This document shows, piece by piece, positions 1 to 64,000 of a stretch of 64,000 bases of DNA. How positions within the stretch are numbered: position 1 is the first letter of the stretch; the number at the start of each line of letters is the position of its first letter. This DNA comes from Octopus vulgaris. Its lineage: Eukaryota. The position numbers were made by a program, and so were the translations under genes. The notes beneath the pieces are model-generated. The model searched no databases, was not told the DNA's origin, and worked only from the letters and a program-made list of their open reading frames with translations. The stretch lies in contig OX597827.1 of NCBI GenBank assembly GCA_951406725.2, positions 79,236,001-79,300,000 on the forward strand, read 5' to 3'.

Positions 1-295
1 CCTTGTTGTATGTACACAGAGACTCAGCATCCAGTGTTTGAGTAGTGTATAGTTTTCCTGAGTTGGTGACATTAAATAAGTGAGAACCACTCTCGACTGT
101 CCTTTGTAGTTGTGTAAATGTAATGAGAGTGTGTTGTTGATGTGTGAGAGGGTGTGATAAGTTGGAGTCAACAGCAATGTCTCCTATATAGGTGTGAGGT
201 CTGCCTTCTTCCTTGACATGGTATGTAATATCTATGGACAGTACAAGGGTGATCAGTAAATGTAGAAGACACAGTAGACCAATATATGCTGTCAT
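1..295 (-). CDS. Pcdh: Protocadherin gene A, 5' part of large exon (signal peptide + most of EC1); runs off window start
   Basis: ATG at 295 (plus-strand cat 293-295); nearly identical to MTAYIGLLCLLHLL...LDAESLCTYNK of the seven paralogs with a complete large exon. Confidence 0.93.
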   Translation of the reverse strand, partial: MTAYIGLLCLLHLLITLVLSIDITYHVKEEGRPHTYIGDIAVDSNLSHPLTHQQHTLITFTQLQRTVESGSHLFNVTNSGKLYTTQTLDAESLCTYNK

Positions 296-333
296 GTCTG
301 GAATTCTTCATCACATTTCAGCAGGAGAAATTG
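292..333 (-). other. 3' half of spliced uORF ([13 protein letters not shown]); stop overlaps the Pcdh A ATG
   Basis: TTTTGTAG acceptor (AG at 334-335), then 13 codons + TGA overlapping ATG (ACATGA). Confidence 0.6.
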
Positions 334-410
334 CTACAAAAAAAAAAAAAAGCAGTATTGAAAGTAAAATAACTTATAGAAATAATAAGAGACACATGAA
401 TGTTATACAC

Positions 411-555
<145 letters not shown>

Positions 556-2040
556 GCACACATAATGTTCTGTTCTTTTATGGGAAGATCAACAGACATG
601 TTAAGAAATACTGTCTGGCATGCTCTCAGCACAGTGAAATTAATAGCAGTACATAAAAACATATATAGTTTATGAAATAAAATCATACACACACACACGT
701 AAATATACTCTATTATACCCAACTGCACAATTCAAAATATATCTTCTCTTGATAAGACATTCATCAATATTATACATGAGCAGAGTTATTTTTGTGGAAT
801 ATACTAGCACATTCATAGTTTTAGGCCTTTAACCTTCAGGCTACTCCCTCATATGAAATGCTTATATAGTCACATTTTTTTTCTCTCAATAATGCATTAT
901 CTTGTAGGTTCAAAATTTTGATGATGTGATTGTTTATATTTGGAATGAGTAAGTGTGAGAGGCCTGATCTGGCCAGTTTGAACAGAAAATATAGAATATC
1001 TGGGCTGGATATGATCAGTTTAAATGCTAAAATGTTAATATGAAATTCTTAGCATGTCTCATAGTTTATCATTCAGAATTCCTCATGTAGAGACTATATT
1101 CTGTGTAAGCCAATGTTTTGTAGTTTCTCTGTTTATTTGACTTTGACAATTATTGAATAGATAGTTGTAGTTTTATTGAGATATATTCTAATCAGAATAT
1201 TAGCAGGAACAGATGCAATACATTGTTTAAATTAAACAATAAGCATTTCAAAACATAGAATAATTAAACATCTTAAAATTAATTGAGATTATAGCTAAAA
1301 CTATACACATTAATTCACATTGCAAAAAAATATTTGAAATTTAATTCACATCAACGAAATACTTAGAGCAAAATTCATGTAATTTGTATGTATTTATGGT
1401 TGGGTGAATGTAACCCTACTAAAATGGTTTAAGCTGTATAAGTGGGTTGGGATTTCAAATTCCAATCTACTCAGGAAAGAAAGAAAAATATTTTTCTAAA
1501 AGTACTGAGATTGACTTCATTATTTCAAACAGTGACAAAACTTAAGGAATCTTGTTGTGGGATGCAGAAAACTTTCTTCATAATACATATTTTGACAACA
1601 ATTATTAAAAATGATGTGGTGATATTAATAACAGGGACAAAATAATTTATAAAATTATGTAGAAATGTTTTACAACATTTTTAATAAAAGAAAGATTAAG
1701 ATTATAAAATATTAGATGCTTAAAAAAAAGAATCATAATAATTTCCAGAAATTTCTAGAAATTTTAAATTGACTAAATCGCAACAAAACTATTTTAAACA
1801 ATATTTACTACAAACGATAAGTAGGCTTCATAACATACTGCTACATATAATATATTTGAGAAATATTTTGTTATATTATAATAACTATAACAATGTAATG
1901 TCAGTTTGTAGAAAGCAGATGATGGTATTTCTGATAAAATTCTCAACAAATCTTCAGAATTCATCAATTGTTGTCTGAGTTAATATATTTTAGCAACACA
2001 GGACAATATCATCAGTTTATAATCTCACACTAAATATCTA

Positions 2041-2102
<62 letters not shown>

Positions 2103-2145
2103 TAATAATAATAATAATAATAAAAATGATAATCATAATAATAAA
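2041..2145. repeat. (AAT)n microsatellite at a homologous intron-1 position (also 11921-11985, 41669-41720)
   Basis: direct reading. Confidence 0.95.
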
Positions 2146-2544
2146 CATTCTTAGTTTATCATAATTACAAAGAAGTATATAAAAGATATTTAACAGAGTA
2201 CACAAACACTATATATATAGGCATATCAGTGATCTGTTAAAGTTCATAAAAGGTACAGAAGGATTCAGATTAAATTTATGAGTTATTACAACAACACGTA
2301 TAAACTATATTGATATACATTAACACTCAGTCTTATCGGCTATAAATCAATATTTTCTGACAGTGAAACAAATATACATACACCTGGTGTGGACTACATC
2401 AGACCAATATTATATACAAAATGTATCATAGTAATATATATATAGTTTAATATCTCTTGTATAATGTTGTCTTGTGTGAGTCTGAGATTACAAAATGTAG
2501 TCAAGTTCTAAATAATTGTATTACAATGTCTACTGCAGTTGTGT

Positions 2545-3135
2545 TGTTAATGGTGGAAGTCATGGCTAGATCTCTCGATCCTCCACTGTCCCAGTCCCTG
2601 TATATATACAACATGGCAGACATTTTAGATATTATCCTTACCCTGTCTTTCATTAGAAACACAAATAATATAAATGTTATAATGAATATGAAAAGATAAT
2701 AAAGAGAGAGAGAGAGGGAGAGAGAGAGACTTACCTGCATTGTTTAATCCTTCACTGTAGTTGTGTGTGATGGATGATGTGTATCCTGCTGTAGTGTTCC
2801 ACTCCAACTGCTGCTGCTGCTGTAGTGGTATTATAGTGGTACTGCTGCTGTTGTAGTAGTGTTCCTGTGTTACTGCTGCTGCTGCTGCTGTTCCTGTGTA
2901 ACTGCTGATATAATAGTGTGACAGTTGCTGTATGTAGTGGGAGGTGAGATGTTAGCCAGATGCTGGTGTGTGCTAGTTACAACTCTATGTCCTCCACACA
3001 CACATACACAATTGTGTGTATGATGAACAAAGAAAAAAGCTATCAGCCTCACTTTCAATATTGAAAGAAATATAGAAAATCTCTCTCATCCAATAGGAAA
3101 TTACTGCAATGATGTCTGTGTCACACAAACACATC
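2545..3135 (-). promoter_or_regulatory. Conserved promoter + mainly non-coding first exon (donor after 2735) + conserved intron-1 head, gene A
   Basis: Near-identical block in 8 copies; CCAAT 3090-3094, palindrome 3052-3067, (GT)n, CAG-rich exon with no ATG until the terminal ATG CAG|GTAAGT (2740-2735). Confidence 0.72.
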
Positions 3136-4006
3136 AAGAGAAATCACTTTACACTGTAGTGGATTGACAGTTTACATATCATAATATTACTACTTAAATA
3201 TTTAGTGTTAGAAAATTATAAATTTGTAGAAAAAATACAAACTTTATTATTAACTACTTATATAATTTTACACCTTTTTTCAGAAAGATGTAAATTTTAG
3301 TAGAGACAGTTAAACTTTTATCATTTCAAAAGTTTATTTTAAGTTTAAATAAAACCAGTTTTAATTGTGGAAATGAAAATTTATCCAAATTAATTACTTT
3401 GAAAGCAAAAATGAACATTCCGGAAATATTTAAATTTATCTTCAATATTTTGACTTCATAAAAGATGAAACTATTCAATTTTAAAATTTAACAAAAATTC
3501 CAAATTGATTAGGCGTTGGTGGTATGCTATCTTTACTTTTAAAGGTGAGCTATTTACGCCTTCAAGAAATATCCATCTATAAGGATGGTAATTAGTAAAA
3601 GTATTTCTAGAGGTTATACAGAAAGGAAATGCTAAGAGAAAAGTTGTAAATAAAAGTAAAACAGCAGAAGATACATGTTAGAATTGGTGTTAAACTAAAA
3701 GATGCTACAATTAGACATTCGAGGATGACTCAGATAAAGCTATCTATGTTTAGTGAAATGCCTATACCAAAATGAAAGTAAAAAAATTATTTTATAATAA
3801 TGTAGTATGGTAATGTAGAGTAAGGTGTTTGTAATATTTACTAAATCAAAGACGTAAATTAGGGGTCATAATAAATGCCACTGTAAGGCCCTTTATGTGT
3901 GTGATGGGTGAAAGAGACATAGAGTTGATATTTTTATATGAATATAAAGTATTGTATAAGATTTGGTGTGTGAGAGAATCATTTAACAATAGTCATGGAA
4001 CATCTA

Positions 4007-4086
4007 CTATGTTGGCTGTAGATAGGTATCTTGTATTTGTTGTCCCTTTAGTATTGTGGCTGCAACTGGATTGTCATTGGTATATT
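4007..4086 (-). CDS. Pcdh: Pcdh B terminal coding exon, (E)YTNDNPVAATILKGQQIQDTYLQPT*
   Basis: TTTTGCAG acceptor; phase 1 matches the upstream donor; TAG TAG stop; paralogs differ by synonymous GTT/GTG. Confidence 0.85.
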
Positions 4087-4248
4087 CTGCAAAATATCAA
4101 ATATAAACACAAATTACATTTCAATATAACAACTCCAATATATAAAGATAGAAACATTGATCTTATATTACACTAAGCATAACATTATATATTGTCCTAC
4201 AGCAATAAAGGCAATTACATTTATATGTTATGTTTTGATAAAAGTTAC

Positions 4249-4393
4249 CTGGTTCTGCAGGTATCTCATCATATGGTTTAGTCTTGCCATTACTCTTGCA
4301 AGCTTCTCTGTCCTTTTGGGATGTTAAGGTGTCACTGTTGTAAGACATGATGGAACTGGTACGACGTTCTTGACTATGGATTGAATCACATCT
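4249..4393 (-). CDS. Pcdh: Pcdh B cytoplasmic exon RCDSIHSQ...PYDEIPAEP (145 nt, phase 0 to 1)
   Basis: CAG acceptor, G|GTAACT donor, open frame, conserved in all copies. Confidence 0.88.
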
Positions 4394-4578
4394 CTGTGGA
4401 TTATAGAAAGTGGAATCTTGTATAAATACAAGTTTAGATCACTCCTAATAAAACAGTCTGAGGGACTGAAGCTGAGTTTATTTGCAGTAATAACTGTACA
4501 TACGTGAATAATGGATAAAATACTTCTACCTTTATAATAATAAACAAAAAAACATCAATTATCCAAAATAATATTTAC

Positions 4579-6977
4579 CTGAGGCACAGGTGGAAGTCTC
4601 CTTTGTGTTGTTGAGAATTTCCACTCATCTGGTGTCTGTTCCATCTCCAGAAAAAACTGACTTTTAGATTTTATTGTCTGAAGATTTCGGTTAAATATCT
4701 CTTCTGCATTTCTCGTTATTGCAACAGGATTGTTAGTCTGATACAGTAATTGTCTCATCTCAGTCTGAGAGAGAAAGTTGGGATTCTCTGCTGTTGTGGG
4801 TGAGTTATTTGTGTGATTAATACATCTGAAAACACACAGTGTTATGGACACTACAATAGCCACAGACAGTATTACAGCTGCTGCTACAATGATAATTACC
4901 CAAGTCATATTCAGGTCGTGACCAGACTGGAATGGCACAGCAGTCAACATTGGAGATGTATCATTACTAACAAACAGTGTTAGTATGATAGCAGTTGTTG
5001 CTGATTGAACTGGAGTACCACCGTCTTTCACTATAAACTGCAGCTCATATGTTCCTGCATCATTTTGGTAAACTGTGCGAGAGAAAGATAACACACCAGT
5101 GTGTGAGTTCACTGTAAACAGGTTTTTATCATTGGATCTCAGTATTCCATATGTGAGGAAAGCATTGTTTCCAGTGTCTTTGTCAGATGCTCTCAGAATT
5201 GTGATGTCCTTCTTACTGTGTGGATGGTAGTGGACATCGAGATTGTAAGGGTCATTATTAGGAAACGTAAAATACGGAGCATTATCATTTTTATCTAGAA
5301 TCTCAATAACAATATTGGCAGTGTCATTGAGAGAAGGTGTTCCATTGTCTTTCACTAAAACCTTGAACTTATAGATGTCTTTCATTTCTCGATCTATTGG
5401 TTGTGATGTAGAAATGAATCCATATTTTGTCAGTTGGAAAGGAATGTTATCATTGTTGTTATCATTGATGATAGAATATGTAAGTTGGCCTCCATCTCCA
5501 AGATCAGGGTCTGTAGCATTGATGAAGCCAATAGGGAAGTCAACTTTCTGGTTTTCATAGGTGAGGAATTGGAATGTCTCTTTGGTAAAATGTGGTTCTA
5601 CATCATTGACATCAGTTACTTTGACAGAGAAATATTTTTTACTTTCTAGTTGAGGTGACCCCATGTCATGACACAGAATAGATACTTTATAGTGGTCCCT
5701 TATTTCTCTGTCAAGATGGCCCTTAACAATCATTTTATATTCTTTAGAATCTATTTTGGCAAGTTTAAACTTATCATGTTTTAAATCACAGATAACCTCA
5801 CCATTAGGTCCACTATCATTGTCAGTGACCATAACATAAGCTATAAAACTATCTACTTCACTGTCTTCTGAAACTGCTGCTGAGCTCTCTGATAAAGGAG
5901 ATACAAAATCTATGTTAATCAATGGAGCACTATTCTGGTTATTAATAATGTGAATCTGAACTTTGGTTACAGAACTTAAGGGTGGACTCCTTCATCCTGT
6001 GCTTCAATAAATAATTTATATGATTGCTTTTTACTAAACTGAAAATTATCATGTAAAAATAAATCTCCAGTTTCCTTATTCAATACAAAATATTTCTGGA
6101 TATTTCGAGATGTTTTATGGTTGAAATGGTAAGAAATCTTTCCATTTTGTCCAGAATCTTGATCTGAGGCTTTTAAAGTAAGAATTGGTAAATGTCTTTG
6201 ATGTGAATTATTTATAGAGATGTTGTAGAGTTTCTGAGAAAATACAGGTGTGTTATCATTGACATCTATAACAGATATGTGTACCTTGAGTGTAGCTGTT
6301 TTGGGAGGATTCCCTCCATCTTTAGCTTCCAAGGTCAATATATATTTGTCTTTGAGTTCCCTGTCTAATTTATCTTCCAATATTAATTCAGGTATGGAGA
6401 CACCATCATGTCTTTTTTTGATTGAGAGAGAAAATGGTTCTCTTTTACTTTTCTTGATCATATAAGTAATTTGAGAATTCTTTATTGAAATATCTTCATC
6501 AATGGCATTTGGAAGAGGAATTTTAGTACCTTTAAGGTCTCTCTCCAAAAATTGAATTGGAATTTCATTCTTTGGAAATTTTGGTGAATGGTCATTGACA
6601 TCTTCTATGAATATTTTAATTTTAAGTATTTTCATAAACGTTTTTCCTTTCCTCACTGCTACTTTCACTGTTCTGGAACATTCCTTGTTGTATGTACACA
6701 GAGACTCAGCATCCAGTGTTTGAGTAGTGTATAGTTTTCCTGAGTTGGTGACATTAAATAAGTGAGAACCACTCTCGACTGTCCTTTGTAGTTGTGTAAA
6801 TGTAATGAGAGTGTGTTGTTGATGTGTGAGAGGGTGTGATAAGTTGGAGTCAACAGCAATGTCTCCTATATAGGTGTGAGGTCTGCCTTCTTCCTTGACA
6901 TGGTATGTAATATCTATGGACAGTACAAGGGTGATCAGTAAATGTAGAAGACACAGTAGACCAATATATGCTGTCAT
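4579..6977 (-). CDS. Pcdh: Pcdh B large exon (6 EC + TM) with 1-bp deletion frameshift near 5989
   Basis: Two ORFs (5976-6977, 4555-5922) join into the paralog protein; 2399 nt versus 2400 in paralogs; donor CAG|GTAAAT after PPVPQ. Confidence 0.9.
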
Positions 6978-7015
6978 GTCTGGAATTCTTCATCACACTT
7001 TAGCAGGAGAAATTG
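6974..7015 (-). other. 3' half of spliced uORF, gene B
   Basis: TATAG acceptor; CTA AAG are synonymous variants; TGA overlaps ATG. Confidence 0.6.
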
Positions 7016-7156
7016 CTATAAAAGAAAAGAGGAAAATAGAAAGTAAAATAACTTATAGAAATAATAACAAATGGGTTCATGTTATATACACATACATTTG
7101 TAGATATTCTATGTTACATCGCACTGTACAATTTCATAACTCTCTTTTCCTGATGT

Positions 7157-8375
7157 CATCATCATCATCATCATCATCGTTTAGCGTCCGTTTTCCATGC
7201 TAGCATGGGTTGGACGGTTCTACTGGGGTCTGTGAAGCCAGAAGGCTTCATCAGGCCCAGTCAAATCTGGCAGTGTTTCTATGGCTGGATGCCCTTCCTA
7301 ACGCCAACCACTCCGTGAGTGTAGTGGGTGCTTTTTACGTGCCACCCGCACTGGTGCCAGACAGAGCTGGCACACGGCCACAAACGGATGGTGCTTTTTA
7401 TGTGCCACCGGCACGAGGGCCAGGCGAGGCTGGCAACGGACACGAAACGGGGCGGTGCTGGCAACGGTCGCGAAACGGAAAGTTCTCTTACATGCCACCG
7501 GCACTGGTAACACATCTGCAATTTCCATTGATCGATTTCCATTGATCGATTTCGATTCTGATCCTCACTTGCCTCAACGGGTCTTAACAAGCAGAGTTTC
7601 GACATGCCACCGGCACTGGTAGCACATCCGCAATTTCCATTGATCGATTTCGATTCTGATCCTCACTTGCCTCAACACGTCTTCACAAGTAGAGTTTTGT
7701 GTCCCAAGAAGGGAAGGTATGCATACGTAGGCTGGCTCCATCCCATGTAGAAGGCCACGGGTTATGGACTCACTTGTCCTGCCGGGTCTTCTCGCGCACA
7801 GCACACTTCCAGAGGTCTCGGTCTCTAGTCATTTCCTCAGTGAGACCTAAAGTTCGAAGGTCGTGCTTCACCACCTCGTCCCAGGTTTTCCTGGGTCTGC
7901 CTCTTCCACAGGTTCCCTCAACCGCTAGGGTGTGGCACTTTTTCACACAACTATCTTCATCCATTCTCGCCACATGACCATACCAGCGCAAACGTCTCTC
8001 TTGCACACCACAACTGATGCTTCTTAGGTCCAGCTTTTCTCTCAAGGTACTTACACTCTGCTGAGTGTGAGTACCGGCATTACACATCCATTGGAGCATA
8101 CTGGCTTCATTTCTAGCGAGCTTACGCATATCCTCAGCAGTCACGGCCCATGTTTCACTGCCATGTAGCATGGCTGTTCGTACACACGCATCATACAGTC
8201 TGCCTTTCACTCTGTGCGAGAGGCCTTTTGTCACCAGCAGAGGTAAGAGCTCTCTGAACTTTGCCCAAGCTATTCTTACTCTAGCAGTTACACTTTCAGC
8301 ACACCCGCCCCCGCTGCTGACTTGGTCACCTAGGTAACGGAAACTATCAACTATTTCTAGTTTTTCTCCCTGGAA
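7157..8375 (-). mobile_element. 5'-truncated RTE-clade LINE (RT C-terminus, 3'UTR, (GAT)n tail), young
   Basis: ORF 7770-8384 with FRYLG, RRLRWYGHVARM, GRPRKTW; GC-rich; atgt on both flanks (7153-7156, 8376-8379); empty site in gene F intron at 40998-41001. Confidence 0.88.
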
Positions 8376-8487
8376 ATGTGACAATCATTAATGGGTAGAC
8401 TTATCTCTACAGAATAAAACAGCCTGAATTGAATTGTCAACATGTCTCATTATTTATCATTCAGATATACTTCATATACTTCATATA

Positions 8488-8885
8488 AAAGTGGCAAGTC
8501 TTCCAGATTGTTCATTGTCTTTCAGGGATGTTCTTCCACTTTTAAAGTACTTGTGTGACTTGAAATATTGCATATAACCCATTGCCTCATTGCTATAAGA
8601 TTGCAGAAGCATGCTCAATGTCTCTGTAGTAGACTTCCTAAGTTTAATGCAAAATTTCACAACAGTTTTTTTGTTCCAACTTCCTGACTATGAAAAAATC
8701 ACAGACTACTGCAAACATGTGATCACAAAAACACAAATTTAACAACTTGTGAAGTAAACCCAGTTATGTTACTCACTACACAGCCTCATAAAGGTCACTA
8801 CTAGCTCTCACTGCACATGCAACTGTATACTGCCATTTTGCACAACAAAATTAGTCCAGGAACTATTTAACACCACCTTGTATGT
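8488..8885 (-). mobile_element. Mariner transposon 5' remnant
   Basis: Degenerate frame reads ...VVKFCIKLRKSTTETLSML...HKYFKSGRTSLKDNEQSGR (mariner N-terminal HTH-like); TIR-like tacaaggtggtgttaaatagttcctggac at ~8855-8883. Confidence 0.75.
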
Positions 8886-8909
8886 ATATAATGTACATAT
8901 ACACACACA

Positions 8910-8963
<54 letters not shown>

Positions 8964-9249
8964 CAAATTGAGATAGGGGTTGTAAATGCAACCCACCATG
9001 GGATACCATATATCCAATATACTGCTATATTTGTATTTATGTGTACTTATATTTATGTTCTATTATACGTATTCTACTTATTGTATAATATTACTATTTT
9101 ATGTACACTCCTTCATGTACACTGCTTTACCCTGCATTATTATGTTTAACCTTATAGTTTCTTATGTGGTGGTTTAATAAAGTATGTGATTGAGTATTAT
9201 CTGATAATTGATATTTGATTTCGATGTATTTCTCCATTTTCTTATTTTG

Positions 9250-9540
<291 letters not shown>

Positions 9541-9609
9541 GTTGAATTGATAAAAGGTGTTTTTTTCTAATTTACATACATGCATACATACATACATACA
9601 TACATATAT

Positions 9610-9895
9610 AAAGCACCATTCAAGTGTGGTCATTGCCAGTGCCGCCAGACTGGCACATATGCTGGTGGCATGTAAAAAGCACCATTTGAGTGTGGGCGAT
9701 GCCAGAACCACATGATTGGCCCATGTTGGTGGCACATAAAAAGTACCCTCTACACTCTCAGAGTGGTTGGCGTTAGGAAGGGCATCCAGCTATAGAAACC
9801 TTGCCAGATCAGATTAGAGCCTGGTGTAGCCATCTGGTTTGCCAGTACTCAGTCAAACCATCCAAGCCATGCCAGCATGGACAATGGACATTAAA
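9610..9895 (+). mobile_element. SINE / RTE-tail-related repeat
   Basis: gagtggttggcgttaggaagggcatccagc core shared with the RTE 3'UTR at 7157-7330. Confidence 0.75.
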
Positions 9896-10009
9896 GTCTG
9901 TTCATTCTTAATCACTGATTGGCACAGATGCTGTTATATTTATGCTGACCAGGTGGTTGAAGAGGGCAACCCAGTCTTTAGAAGTTAAAATACAGTTTTA
10001 TGGCTGAAT

Positions 10010-11350
10010 GCCTTAACTCATTCACTAGTCACTTGTGCAGGTTGTCATGTCTATCATAACACAAACGGCAAGAGGACGATAGGATAGTAAAAGAAAAAGA
10101 GTGATTGAAGGTTGAGAGAGGGTGATGGATGGTAATAGAGGAGAACAATGGTAAGGGTGAGTGACAGATGTCAATAACAAGTGGTTCTGAGGAAAGAGAG
10201 TGATGACAAATGACTGGCAGTACAAAAAGAATGATGGTGGAATGTATTGTGTGACATAATACCTTATACATTGTATGATGGGCAAGAGATGTCAGGATAA
10301 GGATGGGGTAGGGGTATGTGGATACAGGTAAGTCAAATAACATCTCTTGTAACACAGGTGACATAGCACAGAGAACAAGAAAGAGTGAATGCAGAGTGAG
10401 TAGTGAGAAGGTGACCAATAGAGATCACACACAAACACACACAAACTATTACATGGTGTAAGAGCAATTTGTGTCCATTTAAAATACATGAAGGGCATGG
10501 CGTTAGGAAGGGCATCCAGCCGTAGAAACACTGCCAGATTTGACTGGGCCTGATGAAGCCTTCTGGCTTCACAGACCCCAGTAGAACCGTCCAACCCATG
10601 CTAGCATGGAAAACGGACGCTAAACGATGATGATGATGATGATGAAGAAGCTGTTAATTCTTAATAGTATAGTCTACCTTCAGTTACCTGGCCACAGGTA
10701 ACTGAATTCCACCACTAAATTTGGCATACTTTCCAGATCAGTGCACCAGCCTCCTTCTCTTATTTCAGTGGGGCTAAAAGGGGCATAAGATTTTGGTGTG
10801 CTCTTGTAAACACTAGCAAGCCCTTTCTACTAGTTTCTCTACATTTATTGGAATAAACTGGTCTAAAACGGTCGAGCCATGTTCCAATGCAAAAAGAAGA
10901 TGGTTCTTGTAGTGTAAAACTCAGACCAAATATTGCTTTTAACATATAAAGTTACTCTTCAGAAATAATTTGACAGCTGTGTGTCTGTTAGACCTTTGAG
11001 TGAAACACTCCATATATATATCAGTAGCATAGCTGAGTGTTAATGTATGTAAATTATAATAATGAAAGCTGAACAAGAAGTAGGAATGGTTCATTAGTGT
11101 TTACAAAATTGCATTGAAAATGTCTACAACACTGACTGTTTAATAGCATATGAAGAAGACGCAGAGTGAAAGAAATTGTTCCAGTTCTTTGCTAAGAGTA
11201 AATCAAAGGAAAAGATGTGCATAGGGAACAAAAAATGGTAGATGGTGAATGTTCAAGAGTGGATGGAGCACTAATAATATGGTCCAAGCTCTGTGTTAGA
11301 GAAAGTATTGAGTGGGTTGGAATCTGAAGAAGGAAAGAAATATTTTTCTA
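10010..11350. repeat. Intronic segment shared by gene B intron 1 and gene C intron 1 (~18830-20290)
   Basis: Collinear similarity, e.g. gagagagggtgatggatggtaa...ggttctgaggaaagag and ggtaactgaattccaccactaaatttggcatact. Confidence 0.85.
10494..10644 (+). mobile_element. Short RTE 3'-end insertion with (GAT)n tail
   Basis: Inverted copy of ~7160-7306 with one mismatch; atgaag on both flanks; absent at the homologous site in gene C (~19378). Confidence 0.85.
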
Positions 11351-11917
11351 AAAGAGCTGAGATTAGTTTCATTATTTCAAACACTGACAGAGCTTAAACT
11401 ACTTTGTTGTAGGGTGTGGGAAACATTTTTCATAATACATTTTTTGATATTGAAATGAACACAGTGACATTAATATGAAAGAATAATTTATGAAATTGCA
11501 CAAAAATATTTTACAATAAAAGAAAGATAGACATAATAAAATATTAGATGTTAAAAAAACCCCTAGAAACGAACCCATAATAATTTCCATGTAATATATA
11601 GAAAGTTTAAATTGAATACATCAAAACAAAAATATTTTCAATCTTATTTGCTAGATATGATATGCAGGTTTTATATTATACTTCTACATGTATTTCTGTA
11701 ATGTTTTGTTATGAAATAACAACTATAATAATGTAATGTATATTAGTTTGTACATAGAATATGATATTATTCTTGACGAATTCTCAACAAATCTACAACA
11801 TTCATCTCTTGTTGTCAGAATTTATATATCTTAACAACACATGACAATATCATCAGTTTATATCTCACACAATATATCTTAAATAACAAATATACACTAC
11901 ATTATATTTATTGTCAA

Positions 11918-11968
<51 letters not shown>

Positions 11969-12182
11969 TATAATAATAATGATAAATAAACTTTTTAATT
12001 TTTTGTATACAAAGACATATATAATAGAGATTTAACAGGGAATACAGAAAGGTATATTTGTAATCTGTTAGAGTTCATTAAACCTAAATAAAGATTAAGG
12101 TTAAATTAGTGAATTATAACAACAATACAGAGAGAAACTATACTAACAGCCAGTCTTATTGGATATTGATGTTTTCTGACAA

Positions 12183-12256
<74 letters not shown>

Positions 12257-12404
12257 CATTTGGACTACACAACACCAAAATTTAATATAAAATATAACAT
12301 AGGAATATATATAATTTAATATTTCTTGTATAATGTGTCTGGTATGATTCTGACATTAAAAAGCGTAATGCAGTTTGAAGTGATTGTATTACTGTAGTTG
12401 TTGT

Positions 12405-12997
12405 TAATGGTGGAAGTGATGGCTAGATCTCTCGATCCTCCACTGTCCCAGTCCCTGTATATATACAACATGGCAGACATTTTAGATATTATCCTTACCC
12501 TGTCTTTCATTAGAAATACAAATAATATAAATGTTATAATGAATATGAAAAGATAATAAAGAGAAAGAGAGAGAGAGAGAGATACTTACCTGCATTGTTT
12601 AATCCTTCACTGTAGTTGTGTGTGATGGATGATGTGTATCCTGCTGTAGTGTTCCACTCCAACTGCTGCTACTGCTGTAGTGGTATTATAGTGGTACTGC
12701 TGCTGTTGTAGTAGTGTTCCTGTGTTACTGCTGCTGCTGCTGCTGTTCCTGTGTAACTGCTGATATAATAGTGTGACAGTTGCTGTATGTAGTGGGAGGT
12801 GAGATGTTAGCCAGATGCTGGTGTGTGCTAGTTACAACTCTATGTCCTCCACACACACACACACACACACAATTGTGTGTATGATGAACAAAAGAAAAAA
12901 GCTATCAGCCTCACTTTCAATATTGAAAGAAATATAGAAAATCTCTCTCATCCAATAGGAAATTACTGCAATGATGTCTGTGTCACACAAACACATC
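12405..12997 (-). promoter_or_regulatory. Conserved promoter/first-exon block, gene B (donor after 12590)
   Basis: Copy of 2545-3135; ATG CAG|GTAAGT at 12595-12590. Confidence 0.72.
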
Positions 12998-13559
12998 AAA
13001 TAAAAGAATTCATATTACACTGAAGCAGCTTGATAATTTACAGGGGTATAATTAGTAGTATGACTTTATTATATATTTAGTCTTAGTAAAAAGGAACTTC
13101 TATTAAAATAATTAATAATTATATTTCTGTGTTTCATCCAAGTTGTATAAGTTAATATGAGATGACAATTGAGCAATTTCTAAAAGAAAAACAGACTGAA
13201 CTTCAGGGAGAAGATAGAAAATGTTTGATCATTACAAATTCAATATTCAAGAGCTAAATTAATTAAATCTATTTTAGGAAAGCTAAAATTAATAGACTTA
13301 TGCTTAAGGAAATATCTATACTAAAACTGACAGTAAAATAATGCTTTTATAATAATGTTCTATGTTATAATAAAGTTAGGTTTTTATTGTATTTATTGTA
13401 TCAGAGATGTAAGAAAGGGGTCATAGTAGATGCCACTGTAAGGCCCTTTACGTGTGATGTGTGAAAGTAACATAGAGTTAATATTTGTATATGAATATAA
13501 AGTATTGTATAAGATTTGGTGTGTGAGAGACTCATTTAACAATAGTCATGGAACATCTA

Positions 13560-13639
13560 CTATGTTGGCTGTAGATAGGTATCTTGTATTTGTTGTCCCT
13601 TTAGTATTGTGGCTGCCACTGGATTGTCATTGGTATATT
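13560..13639 (-). CDS. Pcdh: Pcdh C terminal coding exon
   Basis: Same splice site, frame and stop as gene B. Confidence 0.85.
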
Positions 13640-13803
13640 CTGCAAAATATCAAATATACAAACACAAATTACATTTCAATATAACAACTCCAATATATAA
13701 AGATAGAAACATTGATCTTATATTACACTAAGCATAACATTATATATTGTCCTACAGTAATAAAGGCAATTACATTTATATGTTATGTTTTGATAAAAGT
13801 TAC

Positions 13804-13948
13804 CTGGTTCTGCAGGTATCTCATCATATGGTTTAGTCTTGCCATTACTCTTGCTAGCTTCTCTGTCCTTTTGGGATGCTAAGGTGTCACTGTTGTAAGA
13901 CATGATGGAACTGGTGCGACGTCCTTGACTATGGATTGAATCACATCT
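13804..13948 (-). CDS. Pcdh: Pcdh C cytoplasmic exon (145 nt)
   Basis: AG/GT-flanked, open, conserved. Confidence 0.88.
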
Positions 13949-14327
13949 CTGTTGATTAGAAAACAAAGCAGAGTGAAGCATAATGTTAAAAAGAAGAAAC
14001 ACGTGCATTAATATTCTAGAATGTCCCTGGTATGACACAAAAATGGAATGCTTTTAAAATGAGCACAAAAATTATAATTAAACTTTTTCTTGGTTAATTA
14101 AAATAAACTTAGAATAAACAAGACAAAGATACAGGTTTAATGAAGTCCATGTAATTCTGTCTATTTCTTCTGTAAAATGTAAAATTATGAAAAAGCCATT
14201 GTGTTTCATGACAAAGACATAAGGAATGGAACACAACATGGAAATAAACAAGATGTATAAAATATGTTTGCAGGAATATTGTAAAAAAATTTGATGCAAC
14301 AACTGGATTGTTTCAAAATATATTTAC

Positions 14328-16727
14328 CTGAGGCACAGGTGGAAGTCTCCTTTGTGTTGTTGAGAATTTCCACTCATCTGGTGTCTGTTCCATCTCCAGA
14401 AAAAACTGACTTTTAGATTTTATTGTCTGAAGATTTCGGTTAAATATCTCTTCTGCATTTCTCGTTATTGCAACAGGATTGTTAGTCTGATACAGTAATT
14501 GTCTCATCTCAGTCTGAGAGAGAAAGTTGGGATTCTCTGCTGTTGTGGGTGAGTTATTTGTGTGATTAATACATCTGAAAACACACAGTGTTATGGACAC
14601 TACAATAGCCACAGACAGTATTACAGCTGCTGCTACAATGATAATTACCCAAGTCATATTCAGGTCGTGACCAGACTGGAATGGCACAGCAGTCAACATT
14701 GGAGATGTATCATTACTAACAAACAGTGTTAGTATGATAGCAGTTGTTGCTGATTGAACTGGAGTACCACCGTCTTTCACTATAAACTGCAGCTCATATG
14801 TTCCTGCATCATTTTGGTAAACTGTGCGAGAGAAAGATAACACACCAGTGTGTGAGTTCACTGTAAACAGGTTTTTATCATTGGATCTCAGTATTCCATA
14901 TGTGAGGAAAGCATTGTTTCCAGTGTCTTTGTCAGATGCTCTCAGAATTGTGATGTCCTTCTTACTGTGTGGATGGTAGTGGACATCTAGATTGTAAGGG
15001 TCATTATTAGGAAACGTAAAATACGGAGCATTATCATTTTTATCTAGAATCTCAATAACAATATTGGCAGTGTCATTGAGAGAAGGTGTTCCCTTATCTT
15101 TCACTAAAACCTTGAACTTATAGATGTCTTTCATTTCCCGATCTATTGATTGTGATGTAGAAATAAATCCATATTTTGTCAGTTGGAAAGGAATGTTATC
15201 ATTGTTGTTATCATTGATGATAGAATATGTAAGTTGGCCTCCATCTCCAAGATCAGGGTCTGTAGCATTGATGAAGCCAATAGGGAAGTCAACTTTCTGG
15301 TTTTCATAGGTGAGGAATTGGAATGTCTCTTTGGTAAAATGTGGTTCTACATCATTGACATCAGTTACTTTGACAGAGAAATATTTTTTACTTTCTAGTT
15401 GAGGTGACCCCATGTCATGACACACAATAGATACTTTATAGTGGTCCCTTATTTCTCTGTCAAGATGGCCCTTAACAATCATTTTATATTCTTTAGAATC
15501 CATTTTGGCAAGTTTAAATTTATCATGTTTTAAATCACAGATAACCTCACCATTAGGTCCACTATCAGTGTCAGTGACCATAACATAAGCTATAAAACTA
15601 TCTACTTCACTGTCTTCTGAAACTGCTGCTGAGCTCTCTGATAAAGGAGATACAAAATCTATGTTAATCAATGGAGCAGTATTTTGGTTATTAATAATGT
15701 GAATCTGGACTTTGGTTACAGAACTTAAGGGTGGATTTCCTTCATCCTGTGCTTCAATAAATAATTTATAAGATTGCTTTTTACTAAACTGAAAATTATC
15801 GTGTAAAAATAAATCTCCAGTTTTCTTATCTAATACAAAATATTTCTGGATATTTTGGGATGTTTTATGGTTGAAATGGTAAGAAATTATTCCATTGTCT
15901 CCAGAATCTTGATCTGTGGCTTTTAAAGTAAGAATTGGTAAATGTCTTTGATGTGAATTATTTATAGAGATGTTATAGAATTTCTGTGAAAATACAGGTA
16001 TGTTATCATTGACATCTGTTACAGATATGTGTACTTTGAGTGTAGCTGTTTTGGGAGGGTACCCTCCATCTTTAGCCTCCAGGGTCAACATATATGAGTC
16101 TTTCACTTCCCTGTCTAATTTGCTTTTCAAAGTCAGAGTAGGTATGAAAACACCATCATACCGCTTTTCAATTGAGAGTGCAAATACTTCTCTCTTACTT
16201 TTCTTAATCACATAAGTAATTTGAGAATTCTTTATTGAAATGTCTTTATCAATGGCATTTAGAAGGGGTATTTTAGAACCTTCAAAGTCTCTCTCCAAAA
16301 ATTGAATTGTGATTTCATTCTTTGGAAATTCTGGTGAATGATCATTGATGTCTTCTATTAATATTTTAATTTTAAGAATTTTTAAAAATGTCTTTCCTTT
16401 CCTCACTGCTACTTTAACAATTCTGGAACATTCCTTGTTGTATGTACACAGAGACTCAGCATCCAGTGTTTGAGTAGTGTATAGTTTTCCTGAGTTGGTG
16501 ACATTAAATAAGTGAGAACCACTCTCGACTGTCCTTTGTAGTTGTGTAAATGTAATGAGAGTGTGTTGTTGATGTGTGAGAGGGTGTGATAAGTTGGAAT
16601 CAACAGCAATGTCTCCTATGTAGGTGTGAGGTCTGTCTTCTTCCTTGACATGGTATGTAATATCTATGGACAGTACAAGGGTGATCAGTAAATGTAGAAG
16701 ACACAGTAGACCAATATATGCTGTCAT
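14328..16727 (-). CDS. Pcdh: Pcdh C large exon, 800 aa: signal peptide, EC1-EC6, TM, proximal tail
   Basis: ORF 14313-16727; LDRE, DxNDxxP and AxDxD motifs; EC1 C-x5-C loop (CTYNKEC); TM WVIIIVAAAVILSVAIVVSITLCVF; donor after PPVPQ. Confidence 0.96.
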
Positions 16728-16765
16728 GTCTGGAATTCTTCATCACATTTCAACAGGAGAAACTG
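16724..16765 (-). other. 3' half of spliced uORF, gene C
   Basis: CAG and TTG are synonymous variants; TGA overlaps ATG. Confidence 0.6.
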
Positions 16766-16856
16766 CTACAAAAGACAACAGCAGTATTGAAAATAAAATA
16801 ACTTATGGAAATAATAGCAAACAGGTCAATGTTAATATATATATATATATATGTAT

Positions 16857-16888
<32 letters not shown>

Positions 16889-17039
16889 GTATACACACAC
16901 ACACACATATATATCTGTAAATACATTCTATTATACCCAAATGTACAATTTAAAAACCATCTTTTCCTGATGTGACATTCATTAGTGAGTAAGAGTTATC
17001 TTTGTGGAATATACAAGCACCATGGTAGCTTTTATACAG

Positions 17040-17225
17040 GTTTCAAATTTTGCAAGCAAACTTGGGGAAAAGGGTAAATTGATTACATGTTCCCCAGTGC
17101 TCAATTGGTACTGAATTTATTGACCCCGATAGGATGAAATGCTATGCTGGCCCTGGCAATATTGGAACTCAGAATGTAAAAATGGATGAAATGCCACTGA
17201 GCATTTTGCCTGGCAAGCTAACAAT
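17040..17225. mobile_element. Degenerate SINE-like repeat, also at 25945-26130
   Basis: ccccagtgctcaa.tggtact...gacccc.a.aggatgaaa...gaactcagaatgtaaa, shared by genes C and D. Confidence 0.55.
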
Positions 17226-17729
17226 TCCACCATCTCATCACCTTCATAGTAGTTTTTATACTGAATTCTCAATATGTCTCATTATTTATCTTTCAGACTA
17301 ACTCATTTAAAGACAATATTATGTGTCACTATGCGAAAGCAATGTTTCGATGATTCAGTGCTCATCTGACTCTGATAAGTACTGAACAAATAGTTTTAGT
17401 TGTATTGAGATATACAGTCTCACCAAAATATTGGTCGGGACAGATGCAGTACATTGTTTAAATGAAACACTAAGTATTTTAAAATTTAGTACAATTAAAC
17501 ACCTATGAATTAATTGACCATATAAAGTGTGTGTGTATTTACACACACACACACACACACATTATATATATTAAAAATTGTAGCTAAAAGATTACACTTG
17601 AAAGTAAGAGCAATCTCTAGCTCTGTATTGTGTTCATAACCAGGATACCTAACTCCCCAATGGCCAGTGTAACTGGCTATAAACAGGTACCAAATTAGCA
17701 ATGGGGTGGTGGGGTGGTGGTGTATGCTC

Positions 17730-18470
17730 TGAAAGTATTGTTTTTAGAATACAAATAGGATGGAGAAATTTCAGAGAGCTATTACCTCTGTGGGCAACAA
17801 AAGGACTCTCTTTTAGCTTGAAAGGTAGATTGTATGATGCATGTATATGAATAGCTATACTCCATGGCAGTGAGACATGGGCTCTGAATGCAGAGGACAC
17901 TTGTAGACTAGAGAGGAACAACAGTGGTATGCTCCACTGGATATGCAGTGTCAATGTGCATGGATGATAAAGCGCAAATGTGTTGAGAGAAGAGTTGGGT
18001 ATAAAAGGAATCAAATGCAGCATGCAAGAGAGAAGACTATGATGGTTTGGACGTGTGATGTGTATGAATGAAAACAGTTGTATAAAGAAGTGTCTGCCAC
18101 TGAAAGTGGATGGTGTCTGTGGAAAAGGGAGACCCAGGAAGACATGGGATGAAATGGTGAGAACTGATCTCAGGATGTGTTGCCTCACAGAGGAAATGAC
18201 ACTGGATTGTAAAGTGATTGGCATTTGGAAGGGCATCCTGTTGTAAAATACCATGCCAAAACTGACCTCATCTGTGCAAGTGTCACATAAAAAGTACTCA
18301 GCCCACTCTATGGAGTGGTTGGTGTTAGGAAGGGCATCCAGCTGTAAAAACCATGCCAAACACACTTAGAAGCATGGTGCAGGCTCCCACCTGGACAACT
18401 CCTGTCAAACTGTCCACCCCATGCCAGCATGGAAGGGGGATGTTAAACGATGATGATGATGATGATGATG
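17730..18470 (+). mobile_element. Older degraded RTE-clade LINE 3' fragment with (GAT)n tail
   Basis: Homologous to 7770-8384 (GRLYDAC, LHGSETW, GRPRKTWDE) with in-frame stops. Confidence 0.85.
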
Positions 18471-19668
18471 AAGATGGTTCTGTTCCAAACTGTAGCATGT
18501 TGGCTTTAATGAGTGATTTCTTAGCAGTATTGATGTGAAGCCCTTTTGTTCTTATTTAAGCTATTTCTTGTGATCCTTTCAGGGTCACGGTGACACCGCA
18601 TTTTGATGGTTGCTATTTTAAATATTCTTATTATCCGCTAAACTACCAGAGGACAAACTTTACCTAATAACTTCCACACATTATCCTCAACGCCATTCTG
18701 CATCTCTTTTCTATGCTAGAACCTGTTGGAAAAGTCTGAGTCTAGTTATATTCAGAGTTTACAGTCCTCTACAATGGTTCAGAAGACTATATCTCACTTG
18801 TATGTCTAATTTTTGTTCAGGTGTCTATGGCTTAATGCCTTAATTCATTCACTAGCTACTTTACAGAGTGGACTGAGCGTATGTTATTGTGACACCTGCA
18901 CTAGAGAGGTTGTCATGTTCATCATAACACAAATGACAAGGGGATGACAGGATAGAAGAAGAAAAAGAGTGATTGAGTTGAGTGAGTGATTAAAGGTTGA
19001 GAGAGGGTGATGGATGGTAACAGAGAAGAACAAAGGTAAGGGTGAGTGACAGATGTCAATAACAAGTGGTTCTGAGGAAAGAGAATGATGACTAATGATT
19101 GGCAGTACAAAAAGAATGATGGTGGAACATATTGGGTGACATAATCCCTTACACATTGGTTGTATGATGGACAAGGGATGTAGAGTGATAAGGATGGGGT
19201 AGGGCTGTGTGGATACAGGTAAGTCAAATAACATCTCTCGTAACACAGGTGACATGGCACAGAGAACAAGAGAGGATGAGTGTAGATTGAATAGTGAGAA
19301 AGTGACTAATAGAGATCACGCAAACATTCATATACATCACATGGTGTAAGAGCAATTTGTATCCATTTAAAATACATAAGAAAATGTTATTTCTTAACAG
19401 TATAGTCTACCTTCAGTTACCTGTGGCCAGGTAACTGAATTCCACCACTAAATTTGGCATACTTCTCTTATTTTGGTGGTGCTAGAAGAGGCATAAGGTT
19501 TTGGTAAACACTAGCAAGCCATTTCTACTAGTTTCTCTTCATTTATTGTAATTATCTGACCTAATATGGTCCCAGCCATGTTTCAATGCATAAAGGAGAC
19601 AGTTCTTGTTGCATAAAACTCAAACACCAAACATTGTTCTTTACAAATAAATTTGATTTTCTGAAATA

Positions 19669-19898
19669 TGAGGGGTGCTGAAAAGTTCCTTGCTTTAAGG
19701 GTATTATGAAAGGTCTGGTTGGAGGTCCAACCTTCTGAGTTCTTTTACAGGGCTTAGAACAACTGAATGACCACTGCATTTTGTAAATCTGAGAGGGAAT
19801 ACGTTGAATGTGTTGAATAAGAGAGAATATATTGAATAAAGCCATAATTTATTGTATTTTCTTTTACTTAAAGCCAGGAACTTTTCAGTGCCCACTCT
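19669..19898. mobile_element. Mariner-type MITE with TA target duplication
   Basis: TIRs gaggggtgctgaaaagttcc / ggaacttttcagtgcccactc; TA on both sides; empty TA site at 10966-10967 in the gene B paralogous segment. Confidence 0.85.
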
Positions 19899-21297
19899 TA
19901 ATTTGAACGCTGTGTGTCTGAGAGACGTTTGTGCGAAGCACTTCTTTTAAGCACTGGATCCATAGCTGGGTGTTAATGTATGTAAAATATAATAATAAAT
20001 GTTGAACAACAAGTAGGAATGGTTCACTAGTGTTTACAAAATTGCACAGTAAAAATGCGTACTGCATTAGCTTTTTAACAGTGTATAATAAACACAGAGA
20101 AAGATATTGTTCTAGTTCTTTGCTAATAGTGAATCACAGGAAAAAAGGTGCATAAGGAACAAAATAATAGTAGATGGTGGGAGTTCAATGAGTGGTTGGA
20201 GCACTAATGATATGGTTTAAGCTCTATGTTAGTGAAAGTACTGAGTGGGTTGGAATTTGAAGGAAGAAAGAAATATTGTTCTAGTGACAGAACTTAAATA
20301 ATCTTGTTGTGGGATGCAGAAAACTTCCTTCATAATACATATTTTGACAACAATTATTAAAAATGATATAGTGATATTAACAACAGGGACAAAATAATTT
20401 ATAAAATTATGTAGAAATGTTTTACAACGTATCTTTAATAAAAGAAAGATTAAGATAATAAAACGCAAATTGCTTAAAAAAAAAAATCATAATTTCCATG
20501 TAATATGTGGAAATTTTAAATTGACTAAATCACAACAAAACTATTTTAAACAATATTTACTACAAATGATAAGTAGGCTTCATAACATACTGCTACATAA
20601 AATATATTTGAGGAATATTTTGTTATATTATAATAACTATAACAATGTAATGTCAGTTTGTAGAAAGCAGATGATGGTATTTCTCATAAAATTCTCCACA
20701 AATCTACAGCATTCATCAATTGTTGTTAGACTTAATATATTTTAGCAGCACAGGACAATATCATCAGTTTATATTACACACTAAATATCTTAAAAAGTAA
20801 ATCAACACTAAATTATATTTATTGCCATCTAAATAATAAAAATAGTAATAATGAGATGATGATGATAATGAAATATTCTTAGTTTATTATATACAAAGAA
20901 ATATAGAATGGATATTTAACAAGGCATGTATATATATATATAAAAACACACACATACATACATACACATATAGATAGATATTAATGTTCTGTTACAGTTC
21001 ATTAAAGCTAATTAGTGAATTATTATGACAAAACAGATAGAAACTATACTGACATACATTATTAACACACAATGTTATTGGCTATCAATCAGTGTTTTCT
21101 AACGGTTAAATAAATTTATATGCAGGTAGTTTGGATTAAATTAGACCACTATTATATGTAAAATATATCATAGCAATATATATGTATATAGTCTAATATT
21201 TCTTGTATAATGTGTCTTGTATGATTCTAACATTAAAAGACATAATGCAGTTTCAAGTAATTGTATTACAATGACTACTGCAGTTCTTGTTGTTGTT

Positions 21298-21897
21298 GTT
21301 AATGGTGGAAGTGATGGCTAGATCTCTCGATCCTCCACTGTCCCAGTCCCTGTATATATACAACATGGCAGACATTTTAGATATTATCCTTACCCTGTCT
21401 TTCATTAGAAACACAAATAATATAAATGTTATAATGAATATGAAAAGATAATAAAGAGAAAGAGAGAGAGAGAGGGAGACTTACCTGCATTGTTTAATCC
21501 TTCACTGTAGTTGTGTGTGATGGATGATGTGTATCCTGCTGTAGTGTTCCACTCTAACTGCTGCTGCTGCTGCTACTGCTGTAGTGGTATTATAGTGGTA
21601 CTGCTGCTGTTGTTGTAGTGTTCCTGTGTTACTGCAGCTGCTGCTGCTGTTCCTGTGTAACTGCTGATATAATAGTGTGACAGTTGCTGTATGTAGTGGG
21701 AGGTGAGATGTTAGCCAGATGCTGGTGTGTGCTAGTTACAACTCTATGTCACACACACACACACACACACAATTGTGTGTATGATGAACAAAGAAAAAAG
21801 CTATCAGCCTCACTTTCAATATTGAAAGAAATATAGAAAATCTCTCTCATCCAATAGGAAATTACTGCAATGATGTCTGTGTAACACAAACACATCA
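21298..21897 (-). promoter_or_regulatory. Conserved promoter/first-exon block, gene C (donor after 21485)
   Basis: Copy of 2545-3135. Confidence 0.72.
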
Positions 21898-22714
21898 AAC
21901 AACAGAATTCATGTGAAACAAAAGGAACTTCATAGTTGATATGTAATAATAACACAATATTACATATTTCATGCTAAGAAACTAAAAATTGTATGGAAAA
22001 TTCTAAATTTACTATCATACAATTGAAAATGTTTTTTTTCAAACAGATGAAAATTTTAGTAGAGACAACCATATTTTGACCACTTTCAAAGTTTATTTCA
22101 AACGTGGAAATGAAAATTTTCCAAATAATCATTTTGAAAACAAAAATGGATTTTCCAGAAATATTCTAATCTATCTCCAATATTTGATGTTTTCAATTTA
22201 AAAATTTAACAAAACTATGTGTTTGTAGTATGCTATCTATCTTAAAGTTTTAAAGGTGAACTATTTACCACTACAACAATTATCCATCTATAAGGATGGT
22301 AATTGGTAAAAATAATTCTAGAGTTGAAAAAAAAAAAGTCTAAGAGAAAAGTTGTAAATAAAAGTAAAATAGCAGAAGGTATATGTTAGAATTGGTCTCC
22401 AACGAAAACATAGTATGATTAAAAATTTTAAGATGATTCAATTAAGTTATCTATTTTTAATGAAATCCTTATAAGAAAACTGAGAGTAAAATTACTATTT
22501 TATAATAATGTACTATGGTAATCTACAGTAGGGTTTTTGTTGAAATTTAATGTATCAAGGGGTAAATTGGGGGTTATAAGAGATGCCAATATAAGGCCCC
22601 TTATGTGTGTGATGTGTGAAAGAAACATAGAGTTGAGATTTTTATATGAATATAAAGTATTGTATAAGATTTGGTGTGTGAGAGAATCATTTAACAATAG
22701 TCATGGAACATCTA

Positions 22715-22794
22715 CTATGTTGGCTGTAGATAGGTATCTTGTATTTGTTGTCCCTTTAGTATTGTGGCTGCAACTGGATTGTCATTGGTATATT
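22715..22794 (-). CDS. Pcdh: Pcdh D terminal coding exon
   Basis: As for gene B. Confidence 0.85.
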
Positions 22795-22958
22795 CTGCAA
22801 AATATCAAATATACAATCACAAATTACATTTCAATATAACAACTCCAATGTATAAAGATAGAAACATTGATCTTGTATTATACTAAGCATAACATTATAT
22901 ATTGTCCTACAGTAATAAAGGCAATTACATTTATATGTTATGTTTTGATAAAAGTTAC

Positions 22959-23103
22959 CTGGTTCTGCAGGTATCTCATCATATGGTTTAGTCTTGCCGT
23001 TACTCTTGCTAGCTTCTCTGTCCTTTTGGGATGTTAAGGTGTCACTGTTGTAAGACATGATGGAACTGGTACGACGTTCTTGACTATGGATTGAATCACA
23101 TCT
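22959..23103 (-). CDS. Pcdh: Pcdh D cytoplasmic exon (145 nt)
   Basis: As for gene B. Confidence 0.88.
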
Positions 23104-23288
23104 CTGTGGATAGTAGAAAGTGGAATCTTCTATAAATACAAGTTTAGATCAATCCTAATAAAACAGTCTGAGGGACTGAAGTTGAGTTTTTTTGCAGTAA
23201 TAACTGTACATACGTGAATAATGGATAAAATACTTCTACCTTTATAATAATAAGCAGAGAAACATCAATTATCCAAAATAATATTTAC

Positions 23289-25688
23289 CTGAGGCACGGG
23301 TGGAAGTCTCCTTTGTGTTGTTGAGAATTTCCACTCATCTGGTGTCTGTTCCATCTCCAGAAAAAACTGACTTTTAGATTTTATTGTCTGAAGATTTCGG
23401 TTAAATATCTCTTCTGCATTTCTCGTTATTGCAACAGGATTGTTAGTCTGATACAGTAATTGTCTCATCTCAGTCTGAGAGAGAAAGTTGGGATTCTCTG
23501 CTGTTGTGGGTGAGTTATTTGTGTGATTAATACATCTGAAAACACACAGTGTTATGGACACTACAATAGCCACAGATAGTATTACAGCTGCTGCTACAAT
23601 GATAATTACCCAAGTCATATTCAGGTCGTGACCAGACTGGAATGGCACGGCAGTCAACATTGGAGATGTATCATTACTAACAAACAGTGTCAGTATGATA
23701 GCAGTTGTTGCTGATTGAACTGGAGTACCACCGTCTTTCACTATAAACTGCAGCTCATATGTTCCTGCATCATTTTGGTAAACTGTGCGAGAGAAAGATA
23801 ACACACCAGTGTGTGAGTTCACTGTAAACAGGTTTTTATCATTGGATCTCAGGATTCCATATGTGAGGAAAGCATTGTTTCCAGTGTCTTTGTCAGATGC
23901 TTTCAGAATTGTGATGTCCTTCTTACTGTGTGGATGGTAGTGGACATCGAGATTGTAAGGGTCATTATTAGGAAACGTAAAATACGGAGCATTATCATTT
24001 TTATCTAGAATCTCAATAACAATATTGGCAGTGTCATTGAGAGAAGGTGTTCCATTATCTTTCACTAAAACCTTGAACTTATAGATGTCTTTCATTTCTC
24101 GATCTATTGATTGTGATGTAGAAATAAATCCATATTTGGTCAGTTGGAAAGGAATGTTATCATTGTTGTTATCATTGATGATAGAATATGTAAGTTGGCC
24201 TCCATCTCCAAGATCTGGGTCTGTAGCATTGATGAAGCCAATAGGGAAGTCAACTTTCTGGTTTTCATAGGTGAGGAATTGGAATGTCTCTTTGGTAAAA
24301 TGTGGTTCTACATCATTGACATCAGTTACTTTGACAGAGAAATATTTTTTACTTTCTAGTTGAGGTGACCCCATGTCATGACACACAATAGATACTTTAT
24401 AGTGGTCCCTCATTTCTCTGTCAAGATGGCCCTTAACAACCATTTTATATTCTTTAGAATCTATTTTGGCAAGTTTAAATTTATCATGTTTTAAATCACA
24501 GATAATCTCACCATTAGGTCCACTATCAGTGTCAGTGACCATAACATAAGCTATAAAACTACCAATTTTACTTGCTTCTGAAACTGCTGCTGAGCTCTCT
24601 GATAAAGGAGATACAAAATCTACGTTTATCAATGGAGCAGTATTTTGGTTATTAATTATGTGAATCTGGACTTTGGTTACAGAACTTAAGGGTGAACTCC
24701 CTTCATCCTGTGCTTCAATAAATAATTTATATGTCTGCTTTTTACTAAACTGAAAATTGTCATGTAAAAATAGATCTCCGGTCTTCTTATTTAATACAAA
24801 ATATTTTTGGATATTTCGAGATGTTTTATGGTTGAAATGATAAGAAATCTTTCCATTGTCTCCAGAATCTTGATCTGTGGCTTTTAAAGTTAGGATTGGT
24901 AAATGTCTTTGATGTGAATTACTTATAGAGATGTTGTAGAGTTTCTGTGAAAATACAGGTGTATTATCATTGACATCTGTTACAGATATGTGTACCTTGA
25001 TTGTAGCTGTGTTGGGAGGGTTTCCTCCATCTGTAGCTTGTAGAGTGAACATATATGAGTCTTTCACTTCCCTGTCTAATTTATCTTCTAATATTAATTC
25101 AGGTATGAATACACCATCATGTCGCTTTGTGATAGAGAGAGAAAATGCTTCTCTTTTACTTTTCTTAACTGTATATCTAATTTGAGAATTCTTTATCGAA
25201 ATATCTTCATCAACTGCATTTGGAAGAGGTATTTTATCTCCTTTACTGTCTCTTTCAAAAAACTGAATTGTGACTTCATTCTTTGGAAATTTTGGAGAAT
25301 GGTCATTGATGTCTTCTATTAATATTTTAATTCTTAATATTTTCATAAATGTTTCTTCTTTCCTCACTGCTACTTTAACTGTTCTGGAACATTCTTTGTT
25401 GTATGTACACAGAGACTCAGCATCCAGTGTTTGAGTAGTGTATAGTTTTCCTGAGTTGGTGACATTAAATAAGTGAGAACCACTCTCGACTGTCCTTTGT
25501 AGTTGTGTAAATGTAATGAGAGTGTGTTGTTGATGTGTGAGAGGGTGTGATAAGTTGGAGTCAACAGCAATGTCTCCTATATAGGTGTGAGGTCTGTCTT
25601 CTTCTTTGACATGGTATGTAATATCTATGGACAGTACAAGGGTGATCAGTAAATGTAGAAGACACAGTAGACCAATATATGCTGTCAT
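23289..25688 (-). CDS. Pcdh: Pcdh D large exon, 800 aa
   Basis: ORF 23265-25688; six cadherin repeats + TM; donor after PPVPQ. Confidence 0.96.
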
Positions 25689-25726
25689 GTCTGGAATTCT
25701 TCATCACATTTGAGCAGGAGAAATTG
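25685..25726 (-). other. 3' half of spliced uORF, gene D
   Basis: CTC is a synonymous variant; TGA overlaps ATG. Confidence 0.6.
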
Positions 25727-27014
25727 CTACAAAAGACAACAGCAGTATTGAAAATAAAATAACTTATGCAAATAATAGCAAACAGGTCAATGGTAATATA
25801 TATATATATATATATATATCTGTAAATACATTCTATTACACCTAACTGTACAATTTAAAAACCATCTTTTCCTGATGCAACATTCATTAATGAGTAAGAG
25901 TTATCTTTGTGGAATATACAAGCACCATGGTAGCTTTTATACGGGTTTCAAATTATGCCAGCAAGCTTTGGGAAAAGGGTAAATTGATTACATGTACCCC
26001 AGTGCTCAACTGGTACTGAATTTACTGACCCTGAAAGGATGAAAAGCAATGCTGGCCCTGGCAATATTGGAACTCAGAATGTAAAAATGGATGAAATGCT
26101 GCTGAGCATTTTTCCCGGCAAGCTAACAATTCTATTAGCTGTCACCTTCATAGTAGCTTTTATACTGAATTCTCAATATGTCTCATTATTTATCTTTCAG
26201 ACTTACTCATTTGAAGACAATATTATGTCTCACTATGTGAAAGCAATGTTTTGAAGATTCAGTGCTTATTTGAGTTTGATAAGTACTGAACAAATAGTTT
26301 TAGTTGTATTGAGATATACAGTCTCACCAAAATATTGGTCGGGACAGATGCAGTACATTGTTTAAATGAAACACTAAGTATTTTAAAATTTAGTACAATT
26401 AAACACCTATGAATTAATTTACATTATAGCTAAAAATATACATATTAAGTCACATTGTAAAAAAATGCTTGTAAGATAATTAACATTACAAATACTTATT
26501 TTTAATTTAATTCACATTTCAATCTTGAATAACAAATCTACTTCAGCTTATATTTATCTCCATCTTAATAATGATAATAATTCTTAATAAATATATTAAA
26601 AAATAACAGTGATGATGACGATGAAGACAAAGTCGTAGCTTTTTGTATACACAGAAACACATAATGGATATTTAACAGGGTATATATAAAGAAATACTTA
26701 TTATCTGCTAGAGTTCATTAAACCTAAATAAAGATTAAGGTTAAATTAGTGAATTATAACAACAATACAGAGAGAAACTATACTAACATACATTATTACC
26801 AGCCAGTCTTATTAGATATCAATTAATGTTTTCTGACAATTACATTAATATACCTCGTTTGGACTTATAACATCAAAATTTAATATAAAATATATCATAG
26901 CAATGCATATAGTTTCATATCTCTTGTATAATGTTGTCTTGTGTGATTCTAACATTAAAAGACATAATCCAGTTCAAAGTAATTGTAATACAATGACTAC
27001 TACAGTTGTTCTTG

Positions 27015-27171
27015 TTGTTAATGGTGGAAGTCATGGCTAGATCTCTCGATCCTCCACTGTCCCAGTCCCTGTATATATACAACATGGCAGACATTTTAGA
27101 TATTATCCTTACCCTGTCTTTCATTAGAAACACAAATAATATAAATGTTATAATGAATATGAAAAGATAAT

Positions 27172-27207
<36 letters not shown>

Positions 27208-27612
27208 CTGCATTGTTTAATCCTTCACTGTAGTTGTGTGTGATGGATGATGTGTATCCTGCTGTAGTGTTCCACTCAACTGCTGCTGCTGCTGCTGTAG
27301 TGGTATTATAGTGGTACTGCTGCTGTTGTAGTAGTGTTCCTGTGTTACTGCTGCTGCTGCTGCTGTTCCTGTGTAACTGCTGATATAATAGTGTGACAGT
27401 TGCTGTATGTAGTGGGAGGTGAGATGTTAGCCAGATGCTGGTGTGTGCTAGTTACAACTCTATGTCCTCACACACACACACACACAATTGTGTGTATGAT
27501 GAACAAAGAAAAAAGCTATCAGCCTCACTTTCAATATTGAAAGAAATATAGAAAATCTCTCTCATCCAATAGGAAATTACTGCAATGTTGTCTGTGTCAC
27601 ACAAACACATCA
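27015..27612 (-). promoter_or_regulatory. Conserved promoter/first-exon block, gene D (donor after 27208)
   Basis: Copy of 2545-3135; 1-bp deletion near 27277 inside the exon. Confidence 0.72.
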
Positions 27613-28407
27613 AACAAGAGAAGTCATGTTAAACAGAAGGAACTTAATAGCTGATATGTAATAATAACAATATATTACATAGTTTCTGTCCAGAGATTAA
27701 AAATTTACATGAGAAATTTAAAACTTATTATTATACAATTTTAAATATTTCTGCAGAGTGATGTAAATTTTAGTAAAGACAACCAAAAACTTGATAAATT
27801 TTAAAGTTCATTTTAATTAAAGTTTAAATTAAACTAATTTTAAGTGTGGAAATGAAAATATTTCCAAATCAATTTATCTTCAATATCTGACTTTATAAAA
27901 GATGAAACTTTGCAATTTCAAAATTCAACAAAAGTTCAAATATGATTAGGTGTTTGTAGTATGCTATTTCTCTAAAATAATTCTCAATCTGGTAATTAGA
28001 AAAAGTACTTCTAGAGTTGATACAGGAAAAAAATGCAAAGACAAAAGTTGTAAATAAAGGTAAAACAGCAGAAGATACATGTTAGAATTGGTGTTAAACT
28101 AAAAGATGCTACAATTAAACATTCTAGGATGACTCAGATGAAGTTATCTATGTTTAGTAAAATGTCTATACCAAAATGAAGGAAAAAAAAAAATTTTATA
28201 CTAATGTACTGTGGTAATATAAAGTATGGTATTTCTAGCATTGAATGCATCAGAAATGTAACTTAGGGGTCATAACAGATGCCAATGTAAAGCCCTTTAT
28301 TTGTGATGTGTGAAAGAGACATAGAGTTGATATTTTATATGAAAATAAAGTATTGTATAAGATTTGGTGTGTGAGAGAATCATTTAACAATAGTCATGGA
28401 ACATCTA

Positions 28408-28487
28408 CTATGTTGGCTGTAGATAGGTATCTTGTATTTGTTGTCCCTTTAGTATTGTGGCTGCCACTGGATTGTCATTGGTATATT
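28408..28487 (-). CDS. Pcdh: Pcdh E terminal coding exon
   Basis: As for gene B. Confidence 0.85.
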
Positions 28488-28651
28488 CTGCAAAATATCA
28501 AATATACAAACACAAATTACATTTCAATATAACAACTCCAATATATAAAGATAGAAACATTGATCTTGTATTACACTAAGCATAACATTATATATTGTCC
28601 TACAGTAATAAAGCCAATTACATTTATATGTTATGTTTTGATAAAAGTTAC

Positions 28652-28796
28652 CTGGTTCTGCAGGTATCTCATCATATGGTTTAGTCTTGCCATTACTCTT
28701 GCTAGCTTCTCTGTCCTTTTGGGATGTTAAGGTGTCACTGTTGTAAGACATGATGGAACTGGTGCGACGTCCTTGACTATGGATTGAATCACATCT
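28652..28796 (-). CDS. Pcdh: Pcdh E cytoplasmic exon (145 nt)
   Basis: As for gene B. Confidence 0.88.
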
Positions 28797-29115
28797 CTGT
28801 TGATTATAGAAAGAGGAATCTTATATCAATACAAGTTTAGATCACTCCTAATTATTTGTTTGTATATAAAGTGTATTGCATTTCTATAATGAATACTGTA
28901 ACTGTTTTGATATCTGTAACATTATACAAAATAATCAATTCAAACAGCAAAAGCTATACAAAAAATATTAACTAAAGACAAAAAATTTTGTACACAAGAG
29001 GGACTGAAGTTGAGTTTTCTGTAGTAATAACTGTACATATGTGAATAAAGGATAAAATACTCTTAAAATAATAAGAAATAAAACAAAAACATCTATTACC
29101 CAAAATAATATTTAC

Positions 29116-31515
29116 CTGAGGCACAGGTGGAAGTCTCCTCTGTGTTGTTGAGAATTTCCATTCATCTGGTGTGTGTTCCATCTCCAGAAAAAACTGACTT
29201 TTAGATTTTATTGTCTGAAGATTTCGGTTAAATATCTCTTCTGCATTTCTCGTTATTGCAACAGGATTGTTAGTCTGATACAGTAATTGTCTCATCTCAG
29301 TCTGAGAGAGAAAGTTGGGATTCTCTGCTGTTGTGGGTGAGTTATTTGTGTGATTAATACATCTGAAAACACACAGTGTTATGGACACTACAATAGCCAC
29401 AGATAGTATTACAGCTGCTGCTACAATGATAATTACCCAAGTCATATTCAGGTCGTGACCAGACTGGAATGGCACAGCAGTCAACATTGGAGATGTATCA
29501 TTACTAACAAACAGTGTTAGTATGATAGCAGTTGTTGCTGATTGAACTGGAGTACCACCGTCTTTCACTATAAACTGCAGCTCATATGTTCCTGCATCAT
29601 TTTGGTAAACTGTGCGAGAGAAAGATAACACACCAGTGTGTGAGTTCACTGTAAACAGGTTTTTATCATTGGATCTCAGTATTCCATATGTGAGGAAAGC
29701 ATTGTTTCCAGTGTCTTTGTCAGATGCTCTCAGAATTGTGATGTCCTTCTTACTGTGTGGATGGTAGTGGACATCTAGATTGTAAGGGTCATTATTAGGA
29801 AACGTAAAATACGGAGCATTATCATTTTTATCTAGAATCTCAATAACAATATTGGCAGTGTCATTGAGAGAAGGTGTTCCATTATCTTTCACTAAAACCT
29901 GGAACTTATAGATGTCTTTCATTTCTCGATCTATTGGTTGTGATGTAGAAATGAATCCATATTTTGTCAGTTGGAAAGGAATGTTATCATTGTTGTTATC
30001 ATTGATGATAGAATATGTAAGTTGGCCTCCATCTCCAAGATCAGGGTCTGTAGCATTGATGAAGCCAATAGGGAAGTCAACTTTCTGGTTTTCATAGGTG
30101 AGGAATTGGAATGTCTCTTTGGTAAAATGTGGTTCTACATCATTGACATCAGTTACTTTGACAGAGAAATATTTTTTACTTTCTAGTTGAGGTGACCCCA
30201 TGTCATGACACACAATAGACACTTTATAGTGGTCTCTTATTTCTCTGTCAAGAAGGCCCTTAACAATCATTTTATATTCTTTAGAATCTATTTTGGCAAG
30301 TTTAAACTTATCATGTTTTAAATCACAGATAACCTCACCATTAGGTCCACTATCAGTGTCAGTGACCATAACATAAGCTATAAAACTACCAATTTTACTT
30401 GCTTCTGAAACTGCTGCTGAACTCTCTGATAAAGGAGATACAAAATCTACATTTATCAATGGAGCAGTATTCTGGTTATTAATAACATAAATGTGAACTC
30501 TGGTTACTGTCTTCAGAGGTGGCTTTCCTCCATCTCTTGCTTCAACAAATAATTTATAAGACTGCTTTTTAGTAAACTGAAAATTGTCATGTAAAAATAA
30601 ATCTCCAGTTTTCTTACCTAAAACAAAATATTTCTGGATATTTTGAGATGTTTTATGGTTGAAATGGTAAGAAATCCTTCCATTGTCTCCAGAATCTTGA
30701 TCTGTGGCTTTTAAAGTAAGAATTGGTAAATGTCTTTGATGTGAATTACTTACAGAAATGTTGTAGACTTTCTGTGAAAATACAGGTGTGTTATCATTGA
30801 AGTCTGTCACAGATATATGTACCTTGAGTGTAGCTGTTTTGGGAGGGTTTCCTCCATCTTTAGCTTCCAGGGACAACATGTATGAGTCTTTGACTTCTCT
30901 GTCTAACTTATCTTCCAAAGTGAGTTCAGGTATAAAAACACCATCATTCTGCTTTTTGATGGAGAGAGAAAATGGTTCTCTCCTAGTTTTCTTAATCATA
31001 TACGCAATCTGAGAATTCTCTAGTGAAATGTCTTTATCAATGGCATTGAGAAGTGGGATTTTTGTACCCTTAAGGTCTCTTTCCAAAAACTTTATTGTGA
31101 TTTCATTCTGTGGAAATTCTGGAGAATGGTCATTGATGTCTTCTATCAATATTTTAATCTTGAGAATTTTCATAAATGTTTCTCCCTTCCTAACAGCTAC
31201 TTTAACTATTCTGGAACATTCCTTGTTGTATGTACACAGAGACTCAGCATCCAGTGTTTGAGTAGTGTATAGTTTTCCTGAGTTGGTGACATTAAATAAG
31301 TGAGAACCACTCTCGACTGTCCTTTGTAGTTGTGTAAATGTAATGAGAGTGTGTTGTTGATGTGTGAGAGGGTGTGATAAGTTGGAGTCAACAGCAATGT
31401 CTCCTATATAGGTGTGAGGTCTGTCTTCTTCCTTGACATGGTATGTAATATCTATGGACAGTACAAGGGTGATCAGTAAATGTAGAAGACACAGTAGACC
31501 AATATATGCTGTCAT
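29116..31515 (-). CDS. Pcdh: Pcdh E large exon, 800 aa
   Basis: ORF 28972-31515 (the extension past PPVPQ is intronic). Confidence 0.96.
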
Positions 31516-31553
31516 GTCTGGAATTCTTCATCACATTTCAGCAGGAGAAATTG
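31512..31553 (-). other. 3' half of spliced uORF, gene E
   Basis: TTTTGTAG acceptor, consensus leader, ACATGA overlap. Confidence 0.6.
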
Positions 31554-32679
31554 CTACAAAAGACAACAAACATATGTAAAGACTATGAAATAATTAAATA
31601 AAAGAAATAATATTTATGGTGTAAATGTTATTTCCACCAGACTGAACTGAACAACGGAAGGTAAGTTAAGATAGAAAAGTAATGAAAAAGTCACCCATCT
31701 CACCACCTGAAACAAAAATGAAGAACTGAAGTCATACAAAAGGAACTCATCTGCTCTGAAAATGTGCATTACCATATGAGCACTACGTGAGAAAGAAAAA
31801 CATTTTGTTATTATTCTGAAACTTGGTAATGTCTCAAATATGATGTGAGTTGGAAGTCTCTGATGAACCCAGATCATTGATGAAACCATCAGAAACACCA
31901 TCCATCATATTAGGGTGTCTAAAATTTAAAAGCAATTACTAATGTAGACAATTTTAATGGACTTGATGAAGTGAAAATTTTGGAAAATTAGAAAATGTCG
32001 TATGGAAGTATTTCTGGATTTGAAGGTACTTGATAAGATTGATTGTTATTAGATCTTCTCAGTATCATGACATTCAATGTGTGTGCGTGTGTGTGTATCT
32101 TGCTTCATCTTGCCAACTGAGGAGATTTTGCTGACATGAAAAGGTCTAATAAAGCCAAAGCATTCTCTGTTGCTTTCACAATTTGATATAAGACCACATC
32201 AACTCTCATAATGCATTTTCCTTTTTTTCCCTAAAAGTTAGACAAAATTTGATAGGTATTTTCCTTTATTTCCGGCTTTTTAATTAAATTTTACTTTTAA
32301 CAAATCTCAATCTTTCCCTGAAAGAATGTTTTCCTTCCATATTCACGGTTAATCTTGGTAAATTGAAAAATTTCAACTTCGAATATTAAATATCTGAACA
32401 CTCCGTCGTAATTACGTTCCCAGAAATATGCAGAGTTACCTCCCTGGAATAAACTTGCAACTTTCTTGTTTCATTTTTCTATTTGGTTTGCAAAATTCTT
32501 TATGTGAATTCGTGTGTTGAAGCATATTTTGTTGATTGGGAAGTCATTCTGTTTTAATGCCTTACTAATTATTACACTCAAAAGGGTTAATTTCCACTCA
32601 TTAAATTTTCGTTGCTCCTTACAATCAATTCAGTAGTTTTTGACTGTCCGTTATCAAAGCTGTGTTCTGTTTGTTTGCT

Positions 32680-32980
32680 TGTGGGCACGTGTGTGCGTCA
32701 GTGTGCATGTGTATACACATATGTATGTATGCATGCATATATACGTTTGTATGTATATATTCTGCATATTCATGTGTTTGTGTGAGCATACATGTTTCTG
32801 TGTATGTGTGTGTGGAGTGTGCATATTTGGTCATGTGTTTCTGTTTCCTTTTGTGTATGTATGTGTGTGTGTGCTTGTCTGTCTGTATTGCCTATGTACC
32901 TATTTATCTACTTATCTGTTTGCCTACATATGTATGTATGTATGTATATATATATATATAAATATATATATATATATTCG
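32680..32980. repeat. Degenerate (TG)/(TA)/(TATG) low-complexity tract
   Basis: direct reading. Confidence 0.85.
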
Positions 32981-33089
32981 CCTACATAACAGCCTACTAA
33001 CAAATCTACCTGTGCATGTAGACACTGTGGGTATTGGAGTATTAGTATCATCTATGTGTATCTCCTATTTAGTGTGTGGGATGTTTCAA

Positions 33090-33840
33090 TTATGAGGACA
33101 TGCTCCTGTATTTGCCTTAGTGTTGGTTCCTTCGGGGGCTTGGGTAAAATGCAGATGTGGAGTCGACCCAGTGTGCCTCCATGTTGGTCTTTAGTATGCT
33201 GGTAGAGTATGGAGGATTGTTTTTGTTGTCATATTGTCTCTAATGTTCATTTAGTCCCTCTGCAATGCTTCTAGATGTCTCACCTATGTATATCATGTTC
33301 CTGTCTTTACAAGCACCCTCTATGCACCTTAAGCTGTAGACTACATTTCTAGTTCTACAGTTAATGCCCGGGTTAATCTTACATACCATGCAGCTTTCAA
33401 TGGTGAATGTGGTTTTCTCAAAGGAGTATGTCCTACATAAATGTGATCTGATGGAGCCCCTGGCTTTTCAACGATCTTAATATCGAGTTTGGTCTCCTTC
33501 AGAGCTTTCCTAAATCTTTGGACTAGTTCTCCATAGGCTGTAGCCTCTACAAGCATCACTCCTTGATATTTGTTGTCCTTGTACCATGTGTTCACCCTGT
33601 TTGCTTAGTCACAAACTCTCTGTATCCTATTCCAGTCTTTCTTTCTGTGTCTAAGGCAGGCACCACTGGTTTCATTACATATAATGCTATGTAACTTCTT
33701 TCTAGCTCCCCTGTATACCCAAATCCTATCTTTTTGGTCATATCCAGAAAATTACATGCCGTGCATGAAGTTCTGTACCTGTTTCTTTGTTTCATAGGGT
33801 TCGCATAGGGGAATAATGTTATTCATTATCCTAAGACTGC
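33090..33840 (-). mobile_element. Penelope-like retroelement remnant (RT C-terminal linker + GIY-YIG endonuclease)
   Basis: Minus strand reads VVYSLRC...MIYIGETSRSIAEGLNEH at ~33245-33345 and KLDIKIVEKPG upstream; frameshifted. Confidence 0.78.
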
Positions 33841-34124
33841 TATCAGTATATGAAAGGAGAAATCTTAGAATCTAAGAAGATTTTCAAAGTTGGAATGCAT
33901 GTATTGAGAACAGATCGGTCAAAGTTATCTTGAAAATGGTTAAGTGTGGAGGAAAGGGCTGTACATAAGGATCTCGCAAGACCTCTCACACCAGTGAGGT
34001 CAATACAACCAATGATTTTCTTGGAAAGTACAAAGTTAATGGCAGCAGGAAAAAAAGAAAAAAGTGAATTCTTGAGGACAGAAATTCTGAAGAGGAATGA
34101 GTGGGATTTGTGGTTAGTGTAAAA

Positions 34125-34400
34125 AATATCCAATCCACACTGTAAAGTGGTTGGCATTTGGAAGGGCATCCAGCTGTAAAAATCATGCCAAAATTAACTT
34201 TGCATGTGCTAGTGCCATGTAAAAAGCACTGAGTTCATTCTGCAGCGTGGTTGGTGTTAGGAAGGGCATCCATCCAGCTGTGAAAACCCTGCCAAAACAG
34301 ATAGAGTACTATAGGGTAGCTTTTCTACCTGGCTAGCTCCTGTGAACCGTCCTACCCATACATGCATAGAAGATGGTTGTTAAACGATGGTGACAGTGAT
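34125..34400 (+). mobile_element. SINE / RTE-tail-related repeat, degraded
   Basis: gtggttggtgttaggaagggcatcc core, taaacgatg tail. Confidence 0.7.
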
Positions 34401-36007
34401 GAAAATGCAGAGGACAGAGGGAAAAAAAATGAATGGTGAGATAATTAAGTTTGTAGTATCTGAGTAGAGAAATGAGTGGAACAACTGGGTATGACCCACA
34501 GCTCTGTTATTATGGTTATAACACATCCCCACCTGAACTGTGAAGCATATGAACCAAATATGAAGCATATGATACACTTTGATATCTGGTGTTGTATGAC
34601 AGTCTGAGCCAATGAACAAAACCGACATGAAGTTGCTCTGCTTGCTATAAACAGCAGCTAACTGTCCATCAAGTCTTACCATATAATGTTAGAAATAGAT
34701 TAAGCCTTTCGTATTCAGATTACTCTGTCAAAGGTAATTTGTTTATTTACATTGATATGAATTAGGCATACTTTACTTCGCAGTTTTGAGATTTCAATGT
34801 CATGATTGTATATTTTTAGAATAACATTGTAGGGTAAGCATGAAAGCCCACATCTGGCCAGTTTGAAGAGAAAACAAGCAGATTCTTTTGGCTGGATGTG
34901 AGCAGTTTAAATGCTAAAGGGTCAAAATATCGGGTGAAGTAATCCTGGATATGTCAGAAATGAAGACACAATGGTGAAAGTTTAAAGATAGATTGAATGA
35001 TTTATTGTCTTTAGCGAGAAATATTAAGACCCTTAAGGTAGGGAAAAGTGTCAATCATTAGGGATTAGAGAGATATAGAAAACATATCTAGGATTATAGA
35101 CTGGACCCTATCTGGAATGGATCAAAGTCATAATAAAGTCAATGTGTAATAATCTTGAGAAATAAAGAGTTTGGACTCACAAAGCTAAAGATTCAAAAAA
35201 TGATATTCTGGGTTGAAGATATATCTTTCATATAATCAACCAATATCTTCCAGGAATATTTTATATGAAACTACTCTTCAAACTATACTGATATTTCATA
35301 GTATATTGAAATTATATTGACACAATAATGATTAAAACCAAATGCAGTGGGATTAATATCAAAAGAGAACATTTTATAAAAATATGCAGAAATATTTTAC
35401 AATGAGATTTTTTATGGATACAAAAATGGGGATTAAAAAATGTTGGCATGAATGTTGTTAATGGTAAAATATGTATAATAATCTTTATGAAATATGTAGA
35501 AATTTAATTCCTATTTGCATATACTATTTAGATTTTGTAAACATAAAATGTTTCTGTTACATTATATTTAGCAAAGAAGACCTATAATAATGTGATGTCT
35601 GTCAGTTTGTAGGAAGATGATATTATTTCTGATCAATTCTTAACATTCATCTCTTGTTGTCAAAGTTAATATATTTTAACAACACATGACAATATCATCA
35701 GTTTATATCTCACAACAAATAGCTTAAATAAGAAATCTACACTAAATTGTATTTATCACCACCTTAACAATAATAATAATACTAACAAATATTCTCAGCA
35801 TATTATACAAAGGAATGTATAATGGATATTTAACAGGATATATATAAAGAGAGAGAAATATTAGAAGAGAGATCTGTTAAAGTTAATTAAAGCTATAGAA
35901 ACTTGAAGATTTAATCAGTATAATTATTAAAACAAAACAGATGGAAACTATATTGACATTCATTACCAACACTCAGTCTTATTAGCTATCAATCAATGTT
36001 TTTTTAC

Positions 36008-36050
<43 letters not shown>

Positions 36051-36277
36051 TGTCAGAAAATGAACTATATAGATAAATTTAGGATTATATTTCATTAATG
36101 TCATGTATTTAATATACTGCAATTCATACTCTCTCTTTCTCTATATATTTACTTATAAATATATATATATATATGCATTATATATACATAGATGTATAAT
36201 ATCTTGTGTGATTCTGACATTAAAAGACGTAATCCAGATTGAAGTTATTGTATTACAATGACTACTGCAGTTGTTGT

Positions 36278-36866
36278 TGTTAATGGTGGAAGTCATGGCT
36301 AGATCTCTCGATCCTCCACTGTCCCAGTCCCTGTATATATACAACATGGCAGACATTTTAGATATTATCCTTACCCTGTCTTTCATTAGAAACACAAATA
36401 ATATAAATGTTATAATGAATATGAAAAGATAATAAAGAGAGAGAGAGAGAGAGAGAGACTTACCTGCATTGTTTAATCCTTCACTGTAGTTGTGTGTGAT
36501 GGATGATGTGTATCCTGCTGTAGTGTTCCACTCCAACTGCTGCTGCTGTAGTGGTATTATAGTGGTACTGCTGCTGTTGTAGTAGTGTTCCTGTGTTACT
36601 GCAGCTGCTGCTGCTGTTCCTGTGTAACTGCTGATATAATAGTGTGACAGTTGCTGTGATGTAGTGGGAGGTGAGATGTTAGCCAGATGCTGGTGTGTGC
36701 TAGTTACAACTCTATGTCCTCCACACACACACACACACACAATTGTGTGTATGATGAACAAAGAAAAAAGCTATCAGCCTCACTTTCAATATTGAAAGAA
36801 ATATAGAAAATCTCTCTCATCCAATAGGAAATTACTGCAATGTTGTCTGTGTCACACAAACACATC
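36278..36866 (-). promoter_or_regulatory. Conserved promoter/first-exon block, gene E (donor after 36464)
   Basis: Copy of 2545-3135. Confidence 0.72.
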
Positions 36867-37660
36867 AAACAAAAGAAGTCATGTTACACAGAAGCAGATT
36901 GACAGTTTACATATCATAATATTACTACTTAAATATTTAGTGTTAAGAAATAAAAAAATTGTAGGAAAAATACAAACTATATAATTATATTACTTAGATA
37001 ATGTTAAGTTTAAATAAAACTAGTCTTAATTGTGGAAATGAAAATATTTTCAAATAAATTATTTTGGAAGCAAAAATTATTTTCTAGAAATATTCTAATT
37101 TATTTTCAATATGCCACTTTGTAAGAGATGAAACTTCACAATTTTAAAATTTAACAAAAGTTCAAATATGATTAGGTGTTTGTAGTATGCTATTTATATT
37201 TACTTTTAGAGGTGAGCTATTTACCTCTAAAACAATTGTCCATCTGGTAATTAGTAAAAGTACTTCTAGAATTGATACAAAATGCTACAGGAAAGATTGT
37301 AAATAAAATTGAAACAGCAGAAGGTACATGTTAGAATTGGTGTCAAACTAAAACATAACAGAACTAAACATTTTAGGATGACTCAGATTAATTTGCCAAT
37401 GTTTAGTGAAATGTCTAAAAAAAACTGAGAGTAAAATAACTATTTTATAATAATCAACTATAGTAATATAAGGTAAGGTGTTTAGAATATTTAATGCATT
37501 AGAGTGTAAATAAGGGTTCATAATAGATACCAATGTAAGGCCCTCTATGTGTGTGTAATGTGTGAAAGTAACATAGAGTTGATATTTTTATATGAATATA
37601 AAGTATTGTATAAGGTTTGGTTTGTGAGAGAATCATTTAACAATAGTCATGGAACATCTA

Positions 37661-37740
37661 CTATGTTGGCTGTAGATAGGTATCTTGTATTTGTTGTCCC
37701 TTTAGTATTGTGGCTGCCACTGGATTGTCATTGGTATATT
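37661..37740 (-). CDS. Pcdh: Pcdh F terminal coding exon
   Basis: As for gene B. Confidence 0.85.
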
Positions 37741-37904
37741 CTGCAAAATATCAAATATACAAACACAAATTACATTTCAACATAACAACTCCAATATATA
37801 AAGATAGAAACATTGATCTTATATTACACTAAGCATAACATTATATATTGTCCTACAGTAATAAAGGCAATTACATTTATATGTTATGTTTTGATAAAAG
37901 TTAC

Positions 37905-38049
37905 CTGGTTCTGCAGGTATCTCATCATATGGTTTAGTCTTGCCATAACTCTTGCTAGCTTCTCTGTCCTTTTGGGATGTTAAGGTGTCACTGTTGTAAG
38001 ACATGATGGAACTGGTACGACGTCCTTGACTATGGATTGAATCACATCT
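37905..38049 (-). CDS. Pcdh: Pcdh F cytoplasmic exon (145 nt)
   Basis: As for gene B. Confidence 0.88.
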
Positions 38050-38422
38050 CTGGTGATTAGAAAACAAAGCAGAGTGAATAATGTTAAATACAAGAAACAT
38101 ATATATTTGTATTCTAGAATGTTTCTGGTAAGACACAAGAGAGGAATGTTTTTAAAATAAGCAGAAACAGTATAATTGAAGACAGTCTTAGTTAATGAAA
38201 ATAACTTGGAGTAGACAATAAACAAAACAGAGATACTAGTTTAATGAAATATATGGAAACTTTAGATTTATGAATTCTGTAAATTGTAAAAATATGAAAG
38301 AGCCATTATGTTTTATGGAGAAGGCATAAAGAACATAACATGTATATAAAATAAGAGATTTCAAAGATCTTTTGATGAATGTTTCAAAAATATGCCATAG
38401 AATTGTTTAAAATAATATTTAC

Positions 38423-40822
38423 CTGAGGCACAGGTGGAAGTCTCCTTTGTGTTGTTGAGAATTTCCACTCATCTGGTGTCTGTTCCATCTCCAGAAAAAA
38501 CTGACTTTTAGATTTTATTGTCTGAAGATTTCGGTTAAATATCTCTTCTGCATTTCTCGTTATGGCAACAGGATTGTTAGTCTGATACAGTAATTGTCTC
38601 ATCTCAGTCTGAGAGAGAAAGTTGGGATTCTCTGCTGTTGTGGGTGAGTTATTTGTGTGATTAATACATCTGAAAACACACAGTGTTATGGACACTACAA
38701 TAGCCACAGATAGTATTACAGCTGCTGCTACAATGATAATTACCCAAGTCATATTCAGGTCGTGACCAGACTGGAATGGCACAGCAGTCAACATTGGAGA
38801 TGTATCATTACTAACAAACAGTGTTAGTATGATAGCAGTTGTTGCTGATTGAACTGGAGTACCACCGTCTTTCACTATAAACTGCAGCTCATATGTTCCT
38901 GCATCATTTTGGTAAACTGTGCGAGAGAAAGATAACACACCAGTGTGTGAGTTCACTGTAAACAGGTTTTTATCATTGGATCTCAGTATTCCATATGTGA
39001 GGAAAGCATTGTTTCCAGTGTCTTTGTCAGATGCTCTCAGAATTGTGATGTCCTTCTTACTGTGTGGATGGTAGTGGACATCGAGATTGTAAGGGTCATT
39101 ATTAGGAAACGTAAAATACGGAGCATTATCATTTTTATCTAGAATCTCAATAACAATATTGGCAGTGTCATTGAGAGAAGGTGTTCCATTATCTTTCACT
39201 AAAACCTTGAACTTATAGATGTCTTTCATTTCTCGATCTATTGATTGTGATGTAGAAATAAATCCATATTTTGTCAGCTGGAAAGGAATGTTATCATTGT
39301 TGTTATCATTGATGATAGAATATGTAAGTTGGCCTCCATCTCCAAGATCAGGGTCTGTAGCATTGATGAAGCCAATAGGGAAGTCAACTTTCTGGTTTTC
39401 ATAGGTGAGGAATTGGAATGTCTCTTTGGTAAAATGTGGTTCTACATCATTGACATCAGTTACTTTGACAGAGAAATATTTTTTACTTTCTAGTTGAGGT
39501 GACCCCATGTCATGACACACAATAGACACTTTATAGTGGTCCCTTATTTCTCTGTCAAGATGGCCCTTAACAATCATTTTATATTCTTTAGAATCTATTT
39601 TGGCAAGTTTAAACTTATCATGTTTTAAATCACAGATAACCTCACCATTAGGTCCACTATCATTGTCAGTGACCATAACATAAGCTATAAAACTATCTAC
39701 TTCACTGTCTTCTGAAACTGCTGCTGAACTCTCTGATAAAGGAGATACAAAATCTATATTAATCAATGGAGCATTATTCTGGTTATTAATAATGTGAATC
39801 TGGACTTTGGTTACAGAACTTAAGGGTGAATTTCCTTCGTCCTGTGCTTCAATAAATAATTTATATGACTGCTTTTTACTGAAATGAAAATTATCATGTA
39901 AAAATAAATCTCCAGTGTTCTTATTTAATACAAAATATTTCTGAATATTTTGAGATGTTTTATGGTTGAAATGATACGAAATCTTTCCATTGTCTCCAGA
40001 ATCTTGATCTGTGGCTTTTAAAGTAAGAATTGGTAAATGTCTTTGATGTGAATTATTTATAGAGATATTGTACATTTCTTGTGAAAATACAGGTGTGTTA
40101 TCATTAACATCTGTTACAGATATGTGTACCTTCAGTGAAGCTGTTTTTGGAGGGTAGCCTCCATCTTTAGCTTCGAGTGTCAACATATATGAGTCTTTTA
40201 CTTCCCTGTCTAATTTGTCTTCCAATATTAATTCAGGTATGAAGACACCATCACGTCGCTTTTCAACTGAAAGAGAAAATGGTTCTCTTTTATTTTTTTT
40301 AACTGTATATCTAATTTGAGAATTCTTTATTGAAATATCTTTATCAATGGCATTCGGAAGAGGGATTTTATCACCTTTACTATCTCGCTCAAAAAATTCA
40401 ATTTTAACTTCATTCTTTGGAAATTCTGGTGAATGATCATTGATATCTTCTATGAATATTTTTATCTTTAGAATCTTCATAAACGTTTTTCCTTTCCTCA
40501 CTGCTACTTTAACTATTCTGGAACATTCCTTGTTGTATGTACACAGAGACTCAGCATCCAGTGTCTGAGTAGTGTATAGTTTTCCTGAGTTGGTGACATT
40601 AAATAAGTGAGAACCACTCTCGACTGTCCTTTGTAGTTGTGTAAATGTAATGAGAGTGTGTTGTTGATGTGTGAGAGGGTGTGATAAGTTGGAGTCAACA
40701 GCAATGTCTCCTATATAGGTGTGAGGACTGTCTTCTTCCTTGACATGGTATGCAATATCTATGGACAGTACAAGGGTGATCAGTAAATGTAGAAGACACA
40801 GTAGACCAATATATGCTGTCAT
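38423..40822 (-). CDS. Pcdh: Pcdh F large exon, 800 aa
   Basis: ORF 38384-40822. Confidence 0.96.
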
Positions 40823-40860
40823 GTCTGGAATTCTTCATCACATTTCAGCAGGAGAAATTG
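40819..40860 (-). other. 3' half of spliced uORF, gene F
   Basis: TTTTGTAG acceptor, consensus leader, ACATGA overlap. Confidence 0.6.
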
Positions 40861-41243
40861 CTACAAAAGAAAAGAGGAAAATAGAAAGTAACATAACTTA
40901 TAGAAATAATAACAAACTGGTTCATGTTATATACACATACATATGTAAATATTCCATGTTACATCCGACAGTACAATTTAATAACCATCTTTCCCTGATG
41001 TGACAGTCATTAATGGGTAGACTGATCTCTACAGAATAAAACAGCCTGAACTGAATTGTCAACATGTCTCACTGTTTGTCATTCAGATATTCTTCATATA
41101 GAGACAATATTATGTGTAAACTAATGTTTTGAAGGTTCTGTATTTATGTGACCGTGATAATTACTGAACAAATAATTTTTGTTGTAATGAGATTTATACA
41201 CTCACCAAAATATTTGTTGGAACAGATGCAATACATTGTTTAA

Positions 41244-41456
41244 CCCGTTCGTTACTGCATTTATTTTGAGATGCTCTGTGTTTCTTTCAATTACTTTAAA
41301 TATAACAAAGAATTTAAACTTAGTTATCATTAAGCTAGTGTGAAGAACATAAATTGTGACTAAGGTTTGGTTGAAGATTTTAATTCAAAACTTATGAAAA
41401 CAAGACATTTGTATGCAGAGCCAGAGGCGGTTTCAACCAGGCTGGTAATGAAAGGG
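41244..41456. mobile_element. piggyBac-type MITE with TTAA target duplication
   Basis: TTAA-CCC...GGG-TTAA; empty site acattgtttaaatgaaac in genes C and D; second copy at 51576-51797. Confidence 0.85.
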
Positions 41457-41666
41457 TTAAATGAAACTAAATATTCTGAAATTTAGTATAATTAAACCTT
41501 TAGGAATAAACTGACATTATAACTAGAAATATACACATTAATTCACATAATTAAAAAATGCTTGTGTATTCATTAACATCACAAATATAAATTTCCAATT
41601 TAATTCACATCTCAATAAATTATATCTTAAACAACAAATCTACACCAACTTATATATATTGCCATC

Positions 41667-41720
<54 letters not shown>

Positions 41721-41724
41721 GTGA

Positions 41725-43320
41725 TACCTTGAAAAGTAGAGGAAAATTAAATCATCTGTTATACATGGATGACTTAAAGATCTTTGGGAAGACCAGACAT
41801 AAAATAAAAAAACTAGTTTCAACAGTGCAGATATTCAGTAAGGATACTGAAATGGAATTTGGAACTAAAAAGTGTGGTATGCTTATGATATGGAAAGGCA
41901 AAGTGGTGTCTACTAGTGTAGAACTACCCAACGGCAAGAAAATCAGTGATATTGAGACTAATGTATAAAAGTATTTGGGGATTTGGGAATATGACAAAAT
42001 GAAGGAAAGCTTTAAGCAAGAATATCTCAGAAGAACCAAATTAATTATGGGAAGTAGGCTCAATGGTAGATCAGGGCAATGAAGATGTGGGCTGTTTCTT
42101 TAATGTGATATCATGCAGGTGTTGTTAGGTGGACAAAGAACGAGCTAGAAGAAATGGACAGGAAAAGCAGAAAAGTGATGGCAATTAACAAGAAACAACA
42201 CCCCAAAAGCAATACTGACAGGCTGTATGTGCCTTGGAACAGGGAAGGAAGAGGCCTTATAGGATGCAAGATCTGTGTTGACAATGAGAAGAAAAGTCTG
42301 GCATGGTACATCAAACAGCAGAGTGAATCCTTGCTTCCTACAGTTACACATAACAATAAAATACCCACTGAAAATGTGATGCAACCACAAAACATTCAAG
42401 AAACAACATGAAGAAGAAATAGTAAACAACTAGAACATGAAATCACTGCATGGGCAATACCTGAGAGAAATTGAAGGAAAAGACAAGATGAATGCTTGGA
42501 GATGGCTAAGAAAAAGTGATCTGAAAGGATGCCCTGTGGCATTGAAATGCAGTGCTCAGGAACAAGCTCTGAAAACTAATTACACCAAGTTCCAAATAGA
42601 TAAGAGCAGTGAATTGCTCCTTTGTAGGATGTGTGGCAGCAAAATTAAAACAATCTCACCTGGGAGTGAGTGTAGTAAGCTGGCCCAAAAGCACTACAAA
42701 AGGAGGTATGATAACATAGCTAAGTTTGTTCACTGGAGATTATGTGAAAAGTATGGCCTGGACAGAGCATGGAAATGGTATGAACAATGAATATAAGATA
42801 CTGTGGCATTTTGCAATCCACTGTGACTCCCTAATCAATGCTCGGAGACTAGACACTGTTGTGGTAGATGAAAGAGAAAAAGGAAATCATGATTATAGAT
42901 ATTGCAATACCTGGGGCTCAATGCATAAGTGACAAAGGACTAGAAAAGACAGAAAAATAGACTACTAAAAAACAAAATTGCAAGAATGTGGACTATGAGG
43001 AGAGTGTCTGTCATTCCAGTTGTTGTAGGGGCACTCAGAGCACTAACAACAAAGTTCAAGAAATATGTCAGAGAAATTGGAATTGACATGAGATCAGAGA
43101 AAGCCCCAAAAAACTGCTCTACTGGGGACAGCTAGGATTTTGAGATTGGTACTTGAATGTTGAATGTCTGAAAATCTCCTATGATAATTAACAACCAAGT
43201 ATCAAAGCTTATAATGTGCAGAAAGAGAGCCTGTGAGACCTCTGACAGCAGGATGCTGTCCACTCTCAGAGAATCTACCGGAGCAAACAAGATGGAGCAG
43301 TCTGAGAAGGAAAAGAACAA
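41725..43320 (+). mobile_element. 5'-truncated, decayed R4/Dong-like non-LTR retrotransposon (RT + Zn knuckle + restriction-like endonuclease)
   Basis: Broken ORFs LNHLLYMDDLKIF, EFGTKKC, YLG, REGRGL, CRMCG, RYDNIAKFVHW, IIDIAIPG. Confidence 0.82.
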
Positions 43321-43747
43321 CAGCAATAACAATAAGAATGACAACGACAAAATCTTTGTTTATTTTATACAAAGAGATATATAATGTATATATATAGAAC
43401 TATATATAAAGAAAAATTTATAATGTGTTATAAGTCATTAAAACTAAAGAAAGATTAGGATTTAATTAGTGAATTATTATAACAAAACAGATATAAACTA
43501 TATTGACATACATTATTAACAGCCAGTCTTATTGACTTTTAATCAACATTTTCTGACAGTGAAATATATATACATATATACATCTAGTTTGGACTATATT
43601 AGATCAATATTATATATAAAATATATCATAGCAATGTATATAATTTAATATCTCTTGTTTAATGAGTTTTGTGTGATTCTGAGATTAAAAGAAGTAATCG
43701 AGTTCAAAATAATTGTATTACAATGACTACTGCAGTTGTTGTTGTTG

Positions 43748-44343
43748 TTGTTAATGGTGGAAGTGATGGCTAGATCTCTCGATCCTCCACTGTCCCAGTC
43801 CCTGTATATATACAACATGGCAGACATTTTAGATATTATCCTTACCCTGTCTTTCATTAGAAACACAAATAATATAAATGTTATAATGAATATGAAAAGA
43901 TAATAAAGAGAAGAAAGGGTGAAAGAGAGAGACTTACCTGCATTGTTTAATCCTTCACTGTAGTTGTGTGTGATGGGTGATGTGTATCCTGCTGTAGTGT
44001 TCCACTCTAACTGCTGCTGCTGCTGCTGTAGTGGTATTATAGTGGTACTGCTGCTGTTGTAGTAGTGTTCCTGTGTTACTGCTGCTGCTGCTGCTGTTCC
44101 TGTGTAACTGCTGATATAATAGTGTGACAGTTGCTGTATGTAGTGGGAGGTGAGATGTTAGCCAGATGCTGGTGTGTGCTAGTTACAACTCTATGTCCTC
44201 ACACACACACACACACACAATTGTGTGTATGATGAACAAAGAAAAAGCTATCAGCCTCACTTTCAATATTGAAAGAAATATAGAAAATCTCTCTCATCCA
44301 ATAGGAAATTACTGCAATGATGTCTGTGTCACACAAACACATC
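43748..44343 (-). promoter_or_regulatory. Conserved promoter/first-exon block, gene F (donor after 43938)
   Basis: Copy of 2545-3135. Confidence 0.72.
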
Positions 44344-45206
44344 AAATAAGAGAAGTCACGTTAAACAGAAGCAAATGCATAGCTGATATGTAATAACACA
44401 ATATTACATATTTCATGCTAAGAAACTAAAAATTTGTATGAAAAATTCAAAACTTATTGTCATACAACTGTAAATCATTTTTTTCTTTTTCAGAGAGATG
44501 TAAATTTTAGAAGAGACAACCAAAATTTGACCACTTTTAAAGTATATTTTAATTAAAGTTTAAAGTAAACTAATTCTAGTTGTAAAAATGAAAATATTTC
44601 CAAAGAATTATTTTGAAAGCCAAAATGAATTTTCCAGAAATATTCTAATCTACCTTCACTATCTGACTTAGTAAAAGATGAAACATTTCAATTTTTAAAA
44701 TTTAACTAAAGTTCAAAAATGATTAGGTGCTGGTATTTATCTTGACTTTTAGAGGTCTGCCATTTACCTCTACAACAATTATCCATCTGGTAATTAGTAA
44801 AAGTACTTCTAGAGTTGATACAGAAAAAAAATGCAAAGACAAAAGTTGTAAATAAAGGTAAAACAGCAGAAGAAACATTTTAGAATTGGTGTTAAACTAA
44901 AAGATGCTACAATTAAACATTCTAGGATGACCCAGATTAATTTATCTATGTTTAGTGAAATGACTATACCAAAATGAAAGCAAAACAATTATTTTATACT
45001 AATGTACTATGATAATATAAAGTAAGGTTTTTGTAGTACTTAATGCATCAGAAATGTAAATTAGGGGTCTTAATAGATGCCACTGTAAGGCCCTTTATAT
45101 GTGATGTGTGAAAGAGACATAGAGTTGATATTTTTATATGAATATAAAGTATTGTATAAGATTTGGTGTGTGAGAGAATCATTTAACAATAGTCATGGAA
45201 CATCTA

Positions 45207-45286
45207 CTATGTTGGCTGTAGATAGGTATCTTGTATTTGTTGTCCCTTTAGTATTGTGGCTGCAACTGGATTGTCATTGGTATATT
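45207..45286 (-). CDS. Pcdh: Pcdh G terminal coding exon
   Basis: As for gene B. Confidence 0.85.
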
Positions 45287-45450
45287 CTGCAAAATATCAA
45301 ATATACAAACACAAATTACATTTCAACATAACAACTCCAATATATAAAGATAGAAACATTGATCTTGTATTACACTAAGCATAACATTATATATTGTCTT
45401 ACAGTAATAAAGGCAATTACATTTATATGTTATGTTTTGATAAAAGTTAC

Positions 45451-45595
45451 CTGGTTCTGCAGGTATCTCATCATATGGTTTAGTCTTGCCATTACTCTTG
45501 CTAGCTTCTCTGTCCTTTTGGGATGTTAAGGTGTCACTGTTGTAAGACATGATCGAACTGGTGCGACGTCCTTGACTATGGATTGAATCACATCT
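45451..45595 (-). CDS. Pcdh: Pcdh G cytoplasmic exon (145 nt)
   Basis: As for gene B. Confidence 0.88.
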
Positions 45596-45971
45596 CTGGT
45601 GATTAGAAAACAAAGCAGAGTGAAGCATAATGTTAAAAAGAAGAAACATATATATTTGTATTCTAGAATGTTTCTGGTAAGACACAAGAGTGGAATGTTT
45701 TTAAAATGAGCAGAAACAGTATAATTGAAGACAGTCTTAGTTAATGAAAATAACTTGGAGTAGACAATAAACAAAACAAAGGTACAACTTTAACGAAATA
45801 TATGGAAATTTTAGATTTATGAATTCTGTAAATTGTAAAAATATGAAAGAGCCATTATGTTTTATGGAGAAGGCATAAAGAACATAACATGTATATAAAA
45901 TAAGAGATTTCAAAGATCTTTTGATGAATGTTTCAAAAATATGCCATAGAATTGTTTAAAATAATATTTAC

Positions 45972-48369
45972 CTGAGGCACAGGTGGAAGTCTCCTCTGTG
46001 TTGTTGAGAATTTCCACTCATCTGGTGTCTGTTCCATCTCCAGAAAAAACTGACTTTTAGATTTTATTGTCTGAAGATTTCGGTTAAATATCTCTTCTGC
46101 ATTTCTTGTTATTGCAACAGGATTGTTAGTCTGATACAGTAATTGTCTCATCTCAGTCTGAGAGAGAAAGTTGGGATTCTCTGCTGTTGTGGGTGAGTTA
46201 TTTGTGTGATTAATACATCTGAAAACACACAGTGTTATGGACACTACAATAGCCACAGATAGTATTACAGCTGCTGCTACAATGATAATTACCCAAGTCA
46301 TATTCAGGTCGTGACCAGACTGGAATGGCACAGCAGTCAACATTGGAGATGTATCATTACTAACAAACAGTGTTAGTATGATAGCAGTTGTTGCTGATTG
46401 AACTGGAGTACCACCGTCTTTCACTATAAACTGCAGCTCATATGTTCCTGCATCATTTTGGTAAACTGTGCGAGAGAAAGATAACACACCAGTGTGTGAG
46501 TTCACTGTAAACAGGTTTTTATCATTGGATCTCAGTATTCCATATGTGAGGAAAGCATTGTTTCCAGTGTCTTTGTCAGATGCTTTCAGAATTGTGATGT
46601 CCTTCTTACTGTGCGGATGGTAGTGGACATCATGATTGTAAGGGTCATTATTAGGAAACGTAAAATACGGAGCATTATCATTTTTATCTAGAATCTCAAT
46701 AACAATATTGGCAGTGTCATTGAGAGAAGGTGTTCCATTATCTTTCACTAAAACCTTGAACTTATAGATGTCTTTCATTTCTCGATCTATTGGTTGTGAT
46801 GTAGAAATAAATCCATATTTTGGTCAGTTGGAAAGGAATGTTATCATTGTTGTTATCATTGATGATAGAATATGTAAGTTGGCCTCCATCTCCAAGATCA
46901 GGGTCTGTAGCATTGATGAAGCCAATAGGGAAGTCAACTTTCTGGTTTTCATAGGTGAGGAATTGGAATGTCTCTTTGGTAAAATGTGGTTCTACATCAT
47001 TGACATCAGTTACTTTGACAGAGAAATATTTTTTACTTTCTAGTTGAGGTGACCCCATGTCATGACACACAATAGATACTTTATAGTGGTCCCTTATTTC
47101 TCTGTCAAGATGGCCCTTAACAATCATTTTATATTCTTTAGAATCTATTTTGGCAAGTTTAAATTTATCATGTTTTAAATCACAGATAACCTCACCATTA
47201 GGTCCACTATCAGTGTCAGTGACCATAACATAAGCTATAAAACTATCTACTTCACTGTCTTCTGGAACTGCTGCTGAACTCTCTGATAAAGGAGATACAA
47301 AATCTATATTTATCAATGGAGCAGTATTTCTGTTGTTAATCACATAAATGTGAACTCTAGCTACTGTCTTTAGAGGAGGGTTGCCTCCATCCTGCGCTTC
47401 AATGAATAATTTATAAGACTGCTTTTTAGTAAACTGAAAATTGTCATGTAAAAATAAATCTCCAGTTTTCTTATCTAATACAAAATATTTCTGGATATTT
47501 CGAGAGGTTTTGTGGTTGAAATGGTAAGAAATCTTTCCATTGTCTCCTGAATCTTGATCTGTGGCTTTTAAAGTAAGAATTGGTAAATGTCTTTGATGTG
47601 AATTACTTACAGAGATATTGTAGAGTTTCTGAGAAAACACAGGAATGTTATCATTAAAATCAGTCACAGATATGTGTACCTTGAGTGTAGCTGTTTTGGG
47701 AGGGCTCCCTCCATCTTTAGCTTCAAGTGTCAACATATATGAGTCTTTTACTTCCCTGTCTAACTTATCTCCTAGAATTAATTCAGGTATGAAAATACCG
47801 TCACGTTTTGTAACAGAGAGAGAAAATGGTTCTCTCTTATTTTCCTTAATCATATAAGTAATCTGAGAATTTTTTATGGAAATATCTTCATCAATGGCAT
47901 TTAGAATTGGGATTTTATCTCCTTTTCTATCTCTTTCTGAAAACTGAATTTCAATTTCATTCTTTGGAAATTTTGGTGAATGGTCATTGACATCTTCTAT
48001 TAATATTTTTATCTTGAGAATTTTCATAAAAGTTTTTCCTTTCCTCACTGCTACTTTAACTATTCTGGAACATTCCTTGTTGTATGTACACAGAGACTCA
48101 GCATCCAGTGTCTGAGTAGTGTATAGCTTTCCTGAGTTGGTGACATTAAATAAGTGAGAACCACTCTCGACTGTCCTTTGTAGTTGTGTAAATGTGATGA
48201 GAGTGTGTTGTTGATGTGTGAGAGGGTGTGATAAGTTAGAGTCAACAGCAATGTCTCCTATATAGGTGTGAGGTCTGCCTTCTTCTTTGACATGGTATGT
48301 AATATCTATGGACAGTACAAGGGTGATCAGTAAATGTAGAAGACACAGTAGACCAATATATGCTGTCAT
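45972..48369 (-). CDS. Pcdh: Pcdh G large exon with 1-bp insertion frameshift near 46821
   Basis: ORFs 46762-48369 and 45933-46778 join; 2398 nt = 799 codons + 1. Confidence 0.9.
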
Positions 48370-48407
48370 GTCTGGAATTCTTCATCACATTTCAGCAGGA
48401 GAAATTT
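48366..48407 (-). other. 3' half of spliced uORF, gene G ([13 protein letters not shown])
   Basis: GTAG acceptor, ACATGA overlap. Confidence 0.6.
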
Positions 48408-49489
48408 CTACAAAATACAACATAAATATTTAGTTTCATTTAAATCAAATGAAACAAATTCTATAAATATAATAAATGCTGTCTAAATTGTAGATGTATT
48501 GCTAAATACATTGCAGTATACCCAACTGAATAATTTAAAGTGTTTTGTTTTAGGTGTTGACATGATATATATGTAGCATTATATTTTTGGAGTGATCCAG
48601 CCACATGGTAATTTCAGTAGGAAACTGCAAATAAACTGAGAGACATATTTATTTCACCAAAAGTACGTAATCTGCTTCAGGGAAATTGATATATACACAT
48701 CTTGATTTGAATTACTACTTTGTAGACTAAAGGATGCATAAGATTATTCCCAGATATTTCTTGTTTACTGATGTTATGGTGTCTGCAATCTCCACACCTA
48801 AAAGAAAACACTGTAAACCTATGTACATTGTACAACATGATAAATACACATGCATGCACACACACACACATACATATATGTATGATGGGCTTCATTTAGT
48901 TTCCATCGACTAAATACACTCAAACTTTGGTTGGCCTAGGGTTATAGTGAAAGACACTTGCCTAAGGGGCAAACTTTTTAACCACACCTTCACACCTGCC
49001 CTGGGAAAGCAAATGTATATTGATGATGGTACATATATATATATATACACATATACATACATATAGTATAAAATATAATGTGGGTAGCTGGGCACAATAT
49101 AAATTGTGTAGGCAAAATTTATTTGTCACTAATCGTGATTGTATGCGTTACAAGAGACACACTATTGACAATTCCCTTTAGGATGAAACTGAGTTCTAGT
49201 TTTGCTTTACACATGGGACAGTTATCTACCCTGTCAGTATATATAAATGTGTTTTTATGCTGCTAGAAGTGGTTTAACTCTTATTTCTAGCAATATATTT
49301 GCTTGTAGTACTTACAGTGATAATTAGTAATGACTATATATATATATGATAGACTCTCCCGTTGAAGGTAATGTATGAGTGTTCAGCTTTTGCCAAATGA
49401 CCTTCACAAATGAATTGTTAATAGTGATCAAATGTTTGTGCTGTACCTTAGCTCACTCTCTCCATCAAATCAATGTTGTCTGAACGGGG

Positions 49490-49975
49490 GCACTGTGTGC
49501 CACGCATCAGGTGTCGAAGTGATTGCAGAGCAACATGAGATGAGAACACAACACATCACTCGGTCTAGGAACTGAAAGCACAATACCGTGATTGTTAGTC
49601 CAACACCCTAACCACTAGGCCATGTGTCCTCATATATATATATATAAGACTGCATATATAAAAAGCACCTTTTGAGCATTTCACCTTATGGAGGCAAAGA
49701 GAAATGACCAAGACTTTTGTCAATATGCTGTACCTGAGAACATGGTAGATCAAGCCAAGTGAAATTGTAGTCATGGGAGGAACTGGTGTCACACAATTGG
49801 CATCCATGCTGGTGGAATCCATTACACTCTTGGAGTGGTTGGCGTTAGGAAGAGCATCCAGCTGTAGAAACCATGCCAAACCAGACTGGAGTCTGATGCA
49901 GCCCTGCCAGCCCTGGTCAAACTGTCCAACTCATGCCAGCATGGACAATGGACATATGATGATGATGATAATGAT
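49490..49975. mobile_element. Nested SINE fragments (tRNA-head type on minus, RTE-tail type on plus)
   Basis: ctaaccactaggcca (A-box-like, minus) at ~49608-49622; gagtggttggcgttaggaagagcatccagc...gatgatgatgat. Confidence 0.65.
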
Positions 49976-50234
49976 GAAAAATCGTCTTCATGTTACATTC
50001 GAAAAGTAGTGTGGTTTGGACGGATTGCCAAAGTCAGAGAAAATTCTTTTCAGAATCACAGAGCCAGAGGTTTTTGAGGTTAGAGGTGAAAGCAGAATTC
50101 CTCTGTAATGAAGACTGAGACATAAGAAATGTGATATTTACATCTTTTCTGAAGATTGATATGAATACATCTATTATCAAAGAGAACTATAAAATAACTA
50201 CCAGTTACCAGACTGTAGGCATACAATGCATGAA

Positions 50235-50395
50235 TTCATCATCATCATTATCACTTAGCATCTGTTTTCCATCCTGGATTAGGTAAGATAGTTTGACTAG
50301 AACTGGTTTAGCTGGAGAGTTGCACCAACATCTGCTTTGGCTTGGTTTCTATGGCTGGATGCCCTTCCTAACACCAACCACTCCACAGAGTGTAA
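50235..50395 (-). mobile_element. SINE / RTE-tail-related repeat
   Basis: catcatcatc tail and ggctggatgcccttcctaacaccaaccactc core. Confidence 0.72.
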
Positions 50396-50589
50396 CTGGT
50401 GTCTTATAATAAACCACCAGATAAGGGAAAACTGTGAATCAATTATACAATAGGCTAAATAAAGACAGTTTGGTGTATCATTTGTAGAAGAAAACAATGA
50501 AGACTTGTCTTGTGTGTCAGATGAAGAAAATTAACAAATAACGTAAGTGCAGTCTATCAGACAAGTGATATAATAAATTAAACAACCCC

Positions 50590-50825
50590 ACGGGCATATG
50601 GCACAGTGCTTAAGAGCACGGGCTACTAACCCCAAGATTCCGAGTTCAATTCCAGGCAGTGACATGAATAATAATAATAACAACATTGAAATACATCTTA
50701 GGAATTAGAACCCAGGTTCGAAATTTCCCCAAGACACCTGATGACGGCTGGAGAGTATATCAGCTGAAACATTGTGTTAACAACATACAAGATGAGGACA
50801 AATATCCGTCAAATGTAAATAATGA
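50590..50825 (+). mobile_element. tRNA-derived SINE-like element carrying a degenerate minimal hammerhead motif
   Basis: A-box-like tggcacagtgcttaa, B-box-like gagttcaattcc; CTGATGA...GAAAC at 50738-50770. Confidence 0.6.
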
Positions 50826-51091
50826 ACCCCAGTCTTGTTGATTAGTTTTATAGTAAACCAAATAAGATAAATCTTCACAGTTCATTATATATTTGGCCAA
50901 AACCAAATATGACCAATTTCATTTCTTCAGATGATACAAATGAAATCTCCAGGCACAGTACACTCAAAACAGTTATAGAAAAAACTCAATGTAGTTACAG
51001 CTTTTCTATATTTATATAAAACCACAGACATTGGTGGATAATTGAGGGACAATGATAGTCAATAATTATGCTTGACTTTTGTTAGTGCTGA

Positions 51092-51170
51092 CAGGTGGAA
51101 TGGCTCAACTGGTAAAGTACTAGACATCCAGCATAGAGATCAGTGGTTCACACCCAGTCACAAGTCCTGC
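51092..51170 (+). pseudogene. Degenerate tRNA-like sequence / SINE head
   Basis: tggctcaactggtaaag A-box and ggttcacaccc B-box-like motifs; stems imperfect. Confidence 0.45.
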
Positions 51171-51575
51171 ATGTATCTATGGTAATACTACTTAACTCTC
51201 TACAGCTTGCTGCACAATACTGCAGGTAGGAACCAGAGATGATATAATTTACACCAAAGGGCTGAAGGAAGTATAATAGAATTTATTCTACTGTACTTGG
51301 TTTATCAAGGGTCATTGGTTTGTGATGGCCATGCCAATGTCACCACTAGAGAAAATGTACATGTGTTGGAGACTAGCAGCCTATCAGGAGGAAAATTGTC
51401 TCTCATTCAAGTAATATTTCAGAAACTGGACGGAGATAAGTGATAACTCCCATTTGTTCATCTAATTAAGAGAAATTTTACCTAACTGGATCATAACTAT
51501 TTAATATGATAGATAAACTATGCAAATCTGGGGGACTGACTTAGGGTAGCAAATACAAAAGTAATATCTGTTTAA

Positions 51576-51797
51576 CCCTTTTGTTAGGATATTTCTGTTG
51601 AGATGCTCAGTGTTTCTGTAGATTAATTTTAAATATAACAAAGAATTTAGTAAAATAACCTGGTTATCATTAAGCTAGTGTTAGGAACATAAATTGTAAT
51701 TAAGATTTGGTGGAAGATTTTAATTCAGAACTTTTGAAAACAAGACATTAGTACTACAGAGCCAGAGCCGGTTTCAGCCCGGTTGGTATCAAAAAGG
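51576..51797. mobile_element. piggyBac-type MITE, same family as 41244-41456
   Basis: TTAA flanks, same internal sequence. Confidence 0.8.
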
Positions 51798-52567
51798 TTA
51801 ATATTGTCTGGTAAAATTTAGATTTTAGGGGCAATTTCATAAAGGATTAATAATAATTAGAGAAAGATAAAGTTCTAGAAAATATTAGTAAAAAAGTATA
51901 CTACAGTGTTTTTATGGAGAAGATTTAGGCCATGATAAAGTGGATAAAAAGATATTTTGCTCATTTATTCGGTTAATAACTCCACGGAATACTGTATGTT
52001 AAACTACACTTCAAATGATATACTAATATTAACCCTTTTACAGAGGAAATCAGACACAAACAATCAAAATATCATTAGCTTTAAGAGCAGAAACCAGTTT
52101 TATAGAGCAATCTATTTTTTGTTGAAGAATGTCATGTCTGAAGTTATTTTTTTGTTGAGATACATCAAGTTTATTGAAGCAGTATGACTTGCCAAAAATA
52201 CCAATTCTATTGTTTTTTGTAGATATTTAGCATCATTATTGGAATAACAAATAAAATTTCATATCACAGTTAAAGGGCTAATAACAAAGACGGAACAGCT
52301 AACATTATGTAGAAATATTTTACAATGATATTTTTTATGAATACAAAGATGAGGGATTATAAAATGTTGGAGTGAATTTACTTGATGGAAAAATATGTAG
52401 ATTAGAGTTCATTAAAGCTAGAGAAAGATTTAGATTTAGTTAGTTAATTATTACAACACAGACATACATTACTAACACCCAATCTTATTGGCTTTCAATC
52501 AATGTTTTCGAACAGTTAAATAAATTTATATACACCTTGTTTGGAGTATATCACATCAATGCATAGT

Positions 52568-52609
<42 letters not shown>

Positions 52610-52674
52610 TAATGTGTCTTATATGATTCTCATATTAAAAAAACATAATCCATCTAGAATTGTATTGCAGTTGT

Positions 52675-52831
52675 TGTTAATGGTGGAAGTCATGGCTAGA
52701 TCTCACGATCCTCCACTGTCCCAGTCCCTGTATATATACAACATGGCAGACATTTAGATATTATCCTTACCCTGTCTTTCATTAGAAACACAAATAATAT
52801 AAATGTTATAATGAATATAAAAAGATAATAA

Positions 52832-52884
<53 letters not shown>

Positions 52885-53291
52885 CTGCATTGTTTAATCC
52901 TTCACTGTAGTTGTGTGTGATGGATGATGTGTATCCTGCTGTAGTGTTCCACTCTAACTGCTGCTGCTGCTGCTGTAGTGGTATTATAGTGGTACTGCTG
53001 CTGTTGTAGTAGTGTTCCTGTGTTACTGCTGCTGCTGCTGTTCCTGTGTAACTGCTGATATAATAGTGTGACAGTTGCTGTATGTAGTGGGAGGTGAGAT
53101 GTTAGCCAGATGCTGGTGTGTGCTAGTTACAACTCTATGTCCTCCACACACACACACACACACACAATTGTGTGTATGATGAACAAAGAAAAAAGCTATC
53201 AGCCTCACTTTCAATATTGAAAGAAATATAGAAAATCTCTCTCATCCAATAGGAAATTACTGCAATGTTGTCTGTGTCACACAAACACATC
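52675..53291 (-). promoter_or_regulatory. Conserved promoter/first-exon block, gene G (donor after 52885)
   Basis: Copy of 2545-3135. Confidence 0.72.
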
Positions 53292-54118
53292 AAATAAAAG
53301 AAGCCACATGGAAGTAAAGCAGTTTGTAGTGCTAAGAATTTCGTTTGTGTTTAATATTAATAAGCAAAGAGATTTCGTATTTTACTATTAATTAATTCTA
53401 ATTAATAAACCTACTTGTTAGATAGTTATTCCTTATAATTGATAACAATTAAAATTATATTTTATGCTAAAATTGATTTTAAACTAAAGAGACAAACACC
53501 CTTAATGTCCGAGATGAAATATAAAAGGTATAAAACAAAACAATATGTTACAATGTTGTAAGTGTGAAGAAATTCATTCAAGCTATATGTTTATGAGGTA
53601 AATATTGGACTTCTGAAATTATCTCATTAAGGAATGATTAAGTCTCTAGCCATGTCAATATAATGTTGGGAGTAGCATTGGAACTTTTTCAAAAAAATAC
53701 TAATCCATCCCTAAAGGCTATAATGTAAATCCATCTGTAAAGTCTATAATGTAATATAATAAATTTAGAAACTTATCTGATTTTCGAGAACTCAAATTAA
53801 ATTTGAAGGAAATAAAAATGTGAAACAACTCAGTAAATCAACAAAAATATCATGTTTGTTTCAGATTAGAAATGAGTATTATATATTACAGATATGAACC
53901 TTAAAACTTAAATAAAAATATAGACACTCTATTTTTCAAATAGTTCTATAGCTATTTATGTAGTGAGCTGGAAATTAGGGAACATTACATATGACACAAA
54001 AGACTATTTATATGTGATGTGTGAAGAAATCATAGAGTTGATATTTTATATGAATATAAAGTATTATATAAGATTTGGTGTGTGAGAGAATCATTTAACA
54101 ATAGTCATGGAACATCTA

Positions 54119-54198
54119 CTATGTTGGCTGTAGATAGGTATCTTGTATTTGTTGTCCCTTTAGTATTGTGGCTGCAACTGGATTGTCATTGGTATATT
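54119..54198 (-). CDS. Pcdh: Pcdh H terminal coding exon
   Basis: As for gene B. Confidence 0.85.
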
Positions 54199-54362
54199 CT
54201 GCAAAATATCAAATATACAAACACAAATTACATTTCAATATAACAACTCCGATATATAAAGATAGAAACATTGATCTTATATTACACTAAGCATAACATT
54301 ATATATTGTCCTACAGTAATAAAGGCAATTACATTTATATGTTATGTTTTGATAAAAGTTAC

Positions 54363-54507
54363 CTGGTTCTGCAGGTATCTCATCATATGGTTTGGTCTTG
54401 CCATTACTCTTGCTAGCTTCTCTGTCCTTTTGGGATGTTAAGGTGTCACTGTTGTAAGACATGATGGAACTGGTGCGACGTTCTTGACTATGGATTGAAT
54501 CACATCT
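54363..54507 (-). CDS. Pcdh: Pcdh H cytoplasmic exon (145 nt)
   Basis: As for gene B. Confidence 0.88.
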
Positions 54508-54824
54508 CTGTCGATTATAGAAAAAGGAATCTTATATCAATACAAGTTCAGATCATTCCTAATAAAAGATTCTTTATATAACAAGGATTGTATTTAAATA
54601 ATGAATTTTGTAACTACTTAGCTGTCACTCTGACAATAAAGAACAATAAATTGAAAATGTCACAGATAAACCAAAAATTTTATATAAAGGAACAAAAAAT
54701 TTCATACACATGAGAATCTGAAAAGATGTTTGAAAGAAACATTTAAATATAGATCCATAACTCCCAAAAATAATTGGTATTCAAACTCAAAACGATATCA
54801 TCAGAGATGAAAAATAATATTTAC

Positions 54825-57221
54825 CTGAGGCACAGGTGGAAGTCTCCTTTGTGTTGTCGAGAATTTCCATTCATCTGGTGTCTGTTCCATCTCCAGAAAA
54901 AACTGACTTTTAGATTTTATTGTCTGAAGATTTCGGTTAAATATCTCTTCTGCATTTCTCGTTATTGCAACAGGATTGTTAGTCTGATACAGTAATTGTC
55001 TCATCTCAGTCTGAGAGAGAAAGTTGGGATTCTCTGCTGTTGTGGGTGAGTTATTTGTGTGATTAATACATCTGAAAACACACAGTGTTATGGACACTAC
55101 AATAGCCACAGATAGTATTACAGCTGCTGCTACAATGATAATTACCCAAGTCATATTCAGGTCGTGACCAGACTGGAATGGCACAGCAGTCAACATTGGA
55201 GATGTATCGTTACTAACAAACAGTGTTAGTATGATAGCAGTTGTTGCTGATTGAACTGGAGTACCACCGTCTTTCACTATAAACTGCAGCTCATATGTTC
55301 CTGCATCATTTTGGTAAACTGTGCGAGAGAAAGATAACACACCAGTGTGTGAGTTCACTGTAAACAGGTTTTTATCATTGGATCTCAGTATTCCATATGT
55401 GAGGAAAGCATTGTTTCCAGTGTCTTTGTCAGATGCCCTCAGAATTGTGATGTCCTTCTTACTGTGTGGATGATAGTGGACATCTAGATTGTAAGGGTCA
55501 TTATTAGGAAACGTAAAATACGGAGCATTATCGTTTTTATCTAGAATCTCAATAACAATATTGGCAGTGTCATTGAGAAAAGGTGTTCCATTATCTTTCA
55601 CTAAAACCTTGAACTTATAGATGTCTTTCATTTCTCGATCTATTGGTTGTGATGTAGAAATGAATCCATATTTTGTCAGTTGGAAAGGAATGTTATCATT
55701 GTTGTTATCATTGATGATAGAATACGTAAGTTGGCCTCCATCTCCAAGATCAGGGTCTGTAGCATTGATGAAGCCAATAGGGAAGTCAACTTTCTGGTTT
55801 TCATAGGTGAGGAATTGGAATGTCTCTTTGGTAAAATGTGGTTCTACATCATTGACATCAGTTACTTTGACAGAGAAATATTTTTTACTTTCTAGCTGAG
55901 GTGACCCCATGTCATGACACACAACAGATACTTTATAGTGGTCCCTCATTTCTCTGTCAAGATGGCCCTTAACAATCATTTTATATTCTTTAGAATCTAT
56001 TTTGGCAAGTTTAAATTTATCATGTTTTAAATCACAGATAACCTCACCATTAGGTCCACTATCAGTGTCAGTGACCATAACATAAGCTATAAAACTACCA
56101 ATTTTACTTGCTTCTGAAACTGCTGTTGAACTCTCTGATAAAGGAGATACAAAATCTATATTTATCAATGGAGCATTATTTTTGTTGTTAGTTATGTAAA
56201 TTTGAACTGCTGCAACAGTCTTTTTTGGTGGCTTCCCTCCATCTCTTGCTTCTACAAATAATTTATAAGATTGCTTTTTACTAAACTGAAAATTGTCATG
56301 TAAAAATAAATCTCCAGTTTTCTTATCTAATACAAAATATTTCTGGATATTTCGAGATGTTTTATGGTTGAAATGATAAGAAATTTTCCCATTGTCCCCA
56401 GAATCTTGATCAGTGGCTGCTAAAGTAAGAATTGGTAAATGTCTTTGATGTGAGTTAGTTATAGAGATGTTGTATACTTCCTCTGAAAATACAGGCGTAT
56501 TGTCATTGACATCTGTTACAGATATGTGTACCTTCAGTGTAGCTGTTTTGGGAGGGTTTCCTCCATCTTTAGCTTCCAGGGTTAACATATATGAGTCTTT
56601 TACTTCCCTGTCTAACTTATCTCCTAGAATTATTTCAGGTGTAAAAATACCCTTGTGTTTTGTGACTGAGAGAGAAAATGGTTCTCTCTTACTTTTCTTA
56701 ATCATATATATAATTTGAGAATTTTTAATTGAAATATCTTCATCAATGGCATTGAAAAGAGATATTTTAGTACCTTCAAGGTCTCTTTCTAGAAATTCAA
56801 TCTCAACTTCATTCTGTGGAAATTCTGGAGAATGGTCATTGATGTCTTCAATGAATATTTTTATTTTAAGAATTTTCATAAATGTTTCTTCTTTCCTCAC
56901 TGCTACCTTAACTATTCTGGAACATTCCTTGTTGTATGTACACAGAGACTCAGCATCCAGTGTCTGAGTAGTGTATAGTTTTCCTGAGTTGGTGACATTA
57001 AATAAGTGAGAACCACTCTCGACTGTCCTTTGTAGTTGTGTAAATGTAATGAGAGTGTGTTGTTGATGTGTGAGAGGGTGTGATAAGTTGGAGTCAACAG
57101 CAATGTCTCCTATATAGGTGTGAGGTCTGCCTTCTTCCTTGACATGGTATGTAAGATCTATGGACAGTACAAGGGTGATCAGTAAATGTAGAAGACACAA
57201 TAGACCAATATATGCTGTCAT
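54825..57221 (-). CDS. Pcdh: Pcdh H large exon, 799 aa
   Basis: ORF 54801-57221. Confidence 0.96.
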
Positions 57222-57259
57222 GTCTGAGATTCTTCATCACACTTTAGCAGGAGAAATTT
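57218..57259 (-). other. 3' half of spliced uORF, gene H ([13 protein letters not shown])
   Basis: GTAG acceptor, CTA AAG variants, ACATGA overlap. Confidence 0.6.
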
Positions 57260-57467
57260 CTACAAAAGACAACAAAGATATTTAGAGACTAAATAAAATT
57301 TAATAAAATCAATAATATTAATGCGCTAACTTTTTGTTACTGTACATATGTACCTTGGTGTGTGTCACACTTACTTCAAAGGAAGACATAAAATGTTGAA
57401 GGGAGAGGTACAATGAAAAAGAGAAATAAAAGGTGTTAAGCAGAGGAGGTATAGTTGAAGCGAATGG

Positions 57468-57855
57468 CAAAGTGGGAGAGAGGAGAGCGATAGAGAGGAA
57501 GTGAGAGAGAAAAACAAAGTGGGAGGGACAGTGAGTGGTGACTGAAAGGAAGGTGGCATTCCTCTTTTGGTTTTGAAATGTTTATCAGTATTTTCAAAGT
57601 AGACTGATGCACACATTGAAAGAGAAGTTGATACATAGGTCAAAAGAAAAGTAGATACATAAACACATTATTAAATTAAAAGTGGGAGAGAGGAGGGACA
57701 GAGAGGAAGTGAAAGAGAGTGAGAGAGACAGTGAATAGTGACTGAAAGGAAGGTGGCCTTCCGTTTTTTTGTTTTTAAAGGTTTATCAGTATTTTCAGAG
57801 TAGACTGATAAATACATTGAAAGAAAATTATATACATAGACACATTAATAAATCA
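57468..57855. repeat. Diverged ~200-bp tandem duplication
   Basis: aaagtgggagagaggag...gtgactgaaaggaaggtggc...tttatcagtattttca.agtagactgat occurs twice. Confidence 0.85.
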
Positions 57856-57929
57856 AAGAGAAATAACTACAGCAAATATTGGATGTCACTTTCATTTTTC
57901 CCTACTACACTAGGGTAAAATTAATGTGC

Positions 57930-58180
57930 AAGAGGCTGGGTACTCCACAGATGTGCATACCCTTAACATAGTTCTCAGGGAGATTCAGCTTCACACAGAA
58001 TGTGACAAGGCTAGCCTCTTTGAATTACAGCTGCAACTCATTTTTGCCAGCTGAATGGACTGCAGCAAGGTGAAGTAGAGTGCCTTGCTCAAGAAGACAG
58101 CACACTGCCAGGAATCGTACTCATGACCTTACGATTGTGGGCTGAACACCCCTAATCACTGAACCATGCACCTTCACTCT
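57930..58180 (-). mobile_element. SINE-like repeat
   Basis: GC-richer island ending in ctaatcactgaaccatgc (tRNA A-box-like on minus strand); related to 49490-49625. Confidence 0.55.
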
Positions 58181-58244
58181 CTTAACCATAGAGAAAATGA
58201 GTGAAACGATAGAGACGGAAAAGAACACCTCAGTCATTTAAAAT

Positions 58245-58271
58245 ATACATACATACATACATATATATATG

Positions 58272-58341
<70 letters not shown>

Positions 58342-58352
58342 AATATATATAT
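58245..58352. repeat. (TACA)n/(TA)n microsatellite
   Basis: direct reading. Confidence 0.95.
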
Positions 58353-58599
58353 AGGCATATATTATTGAAGGCATGTACAGATTTTATATATTAAGAAAAA
58401 GAAGGTAGTCAGGCTTTGCATTAAAAAAAACTATTTATTTAGTGTTTTCATCCCTTTCAGGCATTCAAAATGCTTGACATTTTGTCAATCTTCTGATGAG
58501 CCAAGCCAAACCTATTGCAATATTTCCATGTGTCTGATTACTGGTTACATACCCACTGCCTTTTGCATATTTCATCTGCATTCTATGTTTATTATGAAT

Positions 58600-60265
58600 A
58601 ATATGTAACTCCAAGCTGCCTGAGACAAACAGAAAACCAGAACGGCATTAAAGAGAATTAGAAATAAGATTAATGTACTCAGATCCGATAATGAAATGCT
58701 CAAGAATATAAAGAGCAAAAAATGTTAAGGTACCAACAGCTAAGAAAGTGGAAAGAAAACATGGCATAAGGACAAATGAAATTGATGAAGCAATTTGGGG
58801 ACAAAATCAAGCAAATGATTCAAACCAAAGCAGGATGTATAAAAGAGGCTTGAGAAATGATTAAACGTCTTCAAGGAAAACAGTTTGTTACAAAACAATT
58901 CTATAAACTGCGAAAGAAAATTGCAAAAGTTAATAGATCTATTAAAATCACATCCATTAAGAAGGAAATACAAAAGTTTTAGAAATTAATCTGGGAAAAA
59001 CATGGATTCACTGAATTCACTAGCAAGTCAGAGATACTGAACATAATAAAGAATGGATATGAGAAGGGGTTTCTATTGAAGATGTCAGGATTGTACTGAG
59101 AAAACCTGGCAAGTGGAAATCACCAAATGAGAATCCATAATTGCTGGCTGAATGCTCTCCTTCAATTCCAGGAGGGAGTGATCTAGCTGTTTAATATTAT
59201 TGTGCATGACTGGCATTAGAATTAACAAGGTTACTGAGGAAGTTGCAAGACGAAAACACCTTCAGCTGGAAAGGGAACAAGTTACACAGAGACGTTGCCA
59301 GTGCCAGTGCCATGTGACATTGTCAGTGCTGGTACCATGCAAAAAGCATGGTATTGGTGCCATATGAAAAGCACACTCTGTAAAGTGAGTGGTGTTAGGC
59401 AGGGCATCCAGCAATAAAAACCATAACATAACAGACAATGCAGCTTGGTGTAGCTCTTGACCATACCAGCTCCCTTCAAACTGTCCAATCCATGCCTGTA
59501 TGGAAAACTGGCATTAAATGATGAAGACCATCAGAAAATTTCTCCCTCGCTAGTAAATAAGGTAAGATACCTTGCAAAAGCAATTAGACTAAAAACCTCT
59601 AACACTATCCACCAAAAACAACCATGTAGAAAATACTAACATTCATTGTTATTGAACACATATATAACTTTCAAATGGATAAAGAAACAGTCCCCACTAA
59701 ACACAGTGGCTGTAAATGTGGCTTGTATGGGTGTGCAGACCAGCTTTTAATCAATAAAATAATTCCAAAGGAATGCCACAAATAACACAAACATTTTTTC
59801 ATTGAATGGATTGATTATAAAAAACCATTAGATAGAAATGCTTGGAAATTTATATAATCTCTTCAGTTATAGCAAATTTTCTATCAAATAATATGAAGCT
59901 CTAGAAGACAAACTGAATATCAAATTCAAAGACAAGTTCTGTGAATGCTGGTGACACTGATACAATGTGATTCTCTAATACCACCTCGCTCTTATTCTTG
60001 TAAGTAAGCTGTTGAATGACACAAGACATGGGTACAGAATATATGACAGATTAATCAATAGCCCACTTTACATGGATGATCTTGAGTTTTTCACAAAATG
60101 TGATTAATAACTGGAATGACTTTTATTGTTAAATTAATGACAATATTGAAATGGAGTTTCGCCTTGAGAAATGTGCTAAAGCCACGTTCTTTAAAGAAAA
60201 GCTCTTGAAAACATACAACATTTAGCTAGACAAGAGTACCCTAATCAAGGAATGAGATCCTGAAG
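58600..60265 (+). mobile_element. Highly decayed R4/Dong-like LINE fragment interrupted by a SINE (~59290-59530)
   Basis: Remnants WKSP (~59113), WIDYKK (~59808), YMDDL (~60069), MEF.LEKCAKA (~60150). Confidence 0.65.
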
Positions 60266-60711
60266 AAAACTACACTAAATTTTATTTATCAACATCTTCA
60301 TAATAATAATGATGGTGATGAAAGATACTTAGTTTTTTATACACAATGATATATATAACTGATACTTAATAAGGTATATATATATAGGGATATTAATGAT
60401 CTGGTAAAAGTTTATTAAAACTAGAGAAAGATTTAGATTTAATTAGTGAATTAATTCTGACAAAACAGATACCAACTATAATAACGGACATTATTAAAAC
60501 CCAGTTTTAATGGTTATTAATAAATGTTGTCTACAAATTGATAAATATATATATACATGTCTACTTCAGATTATATTGCACCTATATTGCATACATAATA
60601 TATAATAACAAAATATATAGTTTAATATCTCTTGTTAAATGTGTGATTTTGACATAAAAATAATTAGTCCATCAAGAAGTAATTATATTACAATGACTAC
60701 TGCAGTTCTTG

Positions 60712-61303
60712 TTGTTAATGGTGGAAGTGATGGCTAGATCTCTCGATCCTCCACTGTCCCAGTCCCTGTATATATACAACATGGCAGACATTTTAGATAT
60801 TATCCTTACTCTGTCTTTCATTAGAAACACAAATAATATAAATGTTATAATGAATATAAAAAGATAATAAAGAGAAAGAGAGAGAGACTTACCTGCATTG
60901 TTTAATCCTTCACTGTAGTTGTGTGTGATGGATGATGTGTATCCTGCTGTAGTGTTCCACTCCAACTGCTGCTGCTGCTGCTGTAGTGGTATTATAGTGG
61001 TACTGCTGCTGTTGTAGTAGTGTTCCTGTGTTACTGCAGCTGCTGCTGCTGTTCCTGTGTAACTGCTGATATAATAGTGTGACAGTTGCTGTATGTAGTG
61101 GGAGGTGAGATGTTAGCCAGATGCTGGTGTGTGCTAGTTACAACTCTATGTCCTCCACACACACACACACACACACACAATTGTGTGTATGATGAACAAA
61201 GAAAAAAGCTATCAGCCTCACTTTCAATATTGAAAGAAATATAGAAAATCTCTCTCATCCAATAGGAAATTACTGCAATGTTGTCTGTGTCACACAAACA
61301 CAT
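60712..61303 (-). promoter_or_regulatory. Conserved promoter/first-exon block, gene H (donor after 60893)
   Basis: Copy of 2545-3135. Confidence 0.72.
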
Positions 61304-62144
61304 CGAACAACAGAAGTCATGTTAAACAGAGGCAACATCACTTTTTCTATTTAATAAAAACACTACATTTATATATCTAATGCTAGGAAATAAGAGATTT
61401 GTATTAAAATATTAGATTTATAATATTTCTTGATATTTAATGAGTTAGTAACTTCACTAAAAGAATATGTATTCAGAATTTCTATCAGAGGGAAATTGTT
61501 TTTAGATTAAGTCACAAAAGGAATCTTTAGTTAAGAAGTTTACATGAATAGATAAACTGTAAACTTAGTAATTTGGAGAAACAAATATATTTCCAAGTTA
61601 AAAAATTTTAAATGCACATGATTTTCTCATATTTTCTGTAATATTTCATAAAATATGAAACATTTGAAAATTAATACCTAAGAAAACTTCAAATGTGAGC
61701 TGGTAGTTTTAGTATGTTGGCAATATAGGTAAATATTCAGTGCTAAATTACTGGTAGCTGTTAATAAAATTTAAGAAAAACTGAATATAAAAGAAAAACA
61801 GAAAATAATTTAGTATGATAATAATGAATGGGAGAATTGATATCAAAAAGCTATAATAACTAAACATTCTAGAACGACTCAGATGAATTAACCAATGTTT
61901 AGTGAAATGGCTAAAAGAAAACTGAGAGGAAAATAAATATTCTATAACAATGTTCTTTGGTAATGAAGAGTAGGATTTATTGAAATATTTTATGTAAATT
62001 AGGGGTCATAACAGATGCCAATGTAAAGCCCCTTATGTGTGATGTGTGAAACAGACATAGAGTTGATATTTGTATATGAATATAAAGTATTGTATAAGAT
62101 TTGGTGTGTGAGAGAATCATTTAACAATAGTCATGGAACATCTA

Positions 62145-62224
62145 CTATGTTGGCTGTAGATAGGTATCTTGTATTTGTTGTCCCTTTAGTATTGTGGCTG
62201 CAACTGGATTGTCATTGGTATATT
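62145..62224 (-). CDS. Pcdh: Pcdh I terminal coding exon
   Basis: As for gene B. Confidence 0.85.
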
Positions 62225-62388
62225 CTGCAAAATATCAAATATACAAACACAAATTACATTTCAACATAACAACTCCAATATATAAAGATAGAAACATTGA
62301 TCTTGTATTACACTAAGCATAACATTATATATTGTCCTACAGTAATAAAGGCAATTACATTTATAAGTTATGTTTTGATAAAAGTTAC

Positions 62389-62533
62389 CTGGTTCTGCAG
62401 GTATCTCATCATATGGTTTAGTCTTGCCATTACTCTTGCTAGCTTCTCTGTCCTTTTGGGATGTTAAGGTGTCACTGTTGTAAGACATGATGGAACTGGT
62501 GCGACGTCCATGACTATAGATTGAATCACATCT
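62389..62533 (-). CDS. Pcdh: Pcdh I cytoplasmic exon (145 nt)
   Basis: As for gene B. Confidence 0.88.
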
Positions 62534-62717
62534 CTGTGGATAGTAGAAAGTGGAATCCTGTATAAATACAAGTTTAGATCACTTCTAATAAAACAGTCTG
62601 AGGGACTGAAGTTGAGTTTTTTGTAGTAATAACTGTACATAGATGAATAATGGATAAAATACTTCTACCTTCATAATAATAAGCAAAAAAACATCAATTA
62701 TCCAAAATAATATTTAC

Positions 62718-64000
62718 CTGAGGCACAGGTGGAAGTCTCCTTTGTGTTGTTGAGAATTTCCATTCATCTGGTGTCTGTTCCATCTCCAGAAAAAACTGAC
62801 TTTTAGATTTTATTGTCTGAAGATTTCGGTTAAATATCTCTTCTGCATTTCTTGTTATTGCAACAGGATTGTTAGTCTGATACAGTAATTGTCTCATCTC
62901 AGTCTGAGAGAGAAAGTTGGGATTCTCTGCTGTTGTGGGTGAGTTATTTGTGTGATTAATACATCTGAAAACACACAGTGTTATGGACACTACAATAGCC
63001 ACAGATAGTATTACAGCTGCTGCTACAATGATAATTATCCAAGTCATATTCAGGTCGTGACCAGATTGGAATGGCACAGCAGTCAACATTGGAGATGTAT
63101 CATTACTAACAAACAGTGTTAGTATGATAGCAGTTGTTGCTGATTGAACTGGAGTACCACCGTCTTTCACTATAAACTGCAGCTCATATGTTCCTGCATC
63201 ATTTTGGTAAACTGTGCGAGAGAAAGATAACACACCAGTGTGTGAGTTCACTGTAAACAGGTTTTTATCATTGGATCTCAGTATTCCATATGTGAGGAAA
63301 GCATTGTTTCCAGTGTCTTTGTCAGATGCTCTCAGAATTGTGATGTCCTTCTTACTGTGTGGATGGTAGTGGACATCGAGATTGTAAGGGTCATTATTAG
63401 GAAACGTAAAATACGGAGCATTATCATTTTTATCTAGAATCTCAATAACAATATTGGCAGTGTCATTGAGAGAAGGTGTTCCATTATCTTTCACTAAAAC
63501 CTTGAACTTATAGATGTCTTTCATTTCTCGATCTATTGATTGTGATGTAGAAATAAATCCATATTTGGTCAGTTGGAAAGGAATGTTATCATTGTTGTTA
63601 TCATTGATGATAGAATATGTAAGTTGGCCTCCATCTCCAAGATCAGGGTCTGTAGCATTGATGAAGCCAATAGGGAAGTCAACTTTCTGGTTTTCATAGG
63701 TGAGGAATTGGAATGTCTCTTTGGTAAAATGTGGTTCTACATCATTGACATCAGTTACTTTGACAGAGAAATATTTTTTACTTTCTAGTTGAGGTGACCC
63801 CATGTCATGACACACAACAGATACTTTATAGTGGTCCCTTATTTCTCTGTCAAGATGACCCTTAACAATCATTTTATATTCTTTAGAATCTATTTTGGCA
63901 AGTTTAAACTTATCATGTTTTAAATCACAGATAACCTCACCATTAGGTCCACTATCAGTGTCAGTGACCATAACATAAGCTATAAAACTATCTACTTCAC
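62718..64000 (-). CDS. Pcdh: Pcdh I large exon, 3' part (EC4-EC6, TM); 5' end lies beyond the window
   Basis: ORF 62694-63971; frame stays open to the window edge. Confidence 0.94.

Follow-up and report, generated by a model that had tools for sequence, protein, structure and literature searches.

The window (the whole stretch of octopus DNA analysed, 64 kb) is a head-to-tail array of protocadherin (Pcdh) genes on the minus strand, in which cadherin domains were found, and each of its units carries a near-identical block of ~595 bp that is probably the promoter and non-coding first exon of the downstream Pcdh gene, together with the start of its first intron. As read from the DNA itself, the block is a candidate for the promoter and first exon of one octopus Pcdh subfamily; it has apparently not been described before, and the identity of its copies appears to have an ordinary cause. 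The window contains the starts of eight ATG-bearing large exons and the ends of eight last exons. A gene is made up of one exon of 2.4 kb, one of 145 nt and a last one in which 80 bases are coding. The encoded juxtamembrane region matches named proteins of Octopus sinensis and O. vulgaris at 100% identity and the closest Argonauta hians group at 81 to 86%. Intron 2 is strongly diverged among copies and ranges in length from 184 to 379 bp.

The block is present once in every unit, eight blocks to eight ATG-bearing exons, with exactly eight in-register copies and none off register in the 64 kb (Table 1). The copies are paralogs that are ~99% identical, and the eight therefore amount to one observation. 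The first-pass annotation of this DNA had described a promoter-like cassette at 2980 to 3135, in front of every gene and in eight copies with a sharp upstream boundary. Conservation of the cassette was borne out, its palindromes and CCAAT matching exactly in all eight units, but its end at 2980 was not, since conservation continues to 2543 and the 156 bp become ~595 bp. One cassette per unit was likewise found throughout, but it lies 1923 to 6020 bp before the downstream ATG, with an intron between. At the upstream edge, mean pairwise identity (ungapped) was 1.0 for the 10 nt starting from 3135 and, moving outward, fell to 0.74, 0.61, 0.57 and 0.41, which is indeed a sharp edge with a short taper; the downstream edge is abrupt, conservation ending at 2543. 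The distance back to the previous stop codon, given earlier as ~0.6 to 0.9 kb of diverged spacer, was measured at 561 to 870 bp, with ~20% substitution in the spacer.

Table 1. Features of the first block copy and its surroundings, in window positions
Feature	Position	Strand	Remarks
Whole homogenised block, copy 1 of 8, ~595 bp	2543..3137	-	putative promoter, first exon and intron 1 start
Other seven block copies	starts 12999, 21898, 27613, 36868, 44345, 53293, 61306		
Third, imperfect inverted repeat at upstream edge	3110..3136		predicted hairpin in 7/8; absent from the first-pass annotation
Putative proximal promoter (earlier cassette)	3006..3137	-	T-rich; 0.8% substitution among copies
CCAAT pentamer, reverse to the genes	3090..3094	+	possible NF-Y site
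Perfect 16-bp palindrome	3052..3067		invariant in 8/8
Second palindrome, 12 bp here	3006..3017		perfect 16-mer in 7/8 copies
(GT)n tract, 14-22 nt	2992..3005	-	lengths not multiples of 3
CAG-rich putative non-coding first exon, ~257 nt	2735..2991	-	45% GC; 5' end inferred
Weak CTCF-like 12-mer, 2 mismatches	2955..2966	-	overlaps an E-box; outside putative promoter 3006-3137; chance level
Donor A, perfect consensus	2729..2737	-	intron from 2734; top-scoring in 8/8 intervals
Donor B, alternative, 93 nt beyond donor A	2636..2644	-	in-phase ATG precedes
Conserved segment after donor B, 99 nt	2543..2641	-	41% GC; possible acceptor before 2597
Acceptor and 38-nt leader of downstream Pcdh exon	292..345	-	first base 333, ATG at 295
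Last coding exon of upstream Pcdh gene	4007..4086	-	stop at 4009-4007

Base composition changes along the block. GC climbs from 0.20-0.29 to 0.34-0.46 over the putative promoter and exon, T drops to 0.15-0.17 in the exon, and the switch from T-rich to T-poor sequence falls directly after the (GT)n tract. Such a change is expected of a promoter followed by a first exon. CpG is absent from seven of the eight cassettes and occurs only once or twice in a whole block, and no canonical TATA box was seen by eye in the putative proximal promoter at 3006 to 3137.

The short motifs reported earlier inside the cassette were recovered where they had been placed. The perfect 16-bp palindrome, CTTTCAATATTGAAAG, occurs exactly eight times in the 64 kb, first at 3052, and the second palindrome, ACACAATTGTGT, occurs eight times, first at 3006, joined as claimed to a (GT)n tract of variable length; it is mostly a CA/GT microsatellite junction. 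In 20,000 dinucleotide shuffles of copy 1, a 16-bp palindrome arose by chance with P = 0.0026, and one accompanied by a second palindrome of at least 12 bp with P = 5e-5. Elsewhere in the window, seven other palindromes of at least 16 bp were present after simple-repeat filtering. By resemblance, the candidates in the palindromes are a PRDM1/IRF-like half site, Sox-like half sites and an E-box. CCAAT was confirmed at its position in all eight units, and the pentamer as such is at chance level (151 in the window on both strands, or ~0.37 per 156 bp). The extended NF-Y consensus fits around it with 2 mismatches and has 232 matches in the window versus 349 expected. As an NF-Y site, CCAAT at 3090 to 3094 would presumably place the start near 2990 to 3030, given the usual spacing. 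A conserved 12-bp TA palindrome at 2599 to 2610 is a possible second or antisense start.

Splice signals also speak for a first exon. All eight genes have a conserved, T-rich acceptor 38 nt ahead of the ATG, so an upstream exon is required. The best donor in every one of the eight stop-to-acceptor intervals (2.7 to 6.5 kb; scored with a donor matrix) is donor A, at the end of the CAG-rich exon and at a nearly constant distance from CCAAT (359 to 370 bp). Intron 1 from this donor would span 1481 to 5574 bases. Within the shortest intron 1, only 2 of 127 windows were common to at least six of the seven other copies, and both are TA microsatellite, which leaves no rival conserved exon. The CAG-rich exon has a single ATG, 6 nt before donor A, a scarcity that is not significant (1 observed versus 2.4 expected). 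Of its frames, the one that stays open as far as the donor carries a stop in two of the eight copies and a frameshift in one, and another is intact in 7/8. One-base indels occur in the exon in copies 4 and 5; they are weak evidence against coding, because one-base frameshifts, possibly assembly errors, also occur in two of the seven complete large exons. The two genes concerned (starting at 6977 and 48369) are either pseudogenes or affected by such errors.

Joining donor A to the acceptor would create an upstream open reading frame (uORF) of 15 codons at the splice junction (2740-2735 plus 333-292, minus strand). It is open in all eight copies, the exon-2 leader supplying 13 of its codons and the stop, and the stop overlaps the Pcdh ATG. 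Donors A and B are each accompanied by a phase-0 ATG, and both lead into one leader frame. In the 39 bases of the exon-2 part, six of eight distinct substitutions are synonymous (P 0.001 to 0.01), compared with 2/7 and 1/7 in the other two frames; the test is post hoc and small, with eight changes of which three fall in one codon. The predicted overlap of a uORF with the Pcdh start codon is an unexpected feature. Splicing of donor A to the AG before 2597 would make the exon-like conserved bases after donor B (2641-2543, minus strand) a possible early-terminating decoy exon. Neither recursive splicing nor a 5-nt microexon at donor B found support. In sum, the obligatory upstream exon, the best donor, the junction uORF, the composition switch and a separate end of the upstream gene, described below, are indirect sequence evidence for the promoter-like location proposed in the first-pass annotation; the analogy with the vertebrate conserved sequence element (CSE) finds no support in the motifs.

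The near-identity of the copies had been taken as a special mark of the cassette, and this did not hold. Substitution among copies is 0.6 to 0.8% in the block, 2.5% in the segment with the CT tract and ~20% in the flanks. Third codon positions of the genes differ by 0.6 to 5.7% outside codons 101-350 and by 13 to 27% inside them, and intron 3 differs by 1.9%. Flanks diverged by ~20% and EC2-3 third positions by 13 to 27% indicate that the duplicates are not recent, and the block copies are evidently older than their identity suggests. Because the same identity is found in third codon positions and in a short intron, gene conversion, rather than selection on binding sites, accounts for it, and the palindromes and CCAAT therefore cannot be singled out as functional. 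All four gametes were found at five of six pairs of informative sites in the block, from only four sites of which one is in the CAG tract. The conserved edges mark a functional tract, and invariance within it says nothing about which motifs matter. Gene conversion has already been proposed for coleoid Pcdh arrays (PMC9068888 and PMC6339937, in part). The pattern is like concerted evolution of other tandem paralogs in its homogenised functional tracts, sharp edges and diverged spacers, but differs in that the octopus tract spans a putative promoter and first exon, which the available portions of PMC9068888 and PMC6339937 do not report. Codons 101-350, approximately EC2-3, escape homogenisation, with a minimum pairwise divergence of 10%. 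Intron 3 at 4248-4087 (162 to 164 bp, 23% GC) is 98% identical among copies, possibly by conversion carry-over or as an RNA-editing structure.

The cassette had been put forward as a candidate analogue of the vertebrate CSE. That element sits ~200 bp before the ATG, contains a CGCT box and is bound by CTCF in a methylation-controlled manner (PMC7811963 and PMC4978886, in part). At the motif level the analogy failed. There is no CGCT box on either strand in any of the eight blocks and almost no CpG, and the first-pass remark that no convincing CTCF motif was present is upheld by 12 CTCF-like matches in the window versus 13.5 expected, counted with a consensus and not a weight matrix. Judged by its motifs, the block is not a CSE. 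It is like the CSE in that every tandem Pcdh unit has one such conserved element upstream, and unlike it in its length of ~595 bp, in its variable distance of 1.9 to 6.0 kb before the ATG across an intron, and in having no CGCT and almost no CpG. As in vertebrate clustered Pcdhs, EC2-3 diverge and other parts are homogenised (PMC4978886, in part), but the octopus genes are complete and have no shared constant exons (PMC9068888, in part).

An addition to the promoter reading is that the cassette works as a CSE analogue all the same, as a docking site for looping or insulation, with promoters that compete for a shared enhancer and are thereby chosen stochastically. We regard this as doubtful. 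Every gene of the head-to-tail array has one equivalent element, and EC2-3 escape homogenisation as in vertebrate clustered Pcdhs (PMC4978886, in part), which implies that isoform identity matters. A review anticipates comparable processes in cephalopods (PMC10658181, in part), CTCF-like motifs mark squid TAD borders (PMC9023564, in part), and the CGCT box is missing from some vertebrate Pcdh promoters (PMC4978886, in part). Against the analogue, the CGCT box is lacking, seven of the eight cassettes offer no CpG for a methylation switch, the CTCF-like match is at chance level, neither an enhancer nor an antisense promoter was identified, and gene conversion alone explains the identity. Octopus neurons are described as each expressing ~21 of 172 PCDH genes, with both ubiquitous and cell-type-enriched members (PMC9712504, in part); as given there, this count does not decide between co-expression and noise. 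Stochastic promoter competition in the octopus array is plausible as a hypothesis. A bolder and somewhat less likely proposal is a Pcdh barcode independent of CTCF and methylation, in which promoters equalised by conversion would fire stochastically or compete through a palindrome-binding factor, EC2-3 would supply the diversity, and the uORF, with its second donor and possible early-terminating exon, would set a threshold for protein from each paralog.

Two other systems invite comparison. Xenopus pcdh-gamma2 15-36 carry a non-CSE motif that, like the octopus block, is similarly placed and common to a CSE-less tandem Pcdh subfamily, and the CGCT-less alpha promoters of zebrafish and Xenopus can be grouped with it as a likeness (PMC4978886, in part); the Xenopus motif, however, is short, vertebrate and ~200 bp from the ATG, and the comparison is one of description. 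Chelicerate sDscam is likewise an invertebrate tandem array of recognition molecules with a promoter per unit (PMC4835542, in part), but it encodes Ig proteins and its 5' cassettes splice to shared constant exons. Its alternative promoters were tested by reporter assay, whereas the octopus promoter is predicted from sequence, and the word 'CTCF' is absent from the main text of that paper as far as available (PMC4835542).

The chief rival to a promoter and first exon is that the block belongs to the 3' end of the upstream gene, as a long 3' UTR, an alternative tail exon or a read-through link, with cleavage after the ATTAAA near 2745 or with exon 3 spliced to the AG at 2928. We consider this improbable, though several observations fit it. 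The block is nearer to the upstream stop (561 to 870 bp) than to the next ATG; ATTAAA stands just before donor A in all eight copies and is followed by a pyrimidine-rich tract, as at a poly(A) site; and a candidate AG before 2927, which has a branch-like motif, opens a frame that is in phase with exon 3 and intact in 7/8 copies. Read-through Pcdh transcripts have been reported in O. vulgaris (PMC9712504, in part), and the cassette folds well as minus-strand RNA, which a DNA promoter would not need. On the other hand, this reading leaves the downstream acceptor without a donor, and a perfect donor at the exon end is unexpected for a terminal exon. The candidate AG before 2927 is preceded by only 4 T in 17, compared with 6 to 14 in 24 known acceptors, and a tail-exon peptide was found in none of 45 homologs, none of which aligned to the block better than E 7.6. 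All eight spacers already hold AATAAA or ATTAAA ahead of the block (in AT-rich DNA, at positions that are not conserved), and 3' UTR identity decays past about 100 nt. The C-terminus encoded by the exon at 4086-4007 is the protein end in 22 of the 23 closest homologs (Octopus, Argonauta), and by this comparison the upstream gene finishes before the block, at a conserved stop of its own. Searches for a coding tail exon were weak negatives: two translated frames gave no protein match, where a 90% cluster may hide an isoform, and a 205-aa open frame across the block had no match in the 50% library. Correlations of flank similarity were uninformative about which gene the block belongs to, with rho 0.05 between spacer and intron start, rho 0.26 (p 0.26) between intron start and downstream EC2-3, and rho 0.50 (p 0.02) between spacer and upstream EC2-3.

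Less likely still is a separate small unit among the Pcdh genes, a structured RNA or micropeptide gene whose exon 1 would be joined past 2597. With donor A joined to the AG that precedes 2597, there is a frame of 18 codons, open in 8/8 copies and stopping at the downstream conservation edge, but both substitutions in it are non-synonymous, and an ATTAAA follows it in just six of the eight copies, at unconserved positions. The minus-strand fold of the cassette has z-scores of -2.4 to -4.4, against a background in which 4 of 115 windows reach -3 or lower, but the whole block has a z-score of only -1.1. In Rfam no family reached the gathering score in the 64 kb, the eight weak hits being at chance level and far under threshold, and the Pcdh acceptor would still need a donor. 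Such a unit can coexist with a promoter and first exon as an early-terminating isoform. A C-box-like heptamer on the plus strand was set aside, as no D box accompanied it by eye. Palindromes and microsatellites are common in mobile DNA, but we give almost no credence to the block being a MITE or SINE, a dispersed repeat without function that tandem duplication has multiplied, since there are exactly eight in-register copies and none off register in the 64 kb, no terminal inverted repeat links the ends of the block among the 25 longest of 83 pairs, and passively carried DNA of the same units is ~20% diverged.

With the block read as promoter and first exon, we propose that transcription would start at or shortly past the second palindrome and the GT tract, at ~3030 to 2990, driven by a TATA-less, CpG-free proximal promoter of ~130 bp (3137-3006). 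A non-coding exon of ~257 nt would then be joined, by way of donor A (2735) or donor B (2642), over an intron of 1.5 to 5.6 kb to the acceptor 38 nt before the Pcdh ATG, and the uORF made at the junction, its stop overlapping the start codon, would probably damp translation. Repeated gene conversion or unequal exchange keeps the block, EC1 and EC4-to-tail near-identical while EC2-3 and the spacers diverge. Since transcription factors could not distinguish paralogs with near-identical promoters, co-regulation in the same cell types would be the default, and paralogs would differ only through their diverged introns and spacers, their position or noise.

Our literature search found no description of cephalopod Pcdh promoters or uORFs, though supplements may yet describe the exon. 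A promoter description is absent from the available portions of PMC9795677, PMC10658181 and PMC13218726, and one supplement of PMC9068888, as far as available, makes no mention of it. The 2023 review expects vertebrate-like processes and notes no functional cohesin data for spiralians (PMC10658181, in part). Coleoids have 150 to 290 whole-gene protocadherins to regulate, and the block is a concrete promoter and first-exon candidate that shows where to test how octopus neurons choose recognition genes. It lies 2 to 6 kb from the ATG, where a search limited to just upstream of the start codon would miss the promoter. Near-identical promoters predict co-expression or stochastic choice, never factor-specific control, and identity among Pcdh paralogs is no footprint of function. 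Short reads cannot place the block region on one paralog.

The variable first introns contain long open frames unrelated to Pcdh, for example at 7770-8384, 9127-9789 and 17649-18365. These had no Pfam match and, by resemblance, are presumably mobile-element fragments. Two public gene models (P0004 and P0018) merge exon 3 of the upstream gene with the next gene or duplicate exon 3, and show that annotation in the Pcdh array is unreliable.
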